From Rebecca billardiae RCC1528 (taxonomy: Eukaryota > Protista > Haptophyta): DNA of 64,000 nucleotides. Below, one piece after another: positions 1 through 64,000 of the stretch (the stretch's first letter is position 1; the number at the start of each line of letters is the position of its first letter). A program made the translations under genes and the position numbers. Location of the stretch: positions 3,906,001 to 3,970,000 of the forward strand of contig OZ251224.1 of assembly GCA_965240325.2 (NCBI GenBank), given 5' to 3'. The notes under the pieces are model-generated. The model had not been told where the DNA came from and ran no database searches. It saw nothing but the letters and a program-made list of their open reading frames with translations.

Positions 1-8
1 TTCTCCGC

Positions 9-3000
9 ATGGCCGCGCGCAGCAGGAGCGGCGCCGCGCTGCTCCTGGTGGCCGTCGCCTTGCGTGCGGGCGTCGTCACGCCAGAGGTGCACGAGTCGCC
101 GTACGAGCACACGCTCATCATCTCTGCGCCCGACGGCCGCGACCCCAGCTCCGTCGGCCCGCTCGTCGCGGCCGCGCCGAATGGCACGGTGAGAGTGCGG
201 CGGCATGTGGACCACGTGCTCGCAGGCGGCTGCATCATCGCGTGCACCGAGGAGGGGCTCGCGTACTTCCAGGCGCTCGCGGCGCAAGCGGAGCTTTTCG
301 TCGAGGAATCGCAGCGCGTCCACGCCTACAGGCCCGTCAAGTTGCCCGCGCCGCGTCGGCGGCTGCAGGGCGCGCCGCCGTCGTGGGGCCTCGACCGCAT
401 CGACGGCAGCATCGACAGCCAGCCGTACGCGCCAGCGGTGACCGGCGTGGGCGCGCACATCTTCATCCTCGACACGGGCGTGCACGAGAGCCACAACGAG
501 TTCTCCGGCGGCCGCATCGGCCAGGGCCAGGACATGACGACCGACCCGGACGGCTCGAGCCAGGCGGACGTGGACGGTCACGGCACGCACTGCGCGGGCA
601 CGGCGGGCGGCAACACGGTGGGGGTCGCCACGGGCGCGACGCTCCACGGCGTGAAGGTGCTCGGCGACGACGGCTCCGGCTGGACCTCGGACATCGTCGC
701 CGGCATGGAGTGGGTGATGCAGCGCGCCGACCTGCGCCCGGCCGTTGTCTCGATGAGCCTGGGCGGCGGCTTCTCGTACATGAACAACCTGGCGGTGCGC
801 CGGCTGTACGACGCGGGGATCGTGACGGTCGTCGCCGCGGGGAACGACGCGTCGGACGCGTGCACCTTCTCCCCCGCCTCCGCGCCCGAGGCCATCACCG
901 TCGGCGCGACGACGACCAGCGACACGGTGGCGGGCTACTCGAACACGGGCGCGTGCGTGGACATCTGGGCGCCAGGCAGCGACATCTACAGCTCGGTCCC
1001 GTGCCGCAACCCGCCGTGCACGCAGTCGGAGTACCGGAACCACCGGTACGACACGTACTCGGGCACCTCGATGGCCTGCCCGCACGTCGCCGGCGTCGTG
1101 GCGCAGGTCTTTGAGCTCGACCCGCTCGCGACGCCGGCGCAGGTGCTGGCGCGCCTGCAGAGCGCGGCGATCAGCGGCGTGCCGGGCAACCAGGCGGCGC
1201 CGAACCGGCTGCTGCTGCAGGTGGTCGAGTCGTACGCCGCGCCGCCCTCGCCCCCTTCGCCGCCGCCCGGCGGCACCCCCGCGCACTGCCCGTACACGCT
1301 CGAGGTGAGCATCAGTCCGGACTCGTACTCGTGGGAGGAGACGTCGTGGGCGGTGTACCTGGACGGGGACGTGCTCTTCTCCGGCGGGGAGGAGGGCGGC
1401 ACGGGCTGCGTGCTCGGCGGGCGGACGCACACGTTCGTGATCTACGACGACTACGGCGACGGGCTGTGCTGCGCGTACGGCTCGGGCTCGTACACCGTCT
1501 CCGTGCTCGGCGGGCCGGTCGTCGCGTCCGGCGCCTTCGCAGATGGGTACCAGGAGTCGACCGATTTCCAGCTCGAGTTCCGGCCGCCGCCGCCGAGCCC
1601 GCCGCCGAGCCCGCCGCCGCCGCCGTACTCGCCGCCGCCGTCGCCGAGCCCGCGGCCGCCGCCGTACCCGCCGCCGCCGAGCCCACCGCCGAGCCCGCCG
1701 CCGAGCCCGCCGCCCTCGACGCCGCCGAGATCGCCGCCGCCCTCGCCGCCCAGCCCGCCGCCGAGCCCACCGCCGCCGTCCCCGCCGCCGCCCTCGCCGC
1801 CGAGCCCACCGCCGAGCCCGCCGCCGTCGCAGTCGCCAAGCCCACCGCCAAGCCCGCCGCCGCGGCCACCCAGCACACCGCCATTGCCACCGCCGAGCCC
1901 GCCGCCAAGCCCGCCGCCGCCGTCGCCGCCCCCGCCGAGCCCACCGCCCCCACCGCCGAGCCCGCCGCCGTCGCCACCGCCGAGCCCGCCGCCGTCCCCG
2001 CCACCCCCCCCGCCGCCGCCACCGCCGAGCCCGCCGCCGTCTCCACCGCCGAGCACGCCGCCGTCCCCGCCACCACGCCCGCCACCGCCACCGCCGAGCC
2101 CGCCGCCGTCGCCGCCGCCGAGCCCGCCGCCGCCACCGCCGTCCGCACCGCCAAGTCCGCCGCCGTCGCCGCCGCCAAACCCGCCGCCGCCGCCGCCGTC
2201 GCCACCGCCGAGCCCACCACCCCCATCGTCACCGCCCCAGCCGCCGTCGCCAGGGCCAAGCCCGCCGTCACCCCCACCGCCTCCATCACCGCCGCCATCG
2301 CCGCCACCGCCTACGCCACCGCCGCCTACGCCACCGCCCAGCCCGCCCCCCAACCCGCCGCCGCCGCCACCACCGAGCCCACCGCCGAGCCCACCGCCCA
2401 ACCCGCCGCCGACGCCACCGCCGAGCCCGCCGCCGAGCCCGCCACCCAGCCCGCCGCCACCGCCACCGCCGAGCCCGCCGCCGAGCCCGCCGCCCAGCCC
2501 GCCGCCGATGCCACCGCCGAGCCCGCCGCCCAGCCCGCCGCCCAGCCCGCCGCCGACGCCACCGCCGAGCCCGCCGCCCAGCCCGCCGCCCAGCCCGCCG
2601 CCGACGCCACCGCCGAGCCCGCCGCCGAGCCCGCCGCCCAGCCCGCCGCCGACGCCACCGCCGAGCCCACCGCCGAGCCCGCCACCGCCTTCGCCACCGC
2701 CGCCCGCGCCACCGCCGAGCCCACCGCCCAGCCCGCCACCCAGCCCACCGCCGAGCCCTCCACCGCCGAGCCCACCGCCGCCGAGTCCGCCGCCACCTCC
2801 ACCGCCCTCACCGCCGCCCTCACCGCCGCCCTCACGGCCTCCTCCGAGCCAGCCTCCGCCACCGCCGCCGTCTCCGCCACCATCTCCGCCCCCAAGCCCG
2901 CCACCGCCGAGTCCGCCGCCTCCACCGCCGCCTTCGCCGCCGCCAAGCCCACCGCCCAGTCCGCCCCCGCCGCCCCCGTCGCCGCCGCCATCCCCGCCGC

Positions 3001-4676
3001 CGAGCACGCCACCGAGCCCACCTCCGTCGCCACCGCCGCCGCCGCCGCCGAGCCCGCCGCCGTCCTCACCGCCCTCCCCTCCGCCGAGTCCGCCGCCGCC
3101 ACCGCCGCCGCCATCCACACCGCCCAGCCCGCCGCCGCGTGTGCCGCCGAGCCCGCCGCCCTCTCCGCCGCCACCGTCCTCGCCGCCCTCTCCGCCGCCC
3201 AGCCCCAACCCGCTGCCGCCGCCAAGCCCGCCTCCCCCCGCCCCTCCGCCCGTGCCGCCGCCGTCGCCGCCGCCGGGTGCGCCGCCGAGCCCGCCGCCTC
3301 CCCCACCGCCCTCGCCGACGCCGCCCCCGCCGCTGCCGCCGCCCTCGCCGCCGCCGCCGTCCCCTCCGCCAACCGACGACGTGGTGGACGCCTCTGTGGA
3401 GATGGCGGGCAGCGTGACGGACTGGGACGAGGGGCGCAAGGCGAGCTTCGCCAACGCCACCGCCGAGGCCCTCGGCGTGCGCGAGGAGCGGGTGCGGGTG
3501 ACGGGCGTCACAGCCGCCTCCGTCCGCGTCGCCTTCCGCGTCGTGCAGGTCCGCTCCGAGTACGGCGGGTCGAGGGGAGTCCGGGAGATGCTGGCGGACG
3601 GCTCCTCGCCCGCGGTCGCCGCGCTGCTGCAGAAGGTGGAGGCGGCGACCAGCCTGCAGCCCGTCGCGGGCTCGCTCGCGCTCACGCCCGCGCCCTCGCC
3701 GCCGCCGCCGCCGCCGCCGGCCCAAGCCGACACAGCGAGCGGTGGGGATGGCAGCGGCGGCAGCGGCAGCGGCGGCGGCGATGGCAGCTCGGGCGGCGGC
3801 GACAGTAGCGACGACGCCGCAGAGGCGACACTGGCGGGCACGGGCGACCGCTTCGGCGCCACGCTGATCGCCGCGACTGTCGGCGGCGGCGCAGGCGGCT
3901 GCCTGCTGCTCGGCGTCGGCGCGTGGCTCGCCGCCCGTGCCTGGCGCTCGCGCAAGCTGCGCGAAGACGTGCGCGAGGTGCGCCGGCGGAGCCGCGACGG
4001 CAGCGGCAGCGGGGGGCCGGGCGGCGCGGTGGGGCCGGCGGAGCGCACTCTCGGCGCCGCAATCACGCCGATCAGGCCACCGCCGGCCAACACGCCCATG
4101 CGACCGGCCCCGCCACCGGCGGCAGTGCGCGCCGCAGCCGCGGAGGCGCCCACGCCCCGCCCCGCCGATGCCGACGCTTCGACCGCCGCTGAGGCCTGGT
4201 GGGCGCCGTTGGCGTGGCTCTGGGGTGAGCAGCAGCAGCAGCCGGCGCCGGCCGGCACTGGCGCGGCGGCGCGCGAGCGCGACACTCCGCCCGCCGTCGA
4301 GCTGCCCGAGCCCGCACCGCCGGCCGAGCCTCTAGCCGAGAGCAGCTGGCTCGCCCCCTGGACGTGGACGATGTGGTCCGCCCAGCCCGCGCCCGCGCCC
4401 GCAGCCGAGTCCGATGGCGGCGCCTTCCGCTGGCTGTTTGGCGAGTGGGCGTGGGGCTCGATGGACGCGGTGGCTGTCACTGCGCCGCCGCAGAACGCCG
4501 AGCCGACGACGCCGGCGGTTGACGGTGCCGGTAGCCAGAGGCCGAGCGCGCTGGCGACGACGCCAGCGGCCGCCAGCACGGCAGCCGGCAGCCGGAGGTG
4601 GAGTGCGCCCGTGACGGCGCCAGCCGCCAGCACGGCAGCCGGCAGCCGGAGGTGGAGCATGAGTGGCGCCGTCTAG
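9..4676 (+). CDS. Subtilisin-like (S8A) serine protease, type I membrane protein with a ~600-aa Ser-Pro (extensin-like) stalk and a SEA-like juxtamembrane domain
   Basis: Intronless 1555-aa ORF. It has a signal peptide, the triad motifs ILDTG / HGTHCAGTAGG / GTSMACPHVAG and the oxyanion motif AAGN. A DDYGDGLCCAYGSGSY accessory domain follows, then SPPP repeats (~1582-3370), a SEA-like segment ending TAASVRV and a TM helix (LIAATVGGGAGGCLLLGVGAWLAA). Confidence 0.9.
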   Translation: MAARSRSGAALLLVAVALRAGVVTPEVHESPYEHTLIISAPDGRDPSSVGPLVAAAPNGTVRVRRHVDHVLAGGCIIACTEEGLAYFQALAAQAELFVEESQRVHAYRPVKLPAPRRRLQGAPPSWGLDRIDGSIDSQPYAPAVTGVGAHIFILDTGVHESHNEFSGGRIGQGQDMTTDPDGSSQADVDGHGTHCAGTAGGNTVGVATGATLHGVKVLGDDGSGWTSDIVAGMEWVMQRADLRPAVVSMSLGGGFSYMNNLAVRRLYDAGIVTVVAAGNDASDACTFSPASAPEAITVGATTTSDTVAGYSNTGACVDIWAPGSDIYSSVPCRNPPCTQSEYRNHRYDTYSGTSMACPHVAGVVAQVFELDPLATPAQVLARLQSAAISGVPGNQAAPNRLLLQVVESYAAPPSPPSPPPGGTPAHCPYTLEVSISPDSYSWEETSWAVYLDGDVLFSGGEEGGTGCVLGGRTHTFVIYDDYGDGLCCAYGSGSYTVSVLGGPVVASGAFADGYQESTDFQLEFRPPPPSPPPSPPPPPYSPPPSPSPRPPPYPPPPSPPPSPPPSPPPSTPPRSPPPSPPSPPPSPPPPSPPPPSPPSPPPSPPPSQSPSPPPSPPPRPPSTPPLPPPSPPPSPPPPSPPPPSPPPPPPSPPPSPPPSPPPSPPPPPPPPPPSPPPSPPPSTPPSPPPRPPPPPPSPPPSPPPSPPPPPPSAPPSPPPSPPPNPPPPPPSPPPSPPPPSSPPQPPSPGPSPPSPPPPPSPPPSPPPPTPPPPTPPPSPPPNPPPPPPPSPPPSPPPNPPPTPPPSPPPSPPPSPPPPPPPSPPPSPPPSPPPMPPPSPPPSPPPSPPPTPPPSPPPSPPPSPPPTPPPSPPPSPPPSPPPTPPPSPPPSPPPPSPPPPAPPPSPPPSPPPSPPPSPPPPSPPPPSPPPPPPPSPPPSPPPSRPPPSQPPPPPPSPPPSPPPSPPPPSPPPPPPPSPPPSPPPSPPPPPPSPPPSPPPSTPPSPPPSPPPPPPPSPPPSSPPSPPPSPPPPPPPPSTPPSPPPRVPPSPPPSPPPPSSPPSPPPSPNPLPPPSPPPPAPPPVPPPSPPPGAPPSPPPPPPPSPTPPPPLPPPSPPPPSPPPTDDVVDASVEMAGSVTDWDEGRKASFANATAEALGVREERVRVTGVTAASVRVAFRVVQVRSEYGGSRGVREMLADGSSPAVAALLQKVEAATSLQPVAGSLALTPAPSPPPPPPPAQADTASGGDGSGGSGSGGGDGSSGGGDSSDDAAEATLAGTGDRFGATLIAATVGGGAGGCLLLGVGAWLAARAWRSRKLREDVREVRRRSRDGSGSGGPGGAVGPAERTLGAAITPIRPPPANTPMRPAPPPAAVRAAAAEAPTPRPADADASTAAEAWWAPLAWLWGEQQQQPAPAGTGAAARERDTPPAVELPEPAPPAEPLAESSWLAPWTWTMWSAQPAPAPAAESDGGAFRWLFGEWAWGSMDAVAVTAPPQNAEPTTPAVDGAGSQRPSALATTPAAASTAAGSRRWSAPVTAPAASTAAGSRRWSMSGAV
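1582..3370 (+). repeat. Coding low-complexity repeat (CCG)n-AGC/TCG encoding SPPP/SPPPP
   Basis: Direct reading of the tandem ccgccgccgagc-type units. Confidence 0.95.
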
Positions 4677-5003
4677 AGCTATCTTCATCATGACAAATTT
4701 ATAAGTTATAATTCTTAATTAAATATATATTATTCTTCATTTCTGTCCGTCAGTGTCACGGTATACGGCTATTATTTAACTCTATGTCTATTAGCTATGA
4801 ATCGCCTATGAGTATGACAATGTCGCTATTGCTGGCAGGCTGACATCAACGCGCCAGCTGATCTCGATGATGCCATCATCATCAGCAGTGACACTGATTG
4901 ACTAGTAGTCGTAGTGTCAATCATTCAATCAATGATCCAAAACGCCGTCGTGCTGCCTGCTGCACTACGTGCCTGCTGGCTGCTGGCCGTCCGATTCACT
5001 GTC

Positions 5004-5975
5004 TCATTCGATGGCCTCGACCAGCCCTCGCGCCACGAAGGCGAGCACGGCCGAGCGACGGTCGGCGCTACTCGCCGCATCGTAGTCACGCGCGAGCGCC
5101 TCAACATCAAAGTCGTCCCACTCAACCCCGCGCTCGACCGCGTCGTCGAGCCTGCTCGCCGCCCGCTCCGCGGCCAGCTGCGCGGGATTGGCCTCGGCGT
5201 CCGGGCTGCCGCCGCGCGCGCCCTCCCGGCCTGTCTTGACCTGGTCGCGGTACTCGGAGACGAGCAGCTCGGCAGGGACGCGGGCGACGCTCCGCGCGGC
5301 GACGAGGTCGACGCCAAGCGTGTCGAGCGGCTCGAAGAGCGCTGCGAGCGCCAGGTCACGCGCCTCCTCGGCGCGTCCCGTGTGTATCGCGAGCTGCGCC
5401 TGCGCCCACAGCGCGCAGCCCCAGCCGGGGTTGAGCTCCGTGCAGCGCTCGGCGGCGATGCTGGCGGCGGTCTGGTCGCCACGCTGCAGGTGCGCCAAGG
5501 ACAGCCGCTCCCAGATGTCGACGAACGCGCCCGCGCGCATCAGCAGGTACCGATCGAGCCCAAGCTTGCCAAGCACCTCGTCGCGCGGGTTGAAGAGCGG
5601 CGGACTCGGCTCGGCCGCATCGGCTTCGGCGGCCATCTGCTCCCACTCGGGGTGCGCGCGGGCGTGGGCCTCGGCGACGAGCCGGTGCATCAACGAGCGC
5701 ACCGAGCCGAGCGGCTTCAGCGACCGCGCCCCGCCTTTGGGCGATCTGCACGTCTCCACGGCAATCCACTCGTCCGGCGCGTTTGGCGCACGCGCCGGGA
5801 TCACTCCGGTCACGCGGGCGCCGCACTCGCTGGCGTACAGCGGGACGACGAGAGGATGGAGGCCCACGCGATCGCGGGCGTCGAGGAGCGTGGCGGGGCT
5901 CGGACCGCGCTGCACCGCGCGACGCAGCGCCGACACCACGCCGATGCTCACGACGGATCGCGCAGATGACGCCAT
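5004..5975 (-). CDS. PAB-like protein (Protein in chloroplast ATPase Biogenesis family)
   Basis: Likely start MASSARS at 5975. Motifs [51 protein letters not shown] and [22 protein letters not shown] match my recollection of plant/algal PAB homologues. Confidence 0.7.
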
Positions 5976-6095
5976 CGTGCCGTAGTCCCGCCCGGACTCT
6001 TTGAGCTTCATCCGGACTTGACACGACGACCCTGTGTCCACGACGCCTGTCGTCGCTTTGCTCGTCCGCGGCGCTACACAGCACCGCTGCCCACC

Positions 6096-6917
6096 ATGGC
6101 AACGACGCAGCAGTCGAAGAAGCGCAAGTTCGTCGCGGATGGCGTGTTCTACGCTGAGCTGAACGAGATGCTCACGCGGGAGCTCGCGGAGGATGGCTAC
6201 TCGGGCGTCGAGGTGCGTGTGACGCCGATGCGTACGGAGATCATCATTCGCGCGACGCGCACGCAGAACGTGCTTGGCGAGAAGGGCCGGCGCATTCGCG
6301 AGCTGACGGGGCTGGTGCAGAAGCGCTGGCAGTTCGCTGAGGGCTCCGTCGAGCTCTACGCCGAGAAGGTGGCCAACCGTGGCCTGTGCGCCGTCGCGCA
6401 GTGCGAGTCTCTGCGCTATAAGCTCATCGGCGGCCTCGCCGTGCGCCGCGCGGCCTATGGCGTTGTCCGGTTCATCATGGAGAGCGGTACGCGCCGTGCG
6501 CGTGCCTGCCGTTGGCTGCCGCGTGGCAGACCCCCCGCCGAACGCTGCCGGCTCGAGCGCCGCCATGTGCTGCGCACTCACCCGCGCCCACCCGCGCCGC
6601 CTGTGCTCCCGCTCGGCTGCTCGGCTGTGCGCTCGCGCGCAGGCGCCAAGGGTGCGGAGGTGGTGATTGCGGGCAAGGTTCGCGGCGCGCGCGCCAAGGG
6701 CATGAAGTTCGGCGACGGCTACTTCATCCGCACTGGCCACCCGCACAAACTGTACGTCGACAACGCCATCCGCCACGTCTCGATGCGCCAGGGCATGATT
6801 GGCATCCGCGTCTCCATCATGCTTCCGCACGACCCGACTGGTAAGACGGGCCCGAAGACGCCGCTTCCGGATAAGGTCATCGTGCACGAGCCGAAGGAGG
6901 AGCCCGAGTACGTCTGA
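6096..6917 (+). CDS. RPS3: 40S ribosomal protein S3 (uS3); exons 6096-6486 and 6643-6917
   Basis: [65 protein letters not shown] is a clear uS3 sequence. Removing the GT..AG intron 6487-6642 restores MESGAKG. Confidence 0.98.
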
Positions 6918-7488
6918 GCCCGCGGCGTGGCGCATCTGGGGGTGCGCCGTCCGCCCGGGGGCACCGTGCAACTGGCGCCGTGTGGCAAGTGTCTGCTGTT
7001 CAGGAGAGTCGGAGAGTCTGCGTAGTGCGTGGCTCTTCGGACTCAGTACTCAGTAGCTGCTTGGCCAGCTGACTCTGGTGCTGAGCCCGCGTGTAAGAAA
7101 CAATGGTCGGCCGGCGGGTCTGAGCCGTGGCCATGGGACCGGCGGCGCGACGTGTGCGCACCCAGAGTTGGGCAGCTCTGACGCGAGGTATGTGTGTCTT
7201 AGGCTGTTAGGCACGTTGGGCTCCGCCACTCAGTAAAGGCAGGGCTGATGACGACGCCAGCCCAATCGTCTAAAACTGTAGAACTCCCCCCTTGATTCCT
7301 TTGCTCTCACCAGAGCCAAGGGCCCTTGCCAGAGCTCTGCCAGAGCTCGTCTGCGATGCCAACGGTCATCGTCGCGATATGGACAATCTGTCAATCTCCA
7401 CAGCCACATTCTCCACAGCCGACAGCACCAGGTCGCGGGCGGCAGCGCACCGCGCGCTTCGAGGAGCAAGAAGGAGCCGCGCGCACAG

Positions 7489-8859
7489 ATGGACGAAACC
7501 AGCGCCTCGGTAAAGCTGCTTCGGCGCAGGTCGGCGCGAGGTGATGCGCGTGCCACGTACATTCTGGCTCATCGCTTCGCACGCGGAGACGGCGTCGCTC
7601 AGAGTTTGAGCGAGGCGATGCGCCTGCGGCACATCGCCGCCGAGTGTGGGCTTGCCGACGCTCAGGCCACTCTTGGCGATCTTCATTACCGGGTTATGCG
7701 TGGACCGAATCGCGATCTCGTCAAGGCAGCGCACTGGTACCGGCTGGCGGCCGAGCAGGGCCACTCAGTTGCACAGAACAACCTGGGCGTGTGCTGCGAG
7801 AAGGGCAAGGGCGTGCCGCAGGATATGGCCGAGGCGGTGCGCTGGTACCGGCTGGCGGCGGAGCAGGGCTTCGCACAGGCGCAGCTCACTATGGGCGTGT
7901 GCTGCGAGAAGGGCGAGGGCGTGCCGCAGGATATGGCCGAGGCGGTGCGCTGGTACCGGCTGGCGGCCGAGCAGGGCGACGCACAGGCGCAATTCAATAT
8001 GGGCCTGTGCTGCGAGAAGGGCCAGGGCGTGCCGCAGGATATGGCCGAGGCGGTGCGCTGGTTCCGGCTGGCGGCCGAGCAGGGCCACTCAGTTGCGCAG
8101 CACAACATGGGCGCGTGCTGCCAGAAGGGCCAGGGCGTGCCGCAGGATATGGACGAGGCGGTGCGCTGGTACCGGCTGGCAGCCGAGCAGGGCTACACAC
8201 AGGCGCAGTGCAACCTGGGCGTATGCTGCCAGAAGGGCCAGGGCGTGCCGCAGGATATGGACGAGGCGGTGCGCTGGTACCGGCTGGCAGCCGAGCAGGG
8301 CTACACACAGGCGCAGTGCAACCTGGGCGTATGCTGCGAGAAGGGCCAGGGCGTGCCACAGGATGTAGCCGAGGCGGCGCGCTGGTTTCGGCTTGCGGCC
8401 GAGCAGGGCCACTCAGTTGCACAGAACAACCTGGGTGTGTGCTGCGAGAAGGGCAAGGGCGTGCCGCAGGACATGGCCGAGGCGGCGCGCTGGTACCGGC
8501 TGGCAACAGATAGCAATATTTGGCCTGGCGCTTCCTACCAGCTTGGGCGGCTGACACTTTTGGGCGAGGGAGTCGAGCGCGATGTGGAAGAGGGCGCGCG
8601 ACTGCTGCGCAGTGCTTTTGAGCTCGACAGCTCTCTCGACCCTGCGAAAATGCTGGCCGCCGAGTTTGCGGGGGAGCGCGAGGTGGTGTCCAAGTGCTGC
8701 ATGGTGTGCGCACAGTCAGGCCGCCGAACCGTGAAGAAGTGCGACCGGTGTCGCGTGGCTGTCTTCTGCTCTCACGACCACCTGCGGCTAGCGTGGAAGG
8801 CGCACAAGCCGCACTGCATCGAATGGCATCGGACGGCTGCTGCGAGGCCTGACGGCTGA
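7489..8859 (+). CDS. Sel1-like repeat protein with C-terminal MYND zinc finger
   Basis: About ten 36-aa SLR units (AQxNLGVCCEKGxGVPQDMAEAVRWYRLAAEQG). The C-terminus CMVC...CDRCRVAVFCSHDHLRLAWKAHKPHC has the MYND pattern. Confidence 0.92.
   Translation: MDETSASVKLLRRRSARGDARATYILAHRFARGDGVAQSLSEAMRLRHIAAECGLADAQATLGDLHYRVMRGPNRDLVKAAHWYRLAAEQGHSVAQNNLGVCCEKGKGVPQDMAEAVRWYRLAAEQGFAQAQLTMGVCCEKGEGVPQDMAEAVRWYRLAAEQGDAQAQFNMGLCCEKGQGVPQDMAEAVRWFRLAAEQGHSVAQHNMGACCQKGQGVPQDMDEAVRWYRLAAEQGYTQAQCNLGVCCQKGQGVPQDMDEAVRWYRLAAEQGYTQAQCNLGVCCEKGQGVPQDVAEAARWFRLAAEQGHSVAQNNLGVCCEKGKGVPQDMAEAARWYRLATDSNIWPGASYQLGRLTLLGEGVERDVEEGARLLRSAFELDSSLDPAKMLAAEFAGEREVVSKCCMVCAQSGRRTVKKCDRCRVAVFCSHDHLRLAWKAHKPHCIEWHRTAAARPDG
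7771..8505 (+). repeat. Seven near-identical 108-bp coding tandem repeats (Sel1 units)
   Basis: A 108-nt period is visible in the DNA (gtgccgcaggatatggccgaggcggtgcgctggtaccggctggcggccgagcagggc). Confidence 0.92.
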
Positions 8860-9236
8860 TGAACGAGCAGAGCAGAGACTACTACGACTATATATATAGA
8901 TAGAGAGAGAGACGATCGACGAGCAAAGAGAGAGACGACGAGCGAAGAGAGAGACTACGATGAGCGGATGATATGATGATTGATGATGATGATGACGAGC
9001 TCAGTCCGGCAACGAAGAGAGAGATGATGACGCGATACGCGCGAAAACTCGTCCATCCGGTGCGCCACGCGGGTGCTGATGTGAGCTGCGCGCTGATCAT
9101 GATGTCAGCACCGATGCGGATTCTGATGTAACAATCACTATATGTGGTGTTAGGCGCTGCACTCACTGTGGCTTATAGTCAGACAGGCCAGACATCGACT
9201 CGCGGCCATCAGTCACAGCTGAGACTGAGCGCGGCA

Positions 9237-10910
9237 TCATGATGCGCTGATGGCATCTGACGTTGCGGCTGGCGTCGTCGGGCCCGGCCCGCAAGCAGTG
9301 CCTCCACCATTCGCCGTGCACTGCGTGCAGGTCCGCCGGCCTGCGCCCAGTCGTCGCCACTGCGACTTGGAGAAGTACTGCTTAGGCTGGAGCTCGCCGC
9401 AGCTGCGGCACGTGTCCGCCGCTGTCGAGGCAGTGGGCACGGGTGGCGCCGTTTCCCTCGCGCCTGCGGTCACGTCGTCGCGCTGTGCCGATTCCACCGT
9501 GCCAGCCGGGCGCGCACCGCCGTGGGCGCCGTTGCCAGCCGCCGGGATGGCAGCTTGGCTCTCGCCACTGCGAGTGGCCGTGCCGCTGCTCGCCGCCGCC
9601 GCCGCAGGCTGGCCAGCGCGCGTCGCACGCTCGGCCCCGGCCTCGGCGGCATGCTCGTGCGAGGCGCTCGTCGTGCCGCTCTCCGCGTCCACGCTGTCCG
9701 CGCCCGCCGCGTCGCGCACGCGCCTGGGCACCTCGTGCTGGTGCAACACGCCCCAGTACTGCCTGTGCACGCGGCACACCGCGTTGAGCGTGTGCTGGCA
9801 CGCGCGCGCGACCTGCAGCGCGGCGTGCGCGGCGTGCTCGTCGGCGTGGTGCGCCTCCGGCAGCGTGACGGGCGTGTCCGGCTCGATCAGCGCGCGCAGG
9901 ACCGCGGCCACCCCGATCGCCGTCGTGTGCAGCCGGTACCCGCCCTCGAGCGCGCACACCAGCCGCCCGCCTGCCAGCTTCTGCAGCTCGTGCGTCATGT
10001 GCGCGTACGCGGCCGGCGTGAGGCTCATCTCGCCGAGCGGGTCGCCGCGCGACGCGTCGAAGCCCGCCGAGACGAGCACGAGCTGCGGCTCGAACTGCTT
10101 CGCCACGGGCATCACGATCTGCTCGAACGCCGCGCGGTACTCCTCGTTGCCCATGCCGGTGCGCCTCCAGGGGATGTTGAGGCTGAACCCTCGGCCCGCG
10201 TCCACGCCGATCGAGGTGGCGTCGCCCGTGCGCGGGTAGAAGCCCTTGGTGAAGCGGTGCAGCGAGACGTACATGATGCCAGGGTCGTCGGCGAGCAGCG
10301 CCTCCGTGCCGTTGCCGTGGTGCACGTCCCAGTCCACGATCAGCACGCGCCGCATGCCGAGCTGCCGCTGCGCGAAGCGCGCCGCCATCGCGAGGTTGTT
10401 GAGGAAGCAGAAGCCCTGCATACTTGAGTGGCCCGCGTGGTGGCCGGGTGGCCGGACAAGGGCGAACCCTGCGCGCAGCGATCCCGCGCACACGCGCTCG
10501 ACTAGCGCGAGCAGGCCGCCCGCCGCGAGCCGCGCAGAGTTGGCGGTGTGCTCGTTCGAGTCCATGTTGGCCGCGGTGAGCGGCGCATTGGGCAGGTCGA
10601 GCAGCTGCTCCCAGTGGCGCTCGGAATGGACGAGGAGGGCCTCAGATCGCGTGCAGGGCCGCGCAGCCACGCGCTCGCACTCCGCCGGCAGCTTCGCTCC
10701 CTCCAGGTAGCGCATGATTGCGGTGAGTCGGTCGGGGCGCTCGAGGCCGCAGACCGCGTGCTCGAGCATCGCGTCGTCGTACACCAGGCCGCATGCAAAG
10801 CGCGTGCCGCGGCGTGGGGAGGCTGGTGAGTGAGCTACCGATGAGCTCGCATCCGACGACCGCGCGACCGGCGGGTCGTCGCCGCCCTCGTCGCGCAAGG
10901 CGGAGAACAT
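9237..10910 (-). CDS. Class II histone deacetylase with C-terminal Stc1-like C4 zinc finger
   Basis: Likely start MFSALRD at 10910. HDAC motifs ERPDRL, RPPGHHA, GFCFLNN, DWDVHHGNGTE, SAGFDA and LEGGY are present. The C-terminus reads CRSCGELQPKQYFSKSQWRRLGAGRRTCTQC. Confidence 0.92.
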   Translation of the reverse strand: MFSALRDEGGDDPPVARSSDASSSVAHSPASPRRGTRFACGLVYDDAMLEHAVCGLERPDRLTAIMRYLEGAKLPAECERVAARPCTRSEALLVHSERHWEQLLDLPNAPLTAANMDSNEHTANSARLAAGGLLALVERVCAGSLRAGFALVRPPGHHAGHSSMQGFCFLNNLAMAARFAQRQLGMRRVLIVDWDVHHGNGTEALLADDPGIMYVSLHRFTKGFYPRTGDATSIGVDAGRGFSLNIPWRRTGMGNEEYRAAFEQIVMPVAKQFEPQLVLVSAGFDASRGDPLGEMSLTPAAYAHMTHELQKLAGGRLVCALEGGYRLHTTAIGVAAVLRALIEPDTPVTLPEAHHADEHAAHAALQVARACQHTLNAVCRVHRQYWGVLHQHEVPRRVRDAAGADSVDAESGTTSASHEHAAEAGAERATRAGQPAAAAASSGTATRSGESQAAIPAAGNGAHGGARPAGTVESAQRDDVTAGARETAPPVPTASTAADTCRSCGELQPKQYFSKSQWRRLGAGRRTCTQCTANGGGTACGPGPTTPAATSDAISAS

Positions 10911-13900
10911 GCGCCGCCGCGCCGCTCGCGCCCGATTGCCCCGGACCGTGGTCTTGAAGCTGTCTGGTACTCTCCTCCGGACTGCGCCGCCATCGTGACT
11001 CGGCGGGCACAGCCCGTCTGGGGTTAACCTCACAGGCCGCGGTGGAGCACCGGACTGGGCGTGGACGCCCACCTTGTGATCGACCCGTCGCCGCGGGAGT
11101 GAGCGGTGCGCGTGGAGCCGGCGCGCTCGGGCCTGCGCGGCATGCCGAACGGCCGGTCCAGGAAGCGCGACTTGCCCACACCACCACGTAAGTGCTCCAC
11201 CGCACTCGCCCTGCCCGCACGCGAGGCACGCGTGCACGATTGCCGTGTTTGCGGGCGCGTGCACGTCAGGGGCTGCGTGCGCCCGAATGGCATGGAATGG
11301 CATGCCCGGAGGGGCGTAGTCCGATGGTACTTGCGGCATACCATCGGCCAAACGTAGGCTGCGCTTGGCCGGCCTTGGCCATGGTGTGCTCATGCGTGAG
11401 CACTGCAAGCCCTATCTCACACTGTCCCTATGTGCCCTGCTCGCACGCGCGCAGCCCCTGTCGGCGGTGTGTGAAGCACGGTGCCCGCGGAGATCTCTCC
11501 CGGGGCTCCCTCTGACGTGCTCTTGCCAGTGGCCCAGCGTGTCAGGCGCGTGGAATGGCAGCTGCGGTTGCGCGCGCAGTCGCACGACCTCATGCGGCTG
11601 CTGAGGTGAGCGAGCTTAGCGCTGCTGCGGCTGATGGCCTGCATGGGCGTGCGTTGTTCTGCTGGCGGCACGCGATCGATGCCGGAGCGTCGATGCGGCA
11701 GCCCACGATAAGCTCCAGCCGAGACTTGAAAAGGTTGGCATCGACTGGCAGACGCTCTGGAGGGTGCCGTGCCGTGGCGGGCGTACTCCACGCCTAGGAG
11801 TGGTCGCGCACAGCTTCTGCGCGACGATGAGCTGAGGCTGCCGCCGGCGAGTCCGCCGCCGCCATTGCGGCTGCTTGGCTTTCCAGCCGTGATGTCTGTG
11901 CCAGGCGGGTAGGCAGGTCTCCAGTCTGCATCGCCTCAAGCAGACGTCTCACTATCTAACGCCTCAGCTGCTCGTCTGGCGGCGCCGCCGCCCGACTGTG
12001 GCAGTGTGCGGGCCACCGCGGCGTTACCAGTGCGCGCCTGCCGCAGCCAGTGCTGAGTGCCCTGGCCCGGGCCCCGGGGTCGGGTCGCGAAGGCGGTCTC
12101 GTAGGAGACGATATAGCGCCCGGCGTTGAAGGAGAGTTGTGTGCGCGCCATGTAGTAGTAGCGCTGCCAGACGACTGTGTAGGACCGGCGCGCGAATCAT
12201 CCGATCTGAATCTTATCACCGGCTGGCGGCGGCAGCGGATAGTAACATAGTTTATATTAGTCAGTTACCGTCAGTCTCAATGATGTTACACGATCCGAAG
12301 CGGGCGCGGCGTCGGTCACCGATCAGCCTCACTAAGCAGTCTCTGCTTACTCACTGTAGTCCAGTCACTATAGTCCGAGTGTCCGCCGCGATCTGGCACT
12401 ACGAGCCACGACCGTCTGACAGAGAGTCAGAGTGGTAGTACACGGCCCCAAGGGCGGGTCGGCTCAGTAGTAGCTAAGGCACGGTGATATAGGCTTAGCA
12501 GCGGTCGCAGCCACGAAGGCTATCAGCGTTGGCAGCATCAGCACCAGATCATCCGCGCAGGCCTGGCCAGCATCACTCACATCAGCTGTCAGCAACTGCG
12601 CACCACTGCTATACGGAATACGGTGGCGCTTCGCGCGGCCCGCACAGACGTGAGACGGCCCCGAGTCGCAGGGCGGCAGGCTGACGCGCGCGCCGCGTCG
12701 CCTACCGCGTACTCGTAGGCATTGTACTGATGTGCACTGGCCTCCACGTCGCCGCCACACTCAATCTCATAGTAGGACCGTCGTCGGCCTGTTACCGCTC
12801 ACCGCAGTCATCCACTGCTTGAGACCGGTGCCAGCCTGGCGTGTCGCCCGGCGCGCGGCCCCGGAGGCCAGTACGGCCAGCCTTGCCGACCTGGCACGGT
12901 GATGACGACTCGTTGTATAGCCGGGCAGCACGGCTCAGCACTCGACGCAAGCACGCTGAAGTCCGTGGCCGAAGTCGACCTAGGCTGGTCGTGAGTAGTG
13001 GCGTCTCGCGAGTGATGAGAGACGACGAATGCGTCAAGCTTCCGAGACTGACGACCCGTTCGACGAGGGGCGAGCCAGCTAGCGGTGCTAAGCTTGCCCA
13101 CGGCCATGGTGCCACCGCGCGAGAGAGCATGCTGCTGCTGATGGAGGGCTCGTTATCTGAGGCACCGTGTGATGAATGAAACATCACCGCACAGGCCACG
13201 ACCACAGTCGGCTGCGGGCAAGTTCCAGCTGACAGCCACGAGGGGATTGGCTGTCGTGAAGCTGGTGGTTGGCACCGGGCGAAGACCAGTAACGTGCCTA
13301 CTGCAGTCTTCTGGCTCCATCGCAGGGACTCGGGCAGAGCAGGTGTCCAGAGTTTGAGCAACACCGCCGGGGCAGCCGCCGATCATGTTGCAGTGGGTGG
13401 AGCACAACTGAGGGGTTGCGAGCGCGCGTGGCGCGTGAGGGCGAATGCACACGAGGGAAATATCCGCTAAGTGAGCTCCGACTGGCCAACCGTATCTACC
13501 AGCCACTCGAAACACGCCGCGCGCCCGAAACCCCCGTGGTCCAGCCACCCGGTGCCCTTTCGGGGCAGGCACAGCCCAAACGGTTCATGTGCGTGCAGAA
13601 CGGGCGTGGCGAGTGCACAACCAGCCGCGAGCGCTCACCTGCTCGCACTCCCTCCTCCGTATGGTCTTACCGAGTGCTCCGCTCAGCGACGCCCTCGAAC
13701 GGGGTCACACGGCTCCGCCGCGCGACCAGCCCAGAGGCGCACGCGACACGAGGGGAGGGCCTCGCCGGCTCTCCATCAGCCGCGGCTCCCGAAGTGCCCT
13801 CCCCTCCGCTCCCGGACTCTGTGAGGTCCAGCCCAGCCGCACTCGCGTGATGAAGCGAGTGCGATGGCGGAGAGTACCAGCCAGGTCTTGAAGGTCGGTC

Positions 13901-14127
13901 CGGGAAAATCGGCACAAGGGTTTGCCACATCACTCGCGGGCACGATGACGACGGCGGCCATCACTCGCGGGCTCGTGTTGGCCAGCGTTGCGATGGCGTG
14001 CAAGACGCATGCAGCCGCGCACATCCCGAACTCGCTCCGTCCCGCGTCCGTGATGCGAGGGCCTGCGATTAGCCGCGCGCGCGCGCGCGTCGAGATGGGC
14101 CCACCCCTGCCATCAGAGCCGGTCGGC

Positions 14128-14682
14128 ATGGCGCGTGGAGACGGCGGGCCCGTGGTGGAAGTGTTCCTCGACCTGGCCTGCCCGTTCTCAGTGAAAAGCT
14201 ACAAAACTATCCGCACACTGCCGCCGTCGGCCGCCACCGTGATCATCCACCAGGTGCCACAGCCGTGGCACCCGCACTCAACGCTGCTTCACGAGGCTGC
14301 GCTGGCCGTGCGGCAGCTCGCGCCTGAGCGCTGTTTCGACTTTTTCGGCGCTCTGTGCGATGCGTTTGACCAGTACACGGAGGATAAGCTCGTTGACGAG
14401 ACGCGCGCGCAGACGATGCTTCGGCTGTGCGCCCTGGCCGAGGAGAAGGTCGGTGTGTCGGCCAAGGCGGTGGAGGAGCTGCTCGAGCACCCGCGCGCTT
14501 CCACGGGCGGGAATGCTGGGTGCAAGATGACGCAGTGGGTGAAGTGGTGCGTCAAGCACCACCGCGCGCGTGGCGTGCACGTCACGCCGACGGTGTTCGT
14601 GCATGGCATCCAGGCACCACAAATCGACTCCTCCTTGAGCGCTGAAGGCTGGCTCGAGATTCTCCAGGGCCTGCGGCGTTGA
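14128..14682 (+). CDS. DsbA/thioredoxin-fold protein with a CxxS site (start uncertain; ORF open from 13864)
   Basis: VEVFLDLACPFS, HQVPQPWHPHSTLLHEAALAV and the cis-Pro motif GVHVTPTVFVHG. Confidence 0.8.
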   Translation: MARGDGGPVVEVFLDLACPFSVKSYKTIRTLPPSAATVIIHQVPQPWHPHSTLLHEAALAVRQLAPERCFDFFGALCDAFDQYTEDKLVDETRAQTMLRLCALAEEKVGVSAKAVEELLEHPRASTGGNAGCKMTQWVKWCVKHHRARGVHVTPTVFVHGIQAPQIDSSLSAEGWLEILQGLRR

Positions 14683-14966
14683 CGGTAGTGAGTACCGGAC
14701 TTACAACGTGGCCGGCGCCAATTGCTCCAATCAGACAATCAGTGATGACACTACGACGGACACGGAGCGGCCAGTGCGGGGCACCGTTGCAAGTATATAA
14801 TAGCAGCACGGGGCAAAGCCGGCTTCAACAGCACGGAGCTAACGGTGTCACGACCGTTCCGGTCGCAGTGACGACGTGACGCCCGCAGTGAGGCCGTGCA
14901 TGTATTACCGCACGCAGCAGAGCGGGTGGCCCAGCCCCCCAAGCCCTGAGCCGGCTGTTTTGCCTG

Positions 14967-16043
14967 TCACGGCGCAGTCTCGATACGCGCGAGCTCTGCT
15001 TGGAGCTCCTGCTCCCACGAGTCCACGTCGTCTGCCGCTTCTGCGCCCGCGCTCGGACTGATGCTGGCAGCGCCGACGTCGGCGGCCGCACTCCCCCTCG
15101 TCCCAGCCCTCACGCTGCCCGCGCCGCCCGCATGTGGCGCGCTGCTGCCCGCGTCTCGCTCGGCCGGCCTGGCCGGCTCCGCTTCCGGGCGCGTCACGGC
15201 GGCCGCGGCCGTGCCCTCCTCGACGGTTGCCACCGGCCGCGTGAGCGAGTCCGCGCACTCGGAGAGCTGCGATCGGTACGCCCCGTCGAGGAGCTCATTC
15301 GAGATCATCTCGAACTGCTCCGACTCTGCCGAGGGCGCGACAATGGACACGACTGAGCCGCCGACCGAGTCCGCAGAGGGCGTGGCTGAGCGCTGCTCGC
15401 GCGCGGCGAGCGCGGCGTGCTCGGCGCCCGCAGGCGCGTGCATCACCGGCGATGCCGCCTCCGGGGGCCCAGCCACGTCCCCGGCGATCACCGCGAGCTG
15501 GTAAAAATAGTTTCTGAAGAATTGCTCCTCTGTTACCCTGCGCGCGCACCCAGCGCACGCGCGCGCGCATACAGCATGCGTCAGGGGGCGCGGCGGCGCG
15601 GTGGATGTGCGGCACCGCGGGATCGCGCCGGCACCACACCGCTTGGGCACGAGCAAGAAGCGCCAGCGCTCGATCTGCTGGTCCTGCTTGAGCAAGCGCA
15701 GCACGATGGGCATTGACGCCTTGAGGTCAAACGAGAAGTCGGTGTCCTCGGGTGGGAGTGTGAGGAAGGCCATGTGGTCCATCGAGAGCTGCTTCATGCG
15801 GGCGATGCGCTCCTCGGGCACGCCTGCACGCTCCCACGGCAGCGCGTCCGCGGCCTCGTCCGCAGCCTCCGCGCTCACTGCCGCGCCCGTCTCGTCTGCG
15901 AGCGGATTCAGCATGTCCACGACCTTCTTGAGGTTTTCCCTCGCATCCGCGTCGCAGAAGCGGGCCTGCTCGGCAAGAAACTCTTCGCGCTGCGTCTGGA
16001 TCTCCTCCTGCAGCTTGGTGAACGTGCTCTGCAGCCACTCCAT
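14967..16043 (-). CDS. BSD domain protein; intron 15538-15639
   Basis: After splicing, LLKQDQQIERWRFLLVPKRVTEEQFFRNYFYQL is the BSD signature. The C-terminus WEQELQAEL resembles BSDC1/SAP47-type tails. Confidence 0.88.
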   Translation of the reverse strand: MEWLQSTFTKLQEEIQTQREEFLAEQARFCDADARENLKKVVDMLNPLADETGAAVSAEAADEAADALPWERAGVPEERIARMKQLSMDHMAFLTLPPEDTDFSFDLKASMPIVLRLLKQDQQIERWRFLLVPKRCGAGAIPRCRTSTAPPRPLTHAVCARACAGCARRVTEEQFFRNYFYQLAVIAGDVAGPPEAASPVMHAPAGAEHAALAAREQRSATPSADSVGGSVVSIVAPSAESEQFEMISNELLDGAYRSQLSECADSLTRPVATVEEGTAAAAVTRPEAEPARPAERDAGSSAPHAGGAGSVRAGTRGSAAADVGAASISPSAGAEAADDVDSWEQELQAELARIETAP

Positions 16044-16136
16044 CGCTGCCGGTGCGCGCGCTTCCTAACAACACGCTCCCCGCCGTCCGCGCCCTGTTGT
16101 TCCACACGGACAGGGCTGCCGTCCAGCCGTGGCACA

Positions 16137-17201
16137 ATGGCTGCCGTCCATCCATGGGGGCTGGTCGTAGTGGCGCATGTGGCCAGCACATTTGGCCAGC
16201 GCTGGTCCCGTGGGGTCGTGCTCGTGCTCCTCCTCATGGGCTGTGGTGAGCGCACGCTGCTGCTCACCCACCTCGCCCTCTTCGTCGCATGCATGCTGCC
16301 ATCGGACCTGGCGGACGAGCTGCAACACGCGCCCGGTCGTCCGTGCGCGTGGCTGGCTGTCGCGCGCGCCCTGGGACGATGGATTGAGTACTTTGGCGCT
16401 CTCGCCGTCCTCGCGCTGCTCTGCCCGCTGGTTTTGCGCCTACTGTGCGCCAGTCGCTGGCGCATGCTCGCTGGCAGCGCTCTGAGCTTCGCTCTCTTCG
16501 ACCAGCCCGCCATCCGGCACGACATCGTCGCCCAGATGCTACGCTGGCGCGGGCGACGGCGTGCGCTCCCGAGGGGCTGTCTCGTTGGCATCCTGCTGGC
16601 GCATATGTCCGAGTCTCTTCGCCGCAGACGCGAGCGGCTTCGCGCGCATGGCGTGAGCGCCGCGCGCGCGGCAGCCCCGTTCGTGCTGGCGGGACTTGCA
16701 CTGGTTGCCCTCGCCGCGGCGCTCAACATGCCTGTTGATGCGCTCTCGCAGGCAGCCAAGGGGGCGGAGGACGCGCCCGGCCTCGGTGCGAGGCTCGGCC
16801 GCGCCGTTTGGAGCGCGCTGCGGCGGTGCGCAAGTGCGGCTGCCTTCTGCGCGGCCATCTGCTGGCCGGTGGTGGTGAGCGCGCTCGCCATGGCGATGCT
16901 GCCACTGCGGCTGGAGAGGCGGACGCTGCGCGACGAGGAGCGATCGCCGGAGCCTGAGCGGCTGGCGGCGCTCGAGAGCCTGGAGCGCTTCACGGTCCCC
17001 TGGGCGGCGGTCACTGCCGACGCAGACCCCGTCGGTGCTCATCTCGCGGGCCGCCATCAGTGCGCTGTCTGCCTCGAGGCGCTCGCGCCGTGCGAGGCCG
17101 CGACGCGGCTGCCGTGCGGGCATGCGTTCCACACCGGGTGCATCACGCCGTGGCTGACGGTATGGGCCGTGACATGCCCAACGTGTCGTGCCGGCATTTG
17201 A
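16137..17201 (+). CDS. Multi-TM RING-H2 E3 ubiquitin ligase
   Basis: Several hydrophobic segments, and a C-terminal C3H2C3 ring: CAVCLEAL...LPCGHAFHTGCITPWL...TCPTC. Confidence 0.85.
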   Translation: MAAVHPWGLVVVAHVASTFGQRWSRGVVLVLLLMGCGERTLLLTHLALFVACMLPSDLADELQHAPGRPCAWLAVARALGRWIEYFGALAVLALLCPLVLRLLCASRWRMLAGSALSFALFDQPAIRHDIVAQMLRWRGRRRALPRGCLVGILLAHMSESLRRRRERLRAHGVSAARAAAPFVLAGLALVALAAALNMPVDALSQAAKGAEDAPGLGARLGRAVWSALRRCASAAAFCAAICWPVVVSALAMAMLPLRLERRTLRDEERSPEPERLAALESLERFTVPWAAVTADADPVGAHLAGRHQCAVCLEALAPCEAATRLPCGHAFHTGCITPWLTVWAVTCPTCRAGI

Positions 17202-18040
17202 GTTTGATGCCTGCACGCAGCGCGCTCCGCACGGCAGAGGTCGGGACGACCCGCAGCATGAGCCCGGCATCATGCACGCGCCATTCATTTGGACGCCGCG
17301 CGCTGCTGCACAACTTGACAGCCACAACTGAATTCCGCTGAGCCGCAGGCTGCGAGTGTGGGCTTCTTTGAAACTCGGGCAGCGAATCGGCCGTGCCACT
17401 CAGTACTCGCTCCCATGACTGCTCATCTGCTGCCTGCTCAGGCCCGGAGTCACTCCGCACCGTAGTAGTTGACGCGGGCTGACCGTCGGTGCCAGAGTCC
17501 GTCCGCATGAACTCACTGTGAGGCCGGACCGCCCGGTATTCGGTAACTACACTTTCCACAGCAATCCGCGGATCTGAGACCGTGTCTTGGACTTGAGTCT
17601 TCCGGGGCGGCCGAGCGCGGTGCGGGTGAGTCAGGGTGGCCGATCCGGCCCGCACGGCCGCACTTCGCACTTTCGCCGGACTCCGATCAGACGCGGACCG
17701 ATGACTCGATGTCGTCATGTGACATGTCGATCCGGGCGATACTATAGAGGTCGAGGACGTCGCGAGTCGTCGTCGAATATCCTTCCGAATCGGCCAACGG
17801 TGGGCGGTGCCATTTCCCCGAACACGGTTGGCTGTACTTGTAGTTGTGAAGCTATGATTGGCTGCCGCACGTGTGCAGCAAGTGGCGGTCTTTTTCCTTA
17901 CAGCAGTATTTGACGGCCGTGGTGCGCGCGCCGAGGTTCGACGAATCCCGAACTCCCCTCGGCCGCGCTGCGAGCTCGGCCGCGACGCTCGTTCGGGACC
18001 ACCCACGGCCGGCTCAAGCCGCCGACGCACGACAGGCATC

Positions 18041-21000
18041 ATGGCGACTGAGGAGCCGGAGAGCGGGCTGCCACGGCGGGTGTGCGACTACATCGCGGAC
18101 TCGCTCGTGCAGCAGGGCGTGCGCTGCGTGTACGGCGGGCACGGCGGCTCGGTCATCCCGCTCATCAACGCGATCACGAACCACAAGGACCTGAAATGGG
18201 TGTACACACGCAACGAGGGGGCCGCGTCGCTTGCGGCGGCGGCGGAGGCGAAGCTGACGGGCAGGCTGGCGGTCTGCGTCGCCACATCGGGCCCCGGCGC
18301 CTCGAACCTCACCACCGGCCTCATCGACGCGCTGCAGGACCGCGTGCCCGTGCTCGCGCTCACCGGGATGAAGACGACGCAGGCGATCGACCTCTCCGAG
18401 TTCCAGGCGATCCACCAGGAGCAGCTGTTCCGCGCGGCGGGGCTCGCGGTGTCGCAGGTGATCGTCTCCGAGTCGGCGGTGCCGGCGATGCTGCGCAACG
18501 CCATCGCCGTCGCCATGCGCGAGCAGACGGCTGTGCACCTCGCGCTGCCTGTCGACATCCAGGCGCGTCCGCTCGTGCTGCCGCCGATGCACCGCGAGCT
18601 GCGGCTGGTGTCGCAGATGGAGTACGCGGCGAGCGAGTCGCGGATCCGGCAGGCGGCGGAGGCGATCGCCGACCCCACCCTCCGCATCGTCGTCGCGCTC
18701 GGCCACCACGCCGCCATCGGCATCACCTCCGACCACGCGGGCTCGCAGCACAACCCGTTCGTGCGGCTCGCGGAGACGCTCAACGCGCCGATGATCACGC
18801 AGCTCGACGCGAAGGGCGTGGTGGACGAGTCGCACGCGCTGGCGTACGGCGTGATCGGCATTTTCGGCCAGCCCGGCCTCGACTCGGCGCGTGCCCTCGT
18901 CCGCGCCGCCGACGTGATCCTGCTCTTTGGTGTGAACCGGCAGGCGGTCGACCTGATCAGCGACGCGAATTTCAACCAGGTGCGGCGCGTCGTCGAGTTT
19001 GAGCCGGACGCGGGCTCGGCGGCGTACCACCGGTGGTACGACTGCGAGGCGGTGGTACTCGGCGACCTGATGGCGAACGCGCGCCGGCTCGAGGCCGCCG
19101 TCGCCAACCTGCGCGACACGCCCGCCGCGCGCTCCGCCGCGAGCCTGCTCGGCGACGTGCGACCAATCAACGAGGACGGCACGCACTGGTCGTGGCTGCT
19201 GACGGGCGGCTGGCGGCAGGACGTGATGCTCGACGACGACGCGGAGAATCACCGGCCCGCGCGCTTCCGCGTCGAGCACGAGAAGCGCGAGGGCTTCTGC
19301 CACCCCGCCGAGCTGCTCACCGCGCTCGCGCCACAGCTCGAGCCGTGCGACGTGCTCGCGATCGACGTGGGCGACGTGACTCTCTGGTCGTCGCTCTGCC
19401 TGTGCCTCTCGGGCGGGCAGCGGGTGCTCTCGTCGCAGTGCATGGGCACGATGGGCTACTCGCTGCCCGCGGCGATCGCCGCCTCGCTCGCGCGGCCCGA
19501 GCGGCGCGTCGTCGCCATCGCCGGCGACGGCGGCGCGCAGAGTGCGCGCGCGCGCGCCGCCCGCAGCTGCCGCGTCCGCCGCGACGCGCGCGCGCGCGGG
19601 CGCCCGGCTGATGACACGCGCGCGCGCTCGCCCGCGCCGCGCCGCCCTCGCCCGCCCCATAGTGACGATCGGCGAGCTCGCCACGGCCAAGCAGCACGGC
19701 TGCACCATCACGTACATCATCTTCAACAACAACCTGCTCGGACGCGTCCACTTTGGCTTCGAGGGCGTCTCGGGAGACGTGATCGACTCGCCGGACTTCG
19801 TGGCGCTCGGCCGCGCCTACGGCTTCGACGGGATGCACGTGCGCTCGGCCGACGACGTGCCCGCGGCGCTCAAGGCGGCGGCGAACCACACGCGCGGCGT
19901 GTACATCATCGAGGTGCGCACCGACCCCGAGCTGAAGGCGGAGTACGCTCGGATGCGCGACACGGGCGCCTTCCTCGTGCAGCTGCGCACGCAGCTCGGC
20001 GACGTGCTGCCCTCGGACCTGCGGCCGTCGGACATCCGCAAGCTGATCGCGTTCGACGTCGACGGCGACGGCATCCTCTCGGCGGAGGAGCTCCACGCCG
20101 CGCGCAAGGTGCTGCAGAACCTGCGCGCGACCGTCGACCCGCCCACGTTCCTCAAGGTGCTGCGCACAGGACAGCTCTTCAAGAACCCCGTGCTCACGTG
20201 CGTCAAGCAGCTGCTGCAGCCGCTCGACCCGTCGCCGTTCGTGTTCAGCGCGGGCGGCGGCTCGGGCTCGCAGCTCCACGTCGTCGGCTCCGTCGAGATG
20301 GTGCTCGAGTCGTACGTGCCCGACCACCTGCGCACGGCCAAGTGGGCGGCGGGCGCGTACAAGGCGGGCTTCGAGACGGGCGCGGTCGACGCGATCGAGG
20401 GCCTCGGCGAGATGTGCATCTGCGACGGCACGGCGTACATCCGCGAGACGCAGGAGGGGCGGCCCGATTTCTACGAGACGCGCGTGGCCGAGTCGTTCCT
20501 CACCACCGCCGCGATCCTGCTGCCCAAGGAGGCGGTGCCGGACTGGAACGTGCTGATGGAGGCGCGCCTCACGCCCAAGGGCGTGCCGTTCGTGCGCACA
20601 ATTAACGACCTGTACGCCAAGGTGCAGGCGCCCTTCGTCTTCTGCGGCGAGGTGGAGTGGCACAAGTGCGACGTCACCTCGCTCAGCCGCGCGCCCGTCG
20701 ACGGGCTCAGCATCCCCGCGCACATCCACCAGTACTACTGGTGCGCGCGCGAGGCGGCATCGAGCGCCGCCGGCCGTGCGCGCGCCTGCGCGCGCGCGCC
20801 ATCGTCGTCGTTGCCGCCGCTCCCGCGCCCGCGCCCTCGCGCTCACGCCTCGCCGCGCGCCGCTGCGTCCCCGCGCGCGGCCACCACGCCGTGCCCGCGG
20901 CGTGCACGCAGGGAGCCGGGCGCCGTGCTGCACAACGTGCGCACCTTTGTGTGCGGCACGGCCGCGCGCGACGAGAGCCCGCGCTCCGAGATGGGCGAGC

Positions 21001-21230
21001 AGATCTTCTCGCGCATCTTCTACGCGGACCTGTCCAAGCATCACGCCGAGTCGTCGACGCGGATCTCCGAGGCCGTCGGGCAGCACCAGCAGCTGCACTG
21101 CCACGCGCACCTGATCACGTACCACGGCAACAAGCTCGCGGACGTGTGGCACCTGCAGCCCGACTCGGTCGTGCGCGCGTGCAACCTGCAGCTGTACAGC
21201 ATCGGCTCGCTCAAGGTGCTCGACATCTGA
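18041..21230 (+). CDS. ThDP-dependent acetolactate synthase/pyruvate oxidase-family enzyme fused to an EF-hand and an alpha-acetolactate decarboxylase-like domain; exons 18041-19541, 19663-20740, 20912-21230 (965 aa)
   Basis: N-terminal motifs are TRNEGAASLAAAAEAKLTG, TSGPGASN, EFQ and GTMGYSLPAAIAA. Splicing 19542-19662 restores the ThDP motif GDGGAQM...FNNN. The EF loop is DVDGDGILSAEE. The C-terminal domain has GEMCICDGTAY and HAH...H. The ThDP part is secure; the ALDC call is moderate. Confidence 0.85.
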
Positions 21231-22323
21231 GCTGCTTAGAAGTCCGAGACACGGACTAGCTTAACAGGGACAGAGTCGCGCCGGCCAGCCACAGCGCGGG
21301 ATGCCGGTGCCACGGGCTGCATAGACGGTGCACTCGAATTGCAGCACCAGGCTCCGCGGTCGGACTGGCCCGTCCTAGTAGTAGTACTGACCCGATCACG
21401 GCGCGGCTGATGGCAACGCCAGCCACCTCGCCGCTCCGCTGCGCCGAAAACCGTCGATCTGCGCGCACCGCGTGTGACCGTGTCCAGCGCGTGCTCCAGA
21501 CTCAGAGTCCATCAGCTCCATCGCCGACTCAGGTCTCATCGCCGAGCCCGGAGGCTGCACATGACTGGCAGTGGCATGAGACTGACTACAGTTAACTCAG
21601 ATTTAACGTGCACACGACAGTAGTTTTACGCTGCACGCGTACTGTCTCCGTCTTCGGAGAGCGTGCGATGAAGGATGGCGCGGCAACCTGCCACCGTGAG
21701 CCTTACGCACGTTAAAACAAATAAACTGTAGTGCCGCTGCTGGCATCACTTCATTCATCATGACTACGATATACAAACTGTAGGTACAGCTCTCCATTTG
21801 CATGCGCGACGATACTTTAATATACTGATGTACAGTTTACTAAGAATATAAGAGAGGCACACAGCTCAGGCAGGCGAGATTGAACAATACGATCCGGCAT
21901 CATTGACAATCGAAAGGTCGTGCTGCCTTGATGAATAATGGCCCGCGGTGCAGGGCGGAGCGCGCAGCGTGGAGCCCGCACCAGCGGGCCGGAACCACGT
22001 TTCAAAAAGATCTTTGATCAAGAAAAAGGGACGCGGGGGCCGATTTTTAGGGCTGGCGGAGACCGAGTTTCGAATTTTGAGACCCTCTCTACAGATGCAT
22101 CACGGAGAAAAAAACCGCGTCCACGACATTCCCCTAATCAATCGTGGACGGCCGGGCGTGAGAGTTGAGAGTTCACTTCTGTGTGAAGTAGGACGGTTAC
22201 AAGTCCAATACAAGCGTCAGCTTCTTTGAGGCTATTTTTGCACGTCCTTACGGGATCAGCGAAGTAACCAACCGATATATATATTGGCTTCGTCGGGGTC
22301 GTATTCACTACTGGAGAACATTT

Positions 22324-22557
22324 GCACCGCGCTTCGTATTCATATGTATGGTTCACGCAGGCATAAAATCGCTTCGTCGGGGTCGTATCCACTATACTGG
22401 AGAACATCATTTGCACCGCTTCGTTTTCATACATTATAATGCACCGCGCTTCGTATTCATATGTATGGTTCACGCAGGCATAAAATCGCTTCGTCGGGGT
22501 CGTATCCACTATACTGGAGAACATCATTTGCACCGCTTCGTTTTCATACATTATAAT
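22324..22557. repeat. Perfect 117-bp tandem duplication, with a partial third copy from ~22288
   Basis: 22324-22440 is repeated at 22441-22557. Confidence 0.92.
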
Positions 22558-23379
22558 GTTTTGCCCTCTGGCGAGCCAGTTGTGCGCACTTTAAGAGCAG
22601 GCCTGAGCAGGCTCGAGGCCACTTTTTTGCCGCTCACGTGGACATGATGCCGAGCACGTCTCACGAGGTGCGCGCGGCGAGTGGCGTCTGGAGCGCGCGG
22701 CTGTGGTGGGCCCCGACGGCCGTCGACATCGCGTTCGTGCCCCGCTCACTCTGAACCCCGCGCGCCCCCGCCGCCCTATCGATCGATCATCGATGCCTGC
22801 GCGCGGAATCGTGCACCGCGCGTGCCGCCCGCGACCGGCCGCGGCAGGCCCGAGCCGCCCTTTCGGGCTCTCGCAAGCACGGGGGCAGCGGCGCCTGATG
22901 GCGGACTGATCGACATCTGAGTCTCCGACTTCACCACGCGCCCCCCTCGTCATGCCTTCCCGGGGTCTCCCACGGAAGACGGACTAACCGAGCAGGCGAC
23001 GGTACTGTCTGTACGCTGCCGTGACACACGGCGCCTGGGCAGCGGGCAGTGGTGGCGGGGTCCCGCGGACGTCAGTCTTCCCCTCGCGCCCTGCTCACCT
23101 CGAGTGCGCCGCCACGCGCCTCCGCACGCGTGTCCCATCGATGCGCAGAGCGGCATGCTTGCATGAAAGTTGAAATGGCTGGGTCATCAGCCCGCCAGCC
23201 GGCAAGTCTGTCTAGCGCTGGACGGACGGACATAGGAGGACGAGCAGCGCGGGCGACGGTGGTGCGCGACGCTCCCAGAGCTGGCCGTGCCTCTGCGACG
23301 CGTGCCGAGCCTGACCGAGGTGTGTCACCCGGTCCACGCGCGGCGCGCGCGAAGGCACCGGTGCTGTGGCTGCTCGGCT

Positions 23380-23725
23380 CGAATCCGCGGCCTCGCCTCG
23401 CACCGCGGCACCGTGCTCCCTGGCTGTCAGCTCCGCGTGGCCTGGCGTGCACGTAGAGTTGCGCTCATGCGTCGATCACGCCTCGCGCCCGCCTGTCGGC
23501 CGTCGCGCAGGCGCTGGTCGAACCCTACTCGGACCAGTGCAAATCATCTATCCCGTGGCCGCTGCCGGCGCGCGGTGACGGGACAGCGCGGTCAGCAGCA
23601 GGCGCAGCGGCCCGAACGAATCCGCGGCCCCGCACCGTGCTCCCTGGCTGTCTGCTCCGCGTGGCCTGGCGTGCACGTGGAGTCGCGCTCATGCGTCGAT
23701 CACGCCTCGTCGCATCCGCCTGTAC
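23380..23725. repeat. Imperfect ~100-bp direct repeat with a ~225-bp period
   Basis: gcaccgtgctccctggctgtc(a/t)gctccgcgtggcctggcgtgcacgt...gcgctcatgcgtcgatcacgcctcg occurs at ~23408 and ~23632. Confidence 0.85.
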
Positions 23726-24558
23726 ACAATATCGGCGCCGCGGCGGCGGCTGCGACTGGGCCCGCCCGGCCCCGGGCGCCCCGGCGGCCCGGCGCGGCCG
23801 AGGCGGCGGCGCGCCGCTGGAGTCTACTGCTACAGTTTACTAAGAATAAGAGACGCACACAGCTCAGGCAGGCGAGATTGACGCCCGCCAGCTGTCACCG
23901 CCCATGAAGCCGTCGCCGATGGTAGCGCCGCCGGAAAAAAATCGTTACATCAGTAGTTGTACGGGCATGCCAACCGTGCCATTACTGGTCTCACTCTCAG
24001 CCTCAGGTCTGTCCGAATCGGACAATAGTGAAATTGAATAGAGTTAGACGACTGCGCGACGGAGGGTGCACCGCCACCGCGGGCCCCGAACTACGTTCGT
24101 TCTACGGAAAAGGACCGCGGAACGCGGTCATATTACTGTTTCGCTGGCGCGAGCGCGAGCTTTCTCAGTGTTCTTTCGTCGCGTCCCGCCGTCTCCAACT
24201 TAAACTACAAGCGACATTTCGGTTCGATTTGATTTGACGAAGCTGATTCGAACGCATGCGGTTTCTGGAACGTTCGTGCGCTGCATCGTCGGCGAGCTGG
24301 TGAGTGAAAGCACGTATGAATGTGAGAGCATAGATCACTACCGACTCGTCCATGATGAATAGATGATTTTGATATCCGCCGTTTTCTCCCTCCACTGCCA
24401 CAAGCCGCATCGTGTCCGCTTCGCGTGCAGTCCCCCCTCCAGATTTCCTCGTCGGGTCCGACGTCACAGGCGACTCCGGCGTACGTGGGCGCGCTCATCC
24501 GCGTCCTGGCCTTGCACCCGCCGCGTTGTTGAGCGTCGCAATCGCGGCGGCCTCGAAA

Positions 24559-25623
24559 ATGGCCCAGCAGCCCCGGCAAACCGAGTTCCTGGCCACGACG
24601 ATGGGCATGGCATCGCGGCGGCTGTGTGGCAACTGCGAGTTCGTGCGCGCCGTTCCCTACAATGTGAACGCATCGAATTGCCTCGTAGCGTTGCCACCAC
24701 CGTTGGAGCCCGAGGCCACGGCAGCATCGCAGGATGTGCGGCACGCCGACGATTTCACCGTTGCCCTCGAGTCCACTCCCGATGACAGCATTCTGCTGGA
24801 CGCGGCAGTCCTCGCTGAGCTGGATCGACTGCTGGTGTGCAGCGCGAGCGCGCACGCATCATCAGGGGATGATCGGTCGCGGATGTCCCCTGCGGTCGTC
24901 GAATTTGTCCGGCGTGTGCTCCACGACGAGCCCGAACCGGCACCCAACGATCCACCGCCACTGACCACGCGCCAGATGTCGCCCCTCGCGGGCGCGGCGG
25001 CGCACCCGCAGAATCAGCATCATCGCATTCATCGCCACCATCCATCACCTGCGATGATGGTCGCGGAGACGCTGGTGGATGCCTGCGTTGCTGGCTCGAT
25101 GTGCGCGCCTGTGCTGCCACTGAGCGTCGACATGTGGCAACCGCCCGCGCTGGCCACGCCGGCCACGCCTGCGCCTCGAGACGCTTGGTCCGATGCCCTC
25201 ATCGCGCCGGGGACATCAGTGCCGCTGCTGATGAGTGTGGGCAATCGTCACGAGCTCGGGGTGCCGGCCGCGCCGGCTTGGCCCCCGCTTCCGCCTGCGG
25301 CGATGGGCATCGTCGAGCCGCCCGTGCCCCGGGCGCAGCGGGTGTACATCGGCGTGCGCTGCCGCCGGCCTGCGCACGGCGGCGGGAAGCGCGCCAAGCC
25401 GTACCATGGTCGTGTGCGCTTCAAGGGCAAAGAGCACTACACGGAGTTCTTCTCGTCGCCGGAGCGCGCTGCGCGCGCGCGTGACGCGCTCATCATCCGG
25501 CTCGGCCTCCATCACACGCGCAGGCTCAACTTTCCACCGGGCAGGATGCACGTTCCCAGGAGTATGGAATGGCAGCATCCCTCAGCAAGCGCCCGCTTGG
25601 GCGGGGATTCGGCTCCCAGCTGA
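24559..25623 (+). CDS. AP2/ERF-domain putative transcription factor (start uncertain)
   Basis: C-terminal YIGVR...KPYHGRVRFKGKEHYTEFFSSPERAARARDALIIRLG...LNFP. Confidence 0.8.
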   Translation: MAQQPRQTEFLATTMGMASRRLCGNCEFVRAVPYNVNASNCLVALPPPLEPEATAASQDVRHADDFTVALESTPDDSILLDAAVLAELDRLLVCSASAHASSGDDRSRMSPAVVEFVRRVLHDEPEPAPNDPPPLTTRQMSPLAGAAAHPQNQHHRIHRHHPSPAMMVAETLVDACVAGSMCAPVLPLSVDMWQPPALATPATPAPRDAWSDALIAPGTSVPLLMSVGNRHELGVPAAPAWPPLPPAAMGIVEPPVPRAQRVYIGVRCRRPAHGGGKRAKPYHGRVRFKGKEHYTEFFSSPERAARARDALIIRLGLHHTRRLNFPPGRMHVPRSMEWQHPSASARLGGDSAPS

Positions 25624-25925
25624 GCGATCGAGACGGGGGCACCGAGGCCCGTGCCTGCGGGACAGATGCACTCATACTCAGTGGCGCCGGTCTGTGGCCC
25701 GACGCTGGGACACACTCAGCGCGCGCGTGCCGGCAATGACTACGCTTAATTGCCTGCTACTAGCCGCTCAGCACTCACAGACGCGTCAACAAGTTGACGA
25801 CAGAAGGGCAATGACCAGTGTCACAGTGAGCATGGTCGGCATTGTCACGCTGCAACACTCCGGGCAAGGGGGTCACTCCGGGTGGGCGCGCCGCTTTTAT
25901 TTATCGCACGCTCAGCTAATCAGCA

Positions 25926-27314
25926 ATGGCGTCCCCGCTGCTCGCATCGTCCACGGCTGCCGCATCAACGATGGCGCCGGACGAGCTGAACCCGCTAACG
26001 GCACCGCTGCTCGAGGCTGAGCCTGACGGCGAGGCCGGCGGAGCCCTCGAAGGCCCGCCCGCGTCCGCGCCGCGCAAGCCGTCGGTGTCCTTCTTCGGCT
26101 CAGTCTTCAACCTGTGCGCCGCGACGCTCGGTGCAGGTGCGCTCTCCATTCCGTACGCCATCTCGCTGACCGGGAGCGTCCTCGGCTGCGCGCTGCTGCT
26201 CGTCGCGGCTGTGGCGGCACTGCTGAGCATCGACCTGCTCGTGGGCTCGCTCCGCTCCAGCCGCTGCGAGACGTACGAGGACGTGACGGCCACGTTGATC
26301 GGGCGCCGCACGGCGCTGTGTGTCGAGCTGTGCATCCTCGCCTTCTGCTTCGGCACGTGCGTGGCGTACCTCATCGCGCTGGGCGACATCATGGAGGTGC
26401 TCCTCCTCGAGCAAGGCCACCTGCCGGCGTGGGCACCGCACGCCCGCTCGCACTGGATGTGCATCGTGTGGGCGGCGGTGCTCCTGCCTGTCTCGCTGCC
26501 GCACTCGCTGGCCGCGCTGCAGCACTGCTCGGCGCTCGGCACGCTCGCGCTGTGTGTGCTCGTCGCGGCCGTCTGCGTGCACGCCGCGAACGCGGAGCCC
26601 GCCGCGGCGCCGCGCCCGCGCCCGCCCGTCACGATCAACCACCTCTCCTCCGCGCTGAGCATCATCATGTTCGCCTTCACCAGCCAGGTGAACGTGCCTG
26701 AGGTGTATGCCGAGCTGCGCGCGCCCACCGTGCGGCGGATGCGCGGCGTGGCCGCGTCGGCCGTCAGCATCGCGATGGTGCTGTACGTCGCGATCGGCCT
26801 TGCGGCGTTCAGCGAGTTCGGGCGCGTGACGAAGTCAGACGTGCTGAACAACTACGACGTGTGGGCCTCCGTGCGCGACCGCGCCATGCTGCCGGCGTTT
26901 GTGTTCATGGCGTGCACCATCGCCATGGCGTACCCTCTCAACGTCTTCCCCGCGCGCGTGACGGTGCTAGCGATGATGCGGCCGGAGGAGCACCCGTCGC
27001 TGCCCGAGACCGCGCCCTTCGCGCGGCACGTTGGCGTGACGCTCGGCATCACCGGCCTTTCGCTCGCCGTCGCCGTCTTCGCGCCGGGCATCAACGTCGT
27101 CTTCCAGCTGCTCGGTGGGACCGCGTCCGCGTTCGTGTGCTTTTGCGTGCCGGGCGTGCTCGCGATCCGCACGCACTCGACGCAGCTCGGCGGGCCCGGC
27201 GCGCCGCACAGGGTTGCGTGCGCCTACGCGCTGGTGATCGGTGGCGCCCTCGTCGGCATCGTCGCCACGGTCGAGACTGTGCGAGGCATGCTGGGCGATG
27301 GCGGGGAACGATGA
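25926..27314 (+). CDS. Amino acid transporter, AAAP/SLC38-like (Aa_trans)
   Basis: FGSVFNLCAATLGAGALSIPYA, FGTCVAYLIALGD, FAFTSQVNVPEVYAEL and AYPLNVFPAR, with about 11 hydrophobic helices. Confidence 0.93.
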   Translation: MASPLLASSTAAASTMAPDELNPLTAPLLEAEPDGEAGGALEGPPASAPRKPSVSFFGSVFNLCAATLGAGALSIPYAISLTGSVLGCALLLVAAVAALLSIDLLVGSLRSSRCETYEDVTATLIGRRTALCVELCILAFCFGTCVAYLIALGDIMEVLLLEQGHLPAWAPHARSHWMCIVWAAVLLPVSLPHSLAALQHCSALGTLALCVLVAAVCVHAANAEPAAAPRPRPPVTINHLSSALSIIMFAFTSQVNVPEVYAELRAPTVRRMRGVAASAVSIAMVLYVAIGLAAFSEFGRVTKSDVLNNYDVWASVRDRAMLPAFVFMACTIAMAYPLNVFPARVTVLAMMRPEEHPSLPETAPFARHVGVTLGITGLSLAVAVFAPGINVVFQLLGGTASAFVCFCVPGVLAIRTHSTQLGGPGAPHRVACAYALVIGGALVGIVATVETVRGMLGDGGER

Positions 27315-29467
27315 TGTGATGGCTGATGCGGTTCCGGTGATCCGGTCGACGGTCGTCTGAACGTCATCATCAGACGTCTCCCGGATCCCGATTCCGCCCC
27401 CCTCCGTATACTATTTGGAGACGACACTGGTCGCGTAGTCTACTTTGCATGTACTGCGCGGACAATGGTACAAGACCGACATGACGCGGACATGATGGCC
27501 CACGGCGCCCGGCCAAAACTCAAAGTTTAAAACTGAAAACAGCGAGTCAATAAAAGATCGTCATATTATTTATTATAATATGATAATTAAAAATCAATAG
27601 TAACTATTTGGCGCGGAAAAAGAGCTGGTGCGAAAAAAGGACGAGGTCTGGTGGTGAATTATTTATTTTGCTTATTCGAAAAGTCAAGGCCCCTTTAGCG
27701 TCCCACTTCCATTTCCGAGCTCCTCGAAATAACATGACTATATCAGAAATGTGGACGGACGTAAGAAAATTCGGCTAGACATGGAACGACGACGGTTCAA
27801 ACGCGATTGGCTGATGCAGGGTTCATTCAAACATTTATTAGGACGACTCCTATTGATCGCAACTAACATGACGATCATAGCTTTGCGGATGAGACTTCAC
27901 GAGTTGCAGCGGAATGAGTGCTCGCTGTAGGACATATGCTCTGCCTCGCCAGACGTGCGCTATGACCTAGCAGCACGGCCCGCCTGCGCGCAGGCAGCAC
28001 GTGTAGTTAGTCTCCCAGATGCGCCTCGTCGAGTTGAGCACGTAGGGCCCACGAACGTCGAAATAAAATGACGAGCGAGAAAAGGCGATGCGAGGAAATC
28101 TTTTTTGAATTTCTGAGAAGTGTGACGAGTCAGATGAGATCTGAGGCGGCTCCAGCTCAGCCGCGCGGCGCGTGCAGAGCGCGCGCGCCGGGCGGCAGGC
28201 GGCCAGCGTGTCACGCACGATATATGTCACAGCGCAGCATCAGACGCAGGCCGATGCTACACTCACTGGCGCAGCTTGCTCAGTGCCTCCTGTCAGCCCT
28301 GCAGGTAGCGTGTCTGCCGCTTGTCGAGCAGCCAACATCTCGGAGCGTCAGCGCGACCGCCGGGGCCGCTCCAGAGTACCACGAGCAGCTTGACGGCTGC
28401 TCGGCACGAGTGTCATCTCGTCCAGCATGCCGCATGTCGGCGGTGCTCGCTACGACCACCTACCTACTGACTCGGCTGCGACCGAGCCCATCCAGTTGGC
28501 TCCGACTCAACCGGCTCTTCCATGACAGCCGACCGCCCAGCGTCCCCGCGCCACGCAGATTGATGTTGGCACGCGCGGCCGCTCTGAGCTTGGCGGGTGT
28601 CAGTCAGCAGGTTTCGAATTTCTTCCACCGCGTTTCGCTCAAAATAAAATTCGATCTTCCCTTTCGCCGAAGTGCATTTCAAACTGACTCAGCCACCGAG
28701 TCGCACCGCCATTTGCACTCGCAGCTGCCGGGCGTTGCTTCGCAGGTGCCTTGTCCACCTTGAAATAGGTGCGCGTTAGGGTGATATGGAAATCCATTGG
28801 ATGGAGAGTCCACTCGTGGACGTACTCGACCGTATATTCCGTGACGTGCATGCCGTACTCGTCCGAGTATTCCGTGATGTTGGTCTCCTGCGCGGCGGTG
28901 CGAATACGCCGCCGCGCGAGCGCGAATGCGAAATGAGCGGGTGCGACGCTCGCGCGCATGCAGCGCGCGCGTCGCCGGTCAAGCGCGCGCCGAGACAGTG
29001 GTGCTGACGGCCCAGGCTAGGTGAGCCGGCGATCACTAGGAGCATCGCGACCAGAACGGCGGCCGCACAGCCGCACACGCTGCACGCGTGCGTCGCCATG
29101 TCTTGCTGTCGGCGCGCAGCCGCACGCCTAGCCCGCCGCTGCGTCCGTGCCTGCTTGGCCACGGCTGAATTGACCGTGCTGGTCTCGGCGGTGCGGAGGG
29201 AATTGCGATGCTCTTGCGAGGCGTACGTCATGGTCTTCTGCGCGCAGATGCGAGCCGGGCGCTGTGCCTGCGTCGGCGACCGTGTGGCGAGGACCCGCGG
29301 TCCCGCGCGTGCTTCACTGCTGTTGGACAGCTTTCGCGCGCGTTTCCAAAAAACAGGAGTCCGGAGAACGTCCGGACGGGAGCGGAAACGACGTGCGGGC
29401 TGCGGCCGGCCCGGCGGGGCGGGCCGGGCATCTAAGGCCGCCGTGCACGGTCGACCGGCCGGCGCAC

Positions 29468-30887
29468 ATGCACGGCGCGATCACGCTGCTGGTGCTGGGG
29501 GGTTGCGGCCGCATTCCCCCGATCAGTCGGCCGCTTGCCTCTCTTCCAGCCGCGCAGATGCTCAGGCGACGTCCGCCGCGCTGTCCTCCTGGGCTCATCG
29601 TGCGAGCTGCCGCTCGCAGCAGCCTGAGTCCCGACGACATCCCGAGCCTGCCTGATATCGCGGCATCAGACCAGAAGGATGCTGCTGTTGTTCGGACACT
29701 AGGCATCATGCTGCTCACAGGCTTTGTCGCCTACGAAACTCTCCCCTTCATCGTCGCCAGCCTCGACGTTCTGAGCGACGGGCTGGTTGGCAAGGATACG
29801 GCGTCACTGGCCGTGACGGGGGTGTTCATGGTCTCGCTCTCGATCATCTTCGGTACACTGATCTCCATGACGGCCAACGTCCTTCGGCAGCGCACGCTCA
29901 GCGTACGCGACGTGCTGTACCGCGAGACGGCGTGCATCGACGCGCTGTCGCACACGCTGACCAAGCTGTACATGCGGGACACTGATCAGCTGCTCGAGGC
30001 GAGCGCCTGGCGCGCCGAGCGCATGCGACCCGGGCGGCACTGCGCGGAGCTGAGTGTGGACGGCCCCGTCACCATGCCCCCCTCACGCCCCCACCGACGG
30101 CACAGGTGCAGCGCGCGTTGTACGAGTACTGTGGCTGCCTCCGGCTGCAGATTGCCGAGACCGAGCCCGAGTCTGCGCGGCAGGAGGAGACGCTGAAAGC
30201 ACAGCGAGATGCCATGGTGCGGGTCTTGCGAGTGCTCGCGCGGCACTCTGAGGAGGAGTTTGCGACGACAACCTACCGATCGTCGCCAAGCATCGCCAAC
30301 GACGCGCACTTTCGCGCGTGGGACATGGTCGCCAGCATCGGCCAGCTGCGCATGTCGAGGACGGCGCACCTGGAGGCGGCATTCCCGTTTGCGCACTGGG
30401 CGCTGCTCGGCCTCCTCGCCCTCTGCCTGCCGCTTTCTCTGGTGCTGCTGCTGCTGTGGAGCCCGTACAGTGAGACGGTCAGCCATGCCGCCGGTGCGAG
30501 CCGCCTGCAGCCAATGCGCGCGCGCCACGCTGGCGTGTGCTGGTGGCGGCCGTGCCCGTATCGCCACCCTCCCCCGGGGGCCAACGCAGACTAATACGAC
30601 CGCGCGCCCTTGCGTCCATGCGCCGGCCACCATGGCCATGCTGCGTGATAGGTATGCGCCTGCTCCTTGCCTTCATCTGCGCGATCCTCGCCTCGGTCTT
30701 CAACCTTCTCGAGGACATGAACCAGCCTTTCACAGGCCTCTACGCCATCTCCACGCGCCGGTTGACTGTTGTTGAGAGTGGCATCCGAGGGTACCTCACG
30801 CTTGCAGGCGGAGTGATGCCCGAGACAGACCCGACCGTACCACAGGCTACGGCGCGGCCCGGGACCCAGGAATCACCAGCGTCGTGA
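29468..30887 (+). CDS. DUF4239 (bestrophin-like) membrane protein; introns 29999-30105 (GC-AG) and 30470-30651
   Basis: SLSIIFGTLISMT...LYRE, RMSRTAHLEAAFPFAHWALL and LLEDMNQPFTGLYAI fit DUF4239-type motifs. The two introns join three ORF segments in frame. Confidence 0.7.
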
Positions 30888-31089
30888 TCGCCCCAGGGAA
30901 TCTTGCCAGGCCGCGCAAGCAGGCTGAGTCTGACCCCGCCCGCCGGCCCGGGGCGCCGGGACGTGACCCGGGCCCGGCCTGCCCGCCCCAGGCCCAGGGC
31001 GGCTGGGCGACCGGTTTAATCGCGGACTTCAGATTCAATAATCTTCGGCGTGCAGTCGTGAGAAGTCAGCAGTCATCATCGTCCATACA

Positions 31090-31322
<233 letters not shown>

Positions 31323-31699
31323 TATGGCGAATATATGCTGGCCGTATGCGAAGGCCATGCTGCGACCAGTGCATGCATGCGCCGACGCGACGTAGTCGGT
31401 ATAGTAATAGTAGTCACTCTAATCATCGACGACTATGAGAATCATCATGACGACTGCTACTGATAATAGTGATATACTCTTGACTGACTGCTCGGCCGTG
31501 GCCTGACTCGATGCTCAGTGCTCAGTGAATGATAAGTCGGCATAGCTTAAGCTACTAAGTAGCAGTAAGCTATACTGTCGTAAGACACTGTTGAGAGTGA
31601 TGACGACGCCGTACATAATAACATATAGTCAGCTATACGACATAGTTAGGCTGCGCGGGCCGCCGCCCTGCGCAGCACAGTAGCCAGCGCGCTATCTCA

Positions 31700-32599
31700 T
31701 CACGCTGACTTAATTGCGCGAGCCTCGACGACAAACATCGGGTCCATGGATCCCATAGTCGCTCCGACGCCGGCCATGAAACTGGCAAAAGGGTTGGAGT
31801 TGGCATTTGCCGAAGATGCAACGGTGCGCGCACGCTGCTCCAGGCCTTCTTTCTTGAGGGGATTGAGGTCAAGCGCGCGCAGCTCGCTCCAAGGCTGGCC
31901 GCAAAAGTGAAAGTAGTTCGCGACGATGGCAAGCCGGCCCGTCTCGTCCGCCTCCAGCCAGGCCTTCACGGCTTTCGACGGGAAGCAACGATTGGAGAAG
32001 GACATGACTGCAATGCCGCCAGGCCGCAGGACGCGGTGCATCTCGGAGAAGAGCTGGCGGGGCTGTGTCATGTAGTCGACGGAAACGACGTTGAGTACTG
32101 CATCGAACTCGTTATTACCGTACGGCAGCTTGGGGTCCGCATTCAAGTCTTGCGCCGCGAACTCGGTGAGACGCTTGTTCATTTCCAGCTCGCGATAGTT
32201 CATGCCCACGCCAGCCACACGTGAGTAGGCGATTTCAGGTGGCAGATGCGAGATCCAGCTCGAGCAGAGATCCAGGAGGGCGCCGCCTTCTGGAAGGGCG
32301 CGCCTGTAGTACTCCGTCAGTGCTGCGATGGCACCATCGTCAATGTGCGTCACGAAACGTGGTTCCATGTAGAAGTTGAAATCGGCAGATTCATCGATGC
32401 GCTTGAAATCGTAGTCGTCTTCGTACGGCCACGCGGGCTCAAAGTCTTCGGCGTCGAACTCCGCAATGGTGCGCGGGTCGGCTAGGCGCACATCAGCGCG
32501 GCGAGTGCTGACAGTGCCCATTCGGCCCAGGTGGAGAGAGTTCGACGCAGTGAACGCCAGCGGCCAGATCGCCGACGAGATTACGGCGAACGCCGCCAT
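31700..32599 (-). CDS. Class I SAM-dependent methyltransferase (type 11), probably plastid-targeted
   Basis: DESADFNFYMEPRFVTHIDDGAI, LDLCSSWISHLP, VVSVDYMTQP and SFSNRCFPSKAV match the cyanobacterial/plastid family. The leader is a hydrophobic signal ending LAF followed by a Ser/Arg-rich stretch. Confidence 0.9.
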   Translation of the reverse strand: MAAFAVISSAIWPLAFTASNSLHLGRMGTVSTRRADVRLADPRTIAEFDAEDFEPAWPYEDDYDFKRIDESADFNFYMEPRFVTHIDDGAIAALTEYYRRALPEGGALLDLCSSWISHLPPEIAYSRVAGVGMNYRELEMNKRLTEFAAQDLNADPKLPYGNNEFDAVLNVVSVDYMTQPRQLFSEMHRVLRPGGIAVMSFSNRCFPSKAVKAWLEADETGRLAIVANYFHFCGQPWSELRALDLNPLKKEGLEQRARTVASSANANSNPFASFMAGVGATMGSMDPMFVVEARAIKSA

Positions 32600-33120
32600 C
32601 GTGGATTCCTCGGAAATTAATAAAGCGTCATCGTGCGATCGTCATGCGATGATGACATCATCACAGACATCAGGGACTTATCTGTCGTCTTGACAATGTG
32701 ATGACGGAGTAGTGCGCTCGCGAGTCTCAGCGCGAGCACTCGCGATGATCTGCGGATCATGGCTAAACGAGGAGCCGCCTCATGTGCACCAGGCCCCACC
32801 GTATCATAGAACTGTCGGCCGGCGTCGGTTAGCTTCGGCCTAGACCTCACGCGCCCGACGCAGGCCCCAGCCGGGGACGGTTCGGGCAGTTCGGGCTTCG
32901 GCGGGTGGCATTCTGGTTGGCGGCCGTAGCCGCAGCCCCTGCTATGGCACACTCCTCCGCGGGCGCCGCCCGCCTTTCGCGCCTGCGTCCACGAAAACGC
33001 ACGCCAGGTCAAGTCGCGCGACAGACCGCACGCGCCAGAGATGGATGGCCTTACACAAATCGGCTGACGCGTGCGGTGCACGGCTGCACGCGAGTCGACG
33101 TGCTGGCCCGCAGCCGCACC

Positions 33121-34244
33121 TCACAGCATTTCCCGTGCCAGGCGCCGCCTTTGCTCTCTCGCGCGCAGCAGCACCGCCTGGGGTGCGCAGGACGAGGTTG
33201 CGCGTCGGCGTGAGGTCACAGCGGTGGGGTGGGGTAGGAAAGGTGCTGAGCGCGCGCCCAACAGAGTGGCAGGTCGCGGGTGGGGACAGGCGGCGCGCAC
33301 GCGTGCGAGCGCACACCATCCCGAGCATCCCGGCCCCAGCGACGCCCAGAGCGAGCGCGCTGCGCGTAGCATGCGAGTGCGAGTCCGAGTACCGCGCGAG
33401 CGCCGCGTCGGCGTCGGCGACGATATCCACCGCGCACGGGCACTTGTCCGCGTACTTGACCTGGTCGCGCAGGCTCTTGATCTGCGCCTGCAGCTCGGTG
33501 GCCGTCTGGCGCTTCGCCTCGAGCTCCTGCGCGAGCGCGTCGTACGCGGCGTGCGAGGCGTCGAGCTGCTGCTGCACGGCGTCGCGGCTCAACGCAAGGC
33601 CCTTCAGCTTCTCGCCATCGGCCTTCGCGAGGCCCTTCAGCTTCTCCTCGTCCTCCTTGATGTGATGCTGCAGGGCCTCGTTCGCGTGCTTCTCGTGCTC
33701 GAGCTCCGCCTTGAGCTTGTCCTCGGCCGTCTGAGACGGCTTCTTCTCAGGCGGGGGTTTGTCGTCCTTGTGCTGATCCGGCTTGTGCTTGTCCGCGGAG
33801 CAGCCGTTGCAGCCCGAGTCACTGCGGATGCGCAGTGGCGCGCGTGGGGATGCCCGAGCGCGGGCGCACCGTGAGCTCTCGCTTCTGCTGTCCACGCGCG
33901 ACCGCTGCACGCCATGTCCGCACGCTAGCCGGTGCGTGCGAGCACACGCGCGCTTACCACGAGCTGTCGCAACTGCTGCTCGGGTGGCCCTTGGACTTGT
34001 GATCGCAGCTCCCATCGCAGCTGCGCGTGCACCCCTTGTTGCACTGCGTCGAGCTCTTCTCCAGGTGCGCGCCAGCGCTGGCGGACTTCTCGAGGTTCTC
34101 AAGCTGGCTGAGCGCGGCCTCGAGCTTCCCGAGGAGCACGGTCTGCGCCGTGCACACGCACGCGTCACTCGAGCGTCGCGATGCAACGCCGCTCACGCCC
34201 AGTGCGAGTGCCCACACGAGCATGCCCACCCCCCGCGCCGTCAT
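33121..34244 (-). CDS. Hypothetical single-pass membrane protein (signal peptide, CxxxC-rich segment, coiled coil, C-terminal TM); introns 33822-33957 and 33178-33316
   Basis: GTAAGC..CAG and GTGTGC..CAG introns give a continuous frame: ...SSCDSSCDSGCNGC...coiled coil...ALALGVAGAGMLGMAVLLRAREQRRRLAREML*. Confidence 0.65.
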
Positions 34245-34731
34245 CGCCGCCCCGGCTGCAAACAGCGACGCCTCCGCTGGTCCGCGCCGCTGATCCCGCG
34301 TGAGCTGTACGTCAGTAGGAGGGCGTTGACTTGCAGAGCCGGGGCGGGCGGGTGGTCGCGCAGCAACGGGGAACTCGGATTCCTAGGGGAAAATCATCAC
34401 GGCGAGCTCAATTTTTGCGCGTGGGACGGAAAAGGGAGCCAACGAGGGGCCACTCCGACCGGACTGCGCGACCCGGACACCATGGCCTTGAGCGGGTACG
34501 GTTGGGTGCCACGTCAACCCAGGACCAGTAGTAGTCATCAGTCACGCGCCTCCTCTCCGGATTCAAGGTGCCGTTTCGCCTTTCGCCCTAATTGGTATTA
34601 GGACGGCCTAATTGCCTTTTTTTCTCCCTTGGTTTCGTCGGCGTCGATCTTGGACCGAAAGGCGGCCGCCCGTGCCGTCGCGGGACCTTCTCAGACCGCG
34701 TCGCCGGCTCGCCGCGTCGTCCACCAGCACA

Positions 34732-35373
34732 ATGATCACGGCCGTCCTCGTCACGAGCGCGCTCGCGTTCAGCGCGCCGGGGTCGCGGGTCGCGTCCTCT
34801 CGCGTCGGCGGCGTGTGCATGCGTACTGCCAGCGAGATCGCGGCCGATTTCAGCGTGCCACTCGCCGCGGACGACCTCGCGATCATCGGGCTCGCGACCG
34901 CGTACATGACCAGCGAGAAGGGCAAGCCTGTTGAGGTGGCGATCGTCGAGCCTCTGCCGTCCGGGACGGTGGAGACCATTTGCAGTGGGATCGAGACCTC
35001 CTACCGCCGCACGTACGCGCTGCTCTGGGGCGACCTCGTCGAGGGGGACCTGAACGCGCCGAGCGGCGTGAACATGGCCGCGCTTGAGCCGCTCCTCCAG
35101 GGCGAGGAGGTTCAGGCGCTGCCCGAGAACTGGCTCGACCGCGCGGTGGCTGCTTTCCGCACCGTCAAGCGCCGCCGCGAGGAGTGCGAGAAGCTGGTGC
35201 CCCTCGGCACCGTCTGCACCGACTACAACCACGACACCAGCGTGAAGCGCATCCTCGACCAGGAGTACGAGCCCAACGAGAGCGACAATGTCAAGCAGGA
35301 CATGTCGATCGACGTGTACGGCCGGAACGACGACGCGAGCGCTGCCGAGATTGAGCGGCTCGCGAACATGTAA
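34732..35373 (+). CDS. Plastid-targeted conserved hypothetical protein of apparent cyanobacterial type
   Basis: Bipartite leader MITAVLVTSALAF-SAPGSRVASSR. Motifs IIGLATAY, IVEPLPS, GIETSY, KRILD and DNVKQ resemble a conserved cyanobacterial hypothetical family (from recollection). Confidence 0.75.
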   Translation: MITAVLVTSALAFSAPGSRVASSRVGGVCMRTASEIAADFSVPLAADDLAIIGLATAYMTSEKGKPVEVAIVEPLPSGTVETICSGIETSYRRTYALLWGDLVEGDLNAPSGVNMAALEPLLQGEEVQALPENWLDRAVAAFRTVKRRREECEKLVPLGTVCTDYNHDTSVKRILDQEYEPNESDNVKQDMSIDVYGRNDDASAAEIERLANM

Positions 35374-35911
35374 GCGTCGCGGTCCTCCAGCGGGAGTCGG
35401 CGCAGTCTCGCACCGCGCCACTCCGGCCCATCACCGAGTGCCACTGCCCGCATATTGGCGGCGTAATTTCCCGCAGCCGTGGCCAATCATCGGAATGAAC
35501 ACAACTATGCATGACGCGCAGGGCCATGCATGTGGTCTGCGGACCGCGACGACATCATCGGGCTCTCTGCATCATCGGCAATGCTGGTGACACGGCCTGC
35601 ATAGCCGTGCGCCAGGCTTTCATAATATATAATATACCATTATACGGAATAATATATATATCCAAAATTTTGTTTTAAATGTTTATTATTTTGAAATTTA
35701 TGCCAATGGCCGAATGGGACTAATGGCGGGAGTTTAAAGGCAACCTGCCTCCTCGCGGGTCGTGCGTCCTGGATCTCACAGTCTCAGGACCTGATCATGC
35801 CGTCATGCGTGCCGCAGCGTCACCGCCGTCACTCGTCGACTCGTCAGCCTCAGCGGCACCGGCCACCGCGGGGCAGCGGCGGAGCCTCGGTCGATCATGT
35901 CAGCCTAGCCG

Positions 35912-37506
35912 CTAGCGCTGGTCCCGGTGCTTGAGCTCTTCGAGCCGGACTGTGCGGTGCAGCACGAGCGTCCCGTGCGAGTCCAGCACGTCCAGGTCGA
36001 CCGAGCCGGACGCCCAGTCCACGGTGACACGGCCCCAGTTGTTGCGTGTAATAGGGCCGGCCAACCGGTGTGCGTTGGCCGGCGTGAGCGGCCACGTCTG
36101 TGTGAGGCCGGACGAGGTGAGGTCATACAGGGGGTACGCGGGAGAGCCGGCTCGGTCCGCGCCCTTGGCGCGCGTCGCGCCCAGCGCCGAGAGCTCGGCG
36201 TAGTGCACGTCGCCCGAGATGACGAGCACGCCTTCCGCGCGCGTGCGCTTGACGAGCTCGACAAATCGAGCGCGCTCGGCCGGGAAGAGAGACTGCAGTG
36301 CAGACGCGCGCGCGGCGCCCAGGGCAAGGTGGGCGGGCGTGAGCTAGGGGCGCAGTCGGGTGCGCGGCGCGCGGGGGAGATGACGCGGCGTGCTGCCCTT
36401 GGCATGGCCCACCCTCGCCCGCCTCGCGCATCCCTCCACCGCCGCCCCGCTCGCTCGCGCGGGGAGGGGCGCGTGTGCCAGCGTGTGCGCTGCGCGTGTG
36501 CCCGCACCCAAGCCTCCATGCCGTGGAACTGCGAGCCAAACGCCATCGACGAGGCGACGATGCGCACGGCTGCGGGGTCGGCGAGCTGCCGCTCGAGCCA
36601 TGCCCACTGCGCCTCGCCGAGCAGCGTCGCGTCCGAGTCCGGCGCGTGCGCGCAGTACTCGAGGAAGCCGCCCTCGTCGTCCGGCAGCGCGCACGCCGGG
36701 TCGGAGCCGTTGCGGTCTGCAGCGTGCACGAGGTCCGCTCGGAACGAGCGCAAGTCGAGCAGCAGCAGCTGCACGCGGGAGGCGCCGCTGCCGAAGGTGC
36801 GCGCCTCGTACACGCCGGGCTCGCCCGCGCGGGCGTCGACCGCGCCCTCGCCGCCGCGCCAGAACGAGAGGAACAGCTCGCGCGCCTCGTCCTTGTACGC
36901 GTACGACGCGCCGTTGTCGTTGCGCCCGTAGTCGTGGTCGTCCCAGGTGGCGGCCACCTCCGGCACGGCCTCGCGCACGCGCCGCACCTCGGGCTTGATG
37001 CCGAGGAGGCGGTAGTTGGCGCGCAGCGCGACCATGTCCGCGGCCGACGCGTGGGCGTTGTGCGCGCGCGCCACGCCCGTGGCCAACCGCATCTTCAGCG
37101 CGTTGGGCATCAGGTAGAAGGCGCGCCACATCACCCAAATCATCGCGCCGCGCAGCGGTGCGCGGCAGCTGCCGGGGGTGCAGAGCATGTCCCACCGGTC
37201 GACGTCATTGTACAGGTTGTCACCGAGGAAGACGAACACGTCGGGCGCGGACGCGACCGCCGCGTCCAGCGCCGGCGCCGGCTTGCTCTGGTGGAGGCAC
37301 GAGCCGAACGCGAGCACAAACTGGCGGCGCGAGGGCACGTCCCCGTTAGCGCACTCGCCAGCTGACTGCGCTTCGCACTCGGGCGGGTCGACGTCCTCCA
37401 CGACCCACTCATCGTCGCTCGCGCCGCCCGGTCCCGACCCGCCCGGAGCCTCCCCCACCGCGCATGCCACGGCGACGAGCAGCAGCAGCACGTCGGCGAG
37501 CCGCAT
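35912..37506 (-). CDS. phoD: PhoD-family alkaline phosphatase; intron 36293-36507
   Basis: Signal peptide; AFGSC, FLGDNLYND, TWDDHDYG, LLDLRSFR and LLGEAQWAWLE; after splicing, EAWSLFPAER and ISGDVHYAELS. Confidence 0.92.
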
Positions 37507-37651
37507 GAAGCATGCAGGACCCGCCGCGCGCCGACAAACAATGGCGGCCGCGCACAAATCGGAAGCAGAGCTTTTCTCATATCGGCTTCGTCGTCGCCCC
37601 CGATCGCCGGAGTGGCTGCTCCCTGGGCTGCCCGTGTATCGTGTCGTCGCC

Positions 37652-38089
37652 ATGCTTGCGAGGCTCATCGCCATGCAGCGCCTGCGGTTGGGCTCGTCTC
37701 GGTCGTCCAGCCTGCTGCCCGTGGTGTCTGCGCGCACACTCTCATCAGCGCCGCCGTCAGAGCCGCCGTCGCAGCTCACGATGGAGGACGTGGCCGCGCA
37801 CGAGCAGCGCGTGCGCAAGCGCATCGAGCAGCGTGATGAGTTCTTGCACGGACGGCACAGGCGGCGGCCGTTTGTGGCGGTCGAGAATCCGGAGCAGCTG
37901 CGTCGCTCCATCGGACAGTTCGAGCGCACGTGCCAGAAGAACGGCCTGTACAAGTACAAGTTCAAGTCAGATACGCGACACACCAACCGCCACATGCGGC
38001 GGCTGGAGGAGGAGGGTGCAAAGAAGTGGCGCGCGTTCAAGCGACGCCTGAATGAGTCCTTGGCGGTGCTGCTGGAACATGGCCGCTGA
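37652..38089 (+). CDS. Small basic mitochondrial-targeted protein, possibly ribosomal bS21m
   Basis: Arg/Ser-rich presequence. VAVENPEQLRRSIGQFERTCQKNGL...RRLEEEGAKKWRAFKRRL is weakly S21-like. Confidence 0.5.
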   Translation: MLARLIAMQRLRLGSSRSSSLLPVVSARTLSSAPPSEPPSQLTMEDVAAHEQRVRKRIEQRDEFLHGRHRRRPFVAVENPEQLRRSIGQFERTCQKNGLYKYKFKSDTRHTNRHMRRLEEEGAKKWRAFKRRLNESLAVLLEHGR

Positions 38090-38545
38090 TGAGTGGTGAG
38101 CGCGCTCAGTCGTGCCGCTCGTCGGCGTTCGATTCCCGGTAAGCTCCGAGAGTTCGATTCCCGGTGAGCTCCGAGAAGCCAGCACTCCAACCGATCAGCG
38201 CCGTCCGGATGGCGCCGATGGCCTCAGCGATTTCGGTCCGAGCCAGACCGAGCCCGCTACTCAGTGCCGTGAGTTCATCGCGGATTGGGGACCATTGTTC
38301 GACTGGTGACTGTTCGACGGTGGCCGACACCTGGCATTAATGACCCAAGTGCTGACCAGCGTACGGCGAATCGGCTGCCTGCCAGCCGCTGAAGCGGCGA
38401 CTAGCGCGGGCTACTCGCTAGTCGCTGCCCGAGACCGAGACCGAGAATCGGCCCGCTGAATCGGGGATTCGGGCTCAGACCGCTCAGAACTGAGTGACAC
38501 AGTGTAGTTACTGACAGCATTGACTAACCGCGGTAAACTAGACTC

Positions 38546-39019
38546 GGGGGAGTCAGCCACTGCCCTGACTACTCCGGGCCCCACTGTGACTGGGGGGTGC
38601 GTGGCCCGACAAAATCCAACTTCCTGTCGTCTTGAGATGAGGCTCTCAACGACTTCGGAGTTCGGGATGTCAATATTCGCCTGAAATGAGCTGGGGTCAC
38701 GCTGAAAAGTTTTATTGCGAAAAAATGTCACATACTGGAGATATACGACCTCAACCTCGACGCGATCTCGGCAACATTAGTAGGGGAGATACACGATCTC
38801 CAAGGTGATCTCGCTATTACGTATTTGCACCAGAATCGCACCGTCGTCTAGATCACATTTTGGCAGTCTGAAATGGGCACAGGCGGATTCTACACCCTGG
38901 AATTAAGCCAAAACGAACTTAAACGGACTCAAACAGTTACAAACCGAGGAGATATTTCATATTTCGAGATTTCGGGAGATTGTGTCACTCGGGAGTGTAA
39001 CGGTCGGGGCTCTGACCCC
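38546..39019 (+). mobile_element. MITE-like element (family M1); left end degenerate
   Basis: AT-rich interior. The right end ggggctctgacccc (39006-39019) is the reverse complement of ggggtcagagcccc at 63968, and actggggggtgcgtggccc is shared between ~38589 and 63982. Confidence 0.65.
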
Positions 39020-39215
39020 AAGTACCGCCGCGGTAACGGGCCGCACTTCACGGGCCGCATCACGGATGGCACCGTCGTCATCACGACATGGCACGACCGG
39101 CTCGCCGTGCACGGCAGCACGCTGGTGATGGTCGGTAGCTACTCTATACTACTAACTGGTCGGCCTCACTCGGCCCGCATGGCGCATCGGAGTCATCGAG
39201 TCAAGAGTCCGCGCG

Positions 39216-39217
<2 letters not shown>

Positions 39218-39289
<72 letters not shown>

Positions 39290-39294
39290 CGATG

Positions 39295-39337
<43 letters not shown>

Positions 39338-39360
39338 ATATACATATATACTTTATATAT
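39218..39360. repeat. Interrupted (TA)n/(TG)n microsatellite
   Basis: Direct reading. Confidence 0.97.
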
Positions 39361-39517
39361 TAAATAATAATCGAATAGTCGACCCGAACTACTATGTCGG
39401 GCTAGCAGTCTTTGATAGTTTCTCAATGAAGCGCGCTGCCTTGGCCTTGGGCTTCAAGGGCTGCGTGTGCAGGTGTGAGGTGGGACCGGTGACCGTGTCC
39501 GCCGGGCGCCGCGGGGC

Positions 39518-40877
39518 TCATGCCATGCCGGGCAGCGCGTTGCGCGCAGCCGCCTGGAACTCCAGCCCGAGGATGGCGTCCTCCGTGAGCTCGTCCGCGT
39601 CGGCCTCCTGCCCCTCGTCCTCCTCCGCTGCCTTTGCTCTCCGGTCCTGGAAGACCTTCTCCTCCGGGTGCAGCGCAAAGTAGGTCTCGAGCGTGGGCAC
39701 GGTCACCCACGGTGGCCTGAATGTGAAGTAGAGGTAGCCGTCACCCGGTGTCACGTTCCAGTCCTCGACGACGCGCTTGAGCCGGTGCGTGGACACTACC
39801 TCGTGGGTCGACGCGAGCACGTTCATGTATGCGATCAGCCCCGGCTCCTGCTCCAGCGTCGCCATGTCGAAGCGGATGACGATGTGCTCGTCTTCCGTCG
39901 CGCACACGAGCAGCGTGTGCCCCTCCCAGTCCTCCTCGATCGCGCCCTGCAGCGCCGCGACAATCTCTGCGCGCGAGAGCGCGCGCGCGGCCGGCGCGGT
40001 GCGCGCTCAGAAGCCCGGACGTGCGACGCGTGGAGGCGCGCGCGAGCGCCGCTCGGCGAGGGCCGCACGCGCCGCGCGCACCGGGAAGCTGCTGCCGCCC
40101 CGCAAACGTGTTGGTGGCGCCGCTTGGCCCGCGCGAGCGGCCGGCCGGCTTGAACGGCGCGGCGAGCACCTGCGCGTCCATGAGCCACTTCTGCCTGAGC
40201 ACCTGGTCGCCAGCGCACTCGAACGGATCGATGATGTACTCGGTGAACTTGCCCGCCACGTCCTCGTGCGGCAGCCGCTTGCGCGCGTCTGCGGGCACAA
40301 AGTCCTGCTGGTGCCCCGCCTGCGTGATCTTGCGCTTCGACTCGGCGCGCTCCTCCCTGGCGAGCTCCTCGGCGAGGGAGTAGGGCGAGGGCTGGTACTC
40401 GAACTCCATGAAGTACTTGGCCTTATTCGTCTTGTCGGGCAGCCGGCGCATCTGCCCGAACAGCGCGGTCTCGCCCTGCGTGCCCGCGGCGGTGCCGTCG
40501 GCCGCCGGCTGCCGGTTTGACACGATCCGCTCAAAGCGCGACTCGTTGACAGTGCCGTTCTTGATCCCCTCGGGCAGGTTGGAGATCGACGTGTAGTTCG
40601 CTGTGCGGAAGGCATTGCGGATGATGTCCGCCTCCGCGTTCGCATACTCGGGCAGCACGACCGAGAAGTTGGGCAGCGCGTAGTGCGGCAGCGCCGCCTT
40701 GGGCGGCTCGGAGACCTCCGACTCGGGAACGTCGAAGTAGCCTGCCGCGAGGGGCAGGGCGGGGAGGCGCGCATATGAGCGCCGGCATACGCGCCACGAG
40801 CCGGCGCAGCGCGCGGTGATACGCGAGCGCGACGAGCGCCAACGCGCGCACGCGCCGCGCGCACCCTTCTCCGTCAT
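39518..40877 (-). CDS. Hypothetical protein; introns 40742-40864 and 39967-40081
   Basis: Strong GC3 codon bias. Two GTGCGC..CAG introns give a continuous frame MTEKGYFDVP...LPEIVAALQGAIEEDW...TFRPPWV. No family recognised. Confidence 0.7.
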
Positions 40878-41138
40878 GCTGGCTCGGCAGACGATTTTCG
40901 CGGGCGAAACGGACACTTTCTTTTGGGAAGTTGTCTTTTCCTCTCGGGATCAAAATCGGCCGCGATTAGGCACGTGATCAGCACAACTAACAAGGGCGGT
41001 ATTGATGTTTGCTCTTGTAGTATTACGAGCATGGGTAACATACCCGCGATTTACCGCGAATCCACGCCCACTGACTCATCACTGAGCGAGTGTATCTAAA
41101 ACGACCCGCCCCGACGTTACGAAAGTCATACATGCTGA

Positions 41139-44100
41139 ATGACGCCACAAGCGCCTGTTGATGATGACCAGGAGTTGACGCGGCCGAGGCTTGGAGGAGC
41201 CGGGGCCCATCCGGGTGTGCATCGACGCCCCATCGTCACGGACATTGGCGCGGCGAGTGCTGGGAGCCGGCAAGGCTCGGGCGTCATGGCACCGAAGCAG
41301 TCACAGGTGGTACCTGCTATCCAGAGCTCGAGCGCTGAGCAGGGCGCCACGCCACCGCCACCCCGGGGAGATCGCAGTATCAACGCGGGCGGCCGACAAC
41401 TGCAGGTAACCGAGAGCGGTGAGCCGGGCCCCTCCAGGGCGAATGACGCGGGGTCGGACAGGGGATCGCACGCGAGCGGCGGGGCGAAGGATAAGCGCAA
41501 CAAGGGACCCCCGGGAAGGGCGTCCAGGATGTCGGCCCGCATGTCGGCCGCGGGCAACCAGCGCGGATCGCGCATGAGCTCCGGCAGCGCGACGAGCGAG
41601 GTCGCAGTCAACTGGGGCAAGGTGATCGCGCTGATGATCATCGACTCGCCGCCGAGCACATTTGTGATGATGGTGGCCACGTTCTGGACGCTGCTGGCCA
41701 CCGACACCAAGATCGCCATCGGCGTCGACCAGTCGGCCGACGAGGCGTTTCAGATCGTCACGTCTGTCTGCTTCTTCCTGTTTGCGACCGAGGTGGCGCT
41801 CTCGCTGTACGCGAAGGAGCGGTACTTCCGCAGCCTGTACTTCGCGTTCGACCTGTGCGCGACGGCCACCCTCATCACCGAGATGACGTGGTTGATGACC
41901 GCGTTCGAGGGCGGCGACGACACCGAGGACGTGAGCGGCAACAACGCGGTCGACGCGGCGCGCACGGCGCGCACCGTGCGGCTGCTCCGCGTCGTGCGAC
42001 TTGTGCGCCTCGTGCGTCTGGTGAAGATCTACCGATACGTGATGGACCACCTGCACCGCGACGTCGACAAGGCGGAGAAGCAGATCCAGTCCTCCTCCGC
42101 CTCGTGGGAGGACAACCCGTCCGCGGTCGGGCGCGCGCTGCAGGAGTCGATCACGCTGCAGGTGATCATGGGCGTGCTCATCATGCTCGTCGTCTTCCCG
42201 TACCTCTCGGTGTCGGAGGTGCGGATCCGGCTGGACTACGAGCACGAGAAGGTGCGCCAGCTCGACCAGCTCTTCCGACGATCCGACGGCGCCATCGCCG
42301 CCAACGTGCTGCTCCAGAACACGCGCTCGTTCATGGGGCTCGTCTATTTTGAGACGTTTGACGGGCAGCTGATCCTGAGCGAGGCGGCGCGCATCCCGCC
42401 GTCCATCCGCTCGGCGGACTACCGGCTGATCTTCGACGGCGTGGCGTGCGCGTCGTCGAACGAGTGCGCGGTTGCCGGCTTTGACATCACCTCGGACAAC
42501 CAGATCCAGGCAGAGTACTCGCTCTACCTCATCCTCTTCGTGATGGTGCTGCTGGTCGCAGGCGTGATGATGTTCAACAAGATCTCGATGACGTACTGCA
42601 TCGCGCCCATCGACAAGCTCTTCAACATCGTCAACCACTTCGCGAACGACCCGATGCAGAAGCTGGAGTCGTTCGAGGACGACACGCTCGACGAGCTCAA
42701 TGAGCTCGAGCGCTCCATCCGCAAGGTCGCCTCGCTCCTGCAGGTCGGCATCGGCCTCGCCGGCCGCGACACGATTGCGCGCGTGATGCGCACGACGGGC
42801 GACATCAACCCGATCGCAGTCGGGCACAAGGTGAACTGCCTCTTCGGCTTCGCCGACATCCGACAATTCACCGACGCGACGGAGTGCCTGCAGGTGCGCG
42901 CGCGCGTGCGGGCGCGCGCGCCGCGCTCGGGCGCCTCCCCGCCGCGCCGAGGGCGCACGCGCGCGCGAGGGCGCTCGGCTGCTCACGCCGTCCCTCGAGC
43001 CCCGCGCCGCGCGCCACCGCGCGGGCCCGTGGCCGCGACCGGCCGTGGCCCTCGTGCAGGAGCAAGTGATGATGTTCACCAACTCGGTCGGCTACATCGT
43101 GCACCACTCGGTGCACGACTGCGGCGGCTTCGCGAACAAGAACATCGGCGACGCCTTCCTCGTCGCGTGGACGGGCAGCGAGCTCGAGGAGCGCATCAAG
43201 CAGACCAAGATGATCGAGCGCAACCGCGAGCTCGGCGCGCAATTCACGGAGTCGGACCTCGAGATGGCGGCGCGCGACAAGTGGGTGCCGACCGTGGGCG
43301 ACAAGGCGATGGCGTCGCTGATCCGGCTGACGATCACCGTGCGCGGCGCGACGCACATCACCGAGCTCGTGCAGAACGAGGTGCTCCAGCGCCGGCTGCC
43401 CGGGTACACGGTGCGGCTCGGCTGCGGGCTGCACGTCGGCTGGGCGATTGAGGGCGCGCTCGGCTCGCAGAAGAAGATTGACGCCACCTACCTCTCGCCC
43501 GCGACCAACATCGCGATGGGGCTCGAGGGCGCGACGAAGCAGTACGGCAACCTGCTGCTCATCTCGCAGGCGACGTACGAGCTCTTCTCGCCCTTCGTCA
43601 AGGCCAAAGTCCGGAAGGTCGACCGCGTCTTTGCGACGGCCGGCGCCGAGCCGTTCGACCTGTACACGTACGACTGCTCGACCAAGCTGAGCGTGCACCC
43701 GGACGAGGTGCCCACCAAGGCGATGGTCGAGCACGTCTTCGACTACCCGCTCGCGGTGACCGACGAGTTCCGAAAGATCCACGCCAAGGGCGTCGAATCC
43801 TACATCAACGTGCGCGCCAGCCGCAGCGCGCGCGCGCGCGAGTGTCCCGCCCGCCCGCCCTCCGGGCCGGACTGACACGCACGCTGCGCGGTCACACCTC
43901 CGCCCGCGCGCGCACGCGCTCGGCGGCCACAGGGCGCGTGGGCACAGGCCAAGATGTCGCTGGAGGAGGCGCTGGGGGTTCTTGACGAGCAAGCAAAGGT
44001 GCGCGCCGCGCCTCGCACCCGAGCGAGACGTTGCGGCGCGCTCTGCGCGCTCCTTCGCCCTTGCGTTGCCGCTCACCGCGACCTGTGCCGACCGCGCCGC

Positions 44101-44227
44101 GCTGCCCCGCCAGACCGACAAGAACCTCGACTCGCCCGACAAGCCCACACTGGCGCTGCTCGCGTTCATGAAGAACTACGACTTCAAGGCACCCGACGAT
44201 TGGCAGGGCTGCCGCGAGCTGGAGTAG
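41139..44227 (+). CDS. Ion-channel (voltage-sensor)/class III adenylyl cyclase fusion, AC-alpha type; introns 42894-43059, 43810-43932, 43999-44113
   Basis: S4-like ARTARTVRLLRVVRLVRLVRLVKIYR. Cyclase motifs FADIRQFTDATECLQEQVM, NKNIGDAFLVAW and GLHVGWAIEGALGSQKKIDATYLSP. C-terminal TPR-like YINGAWAQAK...APDDWQGCREL. Confidence 0.93.
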
Positions 44228-45297
44228 CCTACGCCGAGATCGTCCATGCGGCATGTGCTGCCGCCCACGTGACGCCTCCGTACGGCACCGTACGGCACCG
44301 ACAGTACCGATCGGACTCGCCACTCGGGCGCAGCGGCGTCAGACTGTAGTCTGTTTACGCGCTTCTCGGGCGACGGTCTGAAAATCGGCGGCCCCGCCCG
44401 CCCGCGAACCGGGCATGCGTGGCCGGTACCGCGTGGCCCGCGCACCGGGCCAAAACCGCGGGCGACGTCATGCGCTGTCGCAGCCGCCAGCGCAGCTGAT
44501 ACCGAAACTTGGACGATGCCGTTGTCTGATTGAAACTTCAATGATCCGGAACAGGAATCTTATAATAAAACTTAAAAGGATCACGTCATCACGCGCGCGC
44601 GCAGCTACAGCAGCTTGACGCAGCGGGCCACTCAGTGTCCCGGAATAAACGCGCATCACAAAATCTTTGACGAGTGTTGACGCTGCTCGTCGCCTTACTA
44701 CGCGTCAGCTTCTCCAATTCGCCTCGGGGTCGCGGCCGGAAACAATCCGGCCTGCGCCCGCGACCCCGCGCGGCCGAGCTCGGGCCGACTGCGGGGAGGT
44801 CGGCGCGCGGCGCCGCAGCGCGCGGTGGCGCGCGCGCGTCCCGGAGCGCGATCTGGACTACGCGCGCGCGCTCACGTGCCATCGGGGGTACAGAGGCCCT
44901 GCAACCGCCCCCGCGTAGCGCGGCATGCCGCCTGCACCGCGTTGGCGTCCGGTCGTCGCCGATCACCCAGATCCATCGGTGCACGCAAGCGTGGCCGGCC
45001 TAAGGGCCGGTCGGCGAAGCCGCTGAGCGCGGATCTGATGCATGCCATTGTGTGCATGCATGTGTACAGCACACCGCCCACCGCGCTGACCGCGACCGTC
45101 GTCATGACGTTCAGCGGGCATCACGCACTGCTGCTGCCGATTCATGGGCGCGCGGCAGGCATCGTCCGGTTGCGCGATTCGCCGGCGGTGACTCGCGCGA
45201 TCGACGGTGTTCCGGGCAAGGGACACCGGCCTCCGGTTCCGGGTGACCGGGTCGGCTCCTCGCCCGCCATCCTCCATCGGCGGTGGACGTGAACTTC

Positions 45298-46821
45298 ATG
45301 GTCCCGATGCTCGCGTTCGCAGCCCTCGCCGGCGTCGGGGCGGCATCAGCCTCACCGCCCTCGGCGTTCTGCAGCTCGGCAAGCACGAACGCCTTGGCCC
45401 TGTGGCTGGAGGGCATCGCCCCTGGCGCCCTCACAGAGGTGCAGACGTGCGCGGGCGTGTCCAAGTGCTTGCCAACAAACGCCTACACGTACGAGCGCGG
45501 TGCGGGCGCGCCGATGACGGTGCGCGTGCCAGACCTACTCCATGGCACAACGTATCAGGTCCATGCCCGACACCTCATCGGAAACGGCGAGTGGAGCTCG
45601 CTTGCGCACGTGGGTGCATGCGCCACGCTCGACCTCGCGCCCACGCAGGTCGGCCACGTCCGGCACGACGGCAGCGCCGGCGAGGGCGATCCTGGCAGCC
45701 TGGCCGTGCGCTGGGACGAGCCCAGTGCGCCGGGTGTGCGGGGGTACAACGTCGAGTATGGGCGCGTCGACGGCACGCCGCAGGATCCCGTCACGAAGTG
45801 GGTGCCTGCGGGCAAGCGGCGCATGCGCGTGCGCGGCCTGGCGCGAGGCGCAGAGTACTCTGTGCGTGTGCAGGCGGACTTTGGGCGCGACCGGGCGCTC
45901 GGCGCATGGTCGGACGCACTGAGCCACCGAACTCGCGCCCCCGGCGTGAGCGCGCGTCACGTGCTCCGCATCTCCGAGTTCTGTGCGGACAACTGCCAGC
46001 CAGACTACCTGCACGAGCGCAACTCAGGCGACCCGCTTGCCGACGTTGCGTTCGCGACGATGGCGACGGGCTCGCCGCGCTCGCCGTTCGACATCGATCC
46101 TGCGCACATGATGCTCGTGCAGTACTGCCTCGAGCACGCCGAGCCGCAGCCCTTCTACCTCTCGTGCAACCCGGCCAACTGGACGAACGGCACGCACACA
46201 GGGCCGTACGCGTGCGAGTGTGCCAACGCCATCGATCGCCGCATCGCGCACCTCTCGACGGCCAACTGCACAAACGCAACCAAGCACCATAACTCGCGCT
46301 GCACGTGCGAGGCAGACGAGCTGCGCCGCTCGTTCGACGGTGTCGGCCGGCTCGAGATTTACTGGCCGTTCCCCTGGCACAACAGCACCGCCGCGGGCAC
46401 CGTCCGTGTCGGTTACTGGTACAGCACGCCGGCACGTGTCGAGTGCGGCGAGCAGGAGGCGGTCGGCGACGGCGGGTGCAAGTGGCGGCGCGCCCCGCGG
46501 CAGCAGCAGCTGCTGCATGGCTCTGAGCTGCTCGCCGCCGGTTGGCGCGGCTGGTACGTGGAACAGTCTGCGTATCCTGCTGGGGGCACGTCCGCAGCCG
46601 CCAAGCCGGCCGGCGCCGCCGCCGCCAACAACAATGGTACTGACACTGCCATGGACAAGCTGCGCTCGTGGAGCCCGTCATCTGACGCGGGGCGCGGTGG
46701 GATGGGGCCCGGCGCCGGAGCCACGTCCGAGGACGACGAGGGCCTTCGCGTGGTGCGGCAAAACATGGCCATCGTCAACAAGCTTCTCGAGCAGCGCACC
46801 ACGCGTTGCTGTGGGTGCTGA
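45298..46821 (+). CDS. Secreted fibronectin type III domain protein with a Cys-rich C-terminal region
   Basis: Signal peptide; FN3 hallmarks LLHGTTYQVHAR...GEWS and SLAVRWDEP...GYNVEY...GLARGAEYSVRVQA...GAWS; ends RCCGC. Confidence 0.8.
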   Translation: MVPMLAFAALAGVGAASASPPSAFCSSASTNALALWLEGIAPGALTEVQTCAGVSKCLPTNAYTYERGAGAPMTVRVPDLLHGTTYQVHARHLIGNGEWSSLAHVGACATLDLAPTQVGHVRHDGSAGEGDPGSLAVRWDEPSAPGVRGYNVEYGRVDGTPQDPVTKWVPAGKRRMRVRGLARGAEYSVRVQADFGRDRALGAWSDALSHRTRAPGVSARHVLRISEFCADNCQPDYLHERNSGDPLADVAFATMATGSPRSPFDIDPAHMMLVQYCLEHAEPQPFYLSCNPANWTNGTHTGPYACECANAIDRRIAHLSTANCTNATKHHNSRCTCEADELRRSFDGVGRLEIYWPFPWHNSTAAGTVRVGYWYSTPARVECGEQEAVGDGGCKWRRAPRQQQLLHGSELLAAGWRGWYVEQSAYPAGGTSAAAKPAGAAAANNNGTDTAMDKLRSWSPSSDAGRGGMGPGAGATSEDDEGLRVVRQNMAIVNKLLEQRTTRCCGC

Positions 46822-47083
46822 CGGTGATATGACGGACCTCAGTCTCAGCAAGAGAGAGAGACTGCGTCTGCGTCTGGAAGAGAGAGACTAGATCGACGAG
46901 AGAGTGAGACGGAGAGAGCACTCTGAGCAGCGCAGGCTACGCGAGTAGATCGAGCGCAGTATATATATAGCGCGCAGATATAATATATATATGTATGTAT
47001 GTATGATGCGCCGCGCATATAATCGCGCGCACTCAATCAGCTCAGACAGCTACTTAACTTATTAGACGACAGTATAGGGGGCC

Positions 47084-47607
47084 GGCTCGATTAGTTTTGG
47101 GGTGGCCTCAACTGCCAAAACCACCCGTCACGGAGAGGCCTGGACGGACGCAAGATGGGCACCCCTCGCCCTCGCCGTCGAGGACAAGCCGGAGGACGCC
47201 CGTGTCGGTAAGGCACCCGCTGGGGCCGGGTCGCCGCGGCCGCACTACATGCTCGCGCAAGGCGCGTTTGAAAATGACCCCAAACGACCCCACCCCAAAA
47301 CTAACCCAAGAGGCGTGTGCGCACGCGCGGCGCGGGTTCTGGGCAGCATTGCTCGGCGAAGCGAGCCGCCTTGTCTTGCTGCCCAGGCTGGGGATCTCCC
47401 CGCACTCACTCACTCCTGATGAGGCGGAAGCGACGCGCCGAAACACTCGCGATGCCGCCGAGGCGGGCACGGCGCCGTTGCCCAGCGTGGTCTTGTGGGA
47501 CATGGCGAGCCGAGTGGAGCGGCCATGCTCTCCCAGCTCGCGCGGCCACCCCAGTGCGGCGCCCAGTGGCACCCCAAAAGCAAAAGCACCCCAAAACTAA
47601 CCGAGCC
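47084..47607. mobile_element. MITE (family M2) with 21-bp terminal inverted repeats
   Basis: ggctcgattagttttggggtg (47084-47104) pairs with caccccaaaactaaccgagcc (47587-47607) with 1 mismatch. An internal copy of caccccaaaactaacc lies at 47291. Confidence 0.8.
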
Positions 47608-47649
47608 CCCCGGCCATAATCCATATCAGTCGATCTAAGCATCAGTATA

Positions 47650-48530
<881 letters not shown>

Positions 48531-48631
48531 GGTGCTAGCTGTGTCAGTGTGTCTTCTGAATCGCCGAATAATATATGCATCAAATTTGCATGCGCGCGCG
48601 GGGGGGCGCGCATTTGGCGGCGCATATTATT

Positions 48632-51022
48632 ATGGCCCGCGGTGCAGGGCGGAGCGCGTAGCGTGCAGCCCTCGCCGAGGGCCCTCACTACGTTGTCAAA
48701 AAGATCTTTTGATCAAAGAAAGGGGGGCGGGGGACGATTTTAAGGGCTGTTGGAGGGTGAGTTTTCGCTTTTTCGAGGGGTACATTGGCCCATTGCTCTG
48801 CATTAGCAAGACGCATTGACGAAATAAGCGCGCCCGCCAATTCGCCATAATATGTCGATGGACGGACGTGGGATCAGATACCCGGGGGTGAAACAAGTGA
48901 GTATTCCTGTCTTTCGTGTATGCTGGAGTACGAGTTTGCCGAGTGACGTTTGATTGTTTCGAGTCAAAAACTTGTTATAATAAGGATCCCAGCAAAACAG
49001 TTTAATTGGAGCTACGGGAGCTACGACCTAATGGAGATCGCCGTAAACGCTATTATCTCGTTTGGTTTTGATTCTTGCCGAAGCAGAGATAACCGTGATC
49101 ACTATCTATCTCCATTCGATCTTACGCGAAGGATCCCAGCAAAACCGTTAATTGGAGCTACGGGAGCTACGACCGCTAATGGAGATCGCCGTAAACGCGC
49201 GCTATTATCTCGTGTAGTTCTGATTATTGCCAAAACAAAGATAACCGTAATCGCTATCTATCTCCATTCGATCTTAATTTATGGGGGTACTCGATCAGGC
49301 TATTTGATTTTGAAGCGGTTGCTCAGGACTGGTGCTCGCACCGCAGATGGCGCGACGTGCCGCGTGGGCGGCGGAGGCGGCCGCCGCCGACGCCTCGCCC
49401 GGCGGCGGCGCGTGGCGTGGCACGCGGGTTCATTCAGGCCAGGTGCCGCAGTGCATCCAGGACCGCCGCCGCGTCAGGACGGCGAGCGCACGGGCCGCGC
49501 CCGCCGCCGGGGCGTGCGGCCGCCAGTCAAACTCGGCGCGAACCGCGGCAGTGAAGATGATCAACACAGCGAAGAAGCAGGTGGTGATCGAGGCGCTGGG
49601 CCTAGTGGGCCTGAACATGATGCTGCGCATCTTCTTGGGCCTGCCCGACGCGCACCCCACGCAGACGTCGCTTCTGGGCGAGTGGAACTCGCGACCCGTG
49701 ACTGTTCCCGGTCGACTCGCTCGCACTTCGCAGGCCGTTCTCACTCAAGCTGGTCTTCGTCTACGACTGTCCTCCGCGTCGCGACGATGGGCTCGACGGA
49801 GCCGCACAACCTGCAGCTGCTGCAAGATTCATTCACGCACCCTGCGCGTGCGCTGCCCCGAGACTCCGCGCCGCCGCCACCGCGCTGCGCGCCGCTCGCT
49901 GCCGCGGCGCGCAGGCCCGCTCCAGTCCGTGCCCGGCGGGCTCGCCGCGGAGCCGAGCGCGATGACGACCTCGACGTGTCAGTGGTCAGAGTCTGAGACG
50001 ACTGACAAGTGACAGTCCCCGCCGCGCGCTGCGCGCGGCGCGCCGCGCGCTGCCGCGGCGCGCAGGCCCGCTCCAGTCCGACGCCGAGTGCCCGGGCCGG
50101 GGGCTCGCCGCGGAGCCGAGCGCGATCAGGCGACCTCGACGTGCATATGTCTTGGTGTGCGGTGGCTCCGTTATATTGATTTCTCCGACGTTGACTGGCG
50201 CCCGCTCTCAGTGCCCGCTGTCCGGATCGGTCAATCATACTCTAACTAGCTCGGTTCTAGGCCGCGCCGCCGCAGCGCCTCGATTGGCTGAAATTCAGCT
50301 CTAGTCGCGGGCATAAACGGAAACGGCACGGGCAGCTGTGAAAGTTCTACGACGCGGTCAATCCGAATCACTAGCTTAGCAACGGGCGCGCAGACGACTC
50401 ACAACGTCAGATTGCCGGGTGTCAGGAGCCTGGTATTAGTGTTACTCGAGGGCCACTGACTGGTCGCAACCGCCTCCGGGGCTGGCCGTCACCCCGCTGG
50501 CGCCGGGCGGCCCCCGGGGTCGCGGCGGACTAGCCGCGCAGCCATTCATCCGGTCCGGGGCGTGGCGGCCCCGGGCTGCCATCGGCATCGCCATCGGCAT
50601 CGGGCATCGCCATCGGCCCCGGCCGAGTTGCCGAGGCAAGCCGACGTGCCGCTGCGAGCCGGAGCCTTGACTCTTGAGGCTTGACGTGGCATGGCCCATG
50701 CGGCAGTAGTTAAATCGCCGGACTGGCCCGGTATGAGTATCGCCATCGGCGATCCAGAGTCCTCGCTCGGCCCCCGGGCCGCAGCCCGGGCCCGGAGTGG
50801 GCGGCAACTGAGTGAGTAGTGGCACTGCTCACAGGCGAACTGACAACTGTTGGTTGGCACCGACGGTCAGACTAGATAATAATATTAGATGACAGACAGC
50901 GTCGTATGACGATACAATAAATACATATACTCTTAGTAGTAGCAGCCGACAGAGACTAGAGAGTCGGCACCGCGGGCCCCTAACTACGTTGGTTCTACGA
51001 AAGGACCGCGGAACGCGGTCAT
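48632..51022 (+). mobile_element. Non-autonomous element, copy B, with Helitron2/Helentron-like termini
   Basis: Same 5' end as 21938 (atggcccgcggtgcagggcggagcgcg...tcaaaaagatcttt). Its 3' end has gcaccgcgggcc (50967-50978) and the hairpin 51004-51020, as at 24075-24131. Internal tandem duplications lie at ~48982-49275 and ~49880-50145. Confidence 0.65.
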
Positions 51023-51034
51023 TATTATAATAAT

Positions 51035-51048
51035 TAGTAGTAGTAGTC

Positions 51049-51117
<69 letters not shown>
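51035..51117. repeat. (TAG)n microsatellite
   Basis: Direct reading. Confidence 0.98.
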
Positions 51118-51659
51118 TGATCGGCTACGCCGATCTTCGGGTAGTAAACAACGAAGTTGAGGGCGCACGGCCCTAGTTGTCGCGTTCTGACACTGTTCCA
51201 GTAGTACTTCAGTCTTCACGAATCGCGCAGCCCACGAGTTGACACGTTATTCGGTGAGCCGAGCAGCCGGCTTGTGTCGGACTTGCCTGCGGAGAGCAGC
51301 AACTGCCTGCCGTCGCAACTGCCTGCTCGGTCCGATCGGCTGCTCACAGCTCAGTGACCCAGTACTTCACGAATCGCGCAGCTCATCGTGAGCAGCAGCC
51401 GGCTTGTGACTTGTGTCGCGACACGGTCGTACCGCGGTCCGACGGTGCATGAGCCGTGACGGTCCGCGCGGACTGCGCGGAGCCGAGGCCCCGAGGCCCA
51501 TCATGCTGCTCACAGCTGTCAGTGACAGTGAGTAACGGCGACGCAGCGAGGCAGAGCGGCGCGCAAGATGATGTGACTCATCGACTGCATCAATAATTCC
51601 AAGCACACTCGGTCTCGCGGGTCTGTAGTTAGCCGCCTCACAGCTCGTCTCCACAACGG

Positions 51660-52015
51660 GGCTGCCGAGCCCGCCGCCGAGCCCGAGCCCGACCGGGCAC
51701 TCCGGCGCCGGTCACCGAGCCCTTGAATCACCGCTGTCAGCTGCCTGGCTCACTGCCACTCCGCCACCCACAGCCACCAGTTACCGCCGCCACAATCACC
51801 GCTACAGTCCCCCCCGTCGAGCCCGCCACCATCACCGCCTACATCGCCGCCGCCAAGCCCGCCGCCGCGCCCGCACGGGCACCTGACGAGTGACGTCGCT
51901 GCGCACATCGCCGCCACCAAGCCGGCTGCCATCACCGCCACCATCACAATCGCAGCCCGGACCCCGCCGCCGAGCTCGCTGCTGAGCCCGCTGCCGTCGT
52001 AGCCGCCAGCGGTCG
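51660..52015 (+). pseudogene. Degenerate Ser-Pro (SPPP) repeat coding fragment
   Basis: ccgagcccgccgccg / tcgccgccgccaagcccgccgccg units like those in gene 9-4676, but broken by indels and with no long ORF. Confidence 0.45.
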
Positions 52016-53425
52016 CCACCGATGACCGAGCAGGCAGTTGCAGCGACTCGCTCGGAAACGCACGACTTCGTCCTGCAAATGCTTCCCGGCGACTTGTCGA
52101 CTGACGGGAAGCTGGAAAAGACGGCGGCGTGAGTGTTGGTACCATCGATGTGGAGCATTAGCGTCCGCTTGCATTCGTGCTGAGAAGGGGTACACAAGGC
52201 TAGGCCTTCGTCGTGGGTATCCAATGTCACTCAACACCTTGCTGATCGACCCGACGAGTGTCCGGCGTGAGCGGCACAGCAAACCATTCGTGCGAGCAAC
52301 GCGGAGGACGGCGCTCGGGGCAAAGTGAGGCACACTGCCGCTGCGCAGCGGGCCGAGCGCGGCGCATCCTCCGCGGACCGACTCGGCCGAAGCCGCGCCT
52401 CACGCCGTGCGCAGCCTCACCGCCCGAGTCCCCCGCTGATTCCGCTCCGCTCGCACCGAGCCGCCGAGGCAAACACTCTGAAACTACGACCTACCCGGCC
52501 TTAGTTAGCTTGCTGCATATATTAATCAGGTTAAAAGGGGCGTATAATTTGAAATACTATTTACCGGTAAGATTCCGTCCAAAAATCCATACGGGTCGTA
52601 GCGTTTTATTTGCGCGGCCTCGCGCCTAATATCAGCGTTTCGCTTCGAAGATGCGTCTCTTATTCTTAAGTAAACTGTAGGCGCGCTGAAAGATGGCGTG
52701 TTTGGCGCTTCATTCAAAGATACCGGTCGCCCCATAGGATTTCGATGAGATCTTACATGTGTATTGATCAAGGGGCTTAACCAAATACCAACCACGATCA
52801 CACACCCCACTTCAAGCGGCAGAAGAGCCGATCCACAAACTCTCTTTCCTATACTTGGTGAGCTGTTTCAGGCTCTTACAACTCAGACATCTTACCAGCA
52901 TAGAATGTTCGAACACAAGGGAAGTGTGTTCTGTGCGAACAACCCACCATATCAGAAAGGTGCAGACGCCTTTGTCCCATTCGAGTTCGATTTCTTCTAT
53001 TACTTACTATCCAAGGATTAAGGAGCAGTACAAACGCAATCATGAGCAGCGATATCGAGTCAAATGCGGATAATTTCACACCTAAATCCACCTACAAAAA
53101 TCCCCCAAATCCTGCGCGCATCCTCTTTTTTGATTTTGCGGAGCACGTGCGCCGCCCCCCGGCTTTCGCTCACGCTCAGACCTTTCGGGGGGGCCGTGCG
53201 CCACTAGTACGGTAGATTACGGTAGCAGTAGAGTACTAGTATATATATATATATGTATATATTAATTTACAGCGCATGATTGGCGCGCGCTTGCTAGCGC
53301 TGCTAGCAGTCTCAGCCGAGCCAAGAGTCTGCAATGCAGGCGCGGACTTGCACTGGACTCAGACTTCGTCAGAGGCCGGCGCCGTGCGCCCGTGCGCGGG
53401 CCGGGCCGCCGGCCGCGTGCCACGG

Positions 53426-54466
53426 TCAGGTAGTCACCACCATGTCATTATTACTGGAAGCAACGGCCAGTTGTTGGTTGCCAGCCGGGCCCGCCATGGC
53501 GGTATCTGCGGGTTCTGCCTCGCTGGCGGCGCACCCTGGCGGCATCCCACCATCAGCAGCGCCACGCCCAATCTGTGCGCCGCTAGGACCGCCCAGCAGC
53601 GCTGCTGGTGCCCCAACGGCCTCGTGGCGCGCTGGCGCGAGCGCTGCAGCTGGCGGCGTCAGCTGGGCGACGGCGGCGAGTTCGGGCTGCTGGTGCACGA
53701 ACTCTTGCTCGTGCATGCCCTGGGCCCCGCGCAGCGGCTGTGCCGGGGCTGAGTCGCCGCCGATCCCGCGGCGGTGGCCGACCGGCGCGCCCCGACGAGG
53801 CTCCTGCAGTGGCGGAGGTGCCGACTCGTCCGCGGGGAGCTGGCTCTCCGCGATGCTCTGCAGCTCGCGCCGCTCGGCGGGCGTAAATCCCACCAGGTAC
53901 ACGTCCGAGAGGTCGCCCGTCCCGTCCACGTCGCGCGCGCGCAGCGCGTGCACTGCGTCGCGCACCGAGCACACTCCCATCTCCAGCACGTCTCGTAAAG
54001 GGCGCGCCCCGCGGAACACGCCCGAGCTGAGCAGGGCGAAGGCGAGGGTGCGCAGGCCGGGCGTGGCACAGGCGAGCACCATGGACTGCGCGTACGCCCG
54101 GCACAGGCTCGAGTCGCCGTGCGCGCTCTCCCGCAGCACGTGGTAGTTTGGGCCGACCGCGTGGATGACCCATCGGCACCGCAGCCGTCCGTGTGCGAGC
54201 GTCATCTTCGCGTCGCCCGTGCGGCAGCGTACGGCGCGCGCTGCGTCGAGGATGGGCAGCGCGAGGCGGTCCTCATACAGCGCCCTGCCGCCCGCCGCGC
54301 TGACGGCGCCGTCGACACCGCCGCCTGACAGGCATCCCTCGTTGGCCGCGTTCACAATGCAGTCTCCCGCAAAGTCGACCACGGAGCCGCTGGCCATGTG
54401 CACGCGCACGCCCTCGACGACGTGGGTGGACATCACATCCACGCCCACGTCGCTTGGCTGATCCAT
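53426..54466 (-). CDS. Macrodomain protein (MacroD/YmdB-type ADP-ribosyl hydrolase)
   Basis: GSVVDFAGDCIVNAANEGCLSGGGVDGAVSAAGG, VIHAVGPNY and LAFALLSSGVF. Confidence 0.92.
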   Translation of the reverse strand: MDQPSDVGVDVMSTHVVEGVRVHMASGSVVDFAGDCIVNAANEGCLSGGGVDGAVSAAGGRALYEDRLALPILDAARAVRCRTGDAKMTLAHGRLRCRWVIHAVGPNYHVLRESAHGDSSLCRAYAQSMVLACATPGLRTLAFALLSSGVFRGARPLRDVLEMGVCSVRDAVHALRARDVDGTGDLSDVYLVGFTPAERRELQSIAESQLPADESAPPPLQEPRRGAPVGHRRGIGGDSAPAQPLRGAQGMHEQEFVHQQPELAAVAQLTPPAAALAPARHEAVGAPAALLGGPSGAQIGRGAADGGMPPGCAASEAEPADTAMAGPAGNQQLAVASSNNDMVVTT

Positions 54467-54639
54467 CACGCGGTGCCTGCCCTGCCCGGTGCAGCAGGCG
54501 GGTGGCCCGGCCGACCCAGGCCGGTGCCGGTGAGGGCCGTGACGGAGTCGCTGCGCGCGCGCCCCGCCGCAGAGCTGTGTCGGGAGGGGCGATCGGCCGC
54601 ATCGGGTTGTGCGGCGCCCCGCCCCGCACGCTGCTGGCG

Positions 54640-57089
54640 ATGGCGGCGTCTGGGCCGAGCGGCGGCGAGGCGTTGAAGGAGGAGGGCAACGCGCTGTACA
54701 AGGCGGGCGACTACGCGCGCGCCGCCGGCAAGTACACCGAGGCGCTCGCCGCGCTCGGCTCGGCCGCCGACACCGCCGAGGTCCGCGCCAAGTGCCGGCT
54801 GAACCTCGCGCAGTGCTACCTGCGGCTGTGCAGCTACGGCGCGGCCGAGGAGCAGTGCGACCTCGTGCTCGCGGCGGACGCCAGCTCGTCCAAGGCGCTG
54901 CTGCGCCGCGGGCAGGCGCGGATCGGGCGCGACGCGCTCGAGGACGCGCTCTCCGACATGCTGGCCGCGTGCAAGCTCGAGCCCAAGAACCGCGAGATGC
55001 GATCTGAGTACGACCAGATCAAGGAGCTGCTGGGGGCGCACCCGACGCTGCCGAACAAGCTCAAGGACCTGCACGTGGTGGAGGAGAAGGGCCTGCGCGC
55101 GCTGCACGCCGGCCGCGCCGACGAGGCACGCGCCGCCTTTGAGCTGATGCAGCGCGAGGTCGGCGCGGACACGATCCCGGTGCAGCTGCCGCACTGGGAG
55201 GCGCGCGCCGCGCTCGGGCTCGGGATGCTGCACAGGCACGGCGGGCGGGTGGCCGAGGCGCGCAAGTGCTTCGACACGGCGCTCGATCGCGCGGTGAGCG
55301 AGCACGCGCGCGCGCCCGTCATCGCCGTGCACGCCTCGCTTGCGCACTGCCTGCTCGCCGCGCAAGTGGAGCTCGGCGACGGCGGCGGCGGCGGCGGCGG
55401 CGGGGACGGCGGCGGCGGCGGCGGCACCCCGCTCGAGCGCGCGGCGGAGAATCTGCGCTCTGCGCGCGTGGCTGCCGAGGCGCTCGGCGAGCCGCTGCTC
55501 GTGGCGGGCGCGCACGCGGCGAGCGCGTGCGTGCAGCTGCGCGCGCGCGACTTTGACGCCGCGCGCACGCACGCCGCCGCAGCGCTCGAGCTCTCGGCCG
55601 CGCACGGCGACAGGCACGGCGAGGCGGTGGACTGCGTCACGCTCGCGATCGCCGAGCGGTGCGCGGGCGGCGGCCGCGGCGGCGGCGTCTCCGAGCGGCT
55701 GGGCCGCGCGCTCGGCCTCGCGCGCGCCCTCGGGTACGCGCGCGTCGAGGCGAGCGCGCTCACTGAGCTCAGCACGCAGCACCTCGCGCTCGGCGGCGCG
55801 CGTGCCGCCGAGCACACGGCCGAGCAGGCGGTGGTCGTCGCGCGGAAGGCCGGGCTGCCGTGGTGCGAGGCGGCCGCGCTCGGCGCGCTCGGCGCCGCGC
55901 GGATGCGCACGCTCGCGCGAGCGTCGCCCTCGCACGAGCCGTCGGCGCCAAGCGACGCCGCGGCTGACGCCCTGCAGGAGGCGAGCCGCGTCACCGCCAG
56001 GATCGCGGGCGCGCCCGCGGCCGCGCGCGCGCGCGCCGACGCCAACCACCACGCAAGTCGGCTGCAGCTGTGCGCGCGCGAGAGTGAGCCTGCAGCGCGC
56101 GCGCAGCTCGCCGCCGAGCTCAAGAAGCTGTTCGGAGAGGACTTGGCGCGTGCGCGCCAGCTCGGGCTGGACGAGGTGCGCGCGCGCGTGTGAGCGCGCG
56201 CGCCGCCCCACGCCGTCCGCGCCTCCGACCGACCCAGCGGCGTGAGCCGAGGCGCGCGAGAGACCGAGCTGAGCTCTCGGCCTCACACCCTTACCCACGC
56301 GCCGCGCGCCGCGTGCCGCCACCCGCGTGCGCGCCGCGCGGCCGCGCAGCTGGAGCGGCATGCGCTGGGCAACATGGGCCTCGCCACGCTGCTCGCCGGG
56401 GACGCGCTTGCGGCTGTCGAGTGCCTGGAGGTGAGTCAAAGTACACAGAGGGAGTACTCAGGAGTGCGGCCGGCCGGCACGGCACGGCACACCGACCGTC
56501 GCCGGCGCCGCGCGCGCCGCAGCCCCGCCACTGGCCCGCTGCCGTGCGCGCCCACGCGCTCACGCCCTGCACTCCCTCTGCGTCGCGTGGCGCGCGCCCG
56601 CGCGCGCGCGTGCGGCGCGCACAGACGGCCCTCCGCCTCGGCGGCGACACGGAGTACGAGGGGCGAGATTCCGATCTCTCCAACCTGGGCGTGGCGCGCG
56701 TGGCGCTGGGCGACGCGGCGGGCGCGTGCAAGCACTTTGCGGCGGCGGAGGCGTGCGCGGCCAAGGGCGCGGACGCGAGCAGGCGGGCCGCGCACCTCTG
56801 CAGGCTGGGGATGGCCCAGCGCGCGTGCGCCGAGCACGCCCCAGCGTGCGCCTCGCTGCTCCAGGCCCTCGAGCTGCTCGGCGGCCACGCGCACGCTGAC
56901 GCGGCGCCCATGCTGTCGCTCGCGCGAGAGGTGCACGAGGCGGGCGAGCACGAGCGTGCCGCGCATCTGCTGGAGGAGGCGCTGCTGCAGGTGCGCGATC
57001 GGCCAGGCGGTGCGGCGGGCTCTGAGACCGCCGCACCGCGCGCTGCGGCTGCCGCGCCAGGCGTGGCGGCGGGAGTGAGCGGCGAGTGA
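54640..57089 (+). CDS. TPR-repeat protein with an N-terminal co-chaperone-type TPR triplet; introns 56176-56349 and 56431-56624
   Basis: ALKEEGNALYKAGDYARAAGKYTEAL...LNLAQCYL...KALLRRGQA...KLEPKN carries the carboxylate-clamp residues. Further degenerate TPRs (GNMG, SNLG) appear after splicing. Confidence 0.85.
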
Positions 57090-57905
57090 GCTCTGAGCGG
57101 CCGGCGGCGGCTGCGCATGTTGCCAATGTTGTGCCACCCCGGAGCTGTAGTCATCACCGTCGCGCGCGCCGGCCCCGCCGCCAGTCGCTCTGTCGCGGGT
57201 GGTTTGCAGGCAGGACCGAACCCCCGCATGGCCGCATCACCACGCGCCCGCTTGCTGCCGCCAACTCGGCCACTGAGCTGCTCCGAGCTGGACTTGTACG
57301 AGCCAGAGTGTGTCTCCGGACACTTCGCGCGGCATGCCCTCGGCCGCGTGTGACACGCCTGACACCGGGCGGCGGCCGGAGACACGGTCCCGGTTCGGCC
57401 GGGACTTGCGAGGCCGGCCGGGTCAATCTCAATCGGTCACCGTCAGCGCTCCGCCTCAGCAGCAGTGAGCAGAGACCCTGCTTGATCATGATGACTAAAC
57501 ACAAATAAGTCTGATCGTCACTTCAGGCCCAATAGCATTGACGATACCGACAGAGCCAGAGGCGCCCATGCCACGCGCGCGACGGCGCGCGTGACTGACT
57601 GTGACTCGGCCTGACCGTGATGACGGCCGACGGCTCAGGGCGGCGCCTCCTGACTCGTGAGCGATAGCACCCGACACCGGTCATTGTCGTCACATGCCTG
57701 ACACTAGGCCCTTGACACAACGCCATGAGTTCTGCCGGAGCAGATCTCCATCTTCAAGTTCAATCTGCGCAGCCGCACGATGGCACGAGCTGCCATGCTG
57801 ATGAGCAGTGAATGAAGCTGGAGCAGTGGAGCACCTCCAACCTGGCACTCCGGTCTCCGCGTTGAGCACCGAGGCGCGGCATCACGAGATTCGCACAGGG
57901 CGCGG

Positions 57906-58986
57906 ATGCTCGAGGGCATGCTTCCCGAGTGGTGGAGCGCGGCCGAGCCGGGGCAGCAGATGGACAATCTCATCGCAGCAGCGCTGCTCTCGTCTATGGG
58001 CGTCTCCGCGCTCGTGCTGCTCAGCGGCGTGCAGGCGCCCTACGGCCGATACTCGACCAGCTCATGGGGCCCGCGCATGAACGGCAAGCTCGCGTGGATC
58101 CTGCAGGTGCGGCTGCGGGCGGCCTGCCGGCGCGTTGGACGTGCACGCCACTGCGTCTGGACCGCGCGCGCCTCGCCCGCGGCCCATCTCCGCCCCGTCC
58201 CCGTGCGCCATGGCCGTCCATCTGGGCATGCGCGCGCGCGCGGCTGCATGCAGGAGCTTCCATCTTTCGCCGTGCCTGCGAGCATGCTCGCCAGTGCCTA
58301 CCCGCGCGCGCCGTCGAGCTCGCTAGCGAATCTCGCGCTTCTCGCGGCGTTCTGCACGCACTACTTCAACCGCACCTTCATCTTCCCCCTGCGCATCCGC
58401 GGCGGCAAGCCGACGCCAGTGAGCGTCTTCCTGATGGCCTTCGGCTTCTGCGTGACCAACGGCTGGCTGCAGGGGCGCGCGCTCACCGTGTGGCAGACGT
58501 ACGACGCGGCGTGGACGAGTGACCCGCGCTTCCTCGGCGGCCTCGCGCTCTTCGCGCTCGGCATGGCCATCAACATCCACGCCGACACCATCCTTATGAA
58601 CCTGCGCAAGCCCGGAGAGACGGGGTACAAGATCCCGCGCGGGGGCATGTTCGAGCTGGTCTCGGGCGCAAACTTCCTCGGCGAGTGCCTCGAGTGGTCG
58701 GGATTTGCAATCGCCTGCTGGTGCGCTCGGCGACGCGGCGCCCGCCGGCCTGCGCGCAGACCACCTCGCTCCCCGCCCTCTGCGACGGCAAGCGGCGGTG
58801 GGTACTGACCGCCCGCGTCACGCATCCACGGCTGCTCGCTCGCGCAGGTCCTTTCCAGCGGTGGCCTTCGCGCTGAGCGTCTGGGCAAACATCGGCCCGC
58901 GTGCCATCCAGCACCACCAATGGTACAAGAGCAAATTCGAAGACTATCCGAAGCACCGGACCGCGCTCATCCCGTTCCTCATTTGA
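57906..58986 (+). CDS. 3-oxo-5-alpha-steroid 4-dehydrogenase (SRD5A1/DET2-like); introns 58107-58253 and 58721-58847
   Basis: APYGRY, LAWILQELPSF, HYFNRTFIFP, INIHADTILMNLRKPGETGYKIPRGGMFELVSGANFLGE and NIGPRAIQHHQWYKSKFEDYPKHRTALIPF. Confidence 0.95.
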
Positions 58987-59423
58987 GCCGCGTGTGCCAA
59001 TCGCGACCTCAGACTCGGACGAGTCGGACGGGAGTGACAGCCGTCGTCTGTAACTTTACTGCAGCATGACTCTGACTAGCTTAGCATCATCAATACAGCA
59101 CGTAGATCATCCGAGAGGCGGCGATCCCGCGCCGCGATTTCCGACGTGTCAAGACACTCAGACACTGACTACTGAGTGAATTCGTGAGTCGGTTCACAGT
59201 ACCAGTAGCCATATAGCATGCGGCTTCGGCAGGATCGGATTGGCGCAAGGAGACTTCGGGCGTTCGTCGGCGCGCAAAGGGCAGAGCAATAGCGGCCTGG
59301 ACGCTACAATACTGTCACTGGAGATGACTGCAGCCAGTGCTGGCCGCGCCCGATGATGACAGAAACCGCGACCGCCACGACCGTTGATACTCAAAGGTCA
59401 TTGCCTCCGTGAATCGTCCGCCC

Positions 59424-60260
59424 TCAGACCCGGCCGCCGATGGGCGCAGCCCCCCTCTCCTCTTCGGCAGCACCATGGACACGATTTCCGGCTGCCCTGC
59501 GACGCTGCAGTCGCTCAATGAGCTCGCGCTGGCACGACACGCACGCAGGGACGTTGGGGGGGGCGCACGCGTGAGCTGAGCGCGCCGCGGGTGCTGCGGT
59601 CTAGCCAATGGGGCGCAGAGGCACCCGTGCCCCGGCACGCTGCCCGTTCACGCGCGCGGCGCGCACCTTGGTCCCGCCCGTCAGCTCGCCGTGCGCGCGT
59701 GCGAGCCGTTTGAGGCCCTGCACTGTCATCCCGTGCATCGACGCGGAGGACGGCAGCGAGGGCGGGGGGGCGTCTGCGTGGCTGCCGACGTTCAGCGGGC
59801 GGAGGTGGGCGCGCGGGCGCGCCGAGGCGCCGCCGCCGCTGCGGCCGTGCACCGGCCGGCCACCGTCTGCCAGCGCCGCATCGGATGCAGCCTTGCGCGG
59901 TCGCTTGTGCGGCTGTGCCGTTTTTGCGCGCTTCATACCGTCGAGCCTCGCGTTTGGCACCCCGTCGGCCATGCGCTTGCTCCGCTGCGAAAGCGCCCTG
60001 ATCATCGCGTCGTCATCCGCGCAGGCCATCTGGTGCTGCTGGCCTGCGCACGTCCATCCACAGCGGCGCCGAGGTGTCACGCATGCAAGCGTAAACGCCG
60101 CGTGGCGGCGCGCGGTGCGCGTGGGGACGCCGGGGCGCGTGGGCTGCTCACCGGGAGCGCGCGTCTCGTGATCGGCGAGGTAGGTCATCGGGCTCCTGAG
60201 TGCGGGCAGCCCCTGCGTCGGAGCCTCGGCGAGTAGGACCCCCCTCGAGGGCCACATCAT
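59424..60260 (-). CDS. Small SAP-domain protein; intron 59529-59666 (5' structure and start uncertain)
   Basis: Splicing GTGCGC..CAG gives MTVQGLKRLARAHGELTGGTK|RELIERLQ, a SAP motif. A basic NLS-like HKRPRK lies upstream and the stop TGA is at 59424-59426. Confidence 0.65.
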
Positions 60261-60464
60261 GCCACGCCCTGTGTCGCCCTCGCCCTCCGCGGCTCCGCCT
60301 CCTTGCGATACTGGTAGGCCGCAAAGGTAGACGGTTGGCCCGCGACACACCGGACCGACCCGCTTTGAGCTTGGACTCCGGAAGCACCGGCTGCCGGCAA
60401 TTTGCTGCCGGCTTGGCCGGACACAGTTCAACTTGGCGCGCGTGTCGGGTGTTGAGCAAGCAGC

Positions 60465-63400
60465 ATGTCGGTGAAGCTCAGCCGCCGCGATGAGCGGATG
60501 GTCAGCAAGCGCGCGCGGTGCGAGCCGCTGTGCGAGCCGTGCTACGACATGGAGGTGGTACCGAGCGTGCGCGACGCCACTGTTCTCGCTGACAGCTGCC
60601 TCGTGCGCCAGACCGACCGTGACCAGTGGAAGTCCCAGCTGACCGAGCTGCTGCTGCTGTGCAACGAAGCCGCGTGGCGCTCGGCGCAGCGGCAGACCGC
60701 GCGGAACAGGGGGCGGCCCCCGCCAGCGGCGCCGTACGAGGCGAAGCCACTCGTCCTCGAGTACATCCTCGACCGGCTCGACACGGACGACCCGCTCTGC
60801 GGCTACCAGCTGCGCACGCGCGCCGAGGGGTGGCTGCAGGGCTTCATCACCTTCACGGCGTTCACGACGTGGCAGACGTACTTCCGGTGGGACTCGCTCG
60901 ACCCGCGCGCGGGCATCACGCTCGACGATCTCGACGCCCACCGTGTCGACGAGGACGGCGAGCTCAGCGCCGAGCTCGACGAGTGCGCGCGCTTTGGCGA
61001 CCCGGACGGGTGCGGCGTGATCTGGCCGCGCGTCGCTGAGATCACTCTCCTCGGCGGCCTCGGCTGCGGCGCGCAGCTGCTGCAGCTGGCCCTCGACGAC
61101 CTGGCCAGGCAGGGCTCCTACGACTACGTCGTGCTGCAGGTGCGCGCACCTCCGCCCAGCGCAGCACCCCCAGCCCACGCCCCGCGCGCGTGTACGCCAG
61201 CCAGCGCGCACACAGCGGCACGCGCACGCGCGCGCGTGTGCGTGTGTGCGCGCGCGGCTGGTCCGGCCGTCGGCCGGGGTGCGCACGCGTGGTGATGGGC
61301 GCGGTGGTGGTGCGGTGGTGCGCGCGCGCTTGGGCGAGACCTGCGCGCGCGCACGCGCGCACACCCCACCACCGCTGCAGGCCACGGACAACGCCATCCC
61401 CTTTTACGAGCGGCACGGGTTTGTTCGCGTGGGCGCGGTCGCCGCGCACCACACGGACCCCGAGCATGCGCTCACCAAGTCGAACGGCGCGGACCCGCCC
61501 GTGCTCAAGCGGAAGCGGGGCGCGGAGGCGAAGCGCGAGTCGGCGCTGAGCGAGGCGCAGGCGCGCACGCTCGCGAAGGAGGCCGCCGCCAACCTCGGCG
61601 CGCCCGACGCCGCCGCGTGGGCCGAGCTCGTGTCGCGCGCCGCCACGGACGAGCAGCGCGCGCGCGCCGCGGGCGTGCGGCTCTGGTGGGCCAACCGGGC
61701 GATCCACGGCTTCGTCAAGGCGCTGCGCCGCCGGCCGTGCGCGCCGCACTTCTGCGAGCCCGTGGCGGACATCCTGCTCTACTACCGCGAGATCGTCGCC
61801 GAGCCGATGGACCTGAGCACGATGGCGGCGGGCGCGTGCGCAGGCCTGTACTGCGGGCGGCTCGCGGCCGCGCTCGCCGACGTGCGGCGCATCGAGGCGG
61901 CGGCGTTCGCGTACAACGGCAAGCGGCGCGCGAAGGAGGAGGTGCCGCGCGAGGTGTGCCAGGCGGCGACGCGGCTCTCGAAGGAGGGGCGCGTGCTCGC
62001 GCGCGCGTGGCGCGAGGCGCACCCCGCCTACCTCTTCGCCGACGACGACCTGGACGACGCCGACGGCGCAAAGGCGCTGCCGTCCGCGCGCGAGCGCGAG
62101 CGCGCGCCTCGCTCCTTCGCCGAGGCGGTCGGCACGGCGCGCGCGGCGGCGGAGGCGCGGAGCGCGGCGGCGGCGGCGGCGGGGCCCGACGCCGTCGGCA
62201 AGGGCGCCGCCCCGCACCCGCCGCAGCCGCCGCTCGCGCCGCCGCCCGCCGCCGCCGCCTCGGAGCTCGCGCGCCGCGGCCCGCGCGTCGCCGCGCGCGA
62301 CACTGCCTACCAAGCGGCTGCGAGCGGCGACGCCGGAGTGCTGGGCTACTCGCACTGGACGTTCGCGGACCAGCCGACGCTCGACCAGTTCCCGTCGTAC
62401 ATGATGGCGCGGCGGCTGTCCGCGTGCGCGCCCGGCGGCGAGCTCCCGCCCGTCGCCACCGAGGACCCCGGCGCCGCCGCGGCCCAGGCCAACAGCGCGC
62501 GGCCGTCAGCGCTGCGTCGGCTGCTAGCGCTGCGCCCGCGCGGCGTCGTGCCTCGAGGCGTCAAGTTCGTCGCCAAGCTGGTCGCGCCCTCGGGCGGCTC
62601 GCCCGAGTACTTTGGGCCGTGCGACTCGGAGCGCGAGGTGGAGGAGCTCTACGCCCACGCCGCACACGCGCTCCGCGAGCGCGAGCGCGCAGTGGCCGCC
62701 GCGGCCGAGGGAGCCGCCGAGCGCGCGGGCGCAGGCCAGCACGCTCGGCCGCAGCCGGGTGCGCTCGGCGGCCGCGCGAGACTCGCAGAGCACCTGGAGG
62801 CGCTGCTGGTCGAGGCGGCGCCGCCGCCCGTGCCGCGCCGCGCGCCGACGGCGGGCGCGCCCGGCGCGGGCGTCCACGAAGGCGCACCCGCGTGCGTCGA
62901 GCGGGCGAGCCCCCCAGATGGCGGCAGCTGCGGCGGCGCGGGGTGCGCGGCCGGCGAGGCGGTGCGTGCGTGTGGCACCGAGAGCTCCTCAGGCTCAGCA
63001 GCGGGCGGCTCCTTGGCACCGCACCCCGCGCCGCCGCAGCCGTGCGTGCGCATGCCGTCGCAGCGGCTGTACAACGCGGTCGTCACCATCTCCGACCTGC
63101 CGCAGGCGTACGCGCAGCACCGGTACTGGTTCGTCATGCAGTTTGTGCCCGATATGCAGTGGTGCGCGCGCCGCACTCACGCGGCGGCGCGGCGGCGCGA
63201 GACGCGCGCCCGCGTGCTCGCTGTGCCGCCGGCGGGCATGAGGGGCGGGCTGCTGACGCTGGCATCACGATGCCCCCGCGGCCCGCGCACGCCGCGCGCG
63301 CCCGCAGGTGTCACGTCGTCCCGCTCCGCAGCTACGGCCGCTTCCCTGCGCGCAACACCGCGCGCGGCGAGCGCCCAATCTGGTGTGTGCTGCAGCGCCC

Positions 63401-63759
63401 TTCTTCCGTGGGGGGGGCTCTGCCGCTGCGCTCGCGCGCACGCGCGCTTCTCGCCGCCCTCGCGCGCCGTGACGCTGGAGCCCGCCGGCGCTCATCCAGC
63501 CCTGCCGTGTGCCCTGCGCACCTGCGCATGCTTTCGCGCGCGCGAGCGCAGGAAGCTCGCCCCCGAGGGCCAGGTGCGGGAGCTGGACGTGCCGGCCTCG
63601 CGCTGCTCGCTCGTGAAGGCGCAGCTCGTCGCGCGCACCACGAACGCAGACGCGGAGGTGTGGGACATCCCCGACTCAGAGCCGTACGCTGCCCCGTTTG
63701 AGCAGCCGACCGCGAATGGGAGCACCACGACGGGCAAGTCGAGATCCAAGGCGAAGTAG
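60465..63759 (+). CDS. GNAT acetyltransferase with bromodomain, AP2-like segment and C-terminal beta-rich domain; introns 61140-61380, 63162-63307, 63383-63551
   Basis: GNAT: AEITLLGGLGCG...YDYVVLQATDNAIPFYERHGFVRVG. Bromodomain: FCEPV...YYREIVAEPMDLSTM...DVRRIEAAAFAYN. AP2-like: KFVAKL...YFGPCDSEREVEELYAHAA. Confidence 0.85.
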
Positions 63760-63967
63760 CAGCTGAGACGGTTGTCAGGCAGCAGCTAGCCTTTGTGCAT
63801 GCTGCCAGTGGAGTCGACATCGACATCTTCGTCAGACGTCATCGTCGCGGACCGGGATCCGGGTCACCGGGACCGCGGACCGGCCGGACCGTCAGGCTGC
63901 GTCAGAGGCCGTCAGACCCGCGGCGGGCCCGCCCGGGGGCGGGGCCCCGGGATCCGGCAATTCTAGA

Positions 63968-64000
63968 GGGGTCAGAGCCCCACTGGGGGGTGCGTGGCCC
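63968..64000 (+). mobile_element. Left end of a second M1 MITE copy (runs off the window)
   Basis: ggggtcagagcccc-actggggggtgcgtggccc matches both ends of 38546-39019. Confidence 0.65.

Follow-up and report, generated by a model that had tools for sequence, protein, structure and literature searches.

A single gene in the window (the whole stretch of 64,000 nt analysed here) joins a thiamine-diphosphate (ThDP) enzyme, a likely calcium loop and a domain with the predicted fold of alpha-acetolactate decarboxylase (ALDC), and a single protein thus probably converts pyruvate to acetoin. We regard this reading, in which a single gene gives one pyruvate-to-acetoin enzyme, as probable and hold it with moderate confidence. 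The analysis establishes how the gene is built, its conserved three-part architecture, the set of His and Glu residues, and the pairing of the domain's bacterial relatives with alsS. Both halves belong to families without an annotation of their own, and neither half is alsS or alsD itself.

Results

Gene structure

The three exons (Table 1) join into 2898 nt, corresponding to 965 residues and a stop codon, and are predicted to encode one protein, as the preliminary description had proposed from two GT-AG introns. Because intron 2 is in frame and free of stops, outside support is required, and this is given by uninterrupted homologues that span both junctions: the alignments of P0004 and P0005 have no insertion at either one, and P0041 (82% identity across 551 aa) has identical residues across junction 2. 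Intron 1 divides the Met501 codon between A and TG and breaks the Pfam TPP_enzyme_C match exactly there, with profile positions 1-59 in exon 1 and 62-150 in exon 2; all motifs quoted in that description are also found in the sequence. Unspliced read-through is seen at the intron-1 position in P0006 and P0182, and GT-AG pairs that keep the frame number 10 around intron 1 and 2 around intron 2. GC3 is 0.96-0.98 throughout the coding parts, while the in-frame reading of intron 2 has a GC2 of 0.93. The genes around the locus are ordinary eukaryotic ones. That the fusion is an artefact, that a stop codon is read through, or that the DNA is a bacterial contaminant is ruled out by the homologue alignments, the eukaryotic neighbours and the junction and GC data.

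Table 1. Coordinates of the gene and of its main features in the window.
Feature	Position	Strand	Description
Exon 1	18041..19541	+	start Met, ThDP PYR domain (residues 13-127), middle domain (236-335), beginning of the PP domain as far as the GDG motif
Glu59	18215..18217	+	conserved position, which we take to be that of the ThDP-activating Glu; 31/31 eukaryotic clade rows
Intron 1	19542..19662	+	121 nt, GT-AG; interrupts the Met501 codon; position shared with homologues
Exon 2	19663..20740	+	remainder of PP domain, helical linker that includes the EF-hand loop, 172 N-terminal aa of the predicted ALDC-fold domain
Arg528	19743..19745	+	clade signature, 36/36 rows; position of L. plantarum POX Phe479, Met in AHAS/AlsS
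Single EF-hand loop D632-E643	20055..20090	+	Pfam E 0.003 (below cut-off); helix-loop-helix in homologue model
Predicted ALDC-fold domain	20226..21227	+	residues 689-965, spans intron 2
Glu750	20409..20411	+	aligned to ALDC Glu65
Intron 2	20741..20911	+	171 nt, GT-AG, in frame, stop-free; missing in uninterrupted homologues
Exon 3	20912..21230	+	remaining part of the predicted ALDC-fold domain with the His triad, stop codon
His924, His926, His940	21102..21152	+	aligned to ALDC zinc ligands His194, His196, His207

The thiamine half

The N-terminal half has the PYR, middle and PP domains, the catalytic Glu and the GDG...N motif of the ThDP decarboxylase-like superfamily. In the tree it falls into its own protist clade (support 100), sister to PoxB/pyruvate-oxidase-like proteins (98), and the AU test rejects joining this clade to AlsS (p 0.006) or to AHAS (p 0.0095). 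Further clade residues are His34, present in 30/30 eukaryotic rows with a residue there, and Asp445 (35/36). All curated cut-offs are missed by far: the catabolic acetolactate synthase models TIGR02418 and NF006378 give P0004 193 of 551 and 220 of 510 bits and exon 1 of the window 162 and 177 bits, the anabolic model TIGR00118 gives 224 of 538 bits, and three pyruvate oxidase equivalog models of NCBIfam give 242 of 742, 217 of 792 and 198 of 638 bits. The AlsS signatures (GAK Lys, HQ, QT.G, M-V-x-x-Q) and the AHAS motifs RFDDR, PKD and MVRQW, whose roles we presume, were looked for in this half and are absent. Its top matches in the PDB and NCBIfam libraries are pyruvate oxidases, and Phe121-Gln122 and the DVGD motif agree with L. 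plantarum POX; the position of POX His89 is His in 6/31 eukaryotic rows, and that of Glu483 is Gly.

Judged by its sequence, the thiamine half is a protist clade of its own next to the pyruvate oxidases, neither AlsS nor AHAS, and for this reason we infer acetolactate synthesis solely from the fact that decarboxylase-fold domains have repeatedly been fused to one or the other end of it. The fusion of alsS and alsD proper that had been suggested for this locus does not hold, given the low scores, the missing signatures, the rejected AlsS and AHAS trees and the lack of a PF03306 match.

The C-terminal domain

The final 277 aa or so (rather than the roughly 300 aa first assigned to this domain) have no Pfam match and define an unannotated family. 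Matches to PF03306 (AAL_decarboxy) over the cut-off are lacking for the parts of the window protein and for P0004 and P0005, as they are in 125/150 family matches listed, and one Chlamydiota member reaches E 3.9e-4, below the cut-off. The window protein does not match DUF1907, PDB sequence searches with the domain found nothing, and the ESM Atlas gave no usable match. The query of the fold search was a predicted structure (pLDDT 92.9) of the P0004 domain, which shares 57% identity with the domain of the window protein. In Foldseek this model has a best E of 5e-9, and the 12 matches listed above rank 15 are all ALDC (E 4.7e-9 to 7.3e-7), at only 11-14% identity to ALDC structures. VIA-align gives the model Z scores of 19.1, 18.5 and 18.4 for ALDC (rmsd 2.5-2.8 A over about 204 residues); C11orf54 follows at 13.7, and the highest-ranking chain that does not belong to the fold group reaches 3.5. 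HHalign against 14 canonical ALDCs gives a probability of 95.2 and E 2.8e-8, with the Glu and three His in register. An ALDC-like nature of the domain is thus strongly supported by the predicted fold, the profile alignment and the gene context of bacterial relatives; of the check proposed earlier, the fold part succeeded on the homologue's model and the AAL_decarboxy match failed.

The candidate metal triad is H924-x-H926...H940 and does not include H922, which is Gln in P0004 and P0005. The triad and Glu750 are all kept in the window protein, P0004 and P0005, so that the three-His site holds at the level of residues and zinc binding is predicted from them. Across the family the four occur together in 87/135 rows, the remaining 48 being without the full set or incomplete, and the Glu65 position is Glu in 103/133 rows and Asp in 29/133. 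Thr58, Arg145 and Glu253 have been described as conserved in the active site of ALDC (PMC9090609). In HHalign, Thr58 aligns to A741 and Arg145 to T839, which agrees with the caveat that the ALDC Arg is out of register; a Lys or Arg four residues after the Arg145 position (92/135 family rows) might substitute for it. The C-terminal tail with Glu253 is missing: the structural match stops at 4bt2 residue 232, where the model has its last residue, and the profile alignment stops about 20 residues short of the tail Glu.

The linker and the architectures of the clade

The loop described after the ThDP enzyme is a canonical 12-residue EF-hand loop, one per chain, and its pattern is kept in 8/8 homologues that have this linker, three of which carry His or Ser at position 3. 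In the P0004 model, predicted helices 636-645 and 655-671 flank the region. The reported lack of a targeting leader is common to P0004, P0005 and the Cyanidium protein, and the window protein is probably cytosolic.

Members of the ThDP clade come from a red alga, diatoms, Tetraselmis, a cryptophyte, Sphaeroforma and dinoflagellates, Symbiodiniaceae among them, and the names assigned to them automatically conflict. The architecture of the window protein, with the domain C-terminal behind an EF linker, was found again in Cyanidium (CDCA_CDCA08G2524), as the preliminary description had proposed to look for. The domain is C-terminal without an EF linker in P0338 and N-terminal in Durusdinium and Cladocopium (Symbiodiniaceae). 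P0045 fuses a clade member to DUF1907/C11orf54 (E 2e-36), and Tetraselmis P0012 has a cupin in the domain's place after a related linker (E 1.3e-5); many members stand alone or have a cupin instead. A literature search conducted mostly outside subscription journals found no published description of a ThDP-EF-hand-ALDC-fold fusion.

Bacterial relatives

The stand-alone domain adjoins an AlsS over the curated cut-off at 9/12 genome loci, and PF03306 is found in 0/12 of these genomes. Among 300 Chlamydiota genomes, nine have catabolic AlsS; in 8/9 a family gene lies at most 18 nt away and PF03306 is absent, and the ninth lacks a family match but carries an ordinary ALDC, 58 nt upstream. These counts are not independent because the genomes are related and incomplete, and the Fisher test (p 4e-9) ignores relatedness. 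The family occurs in 24 Chlamydiota genomes, of which 16 have no AlsS over the cut-off and two (G420, G462) also have an ordinary ALDC; of the five gammaproteobacterial matches only two have alsS within 1.5 kb. Around family genes without alsS, 57 neighbouring ORFs gave no shared context. In the domain tree, where rows L086_no and L093_als are the same gene, the domains of fusion proteins are not nested within those encoded next to alsS.

No shorter homologue emerged from 1626 candidates in a word-based search, a null result overturned by a profile search, which did find such homologues. A first metagenome scan (75 pattern matches) gave no relative, and a second gave 80 loci, mostly about 30% identical, none with the domain family. 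At the metagenomic locus L001, a 275-aa ORF that contains GE and HxH..GH motifs comes after a bacterial sister of the ThDP gene. HHalign gives this ORF a probability of 1.7 (E 0.029) for ALDC and of 7.5 for the domain family, and we leave it out of the counts; plasmid searches found no match to it and only distant ThDP matches. No decarboxylase neighbour lies beside the one bacterial ThDP sister found in cultured collections.

Discussion

In the mechanism we propose, the thiamine-diphosphate half would join two pyruvates into acetolactate, and the C-terminal domain, with its predicted ALDC fold and three-histidine metal site, would decarboxylate acetolactate to acetoin; the EF-hand loop between the halves may bind calcium and possibly adds calcium control. 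The fusion might also channel acetolactate and serve in anoxia, as the preliminary description suggested. The links of the ThDP clade to the decarboxylase fold in several ways (at both ends, with and without the EF linker, and through DUF1907) speak for this mechanism. The closeness of the clade to pyruvate oxidases and the missing ALDC residues Thr58, Arg145 and Glu253 speak against it.

It seems unlikely that the same two-step logic works on other 2-oxo acids (glyoxylate to tartronate semialdehyde, for example, or mixed aliphatic/aromatic acids) to give another acyloin. The ThDP active site is indeed unlike that of AlsS/AHAS at His34, Asp445 and Arg528, P0045 bears DUF1907, and the PDB matches include CsmA and BbmA, which we take to be hydroxy-keto-acid synthases. 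On the other hand, no characterised partner other than AlsS was seen next to the domain family, glyoxylate carboligase lies outside the best 25 NCBIfam models and in the PDB search reaches E 5e-24 where POX reaches 4e-41, and Glu59 is retained, whereas E. coli glyoxylate carboligase is without the ThDP-activating Glu. Other substrates would also fit the decarboxylase second shell, which differs from ALDC as it does in C11orf54, an enzyme with another substrate (PMC12337341), and a diatom gene annotated as putative glyoxylate carboligase, with ALS as its best match (PMC2173943); a Phaeodactylum clade member, which we do not equate with that gene, is named 'carboxylyase'.

Rather improbable is a flavin-dependent pyruvate oxidase that makes acetate, with an ALDC-fold domain that merely clears acetolactate arising as a side-product or from another enzyme. 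Its sister position, the top library matches, the residues shared with L. plantarum POX and the many members without a fused domain point this way. Against it stand scores of at most 242 bits where cut-offs are 638-893, the repeated decarboxylase-fold fusions at both ends, unexpected for an oxidase, and the replacement of Phe479 by Arg and of Glu483 by Gly, two residues whose functional roles we presume; the Phe479 argument is only moderate because Phe occurs in just 3/8 PoxB-like rows. That the C-terminal domain is a regulatory metal- or ligand-binding module with an ALDC fold, and no decarboxylase, is very improbable: the three missing ALDC equivalents, the 48/135 family rows mentioned above and the cupin of Tetraselmis P0012 would suit such a module, but all four residues are kept in the window protein, P0004 and P0005, the family takes alsD's place beside alsS, and C11orf54 is an active decarboxylase though it has other residues at these positions (PMC12337341).

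Compared with known systems, the proposed pyruvate-to-acetoin fusion resembles the alsS-alsD (budB-budA) operon in coupling a ThDP enzyme to a protein of predicted ALDC fold with three His and Glu65, and the domain's stand-alone relatives adjoin true alsS in alsD's slot. The operon, however, consists of two neighbouring bacterial genes and includes AlsS, while the gene in the window has introns and encodes a single eukaryotic polypeptide whose halves are joined by an EF-hand linker and whose ThDP half is not AlsS. With ALDC itself (PF03306; 4bt2, 6inb, 1xv2) the domain shares the predicted fold (Z 18-19) and the metal triad and Glu in register, but it has no Pfam match and longer loops, and the match ends before the catalytic tail. 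The beta-keto-L-gulonate decarboxylase C11orf54/DUF1907 (1xcr), a beta-keto-acid decarboxylase with changed second-shell residues (PMC12337341), is in the same fold group and is fused to the window's ThDP clade in P0045; it is farther from the domain than ALDC and has another substrate. Of the named ThDP families, the pyruvate oxidases (L. plantarum POX, E. coli PoxB) come nearest both in score and in the tree, and the window protein differs from them in Arg528, His34, the lack of Glu483, its separate clade and its scores far under the cut-offs.

More broadly, and only as a tentative and doubtful proposal, protists from red algae to coral symbionts may share an unrecognised, calcium-sensitive acetoin pathway on one polypeptide, in which acetolactate synthase activity would have arisen separately in a pyruvate-oxidase-related clade and been joined by a second acetolactate decarboxylase family, without the classic Arg and Glu, that stands in for alsD in Chlamydiae and Legionellales; with a cupin, the same step would have been solved a third time by an unrelated protein. 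Acetoin goes unmentioned in a review of algal fermentation (PMC3660698). If the reading is true, bacteria that have alsS yet seemingly lack alsD would be explained, for some of which spontaneous conversion has been invoked in work on sponge chlamydiae (PMC9666466). A decarboxylase without Arg145 and Glu253 would put the ALDC mechanism directly to the test, and the engineering of 2,3-butanediol production could profit from a natural acetoin enzyme on a single chain. For the organisms with this ThDP clade it would mean a route for pyruvate overflow, and the conflicting automatic names of these proteins would be corrected.

Gene structure and location

The fusion gene is real, and its three spliced exons encode 965 aa followed by a stop, with GT-AG at both introns. 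The preliminary description had proposed this single protein, and the joined exons do read through; two uninterrupted homologues of 987 aa (P0004 and P0005, encoded on JGI contigs of 3.3-3.5 kb) match the product of splicing over its full length, at 66% and 62% identity (57% and 52% over the last domain), and neither splice junction shows an insertion relative to them. Intron 1 falls at the break point of the Pfam PP-domain profile, and an unspliced intron stands at the identical position in the reading frames of the homologues P0006 and P0182. A further homologue, P0041, is 82% identical to the product over 551 aa, and GC3 is 0.96-0.98 in each of four coding parts. Since among its neighbours in the window are RING, histone deacetylase, Sel1-MYND, amino-acid transporter and ribosomal S3 genes, the fusion gene is a eukaryotic nuclear gene.

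The ThDP (thiamine-diphosphate) domain starts close to the N-terminus, as it does in P0004, P0005 and the homologue P0233, and the lack of a leader, noted at the outset, suggests from the sequence a cytosolic protein. The EF-hand described earlier is a single canonical loop within a conserved 90-aa helical linker, and in the full-length P0004 model (pLDDT 85.7, pTM 0.69) this region is a helix-loop-helix at about 70-80 pLDDT flanked by low-confidence hinges.

Coordinates of the fusion gene, its product and associated features
Sequence	Position	Feature
Window	7282-8859	Sel1-repeat and MYND-finger gene
Window	9237-11411	Histone deacetylase gene
Window	17890-17910	Pyrimidine run then CAG, ~135 nt 5' of start; might serve as splice acceptor in the 5' UTR
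Window	18041-19541	Exon 1
Window	19663-20740	Exon 2
Window	20912-21230	Exon 3
Window	22280-22500	Repeated units, AT-richer, 3' of fusion gene (spotted by eye)
Window	29174-30196	Bestrophin-like domain
Product	13	Start of ThDP domain
Product	632-643	EF-hand loop
P0004 model	609-615, 690-693	Hinges
L081	2713-7985	Family-alsS pair adjoining pyruvate:ferredoxin oxidoreductase in one genome; fits pyruvate node
L084	1892-8444	Family-alsS pair beside 2-oxoacid dehydrogenase E1/E2 cluster; fits pyruvate node
L001	2313-3137	275-aa ORF right after bacterial sister ThDP gene; carries GE and HxH..GH motifs and might represent a third family of ALDC fold, though at low HHalign probability (1.7 to ALDC, 7.5 to the domain family)

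Fold and residues of the C-terminal domain

The C-terminal domain has no sequence match in Pfam, NCBIfam or the PDB. A profile search gave 152 relatives at E <= 0.001, mainly stand-alone and about 250-330 aa long, and among the 125 family members scanned, of 150 matches listed, none matched PF03306 (ordinary acetolactate decarboxylase, ALDC) or DUF1907. When the P0004 domain, modelled on 135 alignment rows (pLDDT 92.9), was put through the fold search that the preliminary description had advised, ALDC headed the Foldseek ranking (E 4.7e-9), followed by C11orf54 and by PPC proteins, and VIA-align superposed ~204 residues on three ALDCs (Z 19.1, 18.5 and 18.4; rmsd 2.5-2.8 A).

HHalign of the family against 14 canonical ALDCs (probability 95.2) sets E750 in register with ALDC Glu65 and H924, H926 and H940 with the zinc histidines, and the Glu and three His are jointly present in 87 of 135 family rows. 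A741 lies at Thr58 and T839 at Arg145, and the alignment stops short of the ALDC tail bearing Glu253 (residue set from a section of PMC9090609). What stands of the original ALDC-like claim is thus the fold and the Glu and histidines in register: the domain has a predicted ALDC fold and the ALDC metal-residue set yet is outside the ALDC family by membership, and its decarboxylase-fold reading is well supported. C11orf54, of the same fold group, decarboxylates with different second-shell residues (excerpt of PMC12337341). In alignment A5, one subfamily has Asp in place of Glu and has lost His ligands; some stand-alone members (P0212, P0220) look secreted or lipid-anchored, with one from Mastigamoeba.

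The ThDP half and its clade

The ThDP half, first taken for a complete enzyme, keeps Glu59, the GDG motif and each of its three domains intact, and it scores at most 242 bits against cut-offs of at least 500 for each of the best 25 NCBIfam models. In a 74-row tree it falls in a 36-row clade (100*) together with homologues from protists and five sisters from bacteria, and PoxB and pyruvate-oxidase-like rows make up the sister group of this clade (98*), in keeping with the initial caution that this half looked as much like pyruvate oxidase (POX) as acetolactate synthase. Membership of the acetolactate-synthase families, the option raised alongside it, is not supported, as grouping with catabolic AlsS was rejected (p-AU 0.006), as was grouping with anabolic AHAS (p-AU 0.0095; both on 30 rows). 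The clade signature is His34, Asn58, Asp445 and Arg528, the last found in 36/36 clade rows at a position held by Met in AHAS and AlsS and by Phe479 in L. plantarum POX, a Phe that assists electron transfer to FAD. An Arg at this site might bind the carboxylate group of the second 2-oxo acid. An excerpt of PMC3534367 provided position numbers only.

A search for the same architecture, also advised earlier, found the C-terminal domain after an EF linker in Cyanidium caldarium and seven other homologues. Among 182 proteins, the matches to the decarboxylase-fold domain at the N-terminus in Durusdinium, Cladocopium and P0030 have E 1e-11 to 1e-16, and that of P0222 was found by profile search. The decarboxylase-fold domain occurs at both ends, so a rearrangement or a second fusion must have happened at least once; the clade tree is compatible with repeated gain or with loss of fused domains. 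The fused cupin, uncharacterised and bearing a P-x-H-A-H-P motif, follows in Tetraselmis P0012 a linker related to that of the window and could carry out the same decarboxylation step as an unrelated enzyme. As for the DUF1907/C11orf54 domain joined to P0045, where it lies N-terminally, the CRYL1 fusion is the only multidomain form that a PNAS passage names.

Domain architectures in the ThDP clade
Arrangement	Proteins
C-terminal domain after EF linker	Window, P0004, P0005, P0041, P0182, P0183, P0186, P0189, Cyanidium caldarium CDCA_CDCA08G2524
C-terminal domain without EF linker	P0338/P0221, P0215, P0238
N-terminal domain	Durusdinium, Cladocopium, P0030, P0222
N-terminal DUF1907	P0045
Cupin at either end (weak Pfam matches)	Tetraselmis P0012, P0028, P0043, P0050, P0017
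Cupin (motif evidence only)	P0026, P0040
N-terminal EF-hand pair	Alexandrium P0014, P0025
Stand-alone ThDP	Phaeodactylum 'carboxylyase', Sphaeroforma, Diacronema

Bacterial relatives

Scanning genomes with an alignment of six subfamily proteins turned up 12 loci with a domain-family gene, in Legionellales, Chlamydiae, Thiotrichales and other bacteria. AlsS above the curated cut-off adjoins the family gene at nine of the 12 (L086 among them); at L089 the family gene and alsS are divergent with a 146-aa ORF in between, and PF03306 was found in none of the 12 genomes. Among 300 Chlamydiota genomes, two of them shared with the scan, the family occurs in 24 and AlsS above cut-off in nine; in eight of these nine the family gene lies <= 18 nt from alsS and PF03306 was not found, and the ninth (G336) has an ordinary ALDC immediately upstream of alsS and no family match. 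Against the pairing, however, count the 16 of 24 family-positive Chlamydiota genomes with no AlsS above cut-off, two genomes (G420 and G462) with both the family and ordinary ALDC, and the gammaproteobacterial family matches, where alsS is nearby in two of five. Because a quick tree of 107 selected rows gathers the alsS-linked genes in one part and leaves the fused eukaryotic domains outside it, in an ambiguous placement, function is transferred by family and not by demonstrated orthology. For chlamydiae, a section of PMC9666466 notes acetolactate synthase, with decarboxylase in some only. The family gene of a record titled Chlamydia trachomatis MAG (L090) groups with a different Chlamydiota genome, and the label may be loose.

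Probable function of the fused protein

The ThDP half is read as a beta-keto-acid maker mainly because decarboxylase-type fusions recur in its clade. Another acyloin as the product is a lesser possibility. Rather doubtful is an oxidase in the ThDP half with the C-terminal domain as clean-up, for which the PoxB sister group may be set beside the Arg at the Phe479 position and the recurrent fusions, and a non-catalytic C-terminal domain is highly improbable, with Ala and Thr at two ALDC positions to be balanced against the metal-residue set.

No paper listed in literature searches dealt with this ThDP and ALDC-fold fusion, and a term search of an algal fermentation review (PMC3660698) returned neither acetoin nor butanediol. 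Part of PMC2173943 describes a gene of diatoms whose annotation is putative glyoxylate carboligase and whose best match is ALS; this gene may belong to the ThDP clade. Acetoin from pyruvate is the output that we consider most likely, at a little better than an even chance: the ThDP half would form a beta-keto acid from pyruvate, and the C-terminal domain would decarboxylate it to give acetoin.
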